The position numbers and the translations under genes were made by a program. DNA of 63,858 bases, counting the filler, from an uncultured Methanosarcinales archaeon (GTDB lineage: Archaea > Nanobdellota > Nanobdellia > Woesearchaeales > CAZKBD01), in assembly GCA_964550945.1 (NCBI GenBank). It is 8 parts of 8 records of this genome, joined end to end, with 100 filler letters (N's around TTAATTAATTAA, not from the genome) between each part and the next. Parts side by side here need not be neighbours in the genome. Positions count along the whole stretch, not along the records: positions 1 to 9,379 come from CAZKBD010000074.1; 7 more parts are not named here. One strand, written 5' to 3'. Positions 1 to 63,858 of the stretch are shown in pieces. The notes beneath the pieces are model-generated. The model searched no databases, was not told the DNA's origin, and saw nothing but the letters and a program-made list of their open reading frames with translations. Each line of letters opens with the position of its first letter. Positions within the stretch are counted from its first letter, which is position 1.

Positions 1-54
1 TAGTTAGAACTATTTAAGAATTGGAAAAATTAAGAATTAATTTTTCCTTTCTTG
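1..54. repeat. 54-bp sequence identical to the reverse complement of 63805-63858; contains the hairpin GGAAAAATTAA-gaa-TTAATTTTTCC
   Basis: Direct comparison of the two window ends; identity stops at base 55. Confidence 0.95.
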
Positions 55-138
55 GCTTCGGAAATGCAATGCATTTTCGAAACATAAGAACTGCTCTGGC
101 ATTTCTTGGCTTCGAAATTCTCGAGAATTTCGAAACAT
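48..138. repeat. Two tandem palindromic units (48-85, 102-138), TTTCTTGGCTTCG-palindrome-CGAAACAT
   Basis: Shared flanks with different self-complementary cores (tcggaaatgc-aat-gcattttcga; tcgaaattctcgagaatttcga). Confidence 0.85.
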
Positions 139-167
139 TTAAAACTTATATTCTATTCTTATGATAT

Positions 168-439
168 GGAAGGCTAGGATGGGAAGTTAGCACTCTCCTG
201 TAACCCTAAACGTGCTTTAGAGGGGTCTGAAGCCATCGAAGAGGTGCTTGCTATGACTATTGGTCTTGGCTCGTACAATGAGGCTCTGTCCTTTAGGGTT
301 GGTGTTTTAGCGAAAAGGGTCAGATCAGGAATGAAGCAGCCCTAAACTTTAGCATCGATGCTTAAAGGGTAGCGGAGCTAAGGAACAGTCAAGGTAAACT
401 AATAGTTACTGCTTGTATCCATTCTTTGGCGTGCCTTCC
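168..439 (+). ncRNA. ffs: Archaeal SRP (7S) RNA
   Basis: Terminal helix GGAAGGC/GCCTTCC; Alu-like CTGTAACCC; helix 8 AGGGT-CAGA-TCA-GGAA-TGA-AGCA-GCCCT with GGAA tetraloop; TATA-like tttaaaa about 25 nt upstream; T-rich tail. Confidence 0.88.
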
Positions 440-456
440 GCTTAATTTTTAGAATT

Positions 457-1389
457 CTATCTAACATAACTTAGCCAATGCTCATATTTCTTGTTCTTAC
501 CATGTACAGCGTCTAAGAATATTTCTTTAATCTTCTTAGTAATCGGACCAGGAGCTTCTTTACCTATCTTTTTGCCGTCTAGACTAGCAATTGGAGTGAC
601 CTCTGCAGCAGTCCCTGTGAAAAAAGCCTCATTTGCATTATAAACATCTTCTAATTTCAAAGCTTTTTCCTCTACCTTGATTCCTTGATCCTTTGCTATC
701 TGCATTATTGACATTCTTGTAATTCCTGGTAAAACATTACCTAACGGAGGAGTTAATAATCTGCCATCTTTGACTAGGAATAGATTTTCGCCAGGCCCTT
801 CTGCTATATTCCCTTTGTAATCCAGCAATAACGCCTCTTCATATCCTTCTTTTTTAGCTTCCAAACTAGCAAAAATTGAGTTAACATAATGCCCGCAAAT
901 CTTTGCGTCTGCATGAGTTGACTTGGGATGGATTCTTAGGTAGCTAGAGGTCTTAACCTTAACAGCTTCCTCTCCTAAATAACTCCCCCAAGGCCATACT
1001 GCAATAGCGCAATTTAATTCAGCTCCTTTTGGGTCTAATCCCATCTTTCCATATCCATAGAATATTATTGGCCTTATATAACCTGCATCTATTTTATTCT
1101 CTTTTATAGTCTTCAAAATAGCTTGATTAAACTCTTCTTTAGTATAAGGAACTTTCATGAATGCTGTTTCAGCTGATTTAAACAAGCGACCAGTATGCTC
1201 TTTTAATCTGAATACAGCAGGTCCTTTATCTGTCTTATAGAAACGAACTCCTTCAAAAACTCCTAAACTGGTCTCAGAGCGCGAACTCTAAAGATATCCA
1301 TAGTGGAGTGTGTGAGTTAAAACATGAACCTTCGCTTCTTTCCATGGAACTAATTTTCCATCCATCCAAATAAATTTGGTTTCTTCCAT
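457..1389 (-). CDS. ilvE: Branched-chain amino acid aminotransferase, interrupted by a 30-nt insertion (300 aa after removal)
   Basis: N-terminus [31 protein letters not shown] upstream of the tracked ORF, then [16 protein letters not shown] (PLP Lys), [19 protein letters not shown]; the in-frame TAG lies in the insert. Confidence 0.93.
1266..1295 (-). other. Candidate BHB (tRNA-type) intron in the ilvE mRNA
   Basis: Insert ATCTTTAGAGTTCGCGCTCTGAGACCAGTT; hairpin plus two 3-nt bulges; cutting after the second base of each bulge yields CAC TAT GGA TTA GGA GTT (HYGLGV). Confidence 0.75.
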
Positions 1390-1430
1390 TTTACTAAGTG
1401 AATAGAATTTTATTTAAAAATGTTTTGTTA

Positions 1431-1590
1431 AAACAACAATATTCCACTCATTTTAGATGATTGGTGAAGTGGAATTTGTTGTGCTCAAAAACCCCCGTTT
1501 AGGAGTGGAATATTGAGTGTCAAAAACCACTTGATGCTTGAACATATGATATTACATGGCACCCGTCTATGGTGGGTGGTTTTTGACATG
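1431..1590. repeat. Nested hairpin / MITE-like intergenic element, copy A
   Basis: Perfect inverted repeat TGTCAAAAACCAC (1518-1530) / GTGGTTTTTGACA (1576-1588); extra arm TGCTCAAAAACC at 1482; ATTCCACT/AGTGGAAT arms. Confidence 0.75.
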
Positions 1591-1597
1591 TTAACAT

Positions 1598-1861
1598 TTA
1601 CTTGTGAAACCTTAACCACAAATTCTTAAACAAAGGCAATGTCAATGTAGACAGCATAAATGCAACAGCAGGGACAATCGCATTCAGCCAAGGCTTTGGA
1701 ATCCTAATTGCCTGCAAATAAATCCCAATCGCCAAATAAGTGAACAAAGTAAGCAATAACCTTCTAGTACTGCTTGTCTCCCAAGCCTTGTCTAGCTCTA
1801 CTTTTTTATTTCTCTCTTTTATTATCTCAATCTCTTTTTGCAATTGTTTTACTGCTACCAT
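1598..1861 (-). CDS. Small membrane protein (2 TM), hypothetical
   Basis: 87-aa ORF with RNKKVELDKAWETS then two hydrophobic segments. Confidence 0.75.
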   Translation of the reverse strand: MVAVKQLQKEIEIIKERNKKVELDKAWETSSTRRLLLTLFTYLAIGIYLQAIRIPKPWLNAIVPAVAFMLSTLTLPLFKNLWLRFHK

Positions 1862-2033
1862 ATATCACATATAGTAGCGCTGGTTTAAATAAATTTCCAA
1901 TGTGCCAGGAATATTTTCAGTTAATAATAAAATAGGAATATAGTCAATATCCAGGTTGAATCTGGAGAGGGGTTCGATTTCATCGAAAAGTATATAAATA
2001 AGTAACCACACATATATAAGTAGGGTGAGTATA

Positions 2034-2261
2034 ATGACCAATGTAACACTAGCTGTACCAGAGGATCTGCATGAAATAATGCAGAGGCATAAGGATATCA
2101 AATGGAGTGAGGTAGCAAGACAAGCCATGTGGGAAAAAGCACGCAAACTTGAGATTATGGATAAGCTTCTTGCCAAGAGCGAATTGACTGAAGAAGATGC
2201 GCTCGAGATTGGGCGCAAAATAAGGCACGGCATTGCAAAAAAACACCGCTTGGCCAAATGA
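2034..2261 (+). CDS. Ribbon-helix-helix VapB-like antitoxin
   Basis: [16 protein letters not shown]...[13 protein letters not shown] pattern; GGTGA SD; overlaps the PIN gene. Confidence 0.8.
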
Positions 2262-2668
2262 AGATTATCATTGATGCAAACAGAATTATTGCTGCGCTAG
2301 TCAAACAGAGCACAACAAGGGATATTTTATTTGATGGAAAATTTGAATTTGTGACTCCTGATCATAGTATTACTGAAATCAATAATCATAAGGAAGAATT
2401 ACAAAGAAAGACAAATCTAACATCTGAAGAATTTGATGTTTTGCTTGCCCTTATTTTTGAAAATATAATCATTCTTCCAGCAGAAACCTACTCACAGTTT
2501 ATGGATGAATGTAAAAATGAAATTAGCGACATAGATGATGCGCCTTACCTTGCAGCATGCCTTGCAAGCAGAGCAGAGGGCATATGGTCACACGATCCTC
2601 ACATTCTCGAACAGAAGAAGGTAAAGATATTCACGAACATAGATATGCTAAGACTTTCTAAACTATAA
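2258..2668 (+). CDS. PIN-domain (VapC-like) toxin
   Basis: [30 protein letters not shown] acidic PIN residues. Confidence 0.88.
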
Positions 2669-3544
2669 GGATAAAAACCACAAGATTAAGGGGATACTAA
2701 CTAAGCCAATCAAAGTGCTGATAAAAACAACAGAAGCAACTAATTCAGAATCCCTTTTGTATTTTTCTGATAAAATAATCGACATAACTGCAGCAGGCAT
2801 TGCAGATTCAATCAATATCACATCCCTTACCAACCCCGTGATAGAAAATAGCTTAATAATTACGAAAGCGATTACAAATCCTATAATGATCCTGAACAAA
2901 GAGGCAAAAAATGCTGTTTTTAACGTTCTTATCTTAATTTCAGTTAATTTATAGCCTAATACCAGTAATGCCAATGGAATCGCAATCATTCCAATCATCT
3001 CCATTGGTTTGAAGAGCATTTCTGGAATCGTTATCTTTAATAAATTTAACAGTAGACCAATAACAACTGCATAGATTAATGGAACCTTAAACGCTTCCTT
3101 TAGCCCATTTTTATGGTGGATTATCCAAATGCCAATGCTAAAAAGAAATAATGAATTTATCATATCATAAACTACTGCTCTTGACAATCCTGCAATGCCA
3201 AAAGCAAACAAACAAATTGGATAGCCTAAATAGCCAGTATTGCCAAAAGACATTGGGAGGTATAATCCTTTTTTCTCTGATTTTGTTGTTTTTAGAATTA
3301 TAAAAATTAACAAAAATGAGATTAAAATAACAGAGCTTGCTGCTAAAGTTATCAACAAAAAATCTGATAGGTTGATATCACTATTGGAAATAGAAGTTAT
3401 TATCAAAAAAGGGCCTGCAAGGTAAACAATCAGGTCAATAAATGGCTGGGTGCTTATCTTTTTGTATTTGCCGATAATGAATCCAGCTAATACAATCAAG
3501 AATACAGGCATTACTGTTTGGAGTATCAAAACAAATGACATCAA
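2663..3544 (-). CDS. AEC (auxin efflux carrier) family transporter
   Basis: About 10 TM; FGNTGYLGYP and SAMPAAV motifs. Confidence 0.9.
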   Translation of the reverse strand: MMSFVLILQTVMPVFLIVLAGFIIGKYKKISTQPFIDLIVYLAGPFLIITSISNSDINLSDFLLITLAASSVILISFLLIFIILKTTKSEKKGLYLPMSFGNTGYLGYPICLFAFGIAGLSRAVVYDMINSLFLFSIGIWIIHHKNGLKEAFKVPLIYAVVIGLLLNLLKITIPEMLFKPMEMIGMIAIPLALLVLGYKLTEIKIRTLKTAFFASLFRIIIGFVIAFVIIKLFSITGLVRDVILIESAMPAAVMSIILSEKYKRDSELVASVVFISTLIGLVSIPLILWFLSL

Positions 3545-3617
3545 ACCAATAGAGAAAGATTGATTATTAAAAGGTTATGGTTTTAAAAGAAAAAAATAAA
3601 AAAAATTAAGAAGTATT

Positions 3618-4781
3618 CTATGCAGCTCTATAGACAACTGGAAGAACATTTTGATCCATGTGTCTTCCTGCTCTAACAATTGCTTCTCTACCTTTCCCAG
3701 CTACTGCCAAGTCAAATCTGTACATATCTTCTATCTCATGTACGAGCGCCGCACAAACCGCTCTTCCTGGGCTATCTTGCGCATAGTCATGTAATGGCTT
3801 TAATGCTTGCGCAAAATCGACCATACCATCACCAGCAACTCTTGCAACCCAAATTCCATCGTCGTGAGGCATATATGTTCCGGTTCCCATTAGGCCATTT
3901 GCTAAAACGACACCAGGTCTTGTAGCAGTATCCTTAATGTGGGCTGAATAAACTCTGTCTTTCCATTTCTCAGAGAAAGCTGCCATTTCCTTATTTGCTC
4001 TTACATGGTCTCCCAAGTGAGCATATAAACACTGGTTATATAGGTGTGACCAATCTATCATAACACCTACTCCCGGCATATCCGTGGTTGCTTCAAGCAG
4101 AGCATCCATTAAATAAGGCGTACCTGCCCAGTTTGTAACTGGATTATTTAACTTTGCTGACGTAAATGTTCTTTGCATTGGACAATTTTCAAACAATATA
4201 AACCCGCCATAAACCTCCCTAATTTCTTGGACCAACTCACGAACCATTCTCTGGTATTCAGTTCTTATAGCTCTTTGAGTTTCTGGTCTTGATATTGTTA
4301 CTGGATCTGTTTTTATTCCCAGTTTGTCTAGAATTCTATCAGCAGGATTTCCTGCAAATATTGTGTAAGTTTCAACTCCTATATGCTGCAGAGCCCTTGC
4401 ATTTTCAATAATATGTGCCCTGTGTGTATCATCACCTAGGGTGTTCATACAAGTGGTTCCACCAGTAATTATAGTTCCTAGATCCGCTTGCATTCTTTCT
4501 ATTTTTTGTCTCGCTTCAGGATCTGCTAACATTTCACTAGGTTGGAAAGTTCCAGCAAAGAAGTCCCTTTCACCAGGGAATAACGGAACATCTACTCCTG
4601 TTATTGAGACTCCATTTTCTTCTCGAATTTTTTTAGCAGTTCCAAAAAGGTCTTCAATTCCCTCATACCCATGAAACTGGTGCTGGAATTGAGTTGCAAT
4701 CCCTAACATTGAATGAACAGGTCTACCATTTGCATGATAAAGCCTATCAATATTTCTTACTTCGATTATTTCTGGTGCCAT
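3618..4781 (-). CDS. Xylose-isomerase-like TIM barrel (sugar-phosphate isomerase/epimerase)
   Basis: LFENCP, DWSHL, AHIKD, GDGMVDF, HEIED metal-binding pattern; divergent. Confidence 0.75.
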   Translation of the reverse strand: MAPEIIEVRNIDRLYHANGRPVHSMLGIATQFQHQFHGYEGIEDLFGTAKKIREENGVSITGVDVPLFPGERDFFAGTFQPSEMLADPEARQKIERMQADLGTIITGGTTCMNTLGDDTHRAHIIENARALQHIGVETYTIFAGNPADRILDKLGIKTDPVTISRPETQRAIRTEYQRMVRELVQEIREVYGGFILFENCPMQRTFTSAKLNNPVTNWAGTPYLMDALLEATTDMPGVGVMIDWSHLYNQCLYAHLGDHVRANKEMAAFSEKWKDRVYSAHIKDTATRPGVVLANGLMGTGTYMPHDDGIWVARVAGDGMVDFAQALKPLHDYAQDSPGRAVCAALVHEIEDMYRFDLAVAGKGREAIVRAGRHMDQNVLPVVYRAA

Positions 4782-4848
4782 TTTTCCTCATCCTCCACTT
4801 GTTTTTATAATTTAAAAAAATAAAAAATTATAACCTTATTCTCTTCAA

Positions 4849-6162
4849 TTACTTGAATCTGCAATTTTGAATAAAGTTATAAAATTGTTTTCCTGGATCA
4901 ACAATATGAGCACTGTCCTGCCCATAAATAAGGGCTGGTTCATTCCATCTACTAGCTACTGTCCTAACAGCATCAACAGCTTGCCCCATTGTTCTTTCAG
5001 TAAATGCCCGCATTATTCCGGGATCTTGACTCCTAATAGCACCAATCATATCAAGCGATTCATCAAGAACCATATCACCATATCCTTTCGAATGCCCCCC
5101 AGGCCTTCCGCTAATACTTGGTGCTGAACCTCGCTCATACACCCTAGTTAAACCATATCCCTTATCTTCAACAAACAGTTGGTTTGGGTGTTCCTGGAAC
5201 CATGTTATTGTACCTTTCTCACATTTTACTGAGACATAGAAATGATTCTCATTTCCAGCATCTACTTGCGACAATCTGTATTTACCTTTAAATTCATGGT
5301 CATTAGGCATTCTGTAAGTCCATTCTGCATATGCTCTGTCATCACCAGATGCAGCTATGTCATCCATCCTTACCTTCTCAACTTTAGACCCGCCACTGCC
5401 TCCTGTGAATGTAACTGCAGAAGCAGCCTTATCAAGCCACCTATACTCATGTAGGTTATATCTTTGTCCTGTAAACTTTACAAACTCTCCTCCGAAAAGA
5501 TGATGTGTTGTCATAACTTGATGTGATCCAAGGTCTCCAGTAAGTTTTCCCTTTCCCGCTAAATCAATCCATGGTCTCCATCCAATATTCATGTGTGGAT
5601 CTACCTGCCAACCTTGGATATAACCCATCTCAACTTCATCAACAAGGCCCATTTCCTTTTTGGAGCCATCTTGAAGCGTTAATGCACCTGAACTTATTAT
5701 CTCCCTTAGCTGGTGTGTTAGAACATCTGTATGCCTATACTGAGAGTTTATTTCAGCTACGACACAATTTTCCAATGTAGCTTGCATTACAGCTTCAGCA
5801 TCTTCAACAGTCGTGGCAAGAGGCTTTTCAAACAATATATGCCTTCCAGCTTTAGCAGCTGCTTTACCCATTTCAGCATGCATACAATTTGGAGTTGCAA
5901 GATACACCAGATCAACTGGCACGTTAAGTTGGGTTAGTAGAGTATGATAATCCCCAAAAGTCCCAGTTAACTCTAAATCAGGAAAGTTATTAATTCTCAT
6001 ATAATTTGTGACTTCCTCATTTGTTTGGCCCAAAGCAGCAACAATCCTTGCAGTGCCTTGCTCTAAAATATGAGGCGCTATACTGCCCATCATCCCTAAA
6101 CCAACAACCGCAACATTTACATCATGATCTACTGCTCTTCTTTGTAAAACCATCTTCCTCAT
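4849..6162 (-). CDS. Gfo/Idh/MocA family oxidoreductase
   Basis: VVGLGMMG, VYLATPNCMH, HILFEKPLA, GDLGSH. Confidence 0.85.
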   Translation of the reverse strand: MRKMVLQRRAVDHDVNVAVVGLGMMGSIAPHILEQGTARIVAALGQTNEEVTNYMRINNFPDLELTGTFGDYHTLLTQLNVPVDLVYLATPNCMHAEMGKAAAKAGRHILFEKPLATTVEDAEAVMQATLENCVVAEINSQYRHTDVLTHQLREIISSGALTLQDGSKKEMGLVDEVEMGYIQGWQVDPHMNIGWRPWIDLAGKGKLTGDLGSHQVMTTHHLFGGEFVKFTGQRYNLHEYRWLDKAASAVTFTGGSGGSKVEKVRMDDIAASGDDRAYAEWTYRMPNDHEFKGKYRLSQVDAGNENHFYVSVKCEKGTITWFQEHPNQLFVEDKGYGLTRVYERGSAPSISGRPGGHSKGYGDMVLDESLDMIGAIRSQDPGIMRAFTERTMGQAVDAVRTVASRWNEPALIYGQDSAHIVDPGKQFYNFIQNCRFK

Positions 6163-6414
6163 TCCTCCATCATCATTTTTTTACTATAATCTCTATTAAC
6201 TATCTCTATGTTAACGGTTTATCACTCTTTTTTTACAATAGAAGTTACTGAACTCATCTGTTCTAGAACCTAAGAAAACGTTCAAACTTGAAGATATATT
6301 GTATGCCGTTTTAATACCCCCTAACGAATTATTTGATTGAGAAATCAGCTTATTTATATAGTTTTTGTAAATTTTACGTCGGAAAAATGTCCCAAATTGG
6401 TGACAAAAATCCAA

Positions 6415-8055
6415 CTATTTCCCGTAACAATTCTTTCCTTTAAATTTCTCCCTGTATATCTCAAGCAAAGGAGTCATCTTTCTGTTAGGGGCTTTTACTT
6501 TATTTAGCCTTTCCTTTATTTCTTTATCTGTTAGCTTAACATTAACCTTCCTTTTGTCTATGTCAATCTCAATAACATCTCCATCTTTTATTGCAGCAAT
6601 TGCCCCTCCATTGTAAGCTTCCATCTCAACATGGCCGATGCATGGCCCAGATGTGCCGCCAGAAAACCTTCCATCAGTGATTAAAGCAACTTTCTTGTAT
6701 CCGGCTCCTTTTATTGCATCTGTTGGTGTTAACATCTCAGGCATGCCAGGAGCACCGCAAGGCCCTTGGAAAGGCAGAACAATAACATCTCCTTCTTTTA
6801 TTTTTTTAGCTTGAATATCAGAAAGCAGATCATCCTCATTATAAAACACCTTAGCTGGGCCAGTGTGCTTCCTCATGCTTTCATCAACAGCAGTCTGCTT
6901 GATAACAGAGCTGTGAGCAATATTCCCCTTGAGAACAGCAATGCCTCCTTCTTTCATAAAAGGATTATCTAATCTTCTAATCACATCATCATCAGTAACT
7001 TTTCCTTCGTTCGCAATCTCTTTTATTGATTTTCCATTTACTGTTGGCGAGTCTTTTAGCATATCTTTCAATCTGTTTAGAACTCCTGGAACTCCTCCTG
7101 CTTTATCAATATCAGCCATCTCATAAGTACCAGAAGGAATTATTTTGCACAAATTTGGAGTTTCTCTTGAAATTTTATCAAATATATCTATAGTAACATC
7201 AACACCAGCTTCTTTAGCAATTGCTGGGATATGCAATACTGTATTAGTTGAGCCGCCCATTGCCATATCCACTCTTATTGCGTTCTCAAAAGCGTTCTTT
7301 GTCATTATATCCTTTGGCTTGGTATCTTTCTTAACTAGCTCTACAATTTTTCTTCCGGTTTCATAAGCCTGTTTTTTCTTTAAAGGATTCAAAGCAAGTG
7401 TTGTCGCGCATCTTGTAACAGACATTCCTAAAACTTCTGTTACAGTTGCCATTGTATTTGCTGTGTATAATCCGACACAGCTGCCTGCTCCGCAGACCAT
7501 GCAAGGAAGCATTTTAGCAGCTTCTTCTTCGCTCATAGTTCCTCCTTTAACCTGGCCTACAATCCCAAATCCCTCAATTGGATGGTGTTTTGAGCCATCT
7601 TTCATAACATTAGCTTTCATAGGGCCGCCAGTCAAAATGATAGCAGGTAGGTTAAGGCGACCGCAAGCCATCAACATGCCTGGCGTACATTTATCGCAAT
7701 TGGTTATACCAACCCAACCATCTAGACTATGACTTAAGACCATAATCTCTATGTTGTCTGCAATGTGCTCTCTAGATGGCAAAGACAATCTCATGAAAAA
7801 ATGCATTGCAATGCCATCGCACACCGTTGGGACACCCCACTCGAAAGGCACTCCTCCTGCATCAATAATGCCTTTTTTCACTTCCTCCTTCAGTCCATTT
7901 AAGTGTATGTGCCCTGGAACAATATTAGTATAAGAGTTTGCTATTCCAATCCAAGGTTTATCTAAATTAAAGTCTTCTTTCTTTAAACCGCAAGACATTA
8001 GAAGTGCTCTGTGGGGAAGAGCCTCTATACTTGTTTTAAGCTTATCACTTTGCAT
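6415..8055 (-). CDS. ilvD: Dihydroxy-acid dehydratase
   Basis: PGHIHL, VCDGIAM, NCDK, GGSTN, GAPGMPEM, LITDGRFSGGT; start at MQSDKLK. Confidence 0.95.
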   Translation of the reverse strand: MQSDKLKTSIEALPHRALLMSCGLKKEDFNLDKPWIGIANSYTNIVPGHIHLNGLKEEVKKGIIDAGGVPFEWGVPTVCDGIAMHFFMRLSLPSREHIADNIEIMVLSHSLDGWVGITNCDKCTPGMLMACGRLNLPAIILTGGPMKANVMKDGSKHHPIEGFGIVGQVKGGTMSEEEAAKMLPCMVCGAGSCVGLYTANTMATVTEVLGMSVTRCATTLALNPLKKKQAYETGRKIVELVKKDTKPKDIMTKNAFENAIRVDMAMGGSTNTVLHIPAIAKEAGVDVTIDIFDKISRETPNLCKIIPSGTYEMADIDKAGGVPGVLNRLKDMLKDSPTVNGKSIKEIANEGKVTDDDVIRRLDNPFMKEGGIAVLKGNIAHSSVIKQTAVDESMRKHTGPAKVFYNEDDLLSDIQAKKIKEGDVIVLPFQGPCGAPGMPEMLTPTDAIKGAGYKKVALITDGRFSGGTSGPCIGHVEMEAYNGGAIAAIKDGDVIEIDIDKRKVNVKLTDKEIKERLNKVKAPNRKMTPLLEIYREKFKGKNCYGK

Positions 8056-9379
8056 TTCTAACAACCTCCACAAAATTCAAATATGGTCTCCAAGGAACTC
8101 GCCATTCTTGAATATTCTTACTTGTTTTATAAAACTCAAAAATAGGTGTTTTTTGAGTTGTTTTTATTATGTTCTTATTAAGAGTATCGCCATCTATTTT
8201 AATAAGTTTCGCCATTTTCTTCAAATCATAAAGAGGAATTGACTTCTTACCATAAATATAGTTTGAAATAACTGACTGGGTTCTTCCTAGATAATTTGCC
8301 AACTTTCTTTGTAGCTTGAATTCATCCATAACTCTCTTAAAGAAATATAGCCTAAAATCATTTTTTAGCATAATATTTTGATTATCAACATTATATTTTT
8401 GAGCTTGGTAATCGTCGAATGGTTGAATGATCTTAGCATTTCTTAAAATGTGAATGTAAACTCCTAGCGAAATTGAAGTAATTTCTATATGTTTCTCCTT
8501 AAGTTTGGAGATTATATCTTTATTAGTAAATGGTTCGCTGGAGGGTATGAGGTTTATTATATCTGAAAACGAGACTTTTGATAAGGCTACCTTGGAATAA
8601 GTCCTATCAAATGCTAATTTTGCTTCCGTTAAAGACTTGACCTTACCTTGAAAACCATAAACTAGTTCGTTCAGCCTGTACCATTTTTCTGTATTCTCTT
8701 CAAAATACTCGAGTAATACAGGATTCCTATAATCACTCTGAAAATAGTATTGGTCCTTGAATTCAGAATATTTTAGGGGTCTTAATCTAACTCCATTATT
8801 GGATACTGTTTGATATACGGAATTTACTACCTCTTTGCTTTTCATTGTTAGAGCAACCATTCCTCTGCAATCAACACTGCCGTCAAAAGTCAAGACACCG
8901 AGAGCAAACGCTTTTCTAAAAGATGGATTGGATTTTTTTATAATTGGTGGCTCCTCAACTATATCACATTTCTTACCAATTGGAAAGCCTAAAAACCTAT
9001 TGAGGTATCTTCCAATAATCCTGCTTTTAAAAACTATTGTCCAAGCATTTTTGCTTTTTGANNNNNNNNNNATGGGATTGGTTTGACTGAATAACCAAAG
9101 CACCCATCTAACCAATCGCAAAACTTCTCCACTGCTAGTTTATCGTGGTCTACTAATTGATAATTATATTCACCCCACAATGCGCCATCTGCTGCGTGTG
9201 CTCCGGCTAGTTTACATAGGGTTAGATTTAATTCTTTTAATGCTTTGATTGGTTTTGAGTCGTATCTCGAGATGGATAAAACTTCAATTCTATCTTGAAT
9301 TTTTTGTTTAATTTCCTCTTGATTTTCAAATTGTTTAGAAAGAGCCCCTAAGAATATGAGGGGAAATTTCTCATATTTA
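8045..9379 (-). CDS. Double-LAGLIDADG endonuclease-like protein with C-terminal HTH domains (5'-partial, spans a 10-N gap)
   Basis: Motif 1 KLAGAHAADG read manually upstream of the gap; motif 2 AFALGVLTFDGSV; XRE-like QRKLANYLGRTQSVISNYIYG. Confidence 0.7.
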
Positions 9380-9479
9380 NNNNNNNNNNNNNNNNNNNNN
9401 NNNNNNNNNNNNNNNNNNNNNNNTTAATTAATTAANNNNNNNNNNNNNNNNNNNNNNNNNNNNNNNNNNNNNNNNNNNN
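9380..9479. other. Artificial contig linker (also 18444-18543, 27498-27597, 36529-36628, 45374-45473, 53879-53978, 62020-62119)
   Basis: 100-nt blocks of N with a central TTAATTAATTAA six-frame stop. Confidence 0.98.
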
Positions 9480-9480
9480 T

Positions 9481-10362
9481 GACAAAGAAAGCAATTTTAT
9501 AAAATCAGCGCTTGACGCTTCTAAGGAAATTGATGTAGAGATTGCAGAGCCTCCTGTTGTTCCAAAATTAGCTCAGGACATTGTTGTTATGAGCAAAATA
9601 AACAGCGAACAATTATTGCCAGGAACATTTATTGATATATCGCGATATGTTGATGCTGGCGGGATTTTCATAATAGCTGCTCAAACCGATCTTGATAAGC
9701 TGAAAACAGAAGGCCTATTGCCCATTAATCTAGAGGCATTATCCGAAAAATCAACTGCCTTATGTATAGATGTTTTTAACCAATTTACAAAGCAATTTGA
9801 GCCAGATCCTTGCTTTACAAAACTTTCAAAATTCTACAAGGCAACTGCTCAAAATGATAGTGTTGTGATAGCTTCTGCAGATAACAGCCCCATTATTGCT
9901 CTAAAAAACCAGAATCAGGGCAAAATATTCTATTATGGCATTTTTGATGATTCCAGCGATTTTAAAACATTGCCCAACTATCCAATATTCTGGAACCGCT
10001 TGATCAGCTTTTTGATGGAAACAGAGGATATAATCTCTTACAACTACAAAACAGGAGACATAAAGGTTATTGAAGAGCAGGATATCAAAACACCCTCAAC
10101 CATAATCAAAACTTCAAAGCTGCTGCTTGATGAGGCAGGAATCTATGAATTTGGCGCAAAAAAGATCTCAGCTAACCTAATTGACCAAAAAGAAAGCAGC
10201 ATCAACAGAGATTCAAAGATCTTAGAGCAGGATAAGAAGGATTTTGGCTCTGAATCAGGAAAATCCAAGAAAAGGCTTGCTCTTGAAATTCCTTTGCTTA
10301 TTTTAGTTGTTTTCCTGCTCCTATTGGAGATTATTTTCCTAAAAACAAGAGGCGATTTATGA
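9481..10362 (+). CDS. C-terminal part of a BatA/vWA-cluster membrane protein (5'-partial)
   Basis: Open from the contig start; DFKTLPNYPIFW, GIYEF...ANL, C-terminal TM LLLLE; context of the vWA-MoxR operon. Confidence 0.7.
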   Translation, partial: DKESNFIKSALDASKEIDVEIAEPPVVPKLAQDIVVMSKINSEQLLPGTFIDISRYVDAGGIFIIAAQTDLDKLKTEGLLPINLEALSEKSTALCIDVFNQFTKQFEPDPCFTKLSKFYKATAQNDSVVIASADNSPIIALKNQNQGKIFYYGIFDDSSDFKTLPNYPIFWNRLISFLMETEDIISYNYKTGDIKVIEEQDIKTPSTIIKTSKLLLDEAGIYEFGAKKISANLIDQKESSINRDSKILEQDKKDFGSESGKSKKRLALEIPLLILVVFLLLLEIIFLKTRGDL

Positions 10363-12758
10363 TAAGCCAATTTTGCACCCCTAAATTTTGTATTGCTTAT
10401 CCTTTGGTAATCCTGCTATTTATACCTCTTGTGCTCATGCTCATCTTTTTAATAAACAAGACCTTTGTAAAATTCAAGAATGAGCAGGAAAAACAGCAGA
10501 ATCTAAAGGCTAATAAGCTTATGCGGATTTTGATGCTCATCACAAGGTCTTTAATAATTCTTTCATTGCTAATTGCAATATCTTCTCCTTACAAAGAGAA
10601 AGAGGCCATAATCCCAGGAACCCCCAGCTTAACAATTCTGGCAGACAATAGCAGCTCTTTTGAAATATTTGATAAGACAATAGCGCCTGAACTGAAGGAT
10701 AAGCTGGAATCACAAATACCAGTCTCATTAAAATATATTGCAACTGGAGAAAGGTCAGCATTAGGTGATGGAATCCTTAATAATATGCAAGGAGATGATA
10801 ATCTATTGGTAGTGAGTGATGGAAACAATAACTATGGCCGTGACTTAGGCGATGTTATATTATTTGCTTCTATGCTTAATACCACTATTAGTATGCTTGA
10901 TATGAAGCCCACACAACAGGATGCTGGCATCACAATACAAGGGCCTTCTGAAATAATAGTAGGCTCAGAGAATAGCTATTATGTAAATATCGATAACATT
11001 GGAAACCTTGACTATGCTCTTGATGTCACAGTTGATGGAGAGCCGGTAACTATAGAAGATAATAGCTTTAAATTAAAATTAGGAGAAGGCTACCATAAAA
11101 TCACAGGAAAGATTAATGTTGATGACTACTTTGGCCAAAACAACGTTTTCTATAAAACAGTTAAGGTTACACAAAGGCCAAGGATACTATTAGTAAGCCA
11201 CGAATATTCTGCTTTAGAGGAAGTGCTGTCACAAATATATGATCTGAACAGCCTGGATAATATACCTAATGACTTAACAAGCTACAGCGCATTGATTCTG
11301 GATAACATCAAAATTGATGAAATCAAAAATAAGATTGACTTAATAAATGAGTTTGTCGCTGACAATGGAAATGGATTGATTGTTGTAGGTGGCCAAAATT
11401 CTTATGACAAAGGATATTACAAAGGATCCTTATTTGAAAACATGCTTCCTGTAACAATAGGGAAAGCCGAGAAAAAAGGAGAAAGCGATACAAATGTTGT
11501 AATCGTTCTGGATATATCTGAAAGTACAGGCATAACTTTCGGCACAGGAAGCGATAATAAGAAGATTGATGTTGAAAAGGCGCTGGCATTGAACATAATT
11601 GGGGATATAAGAAAGGATGATAAAGTGGCAGTAGTTGCCTTTAACCATAACTCATATCTTGTCTCTCCTCTTATTGTGCTTCGCGAAAACTATGATGTTT
11701 ATGATAAGATATCATCATTAATTGATTCTGGAGGCACATTAGTAAGCGCTGGCTTGCGAAGAGCTGAATTTTTATTAAGAGGCGCTAAAGGCAGCAAAAA
11801 CATAATTGTAATATCTGATGGAATAACCCAGATGCCAGATGATGCCCTTAATATGGCAGCAATTATGGCAAAACAAGGCATTAAAACTTTTGCTGTTGGC
11901 GTTGGCGAAGTTACAAATAAAGAGTTTATGCAGTCGCTTGCAAAAGTCGGCCAAGGCCTTTATTTCGAGCCAAGCGAATCGCAAAATCTGAAAATCTTGT
12001 TTGGAGAGCCTGAGCCAGAAGAAGAAACAGGCAAATTTAGCCTAGTCATTCTGGACTCAAGCCATTTTATCACAAAAGACCTTAAATTAGGGGCTTATGT
12101 GACTGGCTATAATTATGTTGCTGTAAAGCCAGCTGGCCGCTTATTGGTTTCTACTTCAGCTGGTGATCCTATACTGGGCATTGGGCGTTATGGGATTGGA
12201 AGAGTAGCTTCATTCACAACAGACTCAGGAAATAAATGGAGCGGCCAGATATTTGGCAAAGAAAATTCAAAGCTGATAACAAAAATGACCAACTGGGCTA
12301 TTGGAGATTTAAGCAGAAATAAGGCTTATGATGTAGCTATAAAAGACACTGTAGCTGGAAAGCCAACTGACGTTAATGTTGTTGCCAATGAGCTGCCGAA
12401 ATCCGGGAAACTGGAATTTTCAAAGATTGATGCAAACCTATATTCAGCGCAATTTTCATCAGATGAGCCTGGTTTTTATGAAATTTTAAATTCAGTTGTT
12501 GCAGTGAACTATAATGATGAGTACAGTGATTTAGGGATGAACCCTAAATTAAGAGACCTTATAACAGCCACAGGAGGCAAAATATTCGATCCGGCAAATA
12601 CAGGCTCAATCCTGGAAGGAGTTAAGACAATGTCAAAAAGGATAAAGACAGATACAGCTTATTACAGGTGGCCTTTTGCATTAATCGCAATATTTTTATT
12701 TTTGATAGAAATCGCCATAAGGCGATTCCAGGAAAATAAATCCGCTAAATCAGGTTGA
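10359..12758 (+). CDS. vWA-domain membrane protein with a glutamine-amidotransferase-like domain
   Basis: MIDAS-like DISES, ISDG, AVGVG; GLIVVGGQNSY; N- and C-terminal TM. Confidence 0.88.
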   Translation: MISQFCTPKFCIAYPLVILLFIPLVLMLIFLINKTFVKFKNEQEKQQNLKANKLMRILMLITRSLIILSLLIAISSPYKEKEAIIPGTPSLTILADNSSSFEIFDKTIAPELKDKLESQIPVSLKYIATGERSALGDGILNNMQGDDNLLVVSDGNNNYGRDLGDVILFASMLNTTISMLDMKPTQQDAGITIQGPSEIIVGSENSYYVNIDNIGNLDYALDVTVDGEPVTIEDNSFKLKLGEGYHKITGKINVDDYFGQNNVFYKTVKVTQRPRILLVSHEYSALEEVLSQIYDLNSLDNIPNDLTSYSALILDNIKIDEIKNKIDLINEFVADNGNGLIVVGGQNSYDKGYYKGSLFENMLPVTIGKAEKKGESDTNVVIVLDISESTGITFGTGSDNKKIDVEKALALNIIGDIRKDDKVAVVAFNHNSYLVSPLIVLRENYDVYDKISSLIDSGGTLVSAGLRRAEFLLRGAKGSKNIIVISDGITQMPDDALNMAAIMAKQGIKTFAVGVGEVTNKEFMQSLAKVGQGLYFEPSESQNLKILFGEPEPEEETGKFSLVILDSSHFITKDLKLGAYVTGYNYVAVKPAGRLLVSTSAGDPILGIGRYGIGRVASFTTDSGNKWSGQIFGKENSKLITKMTNWAIGDLSRNKAYDVAIKDTVAGKPTDVNVVANELPKSGKLEFSKIDANLYSAQFSSDEPGFYEILNSVVAVNYNDEYSDLGMNPKLRDLITATGGKIFDPANTGSILEGVKTMSKRIKTDTAYYRWPFALIAIFLFLIEIAIRRFQENKSAKSG

Positions 12759-12817
12759 ACATATCAAAAACCTTAAAAGATAGAGGGTATTTGTTGAGGA
12801 TAAAACGATAAAACAAG

Positions 12818-13348
12818 GTGCCAAAAATGAGCATAATGAAGCGAGACATTAACTTCGGTTTGTTTTTAATAATAATTGCAGTACTGGTGTCATTCGCCAG
12901 CTTTACTGTTTATTACCAGACAACATACAAGAATTTAACGACAAGCTACAACTATAAGCTGGACGAACTAAAAAAAACCAGCGAAGAGCTGGGCCTCCAT
13001 AAGAGCAAATTGAATGAAACCAGCTATGAGCTTGAGATAAAAGAAGAGAGGGAGCAGGATTTAAGCACTAAATATACTGGCCTAAAAGATGAAAAAGACA
13101 AATTGCAAAGCGATAAAGAAAAACTACAGACAGATCTTTCAAGCACAAAAAGCCAGTTGGCAGAAAAATCCGCGCAATTAGTTGCAAAAGAAGCTGAATT
13201 AACTCAAAAAACCGCTGAATTAACTGCTGCCAAAACTCAAATAAGTGACCTAAGAGATGATATAGACAGCTGTAAAGCGCAAAGAGATTCATGTAATGAT
13301 GACTTAAATCAATGTGAATCCACACTATCAACATGCACATGCCCATAA
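12818..13348 (+). CDS. Membrane-anchored coiled-coil protein with Cys-rich tail
   Basis: N-terminal TM, heptad repeats, terminal Cys residues. Confidence 0.75.
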   Translation: MPKMSIMKRDINFGLFLIIIAVLVSFASFTVYYQTTYKNLTTSYNYKLDELKKTSEELGLHKSKLNETSYELEIKEEREQDLSTKYTGLKDEKDKLQSDKEKLQTDLSSTKSQLAEKSAQLVAKEAELTQKTAELTAAKTQISDLRDDIDSCKAQRDSCNDDLNQCESTLSTCTCP

Positions 13349-13349
13349 A

Positions 13350-14141
13350 ATGAAAACATTTAATGCAGTTGTAAAGGATATGAACTTGAACATAAATGCT
13401 GTGATAATCTTTGATGCCATAATAGATTCTGTAGTGGTTCTTCTAGTATTCTATCTGATATTGATGTTGTTCAGCCTTAATGAATGGGTTGCTTTGTTCC
13501 CGGCTGTTATGTTTTTGGTTGTTTTTATCTATATAAGGACCAATAAAAGCAAAGCCCCTATTATAGAGAAAAAATACGAGTCATTAAATGAGAAATTAAG
13601 GACAGCCGTTGACAACATCAATCTAGAAAATCCTGTTGTTGAGGAGCTGCAGTCTGAAGTCATAGAAGACATGAGAAAAGTCAGGGTTTCTTCTTTTGTT
13701 AACCAAAAAAGGATTTCTTATAAAATATTGTTTGCAGTTTTTTTATGTTTTGCCATAATAATCCTTGCTTCATTTAATATCCAATTTAATCCATTTGACT
13801 TGATTAAAAAACCGCAATGGACTATTGTCATGGGTGGAAAAGGAGAAGGCAACGAAAGCATTCCTGGAAAAGTGGTAGTCGCAGGCCTTGGAGGCAGCGA
13901 AGCTGATATCTATGGCCAGAAATCCGTTGCAAAAATAGGCGAAGAAGAGCTAGATATAGAAATCAGGCAGCTTGGTTATGAGGTTGGAGAGGTTCGCGAT
14001 ATAACTGATGCTGACCAAAAAGAATTTGAAGAGACATTTCCAGAAGAAGTTTTTGCCGAATCTGCATCAACATACCAGGAGAATATTCCAAAAGAAGATC
14101 TTGAATTAGTCAAAAATTATTTTAAAGAAATAGCCAGTTAA
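13350..14141 (+). CDS. Membrane protein of the MoxR operon
   Basis: Three TM; LNEKLRTAVDN; acidic C-terminus ending VKNYF. Confidence 0.75.
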   Translation: MKTFNAVVKDMNLNINAVIIFDAIIDSVVVLLVFYLILMLFSLNEWVALFPAVMFLVVFIYIRTNKSKAPIIEKKYESLNEKLRTAVDNINLENPVVEELQSEVIEDMRKVRVSSFVNQKRISYKILFAVFLCFAIIILASFNIQFNPFDLIKKPQWTIVMGGKGEGNESIPGKVVVAGLGGSEADIYGQKSVAKIGEEELDIEIRQLGYEVGEVRDITDADQKEFEETFPEEVFAESASTYQENIPKEDLELVKNYFKEIAS

Positions 14142-14155
14142 ACGGAGGTTGTAAA

Positions 14156-15091
14156 ATGAAAAATTATAGGAGTGTTTTTGAAACAATTGATCAAGAAATC
14201 GGGAAGGTTATTGTCGGCCAACAGCAGATGATGGAGCAGATTATGATTGCAATCTTATGCGATGGCAATGCTCTGCTTGAGGGTTATCCAGGCCTTGCAA
14301 AGACCCTTGCTATTAAGACCCTTTCTCAGATTATGGATTTGAAGTTCAGCAGGATCCAGAATACCCCTGACTTGATGCCAAGCGATATTACCGGAACTTA
14401 TATTATTGAGGAAAAGCAGGGCAAGCGAGACTTAGTATTCCATCCTGGCCCGGTATTTGCGAACATTGTACTAGCGGATGAAATCAACAGGGCAACACCG
14501 AAAACACAATCAGCTTTTTTAGAGGCAATGCAGGAAAAGCAAGTTACAGTCGGCAATAGCACATTTAAGCTTGATCTGCCATTTTTTGTTTTGGCAACAC
14601 AAAACCCTATTGAGCAGGAAGGCACATACCCCTTGCCAGAAGCCCAGGCAGATAGGTTTTTGCTTAAAGTAAAAGTGGATTATCCAACGCCTCAGGAAGA
14701 AGCTGAGATTATAGATAGGTATACTAACGAGATTCAAGAGACAAAATTAAAGGTATTGCTTAACAAAAACCATCTGTTCTCATTGCAGCAGTATACAAGG
14801 CAGGTTCCGATAGCCAATGACATTAAAGCTAGAGTTATAAAGATAATCTCAGCAACAAGAGCCAGAAAAGACATGATCCAATATGGAGCATCTCCAAGAG
14901 CATCTATTGGCCTGATTTTGGCGACAAAAGCCCGCGCATTAATCAGGGGAAGAAATCATGTGAGTTCAGAAGACATAGAAACAATGGCCTATCCAATTTT
15001 AAGGCACCGTATAATACTCAACTTTGAAGCAGAAAGAAAAGGCCTCACAACAGATGACGCAATAAAGCAGCTATTAGAGAAAACGAAGTAA
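14156..15091 (+). CDS. moxR: MoxR family AAA+ ATPase
   Basis: EGYPGLAKT, RIQNTPDLMPSDITG, LADEINRA, ATQNPIEQEGTYPLPEAQ. Confidence 0.95.
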   Translation: MKNYRSVFETIDQEIGKVIVGQQQMMEQIMIAILCDGNALLEGYPGLAKTLAIKTLSQIMDLKFSRIQNTPDLMPSDITGTYIIEEKQGKRDLVFHPGPVFANIVLADEINRATPKTQSAFLEAMQEKQVTVGNSTFKLDLPFFVLATQNPIEQEGTYPLPEAQADRFLLKVKVDYPTPQEEAEIIDRYTNEIQETKLKVLLNKNHLFSLQQYTRQVPIANDIKARVIKIISATRARKDMIQYGASPRASIGLILATKARALIRGRNHVSSEDIETMAYPILRHRIILNFEAERKGLTTDDAIKQLLEKTK

Positions 15092-15411
15092 AAGTTGTGC
15101 AAGAATGATTTTGAGTAAACAATAATCAATTAAAAATATTATTGCCATTAAAAGTTTAAAGTCAAAACAAAAAGAAACAGGATAAGATAAAAACAATCAT
15201 CAGTAATCTTAAAATCAATGGTGGATTATTAACCCTTATAGTAAAAATCAGAGGTGAACAAATAAAATTAAAATAATGATTTTAAAAATAATTTTGAATA
15301 AATAATGATAAAATAAAAACTAATAAATTATTACCAACTACTATCCAAAGCGAACAATACTCCATATATTTAATAATAAAATTAAACAAACAATAATTTG
15401 CTATTAACAAA

Positions 15412-16260
15412 ATGATTGATACAAGCTTTTTAAGCCAGCTGGACAGATTCAATCTGATCATAAGCAAAAGAGTTACTTCTGTTTATGCTGGCCCCAGGAG
15501 GAGTATTGCTCCTGGCCGCGGCCTTGTATTCAGGGATTTCAGGCCTTATTCCTGGGGCGATGATTTCAGGGCAATAGACTGGAAGGTATTTGCAAGAACA
15601 GACCACCTCCATGTCAAAACATACGAAGAAGAAAGAAACCTGGTTGTGCATGTTATTGTTGATTACAGCGCAAGCATGAACTTTGGCAAGCCGATAACTA
15701 AATTTGATTATGCTTCTATGCTTGGCGTTGGCTTTGCATATCTGGCTGTCAAGGAGAATGAAAAATTTATGTTCTCAACCTTTTCAGAAGATCTTTCTGT
15801 TTTTCAGCCTCGAAGAGGAATGAGCCAGCTGATGGCGATGATACATCACCTTAACAACCTAAAGACAGGAGGATTTTCAAAAGTCAGGGATGCAATGGCT
15901 CAATACAAAAAGCTGATAGGCAGCAGAGCCATGATAGTGTTGATTTCAGATTTTTTGATTGACATAAATGAGATAAAAGAAGCATTATACATGCTTGGCA
16001 ACAATGAGATCAAAATAGTGCAGGTTTTAGACCCTGTTGAAAAAAACCTGTCTATACAGGGAGATTTCAAATTAAAAGACAGCGAAACCAAAAGCGTAAT
16101 CCGCACCTATATAAGCCCAAGATTGAGGGTCCAATACCAAAAAATGCTCGATGACCATTCTGCAGAGATAGAAAAAACCTGCACTAAGTTAGGGATGGAT
16201 TTCCATTTAATAACCACAGACACTCCAATATTCGATGCTTTTTATGAGATTTTGAAATAG
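15412..16260 (+). CDS. DUF58 (vWA-like) protein
   Basis: FRDFRPYSWGDDFRAIDWKVFAR, DYSASM, ISDF. Confidence 0.92.
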   Translation: MIDTSFLSQLDRFNLIISKRVTSVYAGPRRSIAPGRGLVFRDFRPYSWGDDFRAIDWKVFARTDHLHVKTYEEERNLVVHVIVDYSASMNFGKPITKFDYASMLGVGFAYLAVKENEKFMFSTFSEDLSVFQPRRGMSQLMAMIHHLNNLKTGGFSKVRDAMAQYKKLIGSRAMIVLISDFLIDINEIKEALYMLGNNEIKIVQVLDPVEKNLSIQGDFKLKDSETKSVIRTYISPRLRVQYQKMLDDHSAEIEKTCTKLGMDFHLITTDTPIFDAFYEILK

Positions 16261-16277
16261 AATCAAACTTTAGAAAA

Positions 16278-17861
16278 TTAATCAATAATCTTCATTGCAA
16301 TGCTGCCATCAGGATATTTCACCTCAAAAACAGATTTTTTATCAGATAATTCATTTCCTTTTACAATATACCCGTATTTCTTGGTTTTATCATAGAACTC
16401 TTTTTTTATAGTTATATCAGAATAATAGCCAGTTTTATAGCATTTTGAAGAATTTTCTTCTAAACAAAAACCAAATTTTCTAAACTCAGGTGTTAAACTC
16501 ACCAAATTAACTTTTGAATAAAAGGTGAGATATATAAACGGCTGATCAAGGTTCATAGAGACTATCATCTTGTCAAACTCTTTTTCATTTTCCTTTGCAT
16601 AATTTATTATGTCCCTATAACCATAATTCCAATACTTGGCAGAATATTTTGGATACTCTACAAAATACTCTTTCATAAAAAGGGAAATATTTCCCAAAGA
16701 ACATACTAAAAATATTAGGCAAACAGCATACACTGCTAGTTTAGTTTTTTTACTATCTTCCCGCCGTTTTTTAACCCAAAAAATTAGATTGTATATAGCA
16801 TAAGCAGCTATAATTTGGAATACAGGTAATATGACGGCATTTCTTATAATATTGTGATTGTCCCATTCTGTTAAGCTTGCTGCAATGGGAGCAACAAGCA
16901 ACCATATTAGAATCACTTTGTGTTCCTTGTTAAATCTTTTTATAAAAAGTAATAACCCTAACAAAATCAAAGGAATTTCAAAAAGATAAATCAATCCCAC
17001 TTTTTGGGGAATAAACATCAGATTATTGCTATGGCTAAAAAATAAAAAATCTGGTGAAAAATAGAGCATATAATTATGTAAAAATTTAACTAAAGAGCTA
17101 AAAGGGTGATCAAAATTTATAATTGTCACCTTTTTGAACCTTATTTGGGATTCGCCCTGGATTAAATTAACCAAGAAAGGTATTAACAATAAAATGAGGA
17201 TTATGCCTGCTATTAACGTCTCTTTTTTTATGGATAATCTAAAACTTTGTTGAACCTCCAATGTTTTTTTGTTGTAAACAATAAAAAATCCAATTAAAAA
17301 TAACGGAACAAACAATTTGGCAGTAGCATACGAATAAAAACTTAAAGCGAAAGGAATAGCACTATAACTAAAATATTTTTTATTTGTTAATCCTTTATAT
17401 AAGAACAATAACCCTAACAAAAATAGAAAATTAAAGCTTAATTGTTCTGTTCCAATCCTGCTTAATATGATGTGCCATGGAGAAATCGATAGCAAAAAAG
17501 AAGCGATTAATCCCACTTCATAACCCCACAACCCTTCCACCAAAAGAAAGGTGAGAAGGACCATTAATACGCCAAATACTGCAGATGGCAGCCGAGTAGA
17601 AAATTCATTTAAGCCAAAGATAAAGACACCTGGAACCGCACTATAAATATAAATTGGATTTTTATATTCTCCAAATGCCTTGAAATACACTGGAAATCTG
17701 TTACCCCATTGATCAGTGCCCCTAATCATCAAATTGTAAGCATTATACCCAATAGACGCTTCGTCTGGTATAAATCCGTTGGGGATTGTACTAAGTTTGT
17801 AGGTTCTTAGGAATAGTGCTAAAATCAAGATAAACAGTAATATAATGTGCTTTTTTTCCAT
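16278..17861 (-). CDS. GT-C glycosyltransferase (ArnT/PMT family 39-like)
   Basis: DEASIGYNAY, GLNEFSTRLPS, ISPWHIILSR; multiple TM. Confidence 0.88.
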   Translation of the reverse strand: MEKKHIILLFILILALFLRTYKLSTIPNGFIPDEASIGYNAYNLMIRGTDQWGNRFPVYFKAFGEYKNPIYIYSAVPGVFIFGLNEFSTRLPSAVFGVLMVLLTFLLVEGLWGYEVGLIASFLLSISPWHIILSRIGTEQLSFNFLFLLGLLFLYKGLTNKKYFSYSAIPFALSFYSYATAKLFVPLFLIGFFIVYNKKTLEVQQSFRLSIKKETLIAGIILILLLIPFLVNLIQGESQIRFKKVTIINFDHPFSSLVKFLHNYMLYFSPDFLFFSHSNNLMFIPQKVGLIYLFEIPLILLGLLLFIKRFNKEHKVILIWLLVAPIAASLTEWDNHNIIRNAVILPVFQIIAAYAIYNLIFWVKKRREDSKKTKLAVYAVCLIFLVCSLGNISLFMKEYFVEYPKYSAKYWNYGYRDIINYAKENEKEFDKMIVSMNLDQPFIYLTFYSKVNLVSLTPEFRKFGFCLEENSSKCYKTGYYSDITIKKEFYDKTKKYGYIVKGNELSDKKSVFEVKYPDGSIAMKIID

Positions 17862-18086
17862 TTTGCAATAAAAATAGGAACACTTTTATTTAAAACTTCT
17901 CTAGTTACAAACATACCCATAATTAGTTGCAATTGTAACTGCCTTTTTAATTCCAATGCATTTTTATTCTGATAGCCCAATTTCAACCGAAAGATTTAAA
18001 CAATCTTGTTTACTTTAGGAAACAAGAATGAACAAATATTGTTTACAGGAGTAAACAAGTCGAATGAAGCGGAAAAGTAGTATTAT

Positions 18087-18443
18087 GTGAAAAATATGAA
18101 AAAGGATTATCTAAAATACACCATCCTGATCTTGGTTTTTCTTCTTGTTTTCGGATTAAATTTTAATTTTAACACAAAAAACCAGGATATATGGTTACAT
18201 TTAGCTTATGGAAAATACTTTTTAGAAGAAAAAACCTTTCCAAAGGAAGATGTTTTTAATTTTACAACAATTGGCAAGCAAGAAGCGCTGCACGAATGGC
18301 TATTCCAATTAATTGTATACCTTATCTATCTCAAGTTAGGTATGATCTACCTAATAATTCTAAATGCTTTAACAATGGCATTGCTCTTTTTATTCTTCTA
18401 CAAGCTCATAAACCAAACCTTTTATTTATCTATCACCCTAACA
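18087..18443 (+). CDS. Membrane protein, probably GT-C-like (3'-partial)
   Basis: DIWLHLAYG...D.F.FT...HEWLFQ motif; runs into a linker. Confidence 0.7.
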
Positions 18444-18673
18444 NNNNNNNNNNNNNNNNNNNNNNNNNNNNNNNNNNNNNNNNNNNNTTAATTAATTAAN
18501 NNNNNNNNNNNNNNNNNNNNNNNNNNNNNNNNNNNNNNNNNNNTCTCGACGAGAGATAGGATTATAGAATCAGTAATTGTGACACAGCCTGTACGGGGAA
18601 TGTCAGCACAAAACAATAAACATAAATGACTTTGAAGCTGCTAACCTGAGCGAAGCGAATTTTTGGATGAAGC

Positions 18674-19327
18674 TTATTCCAAATAATTCTTATTGCTGCT
18701 GGTTTGCCAGGGAAGCTCTCCAAAATCACATTTTTTGCATGTCAAGTCTAAAGCAACCCAATCCTGCTCCGATTTATACCTTTTTAGCGATTCTGGAAGA
18801 TATGCTTCAATATAGACATGATTTGGGACAAAAACAAATCTTGTCCTTATTCCTATTGCCTGCAATAGATTAGCAGCTAAAACAGCGCTATCATCACAAT
18901 CTCCGTTATGGCTAACCAAGGATTCTTTAGCGCTTTTTACATACTCAAATTGTAAAGGATCGCTGACATAATCAAAACTGTCTCTGATAAAATAAAAAAT
19001 AGCTTTTGCCTGGCATATCTTGCTGCTGGAGCATTCACTTAAGCTGATTATCTTGTCAGCTGCTCTCTTAATAACAGGATCGTTTGGCTCTAACAATTCT
19101 AAATAATTGTTAGTTGTTTTGTTTTCAACTACAATATCTTTAGGAACAACCTCGCTAATAGAAGGAATCCTTTCTGGGTTAGGATCAAGCTTAACAGCAT
19201 ACTCTGGTATAACCCACGATAGGATTATCAGGATTAAGAACAGTGCAAGAATCCACCTAATAGGGCCTTTGTACCATGGCTCTGGCTCTTCTTCTGGGTT
19301 CTCTTTTTGAATTTCTTCTTCCATCAT
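18674..19327 (-). CDS. Transglutaminase-like protein, membrane anchored
   Basis: GDCDD, HVYIE, LDLT catalytic triad pattern. Confidence 0.85.
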   Translation of the reverse strand: MMEEEIQKENPEEEPEPWYKGPIRWILALFLILIILSWVIPEYAVKLDPNPERIPSISEVVPKDIVVENKTTNNYLELLEPNDPVIKRAADKIISLSECSSSKICQAKAIFYFIRDSFDYVSDPLQFEYVKSAKESLVSHNGDCDDSAVLAANLLQAIGIRTRFVFVPNHVYIEAYLPESLKRYKSEQDWVALDLTCKKCDFGELPWQTSSNKNYLE

Positions 19328-19546
19328 GATATACTAACCCTGCGGATATTAAAAACATTCCGCTTGTAACACTAACCCCCATTGGACACTGGACATGCAC
19401 GGATAAGGTATTTAAATAAGCTGATCCTAATAATAAAGAAAAAAGGTGGCCAATGGCCAAAAGCACCTGGTTGAAAACCAAGTTGATGTTCACCCGAACG
19501 TCACACGTTCAAATCAATACAGGAAATCCCGTCCCTGCCGCACAAT

Positions 19547-20317
19547 ATGATACAAAACAGCTTTATTTTCCTTGAAAAACTAGATTCTAAGACCGAGCAG
19601 AATCTTTGGGAGCAGGGCATCATTGATTGGAATTGCTTTCTAAATAAAAACAGAATAAAAGGCATCTCTAATTTCAGGAAATCCTACTACAACAGGCAGC
19701 TTTTGAAAGCAAGGCACGAGCTTTTTAACCTCAACTCCAGCTATTTTATCAATAAACTGCCTTTATCAGAGACATGGCGCTTATACAATTTCTTTAAAGA
19801 AGATGCGATATTCCTTGATATAGAAACATCTGGCTTGTCCAGCTATGATTCAATAACTGTTTTTGGCTTGTATAACGGCTATGACACAAAAATGATGATA
19901 AAAGGCATAAACTTTGACTGCAAAGCAATAAAGCAGGAGCTCAGCAAATACAAACTTATTGTTACTTTCAATGGAGCAACTTTTGACCTGCCTTTTATTA
20001 AAAAAAGGTTTCCTGATCTATTGCCAAATATCCCTCATTTTGATTTAAGGACAGCATGCGCTAGAGTCGGTTTAACTGGTGGTTTAAAGAGTATTGAAAA
20101 ACAGCTTGGGATACAAAGAAGAAAGATAGTTGATGGCCTTTATGGAGGAGATGCCTTAACCCTTTGGAGGATGTATAAAGGGTCTGGAGATGATTATTAC
20201 CTCAAGTTATTGGTAGAATACAACGAAGATGATATCATCAATCTAAAAACAATCGCTAATCTTGTTGTTGATAAGCTAAAAGAGGACATCTCTAAAAAAT
20301 GGACTTCAACAAAATAA
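19547..20317 (+). CDS. RNase H-like (YprB/RNase_H_2) exonuclease-domain protein
   Basis: FLDIETSG, VTFNGATFDLP, GGLKSIEKQLGI, YNEDD. Confidence 0.88.
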   Translation: MIQNSFIFLEKLDSKTEQNLWEQGIIDWNCFLNKNRIKGISNFRKSYYNRQLLKARHELFNLNSSYFINKLPLSETWRLYNFFKEDAIFLDIETSGLSSYDSITVFGLYNGYDTKMMIKGINFDCKAIKQELSKYKLIVTFNGATFDLPFIKKRFPDLLPNIPHFDLRTACARVGLTGGLKSIEKQLGIQRRKIVDGLYGGDALTLWRMYKGSGDDYYLKLLVEYNEDDIINLKTIANLVVDKLKEDISKKWTSTK

Positions 20318-20322
20318 GATGG

Positions 20323-22512
20323 TTAAGCCCCAACCTGGCTTTCTGCCAACCCTTTCCTGTCTTTTATCTGCTTTACTATCTTCTGCTGCAGCTCTTCTGG
20401 CAACCTTTCGAATGATTGGTCAATCAAGCTTGAATTCCCTCTTCCGCCAGTTGCGCTTCTCAAGTCAGAACTCCAGCCGAACATCTCAGCAACAGGCATT
20501 TTGGCTTTGATTACTGCTATAGAGCCTTCCTGCTGCATATCAAGCAATTGCCCTCTTTTGTTAGCGATCAGTTTTGAAACCGCTCCCATATACTCATCTG
20601 GAGCCTCTATCCTCAATATCTGCAACGGCTCATACAGTATAGGATTGGCGAGCATCATAGCCCCCCTTATGCCCTCTCTTACTGCAGGGTATACCTGAGC
20701 AGGACCACGATGAATTGCATCTTCATGCAATTTCATATCTTTCAGCATCACTTTAACATTGATGCATGGCTCACGAGCCAAAGGCCCTGCATTCATGACA
20801 TCTTCAAACATATCTAATAACATTTCCATAACTTCTCCAGCATATACCTGGCCTCTTGTCTCGTCGATAAATAGATTGCCTTTACAGATCTCTTTTACTT
20901 TAAGAGCAGTCTTTGAATCCATCCCAGTTTCGACAAAAGCATCTCTAATAGTTAAATCTTTTTTCTTGATTCTTATCTCTGGGATCTTTCCTTCTTTGAT
21001 GAACTGGCTGACTATCGGCTCCAACGGCTCAACAACAAAATAGAATTTATTGTGCTTATTGGGGGTTTTTCCTTCAACCTCAGGGCTTAGCTTCCTTATT
21101 GTCTCTCTAAAAACAACAATAGGATTGCCAGTCTGGACCTCAACATGCTTCTCGCTTCTTATTCTGTTTTCTATAACCTCTAGATGAAGCTCTCCCATTC
21201 CGTGCAGCAAATGCTCGCCCGTTTCTTCATTGATCTCAACAATCACTGTAGGGTCTTCTTTGGAAACCTGCTTCAATACCTCTATTAATTTTGGCAGATC
21301 ACTTGCTTTCTTAGCTTCAATTGCTTTAGTGATAACAGGCTCAAAAATATGCGTGATTTTTTCAAAAGGCTCTGTTGGGTTGATTGTTACTGTTTCACCA
21401 GCATAGCTCTTAACACCGCTGATGCCAATAATATTTCCTGCAGGGACATTGTCGATTATCTCTCTTTTTGCCCCATTATAGATGAACACCTGCTGTATCC
21501 TTGAATTTTGTTTCATCCTATTGAGATAAACATCTTCCCCTTTTTTCATTGTTCCAGAAAATAGCCTTCCCGCAGAAATCTCTCCTGCCTGCGGATCAAT
21601 AACAATCTTTGTGATAATAAAAAATAAGGGTGCATTTGGATTGCAGCTAATAAGCCCTTTGCCTTCTTCGCTTTCCAGCTCGCCATGCCATATCTTAGGT
21701 ATTCTGTAGGGCTGTGCTTGCAGCGGATTTGGATGATGCTTAATAACCATATCTAGGATAACAGAATGCAAAGGCGCTTTTTCAGCTAAAGCCTTTACTT
21801 TTTCCTTTATTTCCTGCTCGCTTCCATGATAAGCATCAATAACATCTTTAAAAGTGATTCCGGTCTTCTTCATATAAGGTATGGATAATGCCCAGTTGTG
21901 GAATGCAGAGCCAAATGCAACAAGCCCATCTTGAACATTAACCTGCCATTTCTCTTTATATTCCTTTGGAGCTATCTCTCTAATTAGTTTGTTAACATGG
22001 TTTATTATTTTAACAAATCTGTCCTGCATCTGCTCAGGCGTTAATTGCAGCTCTTTTATCAGCCTGTCAACCTTGTTGATAAATAATACGGGCTTTACAA
22101 GCTCTCGTAATGCCTGCCTTAATACTGTTTCTGTCTGAGGCATGACGCCTTCGCTTGCGCAAACAAGGACTATTGTTCCATCAACAGCCCTCATTGCTCT
22201 TGTTACATCTCCTCCAAAATCAACGTGGCCTGGAGTGTCCAACAGATTGATTAGGTATTCTTGGCCTTCAAAAGTATGAACCATGCTTACAGCAGCAGTG
22301 TCAATCGTGATGCCTCTTTCTTGCTCGTCCTCGTGGAAATCCATCTTTAAAGCTTTTCCAGCATCATCCTTGGACATCATGCCTGCTCCTGCAAGTAGAT
22401 TATCTGTGAACGTCGTTTTTCCATGATCAATATGGGCAGAGGTGCATATATTTCTGATGTTCTCAACCTTGCTCATAATTTTCATTACTTTCTCAACAGT
22501 CTTTTCAGCCAT
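20323..22512 (-). CDS. fusA: Archaeal elongation factor 2
   Basis: AHIDHGKTT, ERGITI, DTPGHVDF, NKVD; diphthamide loop LHEDAIHRGPAQ; start MAEKTVEK. Confidence 0.97.
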   Translation of the reverse strand: MAEKTVEKVMKIMSKVENIRNICTSAHIDHGKTTFTDNLLAGAGMMSKDDAGKALKMDFHEDEQERGITIDTAAVSMVHTFEGQEYLINLLDTPGHVDFGGDVTRAMRAVDGTIVLVCASEGVMPQTETVLRQALRELVKPVLFINKVDRLIKELQLTPEQMQDRFVKIINHVNKLIREIAPKEYKEKWQVNVQDGLVAFGSAFHNWALSIPYMKKTGITFKDVIDAYHGSEQEIKEKVKALAEKAPLHSVILDMVIKHHPNPLQAQPYRIPKIWHGELESEEGKGLISCNPNAPLFFIITKIVIDPQAGEISAGRLFSGTMKKGEDVYLNRMKQNSRIQQVFIYNGAKREIIDNVPAGNIIGISGVKSYAGETVTINPTEPFEKITHIFEPVITKAIEAKKASDLPKLIEVLKQVSKEDPTVIVEINEETGEHLLHGMGELHLEVIENRIRSEKHVEVQTGNPIVVFRETIRKLSPEVEGKTPNKHNKFYFVVEPLEPIVSQFIKEGKIPEIRIKKKDLTIRDAFVETGMDSKTALKVKEICKGNLFIDETRGQVYAGEVMEMLLDMFEDVMNAGPLAREPCINVKVMLKDMKLHEDAIHRGPAQVYPAVREGIRGAMMLANPILYEPLQILRIEAPDEYMGAVSKLIANKRGQLLDMQQEGSIAVIKAKMPVAEMFGWSSDLRSATGGRGNSSLIDQSFERLPEELQQKIVKQIKDRKGLAESQVGA

Positions 22513-22516
22513 TTTA

Positions 22517-23017
22517 TCACTTCCAAAAGAATTCTGTTTTTGTCGCTTCTCTTGCTTCAGTGGGGTATATTGTATAGACAAGCTCTTCAGGCCTGAACCA
22601 TAGTTTTATCTCCCTTTCAGCTTCTTTCACATTCTCAGAAGCATGGATGACATTCTCAAAAACGCCTTTCTTTGTTATCCTGCCGTATTTGCCTCTTATT
22701 GTAACTGGGCCTGCTTCCTCAGGATTTGTTGCCCCTACAATCTCTCTTATTTTTTTTATTGCGCCTTCGCCATGATAAACCAAAGCCATGACCCTTTTAG
22801 TATGATATTCTCCCATTATGTATCTCACCAATTCATCAAAAAAAGATTCTTCTTTTAGATGGCAATAATGCTCCTCTGCTAACTCTCTTGTTACCTGAAC
22901 AATTTTAGATCCAACTATTTTGAGCTGGGTCTCAGATAAGGTAGTTATAATATTCCCAGTCAATGATTTTACCAGGCCATCTGGTTTTATCAGCACAAGA
23001 GTTTGCTCAACAGCCAT
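22517..23017 (-). CDS. ndk: Nucleoside diphosphate kinase
   Basis: TLVLIKPDG, GATNP, NVIHAS. Confidence 0.95.
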   Translation of the reverse strand: MAVEQTLVLIKPDGLVKSLTGNIITTLSETQLKIVGSKIVQVTRELAEEHYCHLKEESFFDELVRYIMGEYHTKRVMALVYHGEGAIKKIREIVGATNPEEAGPVTIRGKYGRITKKGVFENVIHASENVKEAEREIKLWFRPEELVYTIYPTEAREATKTEFFWK

Positions 23018-23018
23018 T

Positions 23019-23189
23019 TTACTTTTCAAACCTTTTGCTCCATCTTGTTTTGATTGGCTTTCTGCCCAAATTCAGCATATTCTTTTCGCATTTTGATGAG
23101 CAAAAATAAAACACCTTTGAGTCAACCTGCACATACATCTTGCCAGTTCCTCTCTCAAGCGCATCTCCGCAAAAACTGCATTTAGCCAT
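23019..23189 (-). CDS. rpl24e: 50S ribosomal protein L24e (56 aa, not in the ORF track)
   Basis: Manual translation MAKCSFCGDALERGTGKMYV...FCSSKCEKNMLNLGRKP. Confidence 0.95.
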   Translation of the reverse strand: MAKCSFCGDALERGTGKMYVQVDSKVFYFCSSKCEKNMLNLGRKPIKTRWSKRFEK

Positions 23190-23190
23190 T

Positions 23191-23481
23191 TTAGTTACCT
23201 GTTCCTCTTCCGCCTTTGCTTAATCCTCTCGCTTCAATTTCAGTTTCTCTTAGCATTAGGATATCTCCTATCTGTACAGGGCCTTTTATATTCCTTCTTA
23301 TGGTCTTATTCCTGTCATTGCCTTCCAAGATCTTGCATCTTACTTGTATAGCCTCTCCTCTTGTGCCTGTTCTTCCAATAATCTCCTCAACCTTTGCAGG
23401 AGTTGCCTCAGAAAATCTTACTGCTCCTTTTGTTTCTTCTCTGGCAGGCCCTTCATTTGGCCTCTGCTTTTTTTCAAACAT
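23191..23481 (-). CDS. rps28e: 30S ribosomal protein S28e
   Basis: [35 protein letters not shown]. Confidence 0.95.
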
Positions 23482-23482
23482 T

Positions 23483-23830
23483 TTATTCTCCTTTCTTCAG
23501 TTTTTCTGAAATATTCTTGATTATCTCCTTTGCTTCGCCTTCCTGCACTATTGCAATGCTTGATGTCTTGACATCAATCCCTGCAGCAGCACCAAGCTCT
23601 TCCATGCTAGGAACCTGTATGCATGGAATGCCCTTTTCTTCACACAATAAAGGCAGATGCATTATGATCTCAGGCGGATTTACGTCCTTGGCAACAATTA
23701 CTAATTTTGCCTCTCCTCTTTCAATAGCCTTAGTTGCTTCATTTGACCCTTTCCTTAATTTGCCGGTTGCCTTTGCAACCTCGACCGCTTCATACGCTTT
23801 ATTAACCAGTTCTTTTGACACTTCAGCCAT
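23483..23830 (-). CDS. rpl7ae: 50S ribosomal protein L7Ae
   Basis: [31 protein letters not shown] before MAEVSK. Confidence 0.96.
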
Positions 23831-23952
23831 TTTAAATCCTCCACGATTATTTATTAACCATATTTTACGACAGATTCGAGGAAATAAGAAACAATTCCTC
23901 ACTCAGGCTATTACCTTAACAGCCTTCATCAATCATAGGTAACCAATAGAAA

Positions 23953-24957
23953 TTATGTTTTATTTTTAAAGCTTTCGCTAATCCCAAAATAACTCGCTCC
24001 AATCATTCCAATATCATAATTAGTTATGACATAGACTGGCACTTTGGCAAGAACTCCTGACAATCTGTCAACATTCTCAAATTCTTTAATGAACTCTTTG
24101 CTTTTAAATATCTCCTTGTTCTTGGCTGCAATCCCTCCTGCAATATACAAGCCTCCGGTAGCCAATGAATCCAAAACAAAATTCTTGGCGCATCTGGCAT
24201 AAAACTTCACAAATAGCTTAAATGATTCTCTGCATAATCTGTCTTTAGCCCGGTTCTTGGATATTTCCTTTGCATTGGCTTTTTTCTTTGACAGGAATTC
24301 ATAAATAATCTCCAGCCCTCTCCCAGAAACCAATTCTTCATAATTTATCTGCTTGATCTTCTTTTTCTTTCTTATGAACTCCGCCAATTTTAATTCAAAC
24401 TCATTCTGGCATGGAAAATCTTCATGTCCGCCTTCACTTGGCATCGGAATATATCTTTTGCCGTCAAAAAACAAGATGCTTTTTCCCAATCCGGTTCCAG
24501 CACCAAGAACAGCTTTATTGCCATATCCTTTCCCATTTCTTACAGCAAACAGGTCTTTTTTGCTGATAAGGTTTATTCCATAACCGATTGCCTGGAAATC
24601 ATTAATCAACATTATCTTTAATCCGGTCTTTCTCGAAAGGGCTTTTGCATCAACATCCCATTTGAGATTTACTGTCCTAGCATAATCGCCAGAAACAGGG
24701 CCAGCGACGCCAAAACAGCAATTCCTGACACTAATGCAGTGTTTTTCCTTTGCATACTTTATTATCTCTTCCACTGCAGGCAATAATGATCTTAATTCAG
24801 CACTTTTGAAATGCATTGAAAACAATAATTCTGGCTTATTCCTCCTAATTCCAGCAATGCAAAGGTTGGTGTTTGTCCCTCCAATATCTCCAGCTAAACC
24901 ATAAGAATCATAATTAAATTTATTTTTGAAATATCTTAATCTATAGTTTTTCATCAT
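23953..24957 (-). CDS. glk: Bacterial-type glucokinase
   Basis: GDIGGTN, INDF, GAGTGLG, SEGGH, LYIAGGIA. Confidence 0.9.
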   Translation of the reverse strand: MMKNYRLRYFKNKFNYDSYGLAGDIGGTNTNLCIAGIRRNKPELLFSMHFKSAELRSLLPAVEEIIKYAKEKHCISVRNCCFGVAGPVSGDYARTVNLKWDVDAKALSRKTGLKIMLINDFQAIGYGINLISKKDLFAVRNGKGYGNKAVLGAGTGLGKSILFFDGKRYIPMPSEGGHEDFPCQNEFELKLAEFIRKKKKIKQINYEELVSGRGLEIIYEFLSKKKANAKEISKNRAKDRLCRESFKLFVKFYARCAKNFVLDSLATGGLYIAGGIAAKNKEIFKSKEFIKEFENVDRLSGVLAKVPVYVITNYDIGMIGASYFGISESFKNKT

Positions 24958-25882
24958 CGCAAGAGCAAATACCCTTATTACCATTTATATAGCGATAAGC
25001 AGAATATGCTGCTGTAACTCCCTGCGCCACGCCGGTTATTACCTGCTTGAATGAGCTATCACAGACATCACCAGCTGCAAAAATGCCCTTAACATTGGTG
25101 TTTGCATCCCTGTCAATCATTATCTCGTCTTTTTCATTTATCTTAACTCCAACATTTTTTGCCAGCCCGCTTAAAGGTATATGGCCTATATCTATAAATA
25201 TTGCATCTATCTTAAGCTCTTTTGAGCCTTTGTGGGCCTTATCAAGAATAACTGAGTTAACAAACTTATTCCCTTTTATCCCAATAACATTTGTGTTGTT
25301 TATCACTTCAATCTCTTTATTTTTCTCAACCATCTTTAAGGTAATAGGCTCTGCCCTTATCTTATCTTTTCTGTAGATAATATAAACCTTTTTCCCATAT
25401 TCTGCCAGCAATAAAGCATCTTTTGCTGCTGAATCACTTCCTCCAACCACACCAATTACCTTATTCTTATAGAATGCGCCATCGCATAAGGCGCAGTAAT
25501 GAACGCCTTTTCCACTAAACTCCTTTTCTCCGTTTACATCTAATTTTTTCCATTCTGTTCCTGTAGCAAAAATTACCGATTTTGTAACAAAATTCTTTTT
25601 TCCAACAAAAACATTAAAACAGCAATCCTTGCCTTTTTCTACCTTAGCCACTTTTTCTTCTTTTATCTCAATTTTATACTCTTTAGCATGCTCTTTGATG
25701 CTTTCAGCCAAATCCATGCCGCTTATCTTTTTGAAGCCAGGGTAATTGGTGACTTCATGCGCCATAATGACTGTCCCGCCTAAATTCTCAGCAATCAATA
25801 AAACTTTCATCTCAAACCTTCCAGCATATATAGCAGCAGCTAATCCAGAAACCCCTCCGCCGATTATGACTAGATCATACAT
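24941..25882 (-). CDS. trxB: Thioredoxin reductase
   Basis: GGGVSG, CALCDG, GGSDSA, FAAGD. Confidence 0.92.
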   Translation of the reverse strand: MYDLVIIGGGVSGLAAAIYAGRFEMKVLLIAENLGGTVIMAHEVTNYPGFKKISGMDLAESIKEHAKEYKIEIKEEKVAKVEKGKDCCFNVFVGKKNFVTKSVIFATGTEWKKLDVNGEKEFSGKGVHYCALCDGAFYKNKVIGVVGGSDSAAKDALLLAEYGKKVYIIYRKDKIRAEPITLKMVEKNKEIEVINNTNVIGIKGNKFVNSVILDKAHKGSKELKIDAIFIDIGHIPLSGLAKNVGVKINEKDEIMIDRDANTNVKGIFAAGDVCDSSFKQVITGVAQGVTAAYSAYRYINGNKGICSCDDEKL

Positions 25883-25883
25883 T

Positions 25884-26117
25884 TTACAGCTTTAATTCTT
25901 TCTTTATTCTCTCAATATCGAACCCAATAATTATCTTGCCACTGATATCGATTACAGGAACGCCCATCTGTCCTGATTTCTCTACCATCTCATCCCTTGC
26001 TTTATCATCTTCAGACACATCAAAATCCTCAAACTTGATTTTGTTCTCTTTCAGAAACTGCTTTGCCTTGACACACCAAGGGCATGTTGGCGTTGAATAA
26101 ACCTTCACAGTTGCCAT
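25884..26117 (-). CDS. Glutaredoxin-like (NrdH/YruB) protein
   Basis: YSTPTCPWC, GQMGVPV, IIGFD. Confidence 0.92.
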   Translation of the reverse strand: MATVKVYSTPTCPWCVKAKQFLKENKIKFEDFDVSEDDKARDEMVEKSGQMGVPVIDISGKIIIGFDIERIKKELKL

Positions 26118-26186
26118 AAAAACACCTCCTACTTCAGTTTAATGATTTAGGATTTAATAATCTTTCTAAAAAACAAAACTGCCAGT

Positions 26187-26786
26187 TTACCTGCTAGAAT
26201 CAGACTGCCTTTCAACTTCATGCTTTTTTGCAATTGCGTTGGAAGCGCTTGAGCATTTGTAAGCATTAACAATTTCTTCTGCCAGGAATTCCTCGATTGG
26301 CTTCTTGGAATTAAAAGATTTATGATAAGCGCCTTGGGTCATATACCTAAGAGCCAAATCAATTCTTCTTTGTGGAGCGCATTCAACAGCTTTTGGGTAG
26401 CGAGCGCCGCCATACTCTATTGTGATTATCTCCTCTCTTGGAGCAGCATTCTCCAGGGCCTTGACAAAAACTTTTATTGGATTTTCTTTTGTTCTTGATT
26501 CAATCATCCTGAAGCATTTTTCAACAAGGGAATAAACAGTTTGTACCTTTCCAGTCAGGTGATAACTTGATTTGTAGTGTTTTTTTGATTTATGGCCCGG
26601 AACCATCAGCTTATTTATCAGCCTTTCAACAATAAATGCCCTGCTTTTATGGAATCTGTTGCCAACATATCTTGCGCCAGTCTTAGGAACTATTCTTGGC
26701 TCTAGGTTGATATAATTCACAAGTCCTTGATCTGTAACCTTTATCCCTTCTGTGGACCATCTGTTGAAAGCTTTTAACTCAGCCAT
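26187..26786 (-). CDS. rps7: 30S ribosomal protein S7
   Basis: IVERLINKLM, ENAAPREE, YGGARY, PQRRIDLAL. Confidence 0.96.
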   Translation of the reverse strand: MAELKAFNRWSTEGIKVTDQGLVNYINLEPRIVPKTGARYVGNRFHKSRAFIVERLINKLMVPGHKSKKHYKSSYHLTGKVQTVYSLVEKCFRMIESRTKENPIKVFVKALENAAPREEIITIEYGGARYPKAVECAPQRRIDLALRYMTQGAYHKSFNSKKPIEEFLAEEIVNAYKCSSASNAIAKKHEVERQSDSSR

Positions 26787-26787
26787 T

Positions 26788-27225
26788 TTATTTCCTTGCC
26801 TTCTCAATCTTGCCTTTCAATAAAGCGTCTAAGCTTTGGTCATTAACTTTGATAACCTGCCACCTGACACCAGGAATATCTCCTTTTGCCCTGCCTTGTT
26901 TGCCGCCGATGCACTCAATAATGACCTCGTCGTGCTCGTCAATAAGCTTAGTGGCTCCATCGCCAGGGCAGAAAGCAGTAACCTGTCTTCCGTTTTTAGT
27001 AAGCTGGACTCTTGCACATTTTCTCATTGCAGAATTTGGCTGTTTAGCTTCTATCTGAACCTTTTCAAGAACAATGCCTTTAGCTTGAGAAGCCCCTTCT
27101 AAGGGGTCTGATTTCTCCTTTAATCTTAGAACCTTTCTAACATAAAGTATATCGAGCCATCTATTCTGATGCCTTCTTGCTTTCAGTTTTTTTCCAGCGT
27201 TTAAACCAGAAGACTTCTTTCCCAT
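26788..27225 (-). CDS. rps12: 30S ribosomal protein S12
   Basis: [20 protein letters not shown]. Confidence 0.97.
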
Positions 27226-27278
27226 TTTATCCTTAGAAATTGTAAGGGCTTTTTAAATGTTACTGTTTCGTTGCCTTT

Positions 27279-27380
27279 ATGTCAAAAACCACCCATCAGG
27301 GAGATGTGGCATGATTGCAGCATAGCTAACCTAAGCTAGGTGGTTTTTGAGCATGCTCAGAAATCTTTGATTTCTGACAT
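27279..27380. repeat. Hairpin element copy B (two back-to-back hairpins)
   Basis: ATGTCAAAAACCACC...GGTGGTTTTTGAGCAT then ATGCTCAGAAATC-ttt-GATTTCTGACAT. Confidence 0.8.
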
Positions 27381-27597
27381 ATCAATTTGAAAGAAAATAA
27401 AAAAATTTATCTCTTCCTCGGAGCCTTTTTCTGGCAACAACCAGACATTGAATACATAACCAAAGCCTTAATTATCAAAATTGCTCCAACAACAACCNNN
27501 NNNNNNNNNNNNNNNNNNNNNNNNNNNNNNNNNNNNNNNNNTTAATTAATTAANNNNNNNNNNNNNNNNNNNNNNNNNNNNNNNNNNNNNNNNNNNN

Positions 27598-27897
27598 GAA
27601 TGCATGTATCTTCTTTCCCAAATCACCTAACTTTTTCACCAAATGGTTCTCAATTGCAGTGTGGCAGTCTTCATCTTCTTTTTTGATTTCCAGATTTTTA
27701 ATATTGTCCAGCTCTTTTTTCAATTTTTCAAATTCCTTATCATTGATTATTTTTATCTTATTCAGCATCTTAGCATGCGCAATAGAAGCGATAATGTCAT
27801 ACTTCAAAAGCTCTTTATCTAGCAAGTAATCATTTCCCACTGTAAACTCTTCTATCAGTTTATTCAGCTTATTGTCCTTCTGCCAAAGTTTTGCCAT
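27598..27897 (-). CDS. argH: Argininosuccinate lyase (3'-partial)
   Basis: MAKLW, YDIIASIAHAKML, EDCHTAIE...GKKIH. Confidence 0.9.
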
Positions 27898-27919
27898 AGC
27901 TAGCTTAGAAATTAGTTGG

Positions 27920-27980
27920 TTTATAAATTTATTGACTTAAATAAAAAGAAATTAGACAAAGATGTCCTGTATTAGACTAT
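27920..27980 (-). promoter_or_regulatory. argH promoter block, homologous to the argG upstream region 33941-34002
   Basis: Shared tttataaatttattg...ataaaa...attagaca..tgtc...gac at the same distance (23-24 nt) from each ATG. Confidence 0.6.
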
Positions 27981-28069
27981 ACCTATCCACCTAAATTTAA
28001 TGCTTTTTTGTTATTATACAGTAACAAATTTAAAAAACTATTTAAATAGGATAGAATTTCGATAATCCT

Positions 28070-29020
28070 ATGGGAAGGATACCTCTTGAAAAATATGTCA
28101 AGGCTGTAGTTGAGAGAGATAGAGGGCTTCCTTACACATCAATGCTTGCACAATTTGGCCTTACACCCAACCAATTCTCCAGGTTTGTAAGCCGTAGATT
28201 AGAAGATATGGTTCATGAAATGCCTACCTATGCCCCTGTATTAAGGGAGATATCAGAAGATGATGGGAGAAGAAGTGAATTGTTTAATATGGGCAGGAAC
28301 TTTGTTGAGAGGCAGTGTGACCGCATTATGGGGAAAATAGATGGAGAGACTCAATTGATGTTTTATGAGGGCACTTACTTTCATCCTGCAAATATCCAGG
28401 CCTTAGTTTATTATATCCTCACAACTGCTCATCCAGAGCTTGCTTCAAAAAACAGAAAAGAAGTGATTGAAGGGATAAAAGGATTACCTAAAAACCTGGA
28501 GGATTATTTTAGTGCTATCAAACTAGGAGGATGGATGATTGGAGATTATGGTAAAAAAGAAAGATGTTCACCATTGGCAGTCCTGAAGGCATTTGATCAG
28601 GAGTATCAGAGAAGAACAAAATGTGCAAGCTTATTTGATCTAACTCAAAATGTGCATTTGCATGAGTGGGGTGATGAATTCAGAGCTCCTAGGTCATACT
28701 GGCAGGATGAAAAAAATGTGGAGAAAGCAGTATACCATACATTGACAGAAAATCATCCAGAGCTTGCTTCAACAAACAGGGAAGAAGTGATTGAAGGGAT
28801 AAAAAGGCTGACGACAAACCTAGCTGATTATTTCTATTCTATAGGATTACGTGGACTGATGTTTAATGCTTTCAATAAAAAGGAAAGAGGTTCACCATTG
28901 GCAGTCCTAAAGGTATTCGATAAGGTATATCAGAGGATAACAACAGACACCAGCTTGTTTGATGCAGGCCAAAAATGTTATCTGATGGTAGATTCAAGAA
29001 ACCGCCTTGTTAGGGGCTAG
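28070..29020 (+). CDS. Hypothetical protein with a tandem 108-aa internal duplication
   Basis: HPELAS.NR.EVIEGIK and SPLAVLK.FD..YQR occur twice, 324 nt apart. Confidence 0.8.
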   Translation: MGRIPLEKYVKAVVERDRGLPYTSMLAQFGLTPNQFSRFVSRRLEDMVHEMPTYAPVLREISEDDGRRSELFNMGRNFVERQCDRIMGKIDGETQLMFYEGTYFHPANIQALVYYILTTAHPELASKNRKEVIEGIKGLPKNLEDYFSAIKLGGWMIGDYGKKERCSPLAVLKAFDQEYQRRTKCASLFDLTQNVHLHEWGDEFRAPRSYWQDEKNVEKAVYHTLTENHPELASTNREEVIEGIKRLTTNLADYFYSIGLRGLMFNAFNKKERGSPLAVLKVFDKVYQRITTDTSLFDAGQKCYLMVDSRNRLVRG

Positions 29021-29024
29021 TTTT

Positions 29025-29049
29025 TTTCCTATGCTTAATCAAATCCGCT
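29025..29049. repeat. Degenerate copy of the ribB 3' end (copy 1)
   Basis: tttcctatgcttaatcaaatccgct, 23/25 identical to 30911-30935. Confidence 0.8.
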
Positions 29050-29058
29050 TCGTAACAA

Positions 29059-29262
29059 TTACCCCAATAACTTCCTATACCCTTTTAAATTCTTAATGCC
29101 ATAAGCATTGATCAATCTCTTTCTTCCATTTGGCTCTTTCAACAAGCGCTTCATAAAGGCATAGGATTTGGAAAACTGGGCATTAATAAACTGAGTATGA
29201 ACCTCTTTCCAATTAGGATTCTCTTTCATATACTCTATCCATCTATCTATCTCTTCGCTCAT
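29059..29262 (-). CDS. Small hypothetical protein coupled to a nucleotidyltransferase
   Basis: 67-aa ORF overlapping the upstream gene by 4 nt. Confidence 0.7.
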   Translation of the reverse strand: MSEEIDRWIEYMKENPNWKEVHTQFINAQFSKSYAFMKRLLKEPNGRKRLINAYGIKNLKGYRKLLG

Positions 29263-29813
29263 AATCTCAACTTTCTTATCATTAATTTTATCTTGTTTAT
29301 CTCATCTTCATTAACCAGCTCAGGATAAATCTTTCTCAAATGTTCAGCATCTTTCACATCTTTATCTGATTTTAATAATTCCTCTTTGAAAGCAAGGTTC
29401 ATATTTATGCTGCTAAACCAGATATCAAGGCCTGTTAAAGGCAGCTTTACCCTTGATTCTAGCTGAATTTGGTCTATTTTATCTTTAGCAAACTTAAGCT
29501 CAGCCTCAGGCAAGGGTTTGTCCTTCAATGTATAACGCACAGAAGTGTTGTCTATCAGATAATCATAAATCTCTTCAGCAGAATCAGATTGCATGCATAC
29601 AAAACTCTTCTTCAATAAATCATTATGAAGCTCTTTGAATGCCCTAAAATCTAATTTTTCAATGACAATGTCAATATCTTCTGTAGCCCTGCTTCTTCCA
29701 GAACTTATTGCAACAAATCCGGAAACCACAATATATCTGCACTGTTTTTCCAACACTTTGCAAAACTTAATACAGAATTCATCAAGGATGTTTTTCTCGC
29801 TAATTCCCCTCAT
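29259..29813 (-). CDS. Nucleotidyltransferase-fold protein (AbiEii-like)
   Basis: YIVVSGFVAISSGRSRATEDIDI; K...SDKDVKD. Confidence 0.75.
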   Translation of the reverse strand: MRGISEKNILDEFCIKFCKVLEKQCRYIVVSGFVAISSGRSRATEDIDIVIEKLDFRAFKELHNDLLKKSFVCMQSDSAEEIYDYLIDNTSVRYTLKDKPLPEAELKFAKDKIDQIQLESRVKLPLTGLDIWFSSINMNLAFKEELLKSDKDVKDAEHLRKIYPELVNEDEINKIKLMIRKLRL

Positions 29814-29858
29814 GCACAAAAGTAACCAATTATGTTATATAAATCTTTACAATTTGCC

Positions 29859-29885
29859 TTTCCTATGCTTGATCAAATCCGCTAT
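29859..29885. repeat. Degenerate copy of the ribB 3' end (copy 2)
   Basis: tttcctatgcttgatcaaatccgctat, 26/27 identical to 30911-30937. Confidence 0.85.
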
Positions 29886-29901
29886 GACCTTATTTGCCCT
29901 A

Positions 29902-29958
29902 GGTTATTAATATTAACCAAAAGGTTTATATATTAGTCTTATGTTAATCATGTTAACA
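29902..29958 (+). promoter_or_regulatory. Promoter of HEPN-MNT module 1 with two palindromic sites
   Basis: GGTTAT-taata-TTAACC (29902), TATA tttatata, TGTTAA-tcatg-TTAACA (29942) directly before ATG 29959. Confidence 0.7.
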
Positions 29959-30297
29959 ATGGCTCAAAAAGACATTTTGATTAAAAACTTTCAAGAGTAT
30001 TTTGAATTAGCTGAGCTTGCTTTCAATAAAAAGAAATATAACGGAGCAGTAACCTTATATTATAAGGCGCTAGTTGAACTGTGTGATATCTCTTTATTGG
30101 AAACTACTGGAAGGTTAGGGGCGAATCATACAGAAAGATTTGAACTTCTTAAAACAAATAGGCCCTTGTTGTATTCTGTAGCCTCAAAGCTTTTTGATTT
30201 TTATAGAGATTCTTATTCTAAAACCATCTCAGATGTTGTTGCAGGCCAAGTTAAACAAAAGGTGGAAGATGCAAAAAAACACGTTCTCAAAGATTAA
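29959..30297 (+). CDS. HEPN-domain protein
   Basis: All-helical; YYKALVELCD; Rx4H motif RLGANH; followed by MNT. Confidence 0.75.
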   Translation: MAQKDILIKNFQEYFELAELAFNKKKYNGAVTLYYKALVELCDISLLETTGRLGANHTERFELLKTNRPLLYSVASKLFDFYRDSYSKTISDVVAGQVKQKVEDAKKHVLKD

Positions 30298-30823
30298 AAA
30301 ATGGCTTAGAGAGAATAATGCAATAGACGCTGTTCTCTTTGGTTCATATGTTAGAAGCAAAGATAATCCTAAAGATATAGACATATGCTTAATAATCCCT
30401 GATGCTAAGGAAAAAGAATCGATTGACCTGCTCAGCTCATTTAAACAAATTTTTCAGAAAGAAAACATCCATGTAACAATATTGACTGAGAAAGAGTTTA
30501 TTATAAGCGGCAATCCATTAGTGAAGACTCTCCTTAATGAGGGGGTTTCCATCACAAAAAATGAATCGTTATCAAAAATATATGGATTTGAGAATCAAAC
30601 CCTTTTTACATATTCATTAAACGGATTTAAGCCGTCAGATAGGGTGAGATTCCATTATGCATTGAGGGGCAGAAGAGGAACTAAAGGCGTCCTATCCGAG
30701 GCAAAAGCAAAAATGCTTGGTGGAGGTATTATCGCTGTATCCACCAATAAAGAAGATTTGATCAAGAGCGTATTTGATATGTGGGGTGTTAAGTACAAAA
30801 CCAATAGGATTCTTTCTGGTTGA
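30269..30823 (+). CDS. Minimal nucleotidyltransferase (MNT) with an extra C-terminal domain
   Basis: LFGSYVR...KDIDIC; C-terminal FTYSL...RFHYALRGR. Confidence 0.85.
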   Translation: MQKNTFSKIKKWLRENNAIDAVLFGSYVRSKDNPKDIDICLIIPDAKEKESIDLLSSFKQIFQKENIHVTILTEKEFIISGNPLVKTLLNEGVSITKNESLSKIYGFENQTLFTYSLNGFKPSDRVRFHYALRGRRGTKGVLSEAKAKMLGGGIIAVSTNKEDLIKSVFDMWGVKYKTNRILSG

Positions 30824-30889
30824 TATTATTCACCAAAATTGGTTATTTTTAGTTAATGGTTAATATTATTAACTAACTGCATTTAACAA

Positions 30890-31510
30890 CTATGCTCGCT
30901 TATCCTCTTTTTTCCTATACTTGATCAAATCCGCTATTGTAACTATGCCTAATTTATGCTTCTCACAGAAATCCATCAATTCTTCAAGCTTTGCCATTGT
31001 TCCATCTTCATTCATTATCTCAGCAATGACAGCAGCAGGATACAAATCAGCTAATTTGCATAAGTCAACAGCAGCTTCAGTATGTCCAGCTCTTCCCAAA
31101 ACGCCTTGTTCATTCGCTCTTAACGGAAAGATATGCCCGGGCATTGCCAAATCTTTTGGCTTTGTCTCAGGATCTATCAATTTTCTTATTGTAGCAACCC
31201 TGTCAAATACAGAAACCCCTGTTGTTGTTTCTTTTTTTGCGTCAACAGAAACTGTAAAAGGAGTATTGAACTTATCAGAACTGTGAGCAGCCATTAAAGG
31301 AATCTCCAGCGCATCTAATCTTTTGCCATCAACAGGCACGCATAATATCCCTCTGCCCTTGTTTATCATCCAATTAAGTCTAGAAGGAGTTATTTTCTCA
31401 GCAGCTATAACTAAATCACCTTCATTCTCTCTGCTCTCATCATCAATCATAACAATAAAGTTGCCCTTCTGCAGCTCCTTTATTGCATGTTCTATTTTTA
31501 GGAATATCAT
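30890..31510 (-). CDS. ribB: 3,4-dihydroxy-2-butanone-4-phosphate synthase
   Basis: DDESRENEGD, FTVSVDA, PGHIFPL, RAGHTEAAVDL. Confidence 0.96.
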   Translation of the reverse strand: MIFLKIEHAIKELQKGNFIVMIDDESRENEGDLVIAAEKITPSRLNWMINKGRGILCVPVDGKRLDALEIPLMAAHSSDKFNTPFTVSVDAKKETTTGVSVFDRVATIRKLIDPETKPKDLAMPGHIFPLRANEQGVLGRAGHTEAAVDLCKLADLYPAAVIAEIMNEDGTMAKLEELMDFCEKHKLGIVTIADLIKYRKKEDKRA

Positions 31511-31549
31511 TCTATCAAAGAAATACGTTTGTTTTATAAATATTTTTAT

Positions 31550-32620
31550 TTAAAGATAGCCTTCAACTAATATATCCTTACCGATCTTTCTAGTAGACAT
31601 ATTTTTTAAATTAATTTTCTTATCCACTTTTTTGATGCCTAAATCTCCAACTGCTCCTAACCCCTCTCCAATAAATCCAGGTGCTATGAAAAAAAGAACC
31701 TTGTCAACAATGCCTGACCTTATTGCATCTGCATTGAGCTCTGCTCCGCCCTCAATCATAAGAGAGGTTATCTCTAATCTTCCAAGCTCCTGCATTAGCT
31801 TTTCAAGATCTATCTTGCCTTTCTTTAAAGGCGCAATCAATACCTTAACGCCCTTTTGCTGAAACTGTTTAATCTTGGTTTTTGGAGCTTTTTTTGAAGT
31901 GGCTATTATTGCCTTAGTAGGGTTCTTAAGAACATTTGCCTTTGGGGGTATCCTTAATTTGCTGTCCACTATCACCTTAATCGGCTCAGGCCCGCTTACA
32001 AGCCTTGGAGTTAATTGGGGGTTGTCCTTTAATACAGTGTTTATGCCAACCATCACAGCATCCAGCTCAGCCCTTAATTGATGCACAAGCTTTCTTGCTT
32101 CCCCTCCAGTGATATACTTTGAGTCTCCTGTCCTTGTCGCTATCTTGCCATCAAGGCTCATCGCAGCCTTTACAATCACAAATGGCAGCTTTGTTTTGAT
32201 CCATTTTATATAAGGCTCATTGAGCTTTTTGCACTCCTTTTCTAAAATGCCTATCTTAGTTTTTAATCCCCTAAATTTTAGTTCTTTATATCCTTCAATT
32301 ATAGGATTCGGGTCCTTCATACCTATAATAACCTCCCTAATGCCTGATTCAATTATCTTTTCAGTGCAAGGCGGTGTTTTACCCCAATGAGAACAAGGCT
32401 CTAGTGTTACATATAAAGTTCCGCCCATAGCCTTTTTGCCAGCATCCTTTATAGCAATGACCTCAGCATGGTCGCAGCCGCATTTCTTATGATACCCTTT
32501 TCCTACAATCTGGCCGCGTTTAACTACAAGCGCTCCAACCAATGGGTTAGGACTAGTATATCCTTTCCCCTTTTCAGCTAACTTTATAGCCAACTCAATA
32601 TATTTCTTGTGAGACCTCAA
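31550..32620 (-). CDS. ribD: Bifunctional riboflavin deaminase/reductase
   Basis: PNPLVGA, HAE, TLEPCSHWGKTPPC, SLDGKIA, IEGGA. Confidence 0.96.
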   Translation of the reverse strand: MRSHKKYIELAIKLAEKGKGYTSPNPLVGALVVKRGQIVGKGYHKKCGCDHAEVIAIKDAGKKAMGGTLYVTLEPCSHWGKTPPCTEKIIESGIREVIIGMKDPNPIIEGYKELKFRGLKTKIGILEKECKKLNEPYIKWIKTKLPFVIVKAAMSLDGKIATRTGDSKYITGGEARKLVHQLRAELDAVMVGINTVLKDNPQLTPRLVSGPEPIKVIVDSKLRIPPKANVLKNPTKAIIATSKKAPKTKIKQFQQKGVKVLIAPLKKGKIDLEKLMQELGRLEITSLMIEGGAELNADAIRSGIVDKVLFFIAPGFIGEGLGAVGDLGIKKVDKKINLKNMSTRKIGKDILVEGYL

Positions 32621-32702
32621 AAAACCACCCTTTTAATGGTTAATAGCTAGGTTGTATATAAAGGCTTATTGTTATCGAGAAGTCATTAAAACAGCTAAGC
32701 AA

Positions 32703-33917
32703 CTAATTCGATCTTTTAGCGCTGGCTTTTAATCTCAAAGCATTCAGCTTAATAAATCCAATTGCGTCCTTCTGGTCATAGCTTCCTAATTTATCCATGC
32801 TGGCTATTGATTTATCATACAGGCTTTCTTTTGATTCCCTTCCTTTAATTATAACATTCCCTTTATATAAACTGATTTTTACTACTCCAGATACATGCTC
32901 CTGCGACTTATCAATCATCGTTTTCAATAATCCCAACTCAGGGCTGTACCAAAAGCCGTTGTAAATTAGAGAAGCAAATTTAGGGATTAGGCTATCACGT
33001 ATCTGTTTCACTTCTCTGTCCATTGTAACCCCCTCAATATCTAGATGAGCATGCATCAAAATTGTACCAGCAGGTGTTTCATACACTCCTCTTGATTTCA
33101 TTCCAACAAAGCGGTTTTCAACCATATCAACCCTTCCAACACCATTCTCACCGCCAACTTTATTCAGATAACTAAATAACTCTAAAGAACCTGTTTTTGT
33201 TTGCTTATTTGTTTCATCAATAACCTTAACTGGAATGCCCTCTTTAAATTCAATCGCAATCTTAATTTCTTTATCTGGGGCTTTTTGCGGGGAAACAGTG
33301 ATTTTGAACATATCCTCCTTTGGCTCATAGCTTGGATCCTCTAAAACCCCAGCTTCATAACTAATGTGCATTATATTGGCATCAGAACTGTAAGGCTTGT
33401 CTTTAGTCTGCTCAATAGGAATATTGTGCTTTTTAGAATAGTTTATCATATCAGTCCTTCCCTTGAACTGGTCTAGGAACTCCTGAGTCTTCCATGGAGC
33501 AATTATCTCAACATCAGGCATTAGGGTATAATATGTTAGCTCAAACCTGACCTGGTCATTGCCTTTGCCAGTAGCGCCATGGCTGACAATATTGGTTTTT
33601 TCCTTTTTTGCGATTTCAATCTGCTTTTTTGCGATTAATGGCCTTGCTAAAGAAGTTCCCATCAAATATTTGCCTTCATAAACAGCATTTGCCTTGATTG
33701 CAGTAAAAATAAAATCTTCAACAAACTCCTTTTTCAAGTCTTCAATATAAACTTTAGAAGCCCCAATCTTGAGCGCTTTCTCTTTAGCTGCTTTAAAATC
33801 ATCACCTTGGCCTAGATCAGCAAGAAAGCAAACTACATCATAGCCTTTGTCAATCAGCCATTTAAGTATCACAGATGTGTCTAATCCTCCTGAATAAGCT
33901 AAAATTACCTTTTTCAT
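32703..33917 (-). CDS. argG: Argininosuccinate synthase
   Basis: [31 protein letters not shown]. Confidence 0.97.
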
Positions 33918-34034
33918 GGAAATAAGGTTAAGACTATTTATTTATAAATTTATTGCCTAGTATAAAATAAGATTAGACATTAGTGTCTATTTTTGGACAT
34001 TACTTTTTGTCTACTTATCTGTCTGTTACCTATT

Positions 34035-34131
34035 TGTTAAATAATTTAACGGAAAGTGGAAAGTTCAAATTATCTGTTAACTTATTTAACATAGAAAGCT
34101 TTATATACAAGTTGTGTTAAATAGTTTAACA
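34035..34131 (+). promoter_or_regulatory. Promoter of HEPN-MNT module 2 with three TGTTAA-N5-TTAAC(A/G) palindromes at 40-bp spacing
   Basis: Sites at 34035, 34075 and 34115; TATA tttatata between the last two; ATG at 34133. Confidence 0.75.
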
Positions 34132-34132
34132 T

Positions 34133-34480
34133 ATGGCTAAAATTGTAATATCCCGGGAGTTCTTTCAAAGCGGAGAGGATAACCTTCATAAGAAAAGGTT
34201 TAATGCAGCTACAGATTCTTACTTCAAAGCTTTAGTTACGCTTTGTGACTATAATCTGGAAACCAACCAGGGAATTGCCCCAAAAAATCATAACGAGCGC
34301 TTTGATCTTCTCAAAATCAACTACCCTTTTGCTTTTTCAGTCGTCTCTGAATTATTTTCAAGATATAGAAAAACATACAATCAAATGGCAGATGAAGATG
34401 ATGCAAAAACAGTCAAGAAAAAGCTCAAAGAACTTATTAGGCATTTCAATCTTGAAAAAGATTTCAAAGAAGTTTTATGA
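34133..34480 (+). CDS. HEPN-domain protein (paralog of 29959-30297)
   Basis: YFKALVTLCD...KNHNERFDLLK aligns with the paralog. Confidence 0.75.
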   Translation: MAKIVISREFFQSGEDNLHKKRFNAATDSYFKALVTLCDYNLETNQGIAPKNHNERFDLLKINYPFAFSVVSELFSRYRKTYNQMADEDDAKTVKKKLKELIRHFNLEKDFKEVL

Positions 34481-34985
34481 GCAAAACAAAGATAGAATTT
34501 TGGATGTAATCATATTTGGATCATTTATCAAAGGGGGCATAAGCCCTAAAGATATTGATATTTCTATTATTACTAAAACTACTAAACAGTCTTCTGAGAA
34601 GATTGCCAAGGAATTCGAGAGCGATCTAAGCACTGATTTTCATGTAACTTACCATATAATTGAGGATCTTTTTTCAAAAGACGAGCCAATCTGGACTAGT
34701 TTACTGCATGAAGGGTTTAGTTTAGTTTTTGACAAGAAATTGCTTCCCTTAAAATCAAAAGTGCTTTTTACATATAACTCCTCTTCGCTCGAGTATACTG
34801 ACAAGATTAGGTTCTATTATGCATTAAAGGGAAGGGACGGAAAAAGCGGTATTCTAGCTGAAACCAAAACAGAATTCCTTTCTAAAGGGGTATTGATAGC
34901 AGATGTTAATCAGGAAAGCGAGATAATTACATTTCTGATGAATTGGAATTTACCTTTTAAGAAGAAGAGGATATTAATCGAGTAG
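34452..34985 (+). CDS. MNT with an extra C-terminal domain (paralog of 30269-30823); start uncertain
   Basis: IFGSFIKG...KDIDIS; FTYNS...RFYYALKGR. Confidence 0.82.
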   Translation: MKKISKKFYEQNKDRILDVIIFGSFIKGGISPKDIDISIITKTTKQSSEKIAKEFESDLSTDFHVTYHIIEDLFSKDEPIWTSLLHEGFSLVFDKKLLPLKSKVLFTYNSSSLEYTDKIRFYYALKGRDGKSGILAETKTEFLSKGVLIADVNQESEIITFLMNWNLPFKKKRILIE

Positions 34986-35229
34986 ATTTTGTCCCTATGA
35001 TGGCAACACGATTAGAATCAGCTATCTCTAATGTTATTTACCCCAAATAAACTAGACATTAATGTCCCTTTTTGGACATTATTCCCTTTCTTATCGTCAA
35101 TCCGTTCACAATCAGAAGCCATAATCTTCATAGAATTGCTTAGATTGGATGTTGCAGAAAAAACAATTACTGGAGTTAAAAAAATAAAAAAAGGAAATGG
35201 TTTCATACACTATATTTGTCTTATAATCT

Positions 35230-36174
35230 TCAAATACACGCACCATTTGAGCAAACTTTGTTAAACATAGCGTTACAATATACATAAACTCCAGTTAGTT
35301 GTCCATTCAAGCAGTAACGTTCTGCCAACTTTGTTTGATCCATACATTCATCAACATCATTACGGGTTGAATCAGCCACTGTTCCATATTCAAATGGATA
35401 AATTCCACCATCAGAATCTGTACATCCACTAGATGGTAATGGTTGTAATATAAAACTCAATTGTTTGGTTTCTCCGGGATTTATGCTAAACTCACTGGTG
35501 ATTTCTATATGTCCTGATCGGTTTAGGTTTAATATATATTTTCCTGGATTAAGGGTTATAATATCTCGGAAAGTTTCGCCCCACATTGATGCAAATTCCT
35601 CATCAATAGGATGTATACTAAATACTGCATCAGGTGCTGAGATAATTTTTAGTGTTCCTGGATATGTATTATATGTATACTCGCTTACTTGGGAATATTT
35701 TATACTAGGATTTTTAATCGGATTAGGAATTATTTGACCAGCACTATCCAACTTTAAAATCACCGCTTTAGACCATTGATACTTTGTAAGGTAAGATGTT
35801 CCATAAATCTTAGATAAAGTAAGATAAGGGGTTGTTTGAAGTGTACCCTCCAGATTATATAAGAATATTTTATATTTTCCTGAATTGTAATCAGATGAAG
35901 GAATCCTATAATCAAATCTTCCATAGCCATTCCCCCCTGTAGAAAGGGAATAATTTAAAGTTGATGTGTAAACGCTTATCGCTTGCCCAGCCAAATCCTC
36001 TCCATCACCAACTTCAACAATGCCTTCATCAAAAGATGATTGCGTAGGAATATTAACGCTATTTCCTTTCCCCATAAACATAAAAACAATCCCAACAACA
36101 GCGACAATCGCAACAATAGAAATTATAGCAAGCGCATGATGCTTGTCATGATTTTTCTCTTTTGATCTTTCCAT
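35230..36174 (-). CDS. Membrane-anchored protein with a PEGA-like domain and Cys-rich C-terminus
   Basis: N-terminal TM; GTLKIISAPDA...LNPGKY...INPGET; CTDSDGG Cys motif. Confidence 0.75.
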   Translation of the reverse strand: MERSKEKNHDKHHALAIISIVAIVAVVGIVFMFMGKGNSVNIPTQSSFDEGIVEVGDGEDLAGQAISVYTSTLNYSLSTGGNGYGRFDYRIPSSDYNSGKYKIFLYNLEGTLQTTPYLTLSKIYGTSYLTKYQWSKAVILKLDSAGQIIPNPIKNPSIKYSQVSEYTYNTYPGTLKIISAPDAVFSIHPIDEEFASMWGETFRDIITLNPGKYILNLNRSGHIEITSEFSINPGETKQLSFILQPLPSSGCTDSDGGIYPFEYGTVADSTRNDVDECMDQTKLAERYCLNGQLTGVYVYCNAMFNKVCSNGACI

Positions 36175-36354
36175 TTAAATGCACCTCTTGGTTATAATTT
36201 AATGTTTATTTATATACTATTGTCTTTGGTTTATATGTATAGTGGTGATGGAACTTGTATGTTATAACATATAGTTTATACTACAATTTATTCTTCGGCA
36301 GATTGCTATTGCAACATTTTAGATGTCAATGTCAAGAACGTGCATGGCGTAAAA

Positions 36355-36470
36355 TCATTTCTCTAATATAACCCTAAGTTTAGATATAAACTTTCTTGCG
36401 GCTTCAAATATCTCTTTAACCCTCCTTTCAGTATACACCTTTGTCGCGCTATACCTGCTAATAGAGCTTT
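36355..36470 (-). pseudogene. Probable 3' remnant of a HEPN gene
   Basis: Manual translation SRYSATKVYTERRVKEIFEAARKFISKLRVILEK* resembles HEPN C-terminal helices; no start codon. Confidence 0.4.
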
Positions 36471-36473
36471 CTA

Positions 36474-36528
36474 TGTTAAATAATTTAACGGAAAGTGGAA
36501 AGTTCAAATTATCTGTTAACTTATTTAA
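36474..36528 (+). repeat. 55-bp exact direct repeat of 34035-34089 at the contig end
   Basis: Direct comparison. Confidence 0.92.
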
Positions 36529-36628
36529 NNNNNNNNNNNNNNNNNNNNNNNNNNNNNNNNNNNNNNNNNNNNTTAATTAATTAANNNNNNNNNNNNNNNN
36601 NNNNNNNNNNNNNNNNNNNNNNNNNNNN

Positions 36629-36914
36629 TTGCTCCTGTCAATCCAGAGCCATCGCCATAGAAATTTGTTGCATTAACATCTCCTGAAGCAGAAATGTTTA
36701 CTTTATTGCTGACCCATAAATTATTTGAAACATTTAGTGCTCCATTTTCTAGGGTTAGAGGCAGTGCAGAAACTAATGAAATGGGGATTAAGAATAGAGC
36801 TAACGCTAGGCTAAGCTTTAAAATTGAGGCAAAATTGGTCTTTAATGGGGATATCCTGCTTAGAATATATTTTTCTGCAGTGTATTCTTTCTGTTTTTTG
36901 TGTGTTTTTTTCAT
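36629..36914 (-). CDS. Secreted/surface protein (3'-partial)
   Basis: Signal-like TM; VNATNFYGDGSGLTG motif. Confidence 0.65.
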
Positions 36915-36928
36915 TTTTTTATCCTCCT

Positions 36929-39900
36929 TTATGGATTGCCATTCTCAATCAAATTTCCTTTTATGAATATATAACCTGAGTCGTTAACAAAAGCAACTAA
37001 TTCATTTCCATATTTTATCCTGAAATCATTGCTTTGCTCTAAGGAATTTAAAGCGCCTTGATTTTCAAATAAAGTTCCATCAATATACATACCCCCATTA
37101 TTCTCGATTATTAGGACATCTTCACCATTCTCTCTTTTAACAAACAAGCTATCATTAGTTTTCTGATGCGCAGAATTTTGCTCTAATGTTCCTTTTAAGA
37201 CGATACTCCCACCGTTATCAAAATAAGCTACAATATCTGAAGAGTTTTTGATAACGAACGCGTTGTCCATCACATAAAATAACCATATTAGTTGCCTTTC
37301 ATTGATTAAATTGTCTTTCAGCGAGATAGTTGCGTTATGTTTTCCAAGCGTTAGATTGCTGTTTAATGAATAAATCAAAGTTGTTTCATTAATTGTGCAA
37401 TTTTCTGTAACATCTGACCCATCAAATTCTAATGTAATGGAAGTTGTATTAACACCTGCGCCTAAATCAGCATAGTTTACTATAATAGTTGGTGTTTTGT
37501 TCTCACTAGCTGAGTTGTTCAAAGGGATATAACTAATTACAGCAGGGCCTGTTGTATCAATCTTTAATTTGTAATGCGCAGCATTTTCTCCAACATTTCC
37601 AGCATTGTCTTTAGCTATTATGTGGAAATACCATTCGCCGTCAACTAATCCTGTTGTATTTGTAGTATTAGTCTCATTGCTTCCAAACTGCGCTCCTCCA
37701 CCTATATTTGTAATATTAATTGTTGTGTTAGTTGTCCATAAAGACATAATATCTGGGAGTGTATTGTTTGTTTTATCAACAATGTAGTAATAGCCATTTA
37801 TTCCAGAATCATCTGCTGGAGCTGTTAGATTAAAGAGCGGAGTATTTATAGCATACCAACTGTTATTATACGGGTGGCTAGGAGAAGCTACACCAGGAGC
37901 ATCCGGCTCAGATGTATCAATGTAAACAGTTATTGTATTAGACCAGTTGCTGTTTTGATCTAATGCATCATAAGCTTTTACTCTAAATGTATGGCTGCCT
38001 GTTGTTAGATTGGAACTGTGATAGGTTAGATTATAACCTAAATCTATCTCTTGGCCATCCGCATCTATCGTAAAGTTGGTTATGCCGCTTCCTTCATCAC
38101 CAGGATCTGTCCAGCTCAGGTAAGGAGTATTATGCTGTGTCCAGTTATTGCCGCAGTGCCATTCTCTTATTATAGGCGTATTTGGTGGAGATGTATCAAT
38201 GTAAACACTTACATTATTCAAACTGCCTTTGTTACCTGGGTTATCAACAGCCATTACATAAACAGTATGAACTCCTAGGGATTGATGTGGAGTAATGAAA
38301 GATGTGTTCAAACCAATAGATGTAAAGTTTCCATAATCTATCTGATACTCATAATTTGAAATTCCATTAGTATCTGCAACAGAATTCCATGAAATATTAA
38401 ATGTTGTCTGATCTGTCCAGTTTGATGGGGTTGCTGTTAAGTTTAGGGCTTGAGGTGGTGTAATATCAATAGCAAAGAAGGTAGTGTTATACAAGTTATT
38501 CGATTCATTGCTTTCTGCAATATCATTATCTGCATCAAGCTTTATAGTGAGGTTATGATCACCATAAGTTGTGTTGATTGTAAATTGGGTGAGAGTTGTT
38601 TCTGCCTTATTCACAGACATGGTATAATTATCTCTCGAACTTTCATCTATTAAAAGCTCTATTTTGAAATTGTCTGCATCTGTTCCACCATCATTATGAA
38701 CAGTAATGTTTATTGTAAAATTGTTATTCTCTGTTATGTTATTGGGCAGTGCAACATCTGTGAAATCTATAGTTAAATCAGCTTCACTTTGATAAATCTC
38801 AATAATCTCTTTTTTTGAGGCCAATAGATCAGCTGCATCCACAGCAGCTACAGTTACATTATAAACTCCTGCTGTTGGAGCAGTTGTAGTATTTTCGTAT
38901 AAGCCTGTTGTTGTATTATAACTTAATATTACAGTTGTTCCGCTTATTGTCGCATTCACCCCACTAATGTTGATATTATCTGTTACGTTGGCTTTTATAA
39001 GCAGATCAGAAGCTTCATAAACAGAATCAGGCAGGATTATTTCGTTTATTGATGGAGGAGTATTATCTGTAACATAGATTGTTTTGTTTATTTCATTGTT
39101 GGATTCATTAAGTTCTGCGATGTTATTGTCTGCGTCTATTCTTGTAGTTACAGTATGGTTACCATAATCTGCAATCCAGTTAAATTGTACAGTTCTATTA
39201 GCGTCACCCTGAACAGTTATGGTATTATTTGATTGGGAGGTATCATCAATTAATAACTCCACTATAAGGTTAGCTGTTTCATTTATGCCATGATTATGGA
39301 CGTTAACGCTTATTATTACGTTCTCTCCATCTGATGGTGTTAGCGGAGAGAATAATAAATCTTCATTTGTTAAGGCTAGGTCTATAGTTTCTTCATAAAC
39401 AGTTATACTTCTTTGCACTGTAGTTGTTAGACCACCCGAATCTATAACAAGTACTGTCATAGGATATGTCCCTGGTCCAACTTCTTCTGAAGAGCCCCCC
39501 CATAACCCAGAGGTTGAATTATAGCTAAACTGAATAATAGTTGTATTCACTATAGCTATTACACTGCTGATACCTATGTTATCAGTTATATTGAGCTTTA
39601 TAACCAGGCTCCCTCTCTCACTAAAAATATCTAAAACCGAAGGAGGCGTTGCATCTTGCACAAATACTGTTGCATTAGCTTCGTTATTTGTTTCATTATC
39701 TTCAGATACAATACCAGTTGAATCTGCAATAATAGTAATTGTATGGTTGCCAGCGGTTGCATCCCAGTTAAATTGCGTTATATTAGAGCTGTATGCAAGG
39801 ACTGACATTTGGTTTGTTGCTTTGGATACCCCATCAATCTTAAATTCAACATAGAAATCTGTAGCATTTAATCCACCAAAATTATAGATTGTGGCGTTTA

Positions 39901-42900
39901 TTACTATTGAATTATTTTCTTTAGGATTGGCTGGAGACCAAACAACCTCATTATAATAAAGCGTTAATTCTTCATTGGCTCCAGAGGATACGCAAAATAT
40001 GCCAAGGGGGCATTCAGAATCTGGTGCTGTAATATTGGAGCTGGTTGTAGAGATATTTGAAGAATCAATAGCAGTTACATTGATATAATAGTAACCAGGC
40101 GAGGAAGGCAAGTTTAAACTTCCTTCATAAAGCTGAGTTGAGCTATTATATGCTAAATCAGCTTCTGAACCCTTAATTTTCACTTTTATACTTGTTATGT
40201 TCGCATTATCTGTTGTATTTACATCTATATTTACAGAGCTGTCTGGCGGAGCAGGGTTTGGATCAACAAATATATTGTTGATTACAGGAGCTTCTCTATC
40301 ATAATCCTGGTATTGTAGGTTTGGCAGGGAAAGCTCTAATACACCTTCGGAGTCTGAGGAAAATTCTAGCGAAACATTGCAGGAATTATTTATTGCGCTG
40401 CAATTCTCCAACTCATTATTCATCTCGCTTTCAAATCCTTCAATTGTTTCAGGCCCATAGAATAAGCCAGAACGATTCCAGACTTTTGTTCCATTTACAT
40501 ACATCTTTGGGTTTACAGGACCTGTTTCATAATCTATGTTAATATTTGAATATTCTAAATTCCCCGCTGTATCAGAATGGAATAAAACAGGGATTGAACA
40601 ATTATCCCCATTTAAAGAACACCCATCACAATCACAGGCGCCGTTGTTTAGAGCTGAGGTTATTGCCGATGTGTTTAGGCTTATGTCATATACAGTTCCA
40701 TTGAAAGTTGAATCATTTGTATAATCATAAATAGCGTCATTCCCGCCGTCTATTTTAACAAAAGAAGGATAGGTTGATGTTATATCAATCTCAAAAATAA
40801 CAGGCGCTATGTAAGTGCTGTTTGTTGTTAAATTGGCTCTCCAGTTAAAAGTTGAGCCAATATTTGTAAAGTTATGTTCTTCTCCAGAAGTTACTTCTTC
40901 CCAATTAACTCCATCAGAAGTCATAAAAACCTTAATATTTGTTCCTGAAGTGGATGAATTTGACATGGTTAAAGTTGCTCTTGCAATAGCGTTATTCGGG
41001 AAGCCTTTTGAAACAACTAAATCATCTTTTGTGTATAATGGAATCATGTTTCCTGTGTTATCATAAGCGTATATTTTGTAATCTAAACCGGTACCCACCC
41101 GCCCTTCATAGTAAGTTTGACCGGATTTATCATATGCAACGCTTTGAGTAGGAGAAGGAACAGGAGAACTTAACTCATAATCCACACTACAATCATTCAT
41201 ATCAATAAGCTGAATCGCAGCCCCCAAGGCATTATCAACTATTAAATGAGTACCATTCCATGCAAGGCCGCCCAGTGAAAAGGAAGATATATCACAGCTA
41301 GTTTGAAGATTTCCAGAGGTATCCCATTTATAAACCTTATCTAAAGCGTCGCTGCAAGTATAATAATAGATTCCGTCATTAGCCAGACTATAACCCCCTC
41401 CCTCTATAGTGAAACTGTGCGTTCCATTTATTGATGAAGGGTCTGCATCTATAGACCATGATAAAGAATCCTGGTAAAATGTTATTCCACAGTATGCATT
41501 TGGCGGGTAAAGAGCCTTTCCTGATGACCAGCTGTTTGTTTCCCATGAATGGTTATAGTAAGTGCATTCATAGAACAGAATTGCAATCAGTTTGTTCCTA
41601 TAAAAGTCTAAATCAGACAGAGCTGAATCTGATGGTTTGGATAAAGGATTAACGTTAGTCATATTCACCCGCCCAGATACTGTATCTACATCTGCTGTTG
41701 TTTCAGAAATGTTAATATAAGTTGTAGATGAAAAAGTTTCAATAAAAGGAAATCCGTTAGGCTGAAGCCCTTTTAAGTCAAAAGTAGCATTTGTAACATT
41801 AGCATATCTCGGCAGTTCAAGATATCTTGTTATATTTTGATTTCCTGTAAATGTAAGGTTTTCTGCTGCTTTGCTGTTGTTAAACTCAGCTAAAGTAGTG
41901 TTTAGGCCTAGTTTTATCATTAATCCATTGCTGTTATAAAAGCCGTCCTTTAAGTTAATATAAAAACTTCCCCTGTCATTCCCCAATATTTCAATATCTC
42001 CGATAATATTTGCATTTCCCTTGATTACAGCAGTGGGTAGGGGGCTTGATTTTAAGCTGTTGATGTCTGTTTTTATCTTTGAGGCTGCAAAGCCAGGGAA
42101 GTATTTTCCGGTAAAATTAACGAAAGTGAAATTTAAAGTTATTTCTTTTGTTTTATCAATCAGAATGGATTTATTTTTGATATTTCTAAAAACAGGGCTG
42201 TCCATAAGAGATAGATTGGTTATATTCTCTTTAACTATCCTGTATTTAATTAACTCTTTCGGGAAGTACTCCAATGAAACGTTTTGAATGCAGTTATTTG
42301 TTTCGGTGATTGTCTCTAAGGCAATACAATTCTGCAAAACCTCTTTCACATACTTATCATTCCATTTCCAGTTCACCCTGTAATAGCTGTCATTAATATA
42401 ACTAAAGTCAACATCAATGTATTTTGTTATATAATCCTGCTTTATAATGGTCCATGCAGTATCCCTTGTTTTTAAGTGATAATTTCCTTTTTTTGTTATT
42501 TGCTCCTGAATTTCTGTAACATTAGCCTCTGTTTCATTATCTTCAATTGTAACAAAACTAAAATTATAGCTTGGCATAATGTTGACTGTCTGCTGTGTAA
42601 CAATTGTTGTCTGGCCAGGAAAGGATAAGTTTACTAGATATTTATTTGGAACAACTGGAGAGGTGTTCCAATCAAAAACAACATAGCCAAAAATATCAGT
42701 TTCCTTTGTGCCAATTAATTCATCATCAGCATAGAGATTGACTTTCTGGTTGGGTATTGGTGCTTCATCCTCATAAACCAGCCTTGCGCTTATTTGTATA
42801 ATAGATCCTTTAATTGCTGTTAACTTATCAACAATAACACTCCTAAATTTTGTGAACATGTCCTTTTCCTCCTTAAAAACAGCTTTTAAGCTTGACCAGT

Positions 42901-43588
42901 TGGAATAATAAACGTCTGAATAAGCTTGATCCATAGTTAAGCTGTAATCGACATAAATAACCTGAGCAGAGGCTGTATTATTGTTTGATGCATCATGATG
43001 CCCATAATACAAATAAAAGTTGTCGTCCCACAATTCTCTAATGGACTGCACTTCAACAAAATTACAGCAAACTGGCGAGCCATAGCAGACTGTTGTAGAA
43101 GTTCCATTATCATGGTTTATTGTTTTCCACCTCGTGCATAAATTGCTTTCATTGACGTCCCAGTTAAATTCAGTGTTTTTAACACTAAAATCAATTACGT
43201 TTCCGATAGTTTCAACCCCATCATTGTTTTTATCAAACAATTCATTATTCTCGTATTCTAATCTTAAATTAATGGTTTTATTGATTTCAGCTGAATCAGT
43301 AATAGCCTGGTTTGACTCATTAATTACAATGCTCTGATTTGTTTCGTTTATTGCGGTTTGATCTAGAATTGAATTATTACTAATTTCATTTTCGATTACT
43401 TGCTCTGGAACATTTATTGTTTCATTAGCTTCAATTGCGATATTAATTGTTTCTGTTGTGGTGTTTATAATCAGGTTTTCAATTAGTTGTTCAGCATTAG
43501 TAATATTTTCTGTTTCATTTACAGCAAAAATAATGCTGGCGCTAATAAAAAATAAAATTAATATTGTTATTGTTTTATTTATGCTCAT
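36929..43588 (-). CDS. Giant (2219 aa) secreted surface glycoprotein with CARDB/Ig-like repeats
   Basis: Signal peptide; three CARDB repeats ending E.NE.NN; D.TPP Ig/Fn3-like repeats; dense N-x-S/T sequons. Confidence 0.85.
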   Translation of the reverse strand: MSINKTITILILFFISASIIFAVNETENITNAEQLIENLIINTTTETINIAIEANETINVPEQVIENEISNNSILDQTAINETNQSIVINESNQAITDSAEINKTINLRLEYENNELFDKNNDGVETIGNVIDFSVKNTEFNWDVNESNLCTRWKTINHDNGTSTTVCYGSPVCCNFVEVQSIRELWDDNFYLYYGHHDASNNNTASAQVIYVDYSLTMDQAYSDVYYSNWSSLKAVFKEEKDMFTKFRSVIVDKLTAIKGSIIQISARLVYEDEAPIPNQKVNLYADDELIGTKETDIFGYVVFDWNTSPVVPNKYLVNLSFPGQTTIVTQQTVNIMPSYNFSFVTIEDNETEANVTEIQEQITKKGNYHLKTRDTAWTIIKQDYITKYIDVDFSYINDSYYRVNWKWNDKYVKEVLQNCIALETITETNNCIQNVSLEYFPKELIKYRIVKENITNLSLMDSPVFRNIKNKSILIDKTKEITLNFTFVNFTGKYFPGFAASKIKTDINSLKSSPLPTAVIKGNANIIGDIEILGNDRGSFYINLKDGFYNSNGLMIKLGLNTTLAEFNNSKAAENLTFTGNQNITRYLELPRYANVTNATFDLKGLQPNGFPFIETFSSTTYINISETTADVDTVSGRVNMTNVNPLSKPSDSALSDLDFYRNKLIAILFYECTYYNHSWETNSWSSGKALYPPNAYCGITFYQDSLSWSIDADPSSINGTHSFTIEGGGYSLANDGIYYYTCSDALDKVYKWDTSGNLQTSCDISSFSLGGLAWNGTHLIVDNALGAAIQLIDMNDCSVDYELSSPVPSPTQSVAYDKSGQTYYEGRVGTGLDYKIYAYDNTGNMIPLYTKDDLVVSKGFPNNAIARATLTMSNSSTSGTNIKVFMTSDGVNWEEVTSGEEHNFTNIGSTFNWRANLTTNSTYIAPVIFEIDITSTYPSFVKIDGGNDAIYDYTNDSTFNGTVYDISLNTSAITSALNNGACDCDGCSLNGDNCSIPVLFHSDTAGNLEYSNINIDYETGPVNPKMYVNGTKVWNRSGLFYGPETIEGFESEMNNELENCSAINNSCNVSLEFSSDSEGVLELSLPNLQYQDYDREAPVINNIFVDPNPAPPDSSVNIDVNTTDNANITSIKVKIKGSEADLAYNSSTQLYEGSLNLPSSPGYYYINVTAIDSSNISTTSSNITAPDSECPLGIFCVSSGANEELTLYYNEVVWSPANPKENNSIVINATIYNFGGLNATDFYVEFKIDGVSKATNQMSVLAYSSNITQFNWDATAGNHTITIIADSTGIVSEDNETNNEANATVFVQDATPPSVLDIFSERGSLVIKLNITDNIGISSVIAIVNTTIIQFSYNSTSGLWGGSSEEVGPGTYPMTVLVIDSGGLTTTVQRSITVYEETIDLALTNEDLLFSPLTPSDGENVIISVNVHNHGINETANLIVELLIDDTSQSNNTITVQGDANRTVQFNWIADYGNHTVTTRIDADNNIAELNESNNEINKTIYVTDNTPPSINEIILPDSVYEASDLLIKANVTDNINISGVNATISGTTVILSYNTTTGLYENTTTAPTAGVYNVTVAAVDAADLLASKKEIIEIYQSEADLTIDFTDVALPNNITENNNFTINITVHNDGGTDADNFKIELLIDESSRDNYTMSVNKAETTLTQFTINTTYGDHNLTIKLDADNDIAESNESNNLYNTTFFAIDITPPQALNLTATPSNWTDQTTFNISWNSVADTNGISNYEYQIDYGNFTSIGLNTSFITPHQSLGVHTVYVMAVDNPGNKGSLNNVSVYIDTSPPNTPIIREWHCGNNWTQHNTPYLSWTDPGDEGSGITNFTIDADGQEIDLGYNLTYHSSNLTTGSHTFRVKAYDALDQNSNWSNTITVYIDTSEPDAPGVASPSHPYNNSWYAINTPLFNLTAPADDSGINGYYYIVDKTNNTLPDIMSLWTTNTTINITNIGGGAQFGSNETNTTNTTGLVDGEWYFHIIAKDNAGNVGENAAHYKLKIDTTGPAVISYIPLNNSASENKTPTIIVNYADLGAGVNTTSITLEFDGSDVTENCTINETTLIYSLNSNLTLGKHNATISLKDNLINERQLIWLFYVMDNAFVIKNSSDIVAYFDNGGSIVLKGTLEQNSAHQKTNDSLFVKRENGEDVLIIENNGGMYIDGTLFENQGALNSLEQSNDFRIKYGNELVAFVNDSGYIFIKGNLIENGNP

Positions 43589-45372
43589 GGTGAATAACCT
43601 TTTATATTGATAACAGTATAGTTGATATTTGCATTTTTAGGGATTGCAACATATGCGCTTTTATTAGCTGAAGTTGAATATGTCAAATTCTTTTTAGTAC
43701 TGCCATCTGAAAATGTGCTTATTATCTTATTATAAGGCCCGACTACAATGATATACCGAGAATTTGTTCCAATCAAACCACTGCTGTCCTTTGCTGTAAG
43801 GGTTATAAGATGGGTGCTAACTGACAGGTTAGTTAGGTTAAGATATTCTCCGCTGCCTAAATAACCGTCTTTATTAGAGCTCCAGTTCAATGACCCTCCT
43901 GATAATGCGCCGTCTTCATAATCAGCAGCAGTTCCGTTAAAGCTTATATAATCAATCTGAGCAAATATATCTCCATCTAAAGGAGCAATGATTAAAGGAA
44001 CTGGCGGAGCAGGATTAATTGTTATATTAACCCTTGCTGCAGAACTCATATCATCACTATCAATAACAGTAAAATAAATTGTATGATTTCCTGCAGAAAA
44101 ATTAAATTCGCTAAATAATGTCCCATTTCCTATTATCCCATCAATGCTGGAATTCCAGATCAATGAAAAATTAGGTATTGCACCATCCTCAAAATCACTA
44201 TAAACACTCTGGAAAGTTATGTTTTGCCCATGGATGAATTGCTGTGCATTTGTAGGCGAGATTATGGAAGCAACAGGATATTGAGGCGGTTTAACAGTTA
44301 AGGTTACTGGAGCAGAAACTGTATTCCCATGGCTGTCTGTAACAGCAGCAGTTATTAAATGAATACCAATACTTAAATTATAACTAAATTCAGCACCATT
44401 CCCAATATTCCCATCAATACTAGACATCCATAGAATTGAAGAAGATAAATTCCCATCCTGCGGATCAGTTGCGTTTGCTGAGAAGTTTGTGGTTGCTTTG
44501 TAAGATATCTGCTGATTATTTTCAGGCTCGATTATTGTAAGAGCAGGAGTTCCTTCTTCAATAGTAAGTGTTATTTCCTTTTGCCCTTTTTCATTTGTTG
44601 AGTCTGTTGCAGTAAAAGTAATTGTATGCATCCCAACACTCAAAGACTTTGTATTAAACGAAGCGCCATAACTTAAGAAACCATCAATTGAAGAACTCCA
44701 ATTCAAAGAACTTCCTGTTAAACTTCCATCTTCTGGATCGTTTGCAACCCCATCAAAATAAACAACAGCACCCTCAGCAATAACCTCACCATCAACAGGA
44801 GAGCTAATAGAAACAGTTGGAGGTTGTGAAGCCAAAACACCAACAGAAACTGTATCAGTTGCTGTGTGTCCATCTGAATCAGTTACTGTTAAAGTAATTA
44901 TATGAGAGCCGACAGACAAACCAGTTGTTAAAACTGAACTATTACCTAAATAGCCATCAATATTTGAGGTCCAATTTAAATTTGTTAAATAACCATCCTG
45001 TAAATCTGTTCCATAGCCAGTAAATGTTGTTGTGTTGTAGACAAGAGTTTGTATTGAAGAAGAGGGAGATGTAATTACAGCTGTCGGATATGGATTTAAG
45101 ACTTCAATAACTTCACTTATTTTATTGTTCAATTCATTTGTTTCTGTAATATCATTATAATAATCGAGCTTTGCGTTAATAGCGTATTCGCCTAATCCTG
45201 ATCTGTTAAAGGTAGTATTAACAAGAACTATGTCTCCTGCATTAACAGCTGGAATTTCTTCTTTTGCTAATGCAACAGTTGCCCTGTATCCATTGGGATT
45301 ATCGTATATAAAGTAGAAATAAGCTGTTGAATTATCTGAATTGACTGAGCCAGTGTTTTCAATGGCAACTGT
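43585..45372 (-). CDS. PKD/CARDB-repeat surface protein (5'-partial)
   Basis: Five repeats D.EDG.L...W.SSIDG.LG.G...LS.G.H.IT.T.TDS; frame open to the contig end. Confidence 0.85.
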   Translation of the reverse strand, partial: TVAIENTGSVNSDNSTAYFYFIYDNPNGYRATVALAKEEIPAVNAGDIVLVNTTFNRSGLGEYAINAKLDYYNDITETNELNNKISEVIEVLNPYPTAVITSPSSSIQTLVYNTTTFTGYGTDLQDGYLTNLNWTSNIDGYLGNSSVLTTGLSVGSHIITLTVTDSDGHTATDTVSVGVLASQPPTVSISSPVDGEVIAEGAVVYFDGVANDPEDGSLTGSSLNWSSSIDGFLSYGASFNTKSLSVGMHTITFTATDSTNEKGQKEITLTIEEGTPALTIIEPENNQQISYKATTNFSANATDPQDGNLSSSILWMSSIDGNIGNGAEFSYNLSIGIHLITAAVTDSHGNTVSAPVTLTVKPPQYPVASIISPTNAQQFIHGQNITFQSVYSDFEDGAIPNFSLIWNSSIDGIIGNGTLFSEFNFSAGNHTIYFTVIDSDDMSSAARVNITINPAPPVPLIIAPLDGDIFAQIDYISFNGTAADYEDGALSGGSLNWSSNKDGYLGSGEYLNLTNLSVSTHLITLTAKDSSGLIGTNSRYIIVVGPYNKIISTFSDGSTKKNLTYSTSANKSAYVAIPKNANINYTVINIKGYSP

Positions 45373-45473
45373 ANNNNNNNNNNNNNNNNNNNNNNNNNNN
45401 NNNNNNNNNNNNNNNNNTTAATTAATTAANNNNNNNNNNNNNNNNNNNNNNNNNNNNNNNNNNNNNNNNNNNN

Positions 45474-45748
45474 ATGCATTTAGATTTGGAAATGTATCAT
45501 TAAAAGCAAAACATGACGTAAAAGTTTTTTTATTAAATAAAGGAGTGGAAATTGAGGACATCAAAGATGAAAAATACAATGTTGCAGAGCAAACAGATTT
45601 GTTTATCCAGAGCAAAGGGCAGATATTGGCTTGTGGAACCTGCTTGAAATCAAGAGAAAAAGAAGGCAGCAATGTTTGCCCAATTTCAACAATGAAGGAT
45701 TTGTTAAAATTGGTCGAAGAATCTGATAAAGTTCTGACATTTGGATAA
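45474..45748 (+). CDS. DsrE-family protein (5'-partial)
   Basis: AFRFGN...VKVFLLNKGVE...ILACGTCLKSR...SDKVLTFG. Confidence 0.8.
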
Positions 45749-45764
45749 AGTATTAAGGTATAAA

Positions 45765-45924
45765 ATGTCAGAAATTTTCCATCCAGTCTGTGACTGGTGG
45801 CAAGCTTTGCTTGCAATCAACAAGGATAATGAAAAATTTCTGAGCACTAAGAACCACCCGTTGAGATGAGTAAGGGCAGATTACATTGCTGAATCCCACC
45901 CGTCTATGACGGGTGGTTCTTTAG
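45765..45924. repeat. Hairpin element copy C
   Basis: ATGTCAGAAATTTT...AAAATTTCTGAGCA then AAGAACCACCCGT...ACGGGTGGTTCTT; shares CACCCGTCTATG..GGGTGGTT with copy A. Confidence 0.75.
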
Positions 45925-46143
45925 AATGAAAACCAACTGCAAGAAATGCGCTGATTGAGGTATTTGCTCCAGAGTTTGCCCAATGCAGTTAAACCCAAAT
46001 AGCCATAAAAAAAGCGTTATAGTTATTATAACTGAGCCAGACTGCATAAAGTGCGGCCTATGCGTTAGCTCCTGCCCAGAAGGAGCTTTGGCATTTTCTT
46101 AAGATTATACTACCTATAATATCATGTATTGTTTTCTTGCTTT

Positions 46144-47400
46144 CTAAGGATTTAAACCCCAAGGCTCTAAAACCATCTTTAAAGCTTCTTCTCCCTGGAT
46201 GTAAGCCAAAAATAATCCATAGTTGGTAAAAGGAACGCCAATTGATTCCATATCTTTTATCCTTGCTGCCAATTTCTGAGAAGATATCATACAACCGCCG
46301 CAATGGATGATCAGTTTATACTGATTTAACTTATCATTTTCTTGGAATTCCCTCCCAAAATTATGCTCCAAATCAACACCTGGAAGATGCTTCTTAAAAT
46401 AATTCGGAATTTGGACTGTTCCTATGTCTTCTCCGATCCTCGAGTGATTGCACGCCTCAACTATGAGTACTTTATCTTCTGGTTTCAATCGGTCCAAGGC
46501 TTTTATCCCTTCAACAAATTTGTTAAGTTTGCCTCTGCTGAAATAATTAATCATAGTTATAGAGAAGGTTGTTAGTTTTATATCATGAGGAACCCATTTA
46601 GCCATTATGTCCATTGCCTGTGAATCTGTAATTATTGCTTTTGGCCTTTTATTAAAATTATTAATAAAATCCAGAAATCTTTTTTTTTCTTTTTCAGATT
46701 CTTCGCCTCTTGCTTTGGCTAAATCCATCCTGAAAGAGACAGGATACGCCCAATTTCTGGTTATGTATTCTTCACACATTGCCTGTGGCCTTAAATACCT
46801 TCCAGGGGGAGTTTCAATGTCCATAGGTATGTTTAATATATAATATTCATCCTTTTTGATAAATGGTAGAAGATCTATCTTAAGATTTTTTGATTCAAAA
46901 TTATCAATAATAAAATTAAGCAATGGCTGCCTGAATTCCTCTTTAATTGCCCTTATCTTTATTTTTTTGTAGAATCTCGCAAGATTAATTTCTTTTTCAA
47001 TCAACTCAATATCCTTTTCATCTTCGTCATTAAAAAGATTATAAACAATTAAGATCTGCTTATCCATCTCCCTAGATTTATCAATTATTTCTTTCTCAAC
47101 ATTAAAATTTTCAGCAGACGGGTCTATAACAACCAAAACTAAATCACATTCCTTTAAATCAGAAAAAACTTTTTTTCTTTTTTTATCCCCCAACTCTCCA
47201 GTTTCATCAGCTCCTGCCGTGTCATATAACTTAACAGGCCCTAAACCATGAATTTCTTGCAATGCAATCCTGGTGTCTGTCGTTGTTCCTGGCATAGAGT
47301 CCACAATAGATGTCTCCTGTTGTGTTAACAGATTCATAACACTGCTCTTACCCGAGTTCATTTTCCCAAATATGCCCATATTATCCCTCTCTACTATCAT
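46144..47400 (-). CDS. hydF: [FeFe]-hydrogenase maturation GTPase HydF
   Basis: GKMNSGKS, PGTTTD, DTAG, ITDSQA, EACNH and HCGGCM cluster ligands. Confidence 0.9.
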   Translation of the reverse strand: MIVERDNMGIFGKMNSGKSSVMNLLTQQETSIVDSMPGTTTDTRIALQEIHGLGPVKLYDTAGADETGELGDKKRKKVFSDLKECDLVLVVIDPSAENFNVEKEIIDKSREMDKQILIVYNLFNDEDEKDIELIEKEINLARFYKKIKIRAIKEEFRQPLLNFIIDNFESKNLKIDLLPFIKKDEYYILNIPMDIETPPGRYLRPQAMCEEYITRNWAYPVSFRMDLAKARGEESEKEKKRFLDFINNFNKRPKAIITDSQAMDIMAKWVPHDIKLTTFSITMINYFSRGKLNKFVEGIKALDRLKPEDKVLIVEACNHSRIGEDIGTVQIPNYFKKHLPGVDLEHNFGREFQENDKLNQYKLIIHCGGCMISSQKLAARIKDMESIGVPFTNYGLFLAYIQGEEALKMVLEPWGLNP

Positions 47401-48439
47401 TTTGCCTCCTGACAAAGTGTTTTGAATCTCCAAGTTCGCCAAAAGCAGGCCTCAATCCGACAGATCTTATTCTGTTAGTTATGCAGCCTAAACAATCTTC
47501 TGATGATTCATTTATACACGGCTTATCTTTGTACAATTGATAGTTCTCCCGATATTGTGTTGGCGTTACAATAGGCATTATCACATTTGCCCCTGCTTTT
47601 AGCCCTAATTCCCTGCCAACTTGGTTTATTGCCTGCAAAGCAGTGGTTGATGCTATGTTTATGTCAGGCATCATCAATCTTAATGATGCTATCATATTAA
47701 GCCCAAGATTAAGGTTTATTTTTTTATTATAACTGCTATCATCCATTGGAGCATATTGGCACGGAATATAAGGCCCCATTCCAACCATATCAACATCCAT
47801 TTCCTTGAAAAACAATAGGTCATTAGCTAGATTTTCAATCTTCTGGCAAGGGCTTCCGATCATTACTCCTGTACCCACCTGATAGCCAATGTCTCTTAAA
47901 TATTTTAAGCATCTTTTTCTTTTTTTAAAGTCCATATTTTTTGGATGTAGCTTATTATAGTGCTGTTCATTGGAAGTTTCTATCCTTAATAAATAGCGAT
48001 GTGCTCCAGCATCAAAAAATTTTTTGTAAACTTTTTTGCTTTGTTCGCCTACACACAATGTGATCCCTATTTTAGGAAATCTTTTTTTTATTGAACTGAT
48101 TGTATCCGCAAGAAAACCAGTAAATTCCCTTGTCCTTAACTCTCCGGACTGCAGGACAATAGATCCGTATTTTGCTTTATCGCAGAATTTGACACAATCC
48201 ATTATCTCTTTTTTGGACATAGTGTATCTTTTAAGTTGATCGTTTGATTTTCTTATCCCACAGTATAGGCAATCATTTCGGCAGATATTTGAAAACTCTA
48301 TTATTCCTCTGAAATAAACATTTGTTGAAGCAGTTTTATCCCTAACTAAAGCTGCTTTCCTATGCAATTCCTGCTGCGTTCTTCCTTCTGATTTTAGATA
48401 TGCTATTATCTCGTCAAAAGTAAAGGTCTCTTTCTCCAT
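47381..48439 (-). CDS. hydE: Radical SAM maturase HydE
   Basis: RGIIEFSNICRNDCLYCG, LQSGE, LLRIET, YQLY, C-x7-C-x2-C tail. Confidence 0.88.
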   Translation of the reverse strand: MEKETFTFDEIIAYLKSEGRTQQELHRKAALVRDKTASTNVYFRGIIEFSNICRNDCLYCGIRKSNDQLKRYTMSKKEIMDCVKFCDKAKYGSIVLQSGELRTREFTGFLADTISSIKKRFPKIGITLCVGEQSKKVYKKFFDAGAHRYLLRIETSNEQHYNKLHPKNMDFKKRKRCLKYLRDIGYQVGTGVMIGSPCQKIENLANDLLFFKEMDVDMVGMGPYIPCQYAPMDDSSYNKKINLNLGLNMIASLRLMMPDINIASTTALQAINQVGRELGLKAGANVIMPIVTPTQYRENYQLYKDKPCINESSEDCLGCITNRIRSVGLRPAFGELGDSKHFVRRQNDSREG

Positions 48440-49811
48440 GCTCTATCCTCCTAAGGTACTCAACTGCTTTTTCTCTCCTCTTTTGATTGGGAATATTATT
48501 TAATTCTCTCTCAATTAATTCGTTTCCTGCTTTTTTTGTTTTTTCATCAGCATAATCAACTAGGTATTCTTTTAAAGTTGTAAGCGCATTCGGAAGGCAA
48601 TGAAGCTTGATTAGTCCTGGCTTTGCTAAATCCATAAAATCTTTTCCAACTCTTCCGAGCCTATAACAGCCAGTACAGAATGATGGCACAAACCCTTGTT
48701 TTATCACTGAAGTTATAACTTCCCTGGTAAGTCTATTATCGTTCAAGCTGAACTGTCCATCCTCAGCCGGATTTGTTGATGCTTCTTTGTAGCCGCCGGG
48801 ATTTGTTTTTGAGCCTGCACTTATTTGAGAAACGCCTAGATTGAAGAGCTGCGATCTCATATTTGAAGACTCCCTTGTTGATAATATCATTCCAGTATAA
48901 GGCAAAGCGCATCTTATCACTGCCACTAATTTCCTAAAATCTTGGTCTGAGACAGGACTAGGAATATCAATTGAAGCAGGAGCATTTTGCGCAGGTTCTA
49001 TCCGTGGAATAGAAATAGTATGCGGCCCAATACCATAAGTGTTGTCTAGATGTTGTGCATGCTGTAAAAGGCTCAGAACTTCAAACCTGTAATCATACAA
49101 CCCAAATAACGCCCCTATTCCAACATCTTTTAAGCCGTTTTTTAAGGCCCTGTCCATTACAGATAGCCTCCATTCATAATCTGCTTTTTTACCAGAAGGG
49201 TGCATTTTTTTATATGTTTCTTTGTGATATGTTTCCTGAAATACTGTGTATGTCCCTATCTTGACTTCGCTTAATCTTACAAACTCTTCGTCTCTTAAAG
49301 GAGCGATTTCAATGTTTATCCTTCTTATCGAGCTCCCTTTAGAGTCCCTTACAGAGTAGGCTGCATTAATGCATTCCAGAAAATAGTCAAACGAACATTC
49401 ATCATACTTCTCTCCCATCAGCATAAGTATTCTTTTGTGGCCTTGTTCCAAGATAGTTTTTGTTTCTTCTTTCACTTCTTCAATGGTTAAGCATCTTCTT
49501 TTCATGGATTTGTTATCTTTTCTAAAGCCGCAGTATAAACAGTTGTTGGTGCAGGAATTGGATATATAGAGGGGAGCAAATAAAACCAGCCTGTTGCCAT
49601 ATATTAAATTTTTAATTTTAAATGCTGTATCAAATAGCCTGTTCATTATAGCCAGATTGTTCGAATCTGTATTTAGTAAAGAGGCCGCATCATCTAAGTT
49701 AAGCCCCTTTAACCTCAATGATTCTCTTAATATCCTTTTTACCTTTTCTTCAGAAAAGTCATTATTTTTTTCTAATGCCTCGTCTATTTCTGCTTCCTCA
49801 ATAATGTTCAT
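48414..49811 (-). CDS. hydG: Radical SAM maturase HydG
   Basis: FAPLYISNSCTNNCLYC, FQETYH, GPHTIS, C-terminal C-x2-C-x22-C (which distinguishes HydG from ThiH). Confidence 0.92.
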   Translation of the reverse strand: MNIIEEAEIDEALEKNNDFSEEKVKRILRESLRLKGLNLDDAASLLNTDSNNLAIMNRLFDTAFKIKNLIYGNRLVLFAPLYISNSCTNNCLYCGFRKDNKSMKRRCLTIEEVKEETKTILEQGHKRILMLMGEKYDECSFDYFLECINAAYSVRDSKGSSIRRINIEIAPLRDEEFVRLSEVKIGTYTVFQETYHKETYKKMHPSGKKADYEWRLSVMDRALKNGLKDVGIGALFGLYDYRFEVLSLLQHAQHLDNTYGIGPHTISIPRIEPAQNAPASIDIPSPVSDQDFRKLVAVIRCALPYTGMILSTRESSNMRSQLFNLGVSQISAGSKTNPGGYKEASTNPAEDGQFSLNDNRLTREVITSVIKQGFVPSFCTGCYRLGRVGKDFMDLAKPGLIKLHCLPNALTTLKEYLVDYADEKTKKAGNELIERELNNIPNQKRREKAVEYLRRIEHGERDLYF

Positions 49812-49886
49812 AATTTGAACCTAGATATGTATTTATAAAAAATTACCGTTAAATATTTAAACTCATAATGCCTGTTTAGTTAAAGA

Positions 49887-50372
49887 ATGGAACTTAAGCT
49901 TACAAAAAACGAAAAATTTGTTTTAAGGGAGATCATCAGCAATGGAAGGGTTAGCGATAGCTATATCGCTAGGAACCTTAAGGTTTCTGTACCAGCAGTA
50001 AGGAAAATAAGAAAGAAATTTGAGAATAACAAAGTCATTAAAAGATATTCTGCTATCATTGATTATGAGAAAATAGGAATAAAGGCATTTGCAATAGCTC
50101 AATTAAAGGTAACTGAAAAAGGCTTAAAGACAAAAATGGACCTGTTTGATAGCCTCAACATCATTGGGTCGTTTAGGCTGCCAGAAACAAATATCACGCA
50201 TATTTTCATTGCAGGATTCAGCTCATTAGAAGAGCTCGACACATATTTTGCAAAGATTAAGGAAAAGCATTCTGGCCTAATTGAGATACAAAAGATGAAT
50301 ATTTTTTCTAATATTGGCCTAATGAAAAACTCGCCTGTAGAGCTACTAAAAAAGAAAATCGAAGAACCGTAA
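49887..50372 (+). CDS. Lrp/AsnC family regulator, divergent from hydG
   Basis: N-terminal HTH; IKRYSAIIDYEKIG. Confidence 0.88.
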   Translation: MELKLTKNEKFVLREIISNGRVSDSYIARNLKVSVPAVRKIRKKFENNKVIKRYSAIIDYEKIGIKAFAIAQLKVTEKGLKTKMDLFDSLNIIGSFRLPETNITHIFIAGFSSLEELDTYFAKIKEKHSGLIEIQKMNIFSNIGLMKNSPVELLKKKIEEP

Positions 50373-50415
50373 AATCATAAGGTTTATATGGATAATACTC
50401 TTTTTGCCAGTAAAT

Positions 50416-50594
50416 ATGCAGTTGCCATGCGATATATGTATGTGGGATATTGTACTGCCTATGATTAAAAGAGAGATGGGCTTAAGACTACTTTGGCAAA
50501 AGAGATATCTAAGAAAAAACTGATTGGCAAACAGATTCCAGAAAGATCTTGCGATGTATGCAAGTCTGCTCAGAAGAAGTTTGGTGTTTATTAG
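50416..50594 (+). pseudogene. Frameshifted, internally deleted archaeal HTH regulator (COG2522-like)
   Basis: MQLPCDICMWDIVLPMIKREM start; SCDVCKS ending in another frame; 179 nt. Confidence 0.45.
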
Positions 50595-50601
50595 ACAGAA
50601 A

Positions 50602-51114
50602 ATGGACAATAAAAAACTCGGAATCATCCTGCTGATAGTTGGAATTTTGATAGTTGGAGCTGTATATTTTGTTAAGGTGAAAGAGGATTCAATAATCAAC
50701 AAAGTGATTGCAGAACAGGGCTCTTGTTTTTTAAGTGATGGAACATGCCTTCATGATGATAGGTCTTTGATGCCGTACATAGTAGGTTGGGTGCTTTCTG
50801 CAGTTATAATCGCTTTAGGGATATACTTAATATTTTTTGAAAGGAGCCAAAAAGAGATTATTAATACATTAGAGAACCAGAAAAAGATGCATACAGAAGA
50901 AGAAAAAGTGCAGATACTTTCAAAAGCCATGGATGAGTATGAGAAAAGGGTCTATGCAGCAATCCGAGAGCAGGATGGCATTACTCAGACAACATTGCGT
51001 TATAGGACAGACCTATCAAAATCCAAATTGAGCTCGATTTTATCTGATTTCGAGAAGAAAGGCCTTATCAAGAGAGTGCCAAAAGAAAAAACTCTGCAGG
51101 TTTTCTTAAGATAA
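50602..51114 (+). CDS. Membrane protein with a C-terminal winged helix
   Basis: Two TM; GITQTTLRYRTDLSKSKLSSILSDFEKKGLIKR. Confidence 0.82.
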   Translation: MDNKKLGIILLIVGILIVGAVYFVKVKEDSIINKVIAEQGSCFLSDGTCLHDDRSLMPYIVGWVLSAVIIALGIYLIFFERSQKEIINTLENQKKMHTEEEKVQILSKAMDEYEKRVYAAIREQDGITQTTLRYRTDLSKSKLSSILSDFEKKGLIKRVPKEKTLQVFLR

Positions 51115-51240
51115 GGTCAAATAGGCCTTTAAGAACGATGAAAGACCTAAATATGACTTTTCAAGCAAAAATAAGCAGTATTCTACACATCGTTTCATAG
51201 CAAAAGTATATATCAAAAGGCGTTTTTCTATTAAACCATT

Positions 51241-51258
51241 GGTAAAATAACATTTACC
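51241..51258 (+). promoter_or_regulatory. Candidate operator of the copper cluster
   Basis: GGTAAA-ataaca-TTTACC between a TATA-like site and the GGAGGA SD of the HMA gene. Confidence 0.45.
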
Positions 51259-51272
51259 GGAGGATATTAATC

Positions 51273-51482
51273 ATGAAAAAAATTAATCTTAAAATAACTG
51301 GAATGCATTGTAAAAGCTGCGAGACATTGATTGGAGATGCAGTTAAAGAGCTTGCTGGCGTTTACACCGTACGAGTTGATCACAAATCTGGTGTTGCAGA
51401 AATCGCTTTTGATGAAACCAAGGTAAAAGAAAGTGATATTATCTCAGTAATATCAAAAGAAGGGTATAAGGTGGGAAAATGA
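51273..51482 (+). CDS. Copper chaperone (HMA, CopZ-like)
   Basis: GMHCKSC. Confidence 0.92.
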   Translation: MKKINLKITGMHCKSCETLIGDAVKELAGVYTVRVDHKSGVAEIAFDETKVKESDIISVISKEGYKVGK

Positions 51483-53296
51483 AGATTCGAGTTGAAACAA
51501 AGGGCATGCAATGCACGAAATGTGAGAATGTTATCACAAAGGCGATTCAAAGATTAGATGGGATTAAACATGTTGAATCAAATCATCCAAAAGGAGAAAC
51601 AATAGTTGAATTTGATGAGGATATTGCCTCAATTGAAAAAATAAAAGAGGCTATATCTAATGAAGGGTATAATTGCGGCGATGTTGATTATATACTCGAC
51701 GTGAATGAGAAAATAGGTGAGAAAATGAAAAAGGTGTTTATTAAGACAAAGGGCATGCAATGCACAAGTTGTGAAAAGATCATCCAAAAGGCGGCTCTTA
51801 AAGTTGATGGCGTAAAATCAGCAAAAGCAGATTATGCAATGGAAGAGACAGTTATTGAGTTTGATGAAAAAAGAACAGACTTGAACAAAGTGATCCAATC
51901 TATTAGTGATGAAGGCTATGATTGCAAGATTATTGATGTAATATCGGAAAAAGATGACCGTACCAATGGAGAGTCTTTAATCAAGAATGCTCATAAGTCT
52001 GAAAAGGTTGCTAAACAATCAAAATCCGCAGATAGTGATCATTACCGGATTGCTATCCCTAGGCCTAATTCTAAATACCTAGTTGTAGCTGGTGCTATCT
52101 TATTTTTATTAGGGCTTTTTTGGATAATGAGCCAGTCAATTAGTTTCAAACTGCCTGAAATCACGCCAGGCATAGGGCTTGCATTGATTTTTGCTGTTGG
52201 AATTTTGACAAGCTTTCATTGTGTTGGCATGTGCGGCGGGTTTGTTCTGTCCTACACCACAAAAGATGCTATGGATAAAGGTAAAGACAAGAGGGCAAAA
52301 TTTATCTCGCATTTGAAATATGGAACAGGAAAAACAATAACCTATATTTTGCTAGGAGCATTGTTTGGGTTGCTTGGATCATTTATTGCTTTTACCCCAA
52401 AATTAAAAGGGATAGCAGCAATCTTGGCTGGCGGTTTTTTGATTTTATATGGCCTAAATATGATCAATGTATTTCCTTGGCTTAGAAAACTACAGTTCCG
52501 AGGGCCTAAATCACTAGACAAGCTCAACATCAAGGCAACAAAAGGCCATAAGGGCCCATTTGTCATTGGCCTTACAAATGGATTGATGATAGCATGCGGC
52601 CCATTACAGGCTATGCTGATCTATGCTGCCGGTACAGGAAGCGCGCTACAAGGAAGCCTCTCTTTGCTTGTATTTGGTGTAGGAACATTGCCATTAATGC
52701 TTGTTTTCGGATCATTCGCCACTATGCTAGGATCTAAATTTACACATAAGGTTTTGAAAGTATCAGCATTAATAGTGATAATATTGGGCGTTGTTATGCT
52801 AAACCGAGGTTTTACCTTGCTTGGAACAGGATATGACATTAATTCGTTAGCAACTTCTGTAATTGCAAAGGGAGAAGGAATAACAGGAACTACAGAAGGG
52901 CTTAACACAGAGATTAAAGATGGATACCAGGAAATAAGAATGGATGTTACCAGAAATGGATGGGAGCCAGATAAGTTTGTATTAAAAAAAGGAGTGCCTG
53001 TTAAGTGGATCATCAATGGCAAAGAGATAACTGGATGTAATAATGCCATTCAAGTGCCAAAACTTGGATTAAGGTTTGATATAAAGCCAGGAGAGCAGGT
53101 AATAGAATTTACGCCAACAGAAGAAGGGGTTATACCATGGAGCTGTTGGATGGGTATGTTAAGGGGCACATTTGTCGTAAAAGAAGATATTGATTTAGGC
53201 AATAAGGAGCAGGTGCAGAAAGAATTAAAGGCCGTGCCAAAACAAACTGGAGGCACTTGCGGGATGGGAGGAGGCTGCGGTTGTGGTGGTGGATAA
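51479..53296 (+). CDS. 2xHMA + DsbD_2/TauE-like membrane domain + cupredoxin-like domain
   Basis: GMQCTKC, GMQCTSC, SFHCVGMCGG, ACGPLQ, WSCWMGM. Confidence 0.9.
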   Translation: MKIRVETKGMQCTKCENVITKAIQRLDGIKHVESNHPKGETIVEFDEDIASIEKIKEAISNEGYNCGDVDYILDVNEKIGEKMKKVFIKTKGMQCTSCEKIIQKAALKVDGVKSAKADYAMEETVIEFDEKRTDLNKVIQSISDEGYDCKIIDVISEKDDRTNGESLIKNAHKSEKVAKQSKSADSDHYRIAIPRPNSKYLVVAGAILFLLGLFWIMSQSISFKLPEITPGIGLALIFAVGILTSFHCVGMCGGFVLSYTTKDAMDKGKDKRAKFISHLKYGTGKTITYILLGALFGLLGSFIAFTPKLKGIAAILAGGFLILYGLNMINVFPWLRKLQFRGPKSLDKLNIKATKGHKGPFVIGLTNGLMIACGPLQAMLIYAAGTGSALQGSLSLLVFGVGTLPLMLVFGSFATMLGSKFTHKVLKVSALIVIILGVVMLNRGFTLLGTGYDINSLATSVIAKGEGITGTTEGLNTEIKDGYQEIRMDVTRNGWEPDKFVLKKGVPVKWIINGKEITGCNNAIQVPKLGLRFDIKPGEQVIEFTPTEEGVIPWSCWMGMLRGTFVVKEDIDLGNKEQVQKELKAVPKQTGGTCGMGGGCGCGGG

Positions 53297-53317
53297 GTTC
53301 ACAAGATAGGTGATAAC

Positions 53318-53464
53318 ATGTGTGATTGCGACGAAAAGAATATAAACTTTGGAAGAAACATTTACTGTAAAAAGTGTGGAATGGAACTAGGTTTCAAGCC
53401 AGCAATAAAACGGTTTAGGTTTGTGACTGAATACTACTGCTGCAGAGGCTGTGCAGATACTTAG
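53318..53464 (+). CDS. 48-aa Cys-rich metal-binding mini-protein (TRASH/metallothionein-like)
   Basis: MCDCDEK...YCKKCG...YYCCRGCADT*; AGGTGA SD; lies inside the copper cluster. Confidence 0.7.
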   Translation: MCDCDEKNINFGRNIYCKKCGMELGFKPAIKRFRFVTEYYCCRGCADT

Positions 53465-53486
53465 GTTATATAAGGCAGGAGGGTTA

Positions 53487-53878
53487 ATGAAAAGAATCAA
53501 TTTGAGCATTAGTGGAATGCATTGCCAGAGCTGCGTTACATTGATCTCTAAAAAATTAGGAAAAACTGATGGGATAAAATACCAAAACGTCAACCTTACA
53601 ACAGAGAAAGCAGCTGTTGAATTTGATGAAGCGATAGTTTCTGAGGATAAGATAATCAATCTGATCAACAGCCTGGGATATAAGGCTTATGTGGTTACTG
53701 ATGAAAAAAGCAGCATTGACTACGAAGCAGATAAAAGGAGAAAAGAAATTAATAGAATGGAGTATCTGCTATTGTTTAGCTTGATTTTTGCAATCCCTGC
53801 TTTCTTGATTGGGATGGTGTTTATGTGGCTGGGATTTGAACTCCCTTATAGCGGCTATATTCTTTTTGCATTAGCAAC
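53487..53878 (+). CDS. copA: Cu-transporting P1B ATPase (3'-partial)
   Basis: GMHCQSC HMA domain followed by the first TM helices; truncated by a linker. Confidence 0.8.
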
Positions 53879-54071
53879 NNNNNNNNNNNNNNNNNNNNNN
53901 NNNNNNNNNNNNNNNNNNNNNNTTAATTAATTAANNNNNNNNNNNNNNNNNNNNNNNNNNNNNNNNNNNNNNNNNNNNGTTTAAAAAGCACCTGTATACT
54001 GCAGAAGTGTCAACTAATTACCGAATTATTCAATTTTACCTTTTTAGTTAATTTTTCACTATACTGCGGGC

Positions 54072-54250
54072 TGTCAAAAACCGACCCCGCAATAAAGTGA
54101 GGGGCGTGTTTTTGAGCATGAACTGAGAAATTGGCAAATCCAATTTCTGGTTTGTCAGAAAGCTTCGCTTTCATACACTCAGAAATCGCTGGTTTGCTCT
54201 GAGCTAAATTATTAGAACGTGCACCTGCGATTTCTGACATGTCAAAAAAA
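54072..54250. repeat. Hairpin element copy D
   Basis: TGTCAAAAAC...GTTTTTGAGCA and CTCAGAAATCGC...GCGATTTCTGACAT. Confidence 0.75.
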
Positions 54251-54287
54251 GCAAATGGTTATATATAGGCTATACCTCAGATTAGGG

Positions 54288-54695
54288 ATGAGATTACTAG
54301 CACATTTCATAGCATCTCTATTGTTAACAATAGCCTTTTTTCCCTACTTTGGATGGCACGGCTTATTGATCTTCGTTGGAGGATTTATTATAGATTTAGA
54401 TCATGTAATCTGGTTTTATGCGAGATTCAAGCAATTGAATCCTTTAAAAATACATAAATATTTTAGGCAAATAGGCAAAAACAAGAAATTTAAAGATTAT
54501 GAACAGATTTTTCGGCCATTCCATTCGATTGAGATAATTGTACTACTGATATTCTTTTCATTTTTTAGCCAAACTATGCTGATTGCAGCAATTGGTTATT
54601 GCACCCATATGGTGATGGACTACTCCTACGAATGGTATACATTTAAAACAATTAGAAACTTTTCAGCTGTTCTGTACCTATTAGGGAAAAAATGA
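54288..54695 (+). CDS. Membrane metal-dependent hydrolase-like protein
   Basis: H...IDLDH...FHS.E...HMVMD. Confidence 0.7.
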   Translation: MRLLAHFIASLLLTIAFFPYFGWHGLLIFVGGFIIDLDHVIWFYARFKQLNPLKIHKYFRQIGKNKKFKDYEQIFRPFHSIEIIVLLIFFSFFSQTMLIAAIGYCTHMVMDYSYEWYTFKTIRNFSAVLYLLGKK

Positions 54696-55033
54696 TGAAA
54701 AACATACCAAAAAAGACGGTACTAGCGAATCAAGTAAGATATTGCAGAACAATATTTTCAAAATCCATCGGCTTGATGTTTTCAAAAAAATCAGATAAAG
54801 TCCTGATTTTCATTTTCGATAAAGAAAAAATAATCCCTTTGCATAATTTCTTTGTTTTTTATCCGATTGATGTGCTATTTCTAAACAAAAACAAAAATGT
54901 TGTTGAAATAAAGGAGACGTTCAAGCCATTCACTTTTTACACGCCAAAAAATAAAGCAAAGTATGTCATTGAGTTGCCTCAAGGAGCGATAAAACAATCG
55001 AAAACTGAGTTAAATGATAAAATTGAATTCTAA
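54692..55033 (+). CDS. DUF192 protein
   Basis: GLMF, FVFYPIDVLFL, YVIELP.G. Confidence 0.88.
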   Translation: MMKNIPKKTVLANQVRYCRTIFSKSIGLMFSKKSDKVLIFIFDKEKIIPLHNFFVFYPIDVLFLNKNKNVVEIKETFKPFTFYTPKNKAKYVIELPQGAIKQSKTELNDKIEF

Positions 55034-55075
55034 AATTAGAAAATGTTATATTAAATGTAATTAGAGTAACAAATT

Positions 55076-55333
55076 ATGAAAAAAATAATCTTATTTCTGG
55101 TCTTGTTGATTTTTATTATTGGATGCGCTAAGCAAACAGAAAAACCAGTTGAACAGAAACAAGCGCAAACAACTCAAATAGCAAACCCTGCCTCTGTTTA
55201 TTGCGAAGAGCAAGGCGGAAAACTTGAGATAAGAACTGATGCTGATGGCGGTCAGGCGGGTTATTGTACTCTAAAAGATGGCACAGAATGTGAAGAATGG
55301 GCTTATTATAGGGGAGAATGCCCTAAAAGTTAG
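55076..55333 (+). CDS. DUF333 lipoprotein
   Basis: Lipobox IIGC; ANPASVYCEEQGG...CEEWAYYRGEC. Confidence 0.9.
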   Translation: MKKIILFLVLLIFIIGCAKQTEKPVEQKQAQTTQIANPASVYCEEQGGKLEIRTDADGGQAGYCTLKDGTECEEWAYYRGECPKS

Positions 55334-55427
55334 AATAACTTTTGATTAAATTTAACGTTTTAGATTATAGAACTTCCTTTTAAAACAACAATGTTTATAA
55401 AATAAATTATAATTCTATGAGAATACC

Positions 55428-55600
55428 GGGGGCGTAGTATAACCTGGCTAGTATAGACGGCTCCAGACTTGTGGAGCGATGAGGCTTTTGCCGATGACTT
55501 ACAAGGGCTATACCGTCGGATCTGGGACGAGCAGTAAGCTTGCAGAAATTCAAAAAGGTTAAGGGACATTCCCTATCTGTTGAAAGTCCCAGCGTCCCCA
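55428..55600 (+). tRNA. tRNA-Trp(CCA) with three introns: 55467-55511 (37/38), 55527-55548 (53/54), 55555-55586 (59/60)
   Basis: Removing them gives a 74-nt cloverleaf: GGGGGCG/CGTCCCC acceptor, GACGG-CTCCAGA-CCGTC anticodon arm, CTGGG-TTCAAAT-CCCAG T arm. Confidence 0.9.
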
Positions 55601-55654
55601 CTTTTAATTCTCAAAACAACAATTATTTAAACAAAAACCACAAAGAATTGTTCT

Positions 55655-56803
55655 GTGTCAAAAAAACATCTGTTAGGAGCTGTAAGCACCTTAGTCGGTT
55701 TTACAATAGGCGCAGGCATCTTAGGCATCCCTTATGTTGTTGTAAAAGCTGGATTTACCACAGGGATTGTTAATATTATTGTGATAGGTATTGCAACACT
55801 AATCCTAAATCTGTATTTAGGCGAGATAGTACTAAGGACAAAGGGAATCCATCAGTTAACGGGCTATGCTGAGAAATATCTGGGAAAAAATGGAAAAGTG
55901 CTAATGACAATTGCTATGATATTTGCTTATTATGGGGCATTGGTTGCGTATACAGTAAAAGTAGGGGAGTTTATTGCTAAATTATTTATGCCAGTAATTG
56001 GCGGGGATTATTTGATATATGTTCTTGTTTCTTTTGTTATCATGAGCTTATTTGTGTACGTAGGATTAAAGATGGTTGAGAAAGGAGAGTTATCAATGGT
56101 TTTGTTTATGGTCTTGATCATGGTTGTATTCTCATTTGTTATGATGCCCAAAATTGACTATAGCAACTTAACCGGGTTTGATCTAACCAAGCTGTTCATT
56201 CCATACGGCGTTGTGCTATTTGCTTTTGCAGGATCAGGGGCAATACCTGAGATTGGAGAAGAATTAAAAAACAATAAGAAACTGGTAAAGAAGGCTATAA
56301 TCATAGGGTCATTGATACCTTTATTCATTTATCTTTTATTTGCTTTCCTTGTTGTTGGAGTTGCAGGCAATAATACAACTGATGGGGCTATTATCGGATT
56401 GGAGAGCATATTCGGCACAAATATCCTTGTTCTAGGAGTTATCTTTGGAGTTCTGGCTATGGCTACATCCTTCATCGCAGTTGGCTTGGCTTTAAAAGGG
56501 ATGTATCAGTTTGATTTCAAACTAAAAAGAGCATTAGCATCTAATCTAACTTGTTTAATCCCATTGGTTGTTTCATTTATAATAATACAGTCAAAGATAA
56601 AAAATTCTTTTTTCCATGTTTTGGATGTTACAGGAGCTTTTGCTGGGTCGCTTATATGCATATTGATAGTTATGATGTTCCTGAAATCTAAAAAACTTGG
56701 CGATAGAAAACCAGAATTCTGTTTGCATAAAAATAGCATAATCAGCTTGATATTGATCCTTATGTTTATAGCCGGGATGGCTTATAAATTTTTTAATTTT
56801 TAG
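55655..56803 (+). CDS. Aromatic amino acid permease family transporter
   Basis: IGAGILGIPY, PYGVVLFAF; about 11 TM. Confidence 0.88.
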   Translation: MSKKHLLGAVSTLVGFTIGAGILGIPYVVVKAGFTTGIVNIIVIGIATLILNLYLGEIVLRTKGIHQLTGYAEKYLGKNGKVLMTIAMIFAYYGALVAYTVKVGEFIAKLFMPVIGGDYLIYVLVSFVIMSLFVYVGLKMVEKGELSMVLFMVLIMVVFSFVMMPKIDYSNLTGFDLTKLFIPYGVVLFAFAGSGAIPEIGEELKNNKKLVKKAIIIGSLIPLFIYLLFAFLVVGVAGNNTTDGAIIGLESIFGTNILVLGVIFGVLAMATSFIAVGLALKGMYQFDFKLKRALASNLTCLIPLVVSFIIIQSKIKNSFFHVLDVTGAFAGSLICILIVMMFLKSKKLGDRKPEFCLHKNSIISLILILMFIAGMAYKFFNF

Positions 56804-56805
56804 TA

Positions 56806-59106
56806 TTATTTATCTTCTTCCATCAGAAAATGGTATAATTTTTTGTAATATTTTAACGACAGAATCAAAATTACCATGATCACAAAACCGGCTATCATGT
56901 ACTGGTAATATAACAAAACAAAATCTTTGGTGTAAGCATAAGGCGCTGAAAGCCAGCTTGTTATCAGTTGATGGAAGGTGTAACTTAAGATAAACAATCC
57001 AATTAGGGCGATTATAAACCCCCAAAATAGATATTTAAAATAATTTGGCTTTGATGAGCTTTTCTTTTTAACTTTATCTACTATTTTTTTGGCTGGTTTT
57101 ATTTCTTTTTTTCCGTCTTTTTTAGTCCTTATTCTCCTAAATTTGTTTAAGATCATAATAAACATGACAAGTATTGCAAAACCAAGAATAGCATAGTTGA
57201 GATAGTACATCAAGATTGATTTCACACTTACCATCTTGAACACTAGGTAGATAACCCCGCCTAAAGCCAGCAAGATTATGAGATATTCTATGAATTCAAC
57301 AATATGCGATCTGTCTTTTGCTTCTTTGGCTTTTTTCTCTGGTTTTTCAGCCTTTTTTTCTTTTGGCTGTTTGATCTTTTTTGACCTGTTCTTGGTATTA
57401 TTAACAATCAACAAAATAATCATCAACAAACCAATGCCAGCTCCAATAAACGGGATATATGGTTGTATATAATCTACTAATTTAAATCTGTTAAAAAAGT
57501 AGGCAATCCCACCAAGAACAACCAAAACAGACAACATGATACCTAATGCCTTGAAGAAGGGCTTAATCCAGGTCATATCTTTTTTAGCTTTTTTCTCTGC
57601 CTTGGTTGATGTTTCTTTTTTAACCTCTTCTTTTATTTTCTCTTTTTCTGGTTTCTGCAATCTTTTAGGCATTTTTTTAATTGCCTGCCTGATTATAGCA
57701 ATCAATACCAACACCACTACTAACAGGACAATTCCAGTAATAACATAATAGATGTACAAATTAAAATAAAGTTTTATCTTGCCAAGCACTTCTTCTTGAT
57801 TGCTCAACTCAAGAGCAATATTCTTTGAATAAGAAAGCTCGCCCTTTGTAAGGGTTACAGTAAGATTATAAGGCCCTAAAGTTGCATCTTTAGGCGGCTT
57901 TGCAAATATGTTAAGGCCTTTTGTTTCTCCTTTTGCCAAGGTTAGCTTATCTTGGTTTATGCTGGCCCATGATGGACCTTCTAATTTTACGCCAAAATCT
58001 GCTTCTTTTAGGCCAATATTAGTCACTTTTATGTCTATCTTCTTGCCAAAATAGTCTGTTGAATACTCGCTGTTTGATAAAATTTTAGCACCATAGCATC
58101 TTCCTTGAGGGGTTATTTTTATTTTGAGATTATCGCTTGACTCTACATTTGTATCAATTATAGCTGATTTAACTACAATATCGTAATTTCCAGTATCATT
58201 AACTTGCGGCTCTAAGATCAGCTTTAAATCTGCTTCTTTTCCTGATTCGATCTCTATGATACCATTTTCAAAACCAGCCCAATCAACATTTGTGCTAAGG
58301 TTAAATGTGCTATTCAATGCGCCTTGATTGGTTATTTTCACGCTGTAATCTGTTTCTTCTCCACTGCATATTGTATCCTGCTCCTTGTCGATATCAACAT
58401 TTAGCTTATAGCATTCATTTACTTCAACATCCAATCTGTAGGTTTTTTTGATCTTGCCTCTCTCTTGAGTGACATCCAGAAATAAAGTATTGTTTCCTAT
58501 CTCATTTGGCTCTAAGATTAAGTAGATGATGCCTTTCTGATTTTCCTTTAATGCTGCGCTTTGCTGGCTTAGCTTAGCAAAATCCTGATCTATGCCAAAG
58601 AAATAGTTATTTGATATATTGCCTTTATTCGTGATTAAAATGGGGATATTTTTTATGTCTCCCTTGCATAGAGTATATGGGCCTTTATGAGCGTCAAATT
58701 TTGTTTTTTTAGCTATATCTGAATATTCCCCAAAGCTTATTCCAAAATCAGAGCATAAGCTTATTTTCAAAGATGCGGGATAGTTTGTTTTTTTTCCCTG
58801 GTTTTTTATTATAAAGTTAAAGTCATAATTTCCAACTACATCACATTCTGGAGTGATATATGCATAAACAGTCTTTGTTTTACCGGGGTTCACTAAAGCA
58901 GGGTTTTCACTAAACTTGGTTTGCTTTGAAAACTTATCAACTGAGAAGGAATATTGTTCAACAGAAGATTGAGAATTCTTAAGATTGAATGCGTAAACCG
59001 CTTCAGAGCAGGGGCATATTTCCTTTGCCAGAGCCTCAACTGATATAGGTAGACCTAAAGCTGGTATGAGAACCAGTATGAGAAAAATAATCATGTGTTT
59101 ATTCAT
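56806..59106 (-). CDS. Surface/membrane protein with Ig-like repeats and a multi-TM Lys-rich C-terminus
   Basis: Signal peptide; repeated C.G....I.N.G units; several TM. Confidence 0.75.
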   Translation of the reverse strand: MNKHMIIFLILVLIPALGLPISVEALAKEICPCSEAVYAFNLKNSQSSVEQYSFSVDKFSKQTKFSENPALVNPGKTKTVYAYITPECDVVGNYDFNFIIKNQGKKTNYPASLKISLCSDFGISFGEYSDIAKKTKFDAHKGPYTLCKGDIKNIPILITNKGNISNNYFFGIDQDFAKLSQQSAALKENQKGIIYLILEPNEIGNNTLFLDVTQERGKIKKTYRLDVEVNECYKLNVDIDKEQDTICSGEETDYSVKITNQGALNSTFNLSTNVDWAGFENGIIEIESGKEADLKLILEPQVNDTGNYDIVVKSAIIDTNVESSDNLKIKITPQGRCYGAKILSNSEYSTDYFGKKIDIKVTNIGLKEADFGVKLEGPSWASINQDKLTLAKGETKGLNIFAKPPKDATLGPYNLTVTLTKGELSYSKNIALELSNQEEVLGKIKLYFNLYIYYVITGIVLLVVVLVLIAIIRQAIKKMPKRLQKPEKEKIKEEVKKETSTKAEKKAKKDMTWIKPFFKALGIMLSVLVVLGGIAYFFNRFKLVDYIQPYIPFIGAGIGLLMIILLIVNNTKNRSKKIKQPKEKKAEKPEKKAKEAKDRSHIVEFIEYLIILLALGGVIYLVFKMVSVKSILMYYLNYAILGFAILVMFIMILNKFRRIRTKKDGKKEIKPAKKIVDKVKKKSSSKPNYFKYLFWGFIIALIGLFILSYTFHQLITSWLSAPYAYTKDFVLLYYQYMIAGFVIMVILILSLKYYKKLYHFLMEEDK

Positions 59107-59179
59107 TCTTCATATCCCCCCTAAGGAGATTCTTAATCTCAAATAGAAAAAATAGAAGTAAAAAAAAGATTAAAAAAAA

Positions 59180-60478
59180 TTAATAATAAGTCTTGTTGTC
59201 TTCCTTATCTTCGTCTTCAGATCCTTTCAGCTTATTGAATCCAATTATCAATCCCAAGATAACAAGCAAGACCACTAGTATCACTAAGCCAATCTCTAGG
59301 CCTCTCTTAAGGCTAACAAAGCCTGTTGTAACTGATTTAGCTCCAACTACATTAGCTTTTAGCAACATTTCCTTAAGAGTCTTGTCGCCGCTCTTTATTG
59401 AAACAGTGAATACTTGTTCGCCTGCCTGAGCTGTGTCCTTTGCAGCAACATTTAGGTATACTGCCTTGGATTCGCCCTTCTCAACAACTACGACATTGCT
59501 TGGGCTTATCTTGATTGTTGCCCAGTTAGCTGAATCTGCACTAATTATATATGTCTTAGCTGTTGATCCTAGGTTTGTAATTGTTATTGGATAGATCGCG
59601 CCAGATGTTCCAATTGCGACATCCTGTATCTCAGCGCCTATTGTCAATATTGTCTTGGATCCTGCAGCAGCTGGCTCTTCTTCGTCTTCTTGTTCAACAC
59701 CAGCAACCCTTATTGTGTACTCTTTGCTGTCTTTTTCATAATCCTCATCATATAATGCTGATACTTTAACAGTATAATCTCCTGTTTCTGCGTCTGATGG
59801 GATTCTTAGATAAAGCTCTTCGCTGCTCTCTGATTCTCCTGATTCAATCTCATCAATATAATCAGAAGCGCTAACGCCAAGCTCTGGTATGCTTACAGTA
59901 ACCTTAACGCTGTCTTCTATCTTGTCTCCATAGTTCTTTACTCTTACGGTAGCAAGCAAAGCTCTTCCAGCCTGAACTGATCCTTCAGGGCTGAACACGG
60001 TATCTTTTATCTGAAGCTCGTGCCTTGACTTGTCAACAAGCAATTTGTAATTCTCTATGATAGCGTCATTATTTTTATCAACAACAAGTATCCTTAATTT
60101 GTAATCCTCTGCTGCATCCAATTTGTGGGGCAATTTTAAGGTTAATTTTTTAAGATAGGTTGTGTTTTCTTTGACGTCAAATGTATGAGTCTTGTCTGAG
60201 ACACTCTCGAAATCCTCATATTCATAACCGCCTAAGAAAGCCTCAATCCATACATCCTCTGTTGCTCCTGTAGCCCTAATCTCTACCTGCACGTCTATTT
60301 CGTCGCCTCTGACAACGTCAAACCTGTTTGAGTCTGTTAGACTTAACTCAACATCATTCACCCTAACCTCATCAATAGACATTATACTGCCCAATTCAGC
60401 GGCATTGGCTACTCCGACGTACGCTAGAACTCCTACCAGTAGCATCGCCAAAACACTAAACAACTTAATTTTTCTCAT
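59180..60478 (-). CDS. S-layer-like / CARDB surface protein
   Basis: Signal peptide; Ig/CARDB repeats; C-terminal TM plus ..YY tail. Confidence 0.7.
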   Translation of the reverse strand: MRKIKLFSVLAMLLVGVLAYVGVANAAELGSIMSIDEVRVNDVELSLTDSNRFDVVRGDEIDVQVEIRATGATEDVWIEAFLGGYEYEDFESVSDKTHTFDVKENTTYLKKLTLKLPHKLDAAEDYKLRILVVDKNNDAIIENYKLLVDKSRHELQIKDTVFSPEGSVQAGRALLATVRVKNYGDKIEDSVKVTVSIPELGVSASDYIDEIESGESESSEELYLRIPSDAETGDYTVKVSALYDEDYEKDSKEYTIRVAGVEQEDEEEPAAAGSKTILTIGAEIQDVAIGTSGAIYPITITNLGSTAKTYIISADSANWATIKISPSNVVVVEKGESKAVYLNVAAKDTAQAGEQVFTVSIKSGDKTLKEMLLKANVVGAKSVTTGFVSLKRGLEIGLVILVVLLVILGLIIGFNKLKGSEDEDKEDNKTYY

Positions 60479-60633
60479 TTTTTTTAACCCCCAAATTCGT
60501 TTTTGTTTTACTATAAAATGTTGTTTTAACTTTGAGTAAACACAGCTTATATTTAAACTTTTCGGTGTTTTAGTATACAATAGTAGTTACTTTGATTAAC
60601 TATCGTAAAGTTGTTATATCTGTGCCACATGTA

Positions 60634-60654
60634 ATGTGTTAGTTACTAACACAT
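60634..60654. promoter_or_regulatory. Perfect palindrome in a divergent promoter region
   Basis: ATGTGTTAGT-t-ACTAACACAT. Confidence 0.45.
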
Positions 60655-60806
60655 CTTTTTGTTTGTTAAAACCCAAATTAAACTTAGGTTAATGGAGCAT
60701 TATTTATAAACCTTTCTAAATTAACCATTATATGATGGTTATTTGTAATAATTTCTCTTAAGTGAAAACAAAAGATATTTTTAGTTGAACATCACTTTAA
60801 GGAGCG

Positions 60807-61907
60807 ATGATAACAATAATAGGCGCTGGCCCGGCTGGCTGCTATACTGCTTACCAGCTGGCAAAAAATGGGAAGGAAGTGCAGGTTTTTGAGGACCATA
60901 ACAAGATAGGTGAACCAGTACAATGCACAGGCTTGGTAACACCAGCAATAAACGATATCATCCAATTAAGAAAGGATTGCATCGTGAATAAAGTTGAAAC
61001 AGCAAAAGCGATTGCTCCAGACGGAAATAGTTTAGAGGTGCCTGTCAATGACCTTGTTCTCGACAGGATAAAGTTTGACCAGTATTTAGCTGACCTTGCT
61101 GTAAAAGCAGGAGCTAAGATCTACCTGAACCACAAGTTCATAGAATACAAAAAAGATGCTATCATAAGGGATCTTAAGAATAAAAAAACAAAGAATATCA
61201 AGACAGATATGCTGATAGGAGCTGACGGCCCTAATTCTCCTGTAGCAAAAGCTCTCAAATTAGAAGGTAAAAGGGAGTATTATACGGGCTTACAGGCAAG
61301 GATAAGGCATAAAACCGATCCTAAGATTTTTGAAGCTTACTTAGGCAGCGTATGCCCTGAATTCTTTGCCTGGATTGTGCCGGAATCAGACAATATCTGC
61401 AGGGTCGGTCTAGCGGCCAAAAAAAATACTGCCAGTTATTTTGAGAAATTTTTAAATAAGATATCAAAAAACAAAAGCGCAATAATTGAAAAGCAAGGCG
61501 GATTAATACCCATACATAACTCTGAGTTACAAATCCAAAAAGACAATATATATCTAGTTGGGGATGCTGCGCACCAGGTGAAAGCATCTACTGGAGGAGG
61601 GATAGTGCAAGGCTTAATAGCTGCAAATGCCCTATCAGATTCTATAATAAACAAAAAAGACTATGCAGCAGAATGCAGGAATTTGTTAGGAAAAGATCTC
61701 TGGCTGCACCTTACAATCAGAAAGATATTGGACAATTTCTCAGATGAGGATTATAACCGGTTGATAAGCTTAGTAAACAAGGATCATGTTAAGTACGCTT
61801 TGGAAAATTTCAATAGGGATCATCCAACTAAGTTCATGTTCAGGCTGGTCTTGAAAGAACCAAGGCTGCTGTACTTCTCAAGGAAAGCAATACCCTACTT
61901 CTCCTAA
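60807..61907 (+). CDS. Geranylgeranyl reductase family FAD oxidoreductase
   Basis: GAGPAG, PVQCTG, DRIKFD, GADG, FAWIVP, VGDAA.QVKASTGGG. Confidence 0.9.
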   Translation: MITIIGAGPAGCYTAYQLAKNGKEVQVFEDHNKIGEPVQCTGLVTPAINDIIQLRKDCIVNKVETAKAIAPDGNSLEVPVNDLVLDRIKFDQYLADLAVKAGAKIYLNHKFIEYKKDAIIRDLKNKKTKNIKTDMLIGADGPNSPVAKALKLEGKREYYTGLQARIRHKTDPKIFEAYLGSVCPEFFAWIVPESDNICRVGLAAKKNTASYFEKFLNKISKNKSAIIEKQGGLIPIHNSELQIQKDNIYLVGDAAHQVKASTGGGIVQGLIAANALSDSIINKKDYAAECRNLLGKDLWLHLTIRKILDNFSDEDYNRLISLVNKDHVKYALENFNRDHPTKFMFRLVLKEPRLLYFSRKAIPYFS

Positions 61908-62169
61908 GAGAGTTTCTGTTAAGCCAGGGTTTTAACTGATTAATTTGTTCATTTAAGAAAAATCCAGCCATCCGTGGCGGTTGACGGATTTTGCCTTAAA
62001 AAACAGCAAAATCCTATTCNNNNNNNNNNNNNNNNNNNNNNNNNNNNNNNNNNNNNNNNNNNNTTAATTAATTAANNNNNNNNNNNNNNNNNNNNNNNNN
62101 NNNNNNNNNNNNNNNNNNNTTGACAAAACAAATTTTATGCTAAAATCTAGCAACTATCTATCGCGTTGA

Positions 62170-62673
62170 CTATTCAGCTGAATAACCTCTGTTCAGCCAT
62201 AACAATATAAAATCAAAATCGTCCTTTGCCCTGTTAGGGATAGCCTTTAATGTAAGCAGATAATTAAAAGGGCATACAGGAATTTCAATTGTGTTTTTGC
62301 AGTAAAGCCCGTTAATCTTCATTCTACCTATACTCTCAAATAATTCATCAGGCACAGGAATCTTTGTGTTAGTTGTCCTGTCTAGCATATAGCTTATTGA
62401 GTTTATATGAACTTGTATTCCTAATTTTTTATGCTCAGCTTGAACGCCATAAAATGCCTTTTTTGTATTCCAATCTTTATCAAATGATTTTATAACAGGC
62501 ATTGTTGTTAATGGCCTTGTCATTATATCAACATCAAAAGTGAGCCTAATATTGCCGCAATAGGCAGTAGTTGCCCATCCGCCTATCACAAAATGACTTA
62601 TCTTGCTAAGTATCCTATTGCAGAGATCATTTGTCAGCTCTAAAGACCATTTTTCAATTTCTTTATAATTCAT
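62170..62673 (-). CDS. Nucleotidyltransferase-fold protein (AbiEii-like)
   Basis: VIGGWA...RLTFDVDI; LKAIPNRAKDDFD. Confidence 0.7.
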   Translation of the reverse strand: MNYKEIEKWSLELTNDLCNRILSKISHFVIGGWATTAYCGNIRLTFDVDIMTRPLTTMPVIKSFDKDWNTKKAFYGVQAEHKKLGIQVHINSISYMLDRTTNTKIPVPDELFESIGRMKINGLYCKNTIEIPVCPFNYLLTLKAIPNRAKDDFDFILLWLNRGYSAE

Positions 62674-63400
62674 CCATATTCACCTCATCAATATTAAGGT
62701 TGATTCTCCATTTTTTTGCAATTTCCTTATATTTTTCAGGTACTTTCTTGGCTTTTCTGGGAAAGATAGAAAATACCCTTTTATCATTTTTAGTCAGCTC
62801 ATAAAGCTTATCCCTAATCTCTCTATGTTTGGCTAAAATTTCCAATAAAGCCCCTAAATACCTCCTTTGATAAGAATTTGATCTCTTAATTACCTTGTCA
62901 AAGTCAATTTTTTCTTTTTTAATTATGTTTAATATTGGTTCAGCTGATTTATAGCTTGTTATATTTTCAATAAGATAGCCCTCAATTGTTTTAGCTGTTG
63001 GCTTGGGGGCTATAGTAACCTGCTGATGCCCATCCTTATTATACATCCTCTGAAAAGCAACGCTTGGTTTTACAGATGTTGTTCCAAAAATAGCTGCAGA
63101 GCCCGTTGTAGGGATAAAACCTGAATCCTCCTGCTGGTAGTTTGTTGGAATTGTAATGTCTGCATAAGGAATGTCCTTTAGCTCTAAAACTATTTTGTAT
63201 GTTTTTGCTCTGTTATCATCCTTGGATCTTTCAACCTCTACTATATTCAATTTTTCTAGTTTGTTTAGTGTTTTATATACCATCTCATTGCTGTCGTAGC
63301 TGAATATCCCTTTTGCTTGTTTGAAGCTAAACCTATCATTAAGACCAAGTTTTAACCTTAATTCCCTGTACCTTTCCCATAGCCATCTTGGAATCCACAT
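62663..63400 (-). CDS. Winged-helix protein, putative type IV antitoxin (AbiEi-like)
   Basis: N-terminal wHTH (TLNKLEKLNIVEVERSKDDNRAKTY); overlaps the NT gene; palindrome TTTGAA-N7-TTCAAA at 63402-63420. Confidence 0.6.
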   Translation of the reverse strand: MWIPRWLWERYRELRLKLGLNDRFSFKQAKGIFSYDSNEMVYKTLNKLEKLNIVEVERSKDDNRAKTYKIVLELKDIPYADITIPTNYQQEDSGFIPTTGSAAIFGTTSVKPSVAFQRMYNKDGHQQVTIAPKPTAKTIEGYLIENITSYKSAEPILNIIKKEKIDFDKVIKRSNSYQRRYLGALLEILAKHREIRDKLYELTKNDKRVFSIFPRKAKKVPEKYKEIAKKWRINLNIDEVNMDEL

Positions 63401-63533
63401 ATTTGAACTATTTATTCAAATAAATATATAAATCTTTCGATTTGTTCAAACGATAACTTGATTATTTGAGAGATTTTAACCACCAGAAAATACACAAGAT
63501 ATAAATGCCAGTCAGTATTATTGGTATACCAAG

Positions 63534-63731
63534 ATGAGGTTCAGGATTATAATTGAAAAAGATGAAGATGGAGTTTTTATAGCCGAATGTCCTAATCTGC
63601 CTGGATGCATTTCTCAAGGCAAAACCAGAATGGAAGCTATAAAAAATATGAAAGACGCTGTTAGTGGGTATATCGAGAGCCTTAAAAAGCATAATGAGCC
63701 AATACCACCATCTATTTCTGAAGAGGTATAG
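63534..63731 (+). CDS. hicB: HicB family antitoxin
   Basis: IIEKDEDGVFIAECPNLPGCISQGKT.MEA. Confidence 0.9.
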   Translation: MRFRIIIEKDEDGVFIAECPNLPGCISQGKTRMEAIKNMKDAVSGYIESLKKHNEPIPPSISEEV

Positions 63732-63804
63732 TAAAGGACGCAATAGTTTGAGCATTATGGATAGGTCATTTACTTACGTAAAAAACGCAAAGCGTTTTTT
63801 TGTA

Positions 63805-63858
63805 CAAGAAAGGAAAAATTAATTCTTAATTTTTCCAATTCTTAAATAGTTCTAACTA
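63805..63858. repeat. Inverted copy of window bases 1-54
   Basis: Direct comparison. Confidence 0.95.

Follow-up and report, generated by a model that had tools for sequence, protein, structure and literature searches.

The ilvE locus and its insert

The window analyzed here is a stretch of 63,858 nt from an archaeal genome of 1.97 Mb (177 contigs, 92% complete; G000 below), the sole member of its family in the genome collection. Titled records carrying closely related ilvE alleles are mostly labelled Woesearchaeota or Nanoarchaeota; for L046, the archaeal order in the record title differs from the order assigned in the genome collection. On the minus strand, the sequence reads from an ATG at 1389 to a TAG at 457-459 as an ilvE gene, encoding a branched-chain aminotransferase, that is open throughout except for a 30-nt insert (Table 1). 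The insert lies within the HYGxGVFEG motif, whose HYG portion presumably has a role in the active site, and it brings an in-frame TAG (1290-1288), so that the unspliced mRNA of G000 would encode just a 33-aa peptide. An earlier note on this DNA had described ilvE as intact apart from these 30 extra nucleotides with their TAG, and had proposed that removing them yields HYGLGV and a 300-aa IlvE. The sequence agrees with the first statement, and in-silico deletion of 1266-1295, which gave HYGLGVFEG and a 300-aa protein, confirmed the second. In the same register test, deletion of 1267-1296 gave the identical protein, and deletion of 1265-1294 gave a stop.

The hairpins immediately upstream of ilvE have seven matches of at least 88 nt elsewhere in the genome (three on contig C5 and one each on C16, C36, C87, and C161) and are probably a dispersed repeat. 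Sugar genes similar to those lying between ilvD and ilvE occur at the ilvE locus in genomes G118 and G199. Farther along the window, a GTPase gene and two radical-SAM genes are, judging from sequence features, hydF-hydE-hydG-like.

Table 1. Features of the ilvE locus and of the splicing machinery (window positions, unless a G000 contig is named)
Feature	Coordinates	Strand	Remarks
Archaeal SRP RNA	167-440	+	Rfam match; convergent with ilvE 3′ end
ilvE exon 2, class-IV aminotransferase remainder to stop	457..1265	-	PF01063, E 1.9e-55
Exon-2 half of predicted splice motif	1259..1265	-	bulge base T, A, outer-helix strand GGAGT
Predicted intron, 30 nt	1266..1295	-	same-site 29-31 nt inserts in G161, G209, G100, L055, L073/L074, L077
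Predicted intron layout	1294-1272; 1271-1268	-	bulge base A, inner hairpin (1294-1272), central-helix strand CCAG (1271-1268), two bulge bases
ilvE exon 1, M1 to HYG	1296..1389	-	31 codons and first base of junction codon
Exon-1 half of predicted splice motif	1296..1309	-	ACTCC (1309-1305), unpaired AC, T, ATGG (1301-1298), bulge AT
Three abutting hairpins	1426-1600		immediately upstream of ilvE
PIN-domain gene and small upstream partner	2025-2668		between ilvD and ilvE
Sugar isomerase-like and oxidoreductase genes	3618-6162		between ilvD and ilvE
Free-standing LAGLIDADG-like gene	8045-9379	-	continues on C99; overlaps ilvD start
GTPase and two radical-SAM genes	46144-49811
EndA	C4:40347-40988		214 aa
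tRNA genes with T-loop or D-loop introns, some with two introns	C5:19560-19680, C6:34442, C88:800, C42:14040-14700, C162:1879		missed or misread by ARAGORN

The RNA around the insert is predicted to form every helix and bulge that the earlier note had listed for a motif of the bulge-helix-bulge (BHB) kind: an outer helix ACTCC/GGAGT, a central helix ATGG/CCAG of three pairs plus an A.G, bulges AT|A and TT|T, and an inner hairpin. However, the outer and central helices are not contiguous: two exon bases (AC) and a single T-A pair separate them. In the predicted minimum-energy fold, the 3′ cut site falls in a 4x5 internal loop, which can alternatively be described as a 3-nt bulge whose flanks comprise the A.G, a single T-A pair, and an exon bulge of 2 nt. 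We therefore regard the motif as relaxed and not canonical. The strict hBHBh′ form would require a central helix of 4 bp and, at the 3′ cut, a 3-nt bulge that a continuous outer helix closes. The insert-bearing alleles described below fall outside it, with three pairs plus A.G in 7/7 and the 4x5 loop on the 3′ side; for the 5′ cut, a 3-nt bulge between two helices is predicted in 7/7 and in the consensus. The stability of the 71-nt fold is ordinary (z -1.08; 31/200 shuffles were as good), and the same central and inner pairing arose in 79 of 20,000 shuffles of the intron. A homology-free scan of the genome for BHB geometry with rescued reading frames was useless as a discriminator, returning 60,261 candidates and placing ilvE 98th of 1,099 after filtering. 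The case beyond chance comes instead from the pairing geometry and from the recurrence of an insert at this very base in six further alleles.

Both ilvE exons are under purifying selection (dN/dS 0.05-0.14). Between G000 and the intron-bearing allele L077, exon 1 shows 97% amino acid identity and a dN/dS of 0.048, and exon 2 a dN/dS of 0.087; the corresponding exon 1/exon 2 values are 0.081/0.14 for G209-L055 and 0.062/0.06 for L074-L055. Intron-less pairs gave 0.03-0.13, more distant pairs being saturated at silent sites. Pseudogene-like relaxation of selection, which the earlier note had said would speak against its proposal, was not seen, the values resembling those of the intron-less pairs. 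In this 92%-complete genome ilvE is the only PF01063 match found. The best matches to leuA, leuB, leuC, leuD, ilvB, ilvC, and ilvD contain no stops, and ilvH is a single ORF (pathway gene names inferred from sequence).

Same-site inserts in other ilvE alleles

Among 401 genomes of the order, 57 matched IlvE at E<=1e-30, and inspection of the best 30 loci revealed an insert at the same base in four, each from a different family: G000 (30 nt), G161 (29 nt), G209 (29 nt), and G100 (31 nt). A pattern scan of 185,579 genomes (inserts of 12-42 nt, a TTT Phe codon, H-T/S/A-L upstream) gave 11 matches, seven of them not IlvE; the four IlvE matches were the three relatives just named and a new allele, L055 (29 nt). 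With the same settings, metagenomes gave eight matches, of which five were not IlvE and three were: L077, with a 30-nt insert in a gene 84% identical to G000 ilvE and an intron differing at one base, and the identical pair L073 and L074, also with 30 nt. Seven distinct intron alleles were thus available, with inserts of 29, 29, 29, 30, 30, 30, and 31 nt. None of the 12 non-IlvE pattern matches had both the central and the inner helix, L075 having three central pairs alone.

Of the 44 alleles in the working set, 7 carry the insert and 37 lack it. Aligning ilvE across related genomes, as the earlier note had suggested, disclosed same-site inserts with conserved pairing. Intron-less congeners are present for two intron-bearing genomes (G049 for G161, G347 for G209). 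The unpublished genome G209 supplies one allele, one dN/dS pair, and one EndA check; without it six alleles remain and the conclusions hold. Two further unpublished genomes, G207 and G131, served as intron-less comparators and pathway queries. We excluded G425 (L213), whose ilvE has no insert and a point stop, a single TGA directly after the FEG motif.

Left unspliced, all seven intron alleles would give products of 33-37 aa, four through a frame shift and three through an in-frame stop. A single cut rule, cleavage after the second bulge base, restores HYG-L/M/A-GVFEG and an open frame in 7/7. Residue 32 would then be Leu, Met, or Ala; the alleles that give Ala number three and fall in one group, where among four intron-less relatives three have Ala and one has Gly. 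Shifting the cut by +1 produces a stop or a charged residue. Cuts at -1 and -2 give Leu or Thr, which are plausible too, so the protein alone leaves the cut register unfixed.

Across the alignment of the seven alleles, 96% of 124 cells pair, compared with 36-57% for slid partners, a pairing result reached by 12/500 shuffles; the structure computed by RNAalifold is nearly identical to the alignment-based pairing. Two pairs are altered on both sides, both in G100, and one of these is a central U-A that became C-G after a silent change in the Tyr codon. Six exon-exon pairs are intact in 7/7 intron alleles versus 1/37 intron-less ones, and the Gly31 codon is GGA in 7/7 versus 8/37, counts that are not independent because the alleles are related. 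In their predicted structures, the intron alleles keep a conserved pairing around a variable interior, as expected of a relaxed, cbf5-like BHB form.

Splicing machinery and competing readings

The EndA encoded by G000 has Tyr, His, and Lys residues aligned to Y295, H303, and K334 of M. kandleri, and its best match among solved structures in the PDB is N. equitans EndA. An apparent lack of the catalytic Tyr, suggested by a KFG sequence, was rejected: the catalytic Tyr is that of RVYD, and KFG occurs in N. equitans EndA as well. No second EndA subunit was found in the genome, and relative to M. jannaschii there is no insertion near the catalytic His (specificity loop). RtcB is present, its first ~110 aa lying off a contig end. 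EndA was also found in the intron-bearing genomes G161, G209, and G100.

ARAGORN found 12 tRNAs in G000, a low count because many tRNA genes carry introns, some of them in the T- or D-loop; at a low threshold its output was noise. We examined eight anticodon-loop tRNA introns and resolved seven, six of which have one mismatch in the central helix. In 7/7 alleles the A.G mismatch of ilvE occupies the outermost position of the central helix, which is paired in all seven resolved tRNA introns. Imperfect or non-canonically positioned introns being common among the tRNA genes of G000, its EndA may plausibly tolerate the relaxed ilvE motif outside a tRNA. As far as the accessible text of the two reports goes, cleavage of relaxed motifs outside tRNA has been tied to the crenarchaeal EndA heterotetramer (Yokobori 2009, PMC2738675) and to specific loops (Kaneta 2018, PMC5829648); enzyme and intron background is also given in the accessible parts of PMC6125680 and PMC13149111. 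Set against these enzyme rules, the one EndA subunit found in G000 is the main open weakness of the splicing reading.

We consider the 30-nt insert to be a relaxed BHB intron of the ilvE mRNA, predicted from sequence to be spliced by EndA and RtcB (probability roughly 0.88). The same proposal in the earlier note is strongly supported by the recurrence in 7/44 alleles, the structure, the selection on the gene, its being the sole copy found, the unbroken pathway, and the enzymes; what has to be given up is a canonical motif. In the folded pre-mRNA, exon 1 would supply ATGG and two bulge bases, and the intron would supply the hairpin, CCAG, and two bulge bases, the exon flanks closing the outer helix. 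On the 5′ side EndA would then cleave behind base two of the 3-nt bulge, and on the 3′ side at the corresponding point of the looser loop; the exon junction would fall between bases one and two of codon 32, and RtcB would reseal the exons to give a full-length branched-chain aminotransferase. The intron itself is probably close to neutral, a passenger that persists because it is spliced out and exact deletion seldom occurs. Branched-chain transamination would depend on splicing, as the earlier note had suggested, in the plain sense; the patchy distribution described below offers no sign of a regulatory role.

Ribosomes can also pass over an insert, translational bypassing being known from T4 gene 60 and yeast mitochondrial byp. 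Here they would leave the mRNA at the Gly codon that precedes the hairpin and resume at a later Gly codon, the RNA staying uncut, and in 7/7 alleles there is indeed a GGA before the insert, a GGR after the junction codon, a hairpin between them, and an early stop in the unspliced frame. A hop from Gly to Gly would, however, remove two residues of HYGxGVFEG, whose spacing is constant in 37/37 intron-less alleles. The codon that follows GGA is moreover a sense codon in 7/7, with a stop two to six codons later, and a hop would have no need of the splice geometry present here, in which the exon flanks pair mutually and exon 1 pairs with the far end of the intron. We consider bypassing highly improbable, and give no better odds to inactivation of ilvE by the insert, for example as the remnant of a small mobile hairpin repeat. 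Loss of biosynthetic genes is common in DPANN archaea, this genome contains a dispersed hairpin repeat family with one copy immediately upstream of ilvE, and a few of its other genes look broken. Yet a search of the genome revealed no second copy of the insert, and the idea that it is itself a dispersed repeat was dropped on that ground. Both exons show purifying selection at pS 0.23-0.73 and the seven alleles have no further breaks; nor would inactivation sit well with a gene that encodes the sole class-IV aminotransferase found, in a pathway that is otherwise unbroken.

A split enzyme, formed with no splicing at all from the short exon-1 peptide and an exon-2 protein whose translation re-initiates, appears more improbable still. 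Exon 1 is conserved and exon 2 opens with GTG or TTG in five alleles, but with GTT in G000 and L077. The next in-frame start in G000 lies 27 codons on (window 1185), at the cost of GVFEG and the strand that follows, and the conserved RNA geometry would be left unexplained. The most remote of these readings is an assembly artefact: low coverage, several single-base errors, and N gaps speak for caution with this assembly, but inserts of the same type are found in six independent assemblies, including that of L077, and these alleles already refute it. Among the contig pieces listed from four DNA runs, none bridged the site and none showed a 30-nt skip, which counts neither for nor against, and no RNA run with the locus was among six runs listed.

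Known introns, origin, and possible spread

The cbf5 introns of Desulfurococcales and Sulfolobales are described, in the accessible text, as 16-44 nt long, mostly of unconventional BHB form, and bordered after the first base of a codon (Yokobori 2009, PMC2738675). So far as that text allows the comparison, the ilvE introns resemble them in being short (29-31 nt), in lying in coding sequence at a conserved motif with the border falling between bases one and two of a codon, in having a mostly unconventional BHB, a predicted cut between the second and third bulge base, and a variable interior, in being too small for a nuclease gene, and in being absent from some lineages through what would be loss. 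Within the same limits, they differ in their host, ilvE being a metabolic gene of a DPANN (Woesearchaeales-type) archaeon whereas cbf5 encodes an RNA-modifying protein of Crenarchaeota, and in their enzyme, a single EndA subunit type with no visible specificity loop as opposed to a heterotetramer. The ilvE intron is carried by a minority of alleles (7/44) scattered on the tree, whereas the cbf5 intron is an ancestral majority; cbf5 splicing was seen by cDNA, and ilvE splicing is predicted from sequence.

The available portions of a study of Haloferax volcanii report a 46-nt BHB intron in the 5′ UTR of HVO_1309, demonstrated by circRNA-seq and in vitro, and state that, up to then, the one other case in an mRNA was cbf5 (Schwarz 2020, PMC7714728). 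Judged from these portions, HVO_1309 shares with the prediction for ilvE that the tRNA splicing endonuclease acts on an mRNA of an archaeon other than a crenarchaeote; unlike the ilvE insert, its intron lies in a UTR and leaves the reading frame unbroken. Archaeal tRNA introns with relaxed BHB or BHL motifs, as covered in the accessible text of Kaneta 2018 (PMC5829648) and PMC12397907, would share motif logic and enzymes with ilvE, and the tRNA introns of G000 tolerate a central mismatch. Against these, too, the ilvE motif stands apart, with no tRNA body around it and its mismatch at the outer position.

No report of an ilvE intron, or of a BHB intron in a DPANN coding sequence, was found in the literature searched, which included few subscription papers and no supplements; in the same literature, splicing of an archaeal coding sequence by the tRNA machinery is described for cbf5 alone. 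An intron in ilvE would widen both the host range and the enzyme rules. It would also mean that a complete branched-chain pathway of a DPANN archaeon scores as broken, because an intron-bearing ilvE looks truncated or frameshifted. The seven natural variants of a 60-nt substrate are well suited to a direct cleavage test, and with alleles of both kinds, carrying and lacking the intron, inside each of two genera, the gain, loss, and homing of mRNA introns in archaea can be tested.

On a tree of 44 IlvE rows the insert requires five changes, at least three of them forced by starred branches; the intron alleles form a single clade in 0% of 200 bootstrap trees, and 27/500 shuffles were as low in changes. 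This patchy distribution fits either mobile spread or repeated exact loss. Spread is favored by the upstream flank: when 38 windows of 9 nt were compared, the one 28-20 bases upstream gave the strongest separation of intron from intron-less alleles. The Leu codon eight before the junction is TTR in 7/7 intron alleles versus 1/16 Leu-bearing intron-less close relatives. This flank bias may in part serve an extended helix.

Endonuclease genes were sought inside and beside the intron. There is no endonuclease ORF inside it, the length being 29-31 nt in 7/7 (the scans covered 12-42 nt, and the loci examined by protein search had no longer insert), and no group I or group II catalytic core, which would take hundreds of nucleotides, in its 30 nt; the sole Rfam match in positions 1-9379 is the SRP RNA. 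For spread, there is in G100 a divergently oriented gene of 442 aa (L058:2866-4194) directly upstream of the intron-bearing ilvE that is LAGLIDADG-like (PF14528, E 7e-4, under the cut-off). Against it, 400 other genomes of the order gave no homolog of this gene, and no adjacent LAGLIDADG-like gene was seen at the other six intron alleles, the L077 contig being only 1.5 kb long. The free-standing gene that overlaps the start of ilvD in the window has two LAGLIDADG-like motifs by eye and a Pfam HTH match alone. Its homologs, present in 12/400 genomes, adjoin ilvD (G377, G347), pheS/pheT, an Nre-like gene, fusA, and glyS (names inferred), and it looks like a member of a family of free-standing homing endonucleases. 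As a driver of the ilvE intron it was dropped: the family tracks ilvD and other conserved genes, and occurs also beside intron-less ilvE (G377, G347).

A scenario that we hold tentatively, as possible rather than probable, is that ~30-nt mRNA introns spread horizontally in Woesearchaeales and are cut by a plain single-subunit EndA at a relaxed motif lacking a tRNA body, with a free-standing LAGLIDADG protein promoting homing in trans between ilvE genes and ~30 nt of 5′ exon moving along. If true, splicing of coding sequences in archaea would be a recurrent mobile trait of metabolic genes, beyond cbf5.

Within G000, the intron appears to be isolated. We compared its ORFs with 2,623 ORFs from G118 (1.58 Mb), G016 (0.8 of 1.3 Mb), and 13 small regions, which provided a homolog for 1056 of 2010; an intron shared with the reference sequences would escape this comparison. 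The 59 break clusters held no second insert of the ilvE kind, the others being antisense artefacts, N gaps, two inteins, and single-base errors. Among the genes covered, carB and cbf5 are unbroken, as is the assembled part of rnhB, and the compared parts of G118 and G016 contain no such introns. The earlier note had supposed that this lineage splices protein-coding mRNA with EndA/RtcB and had proposed scanning the bin for further in-gene BHB insertions; in the roughly half of the ORFs compared, ilvE is the sole such break, so that widespread mRNA splicing is not supported for this genome.

Other gene interruptions were observed in the genome. Contig C4 (minus strand) encodes in-frame inteins of about 383 aa in MCM and about 465 aa in topoisomerase VI B. 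Single-base breaks, probably errors of a low-coverage assembly, occur in ahcY-, etfA-, rpl4-, and dph2-like genes and in two other genes (C46, C19, C2, C56, C26, and C157).
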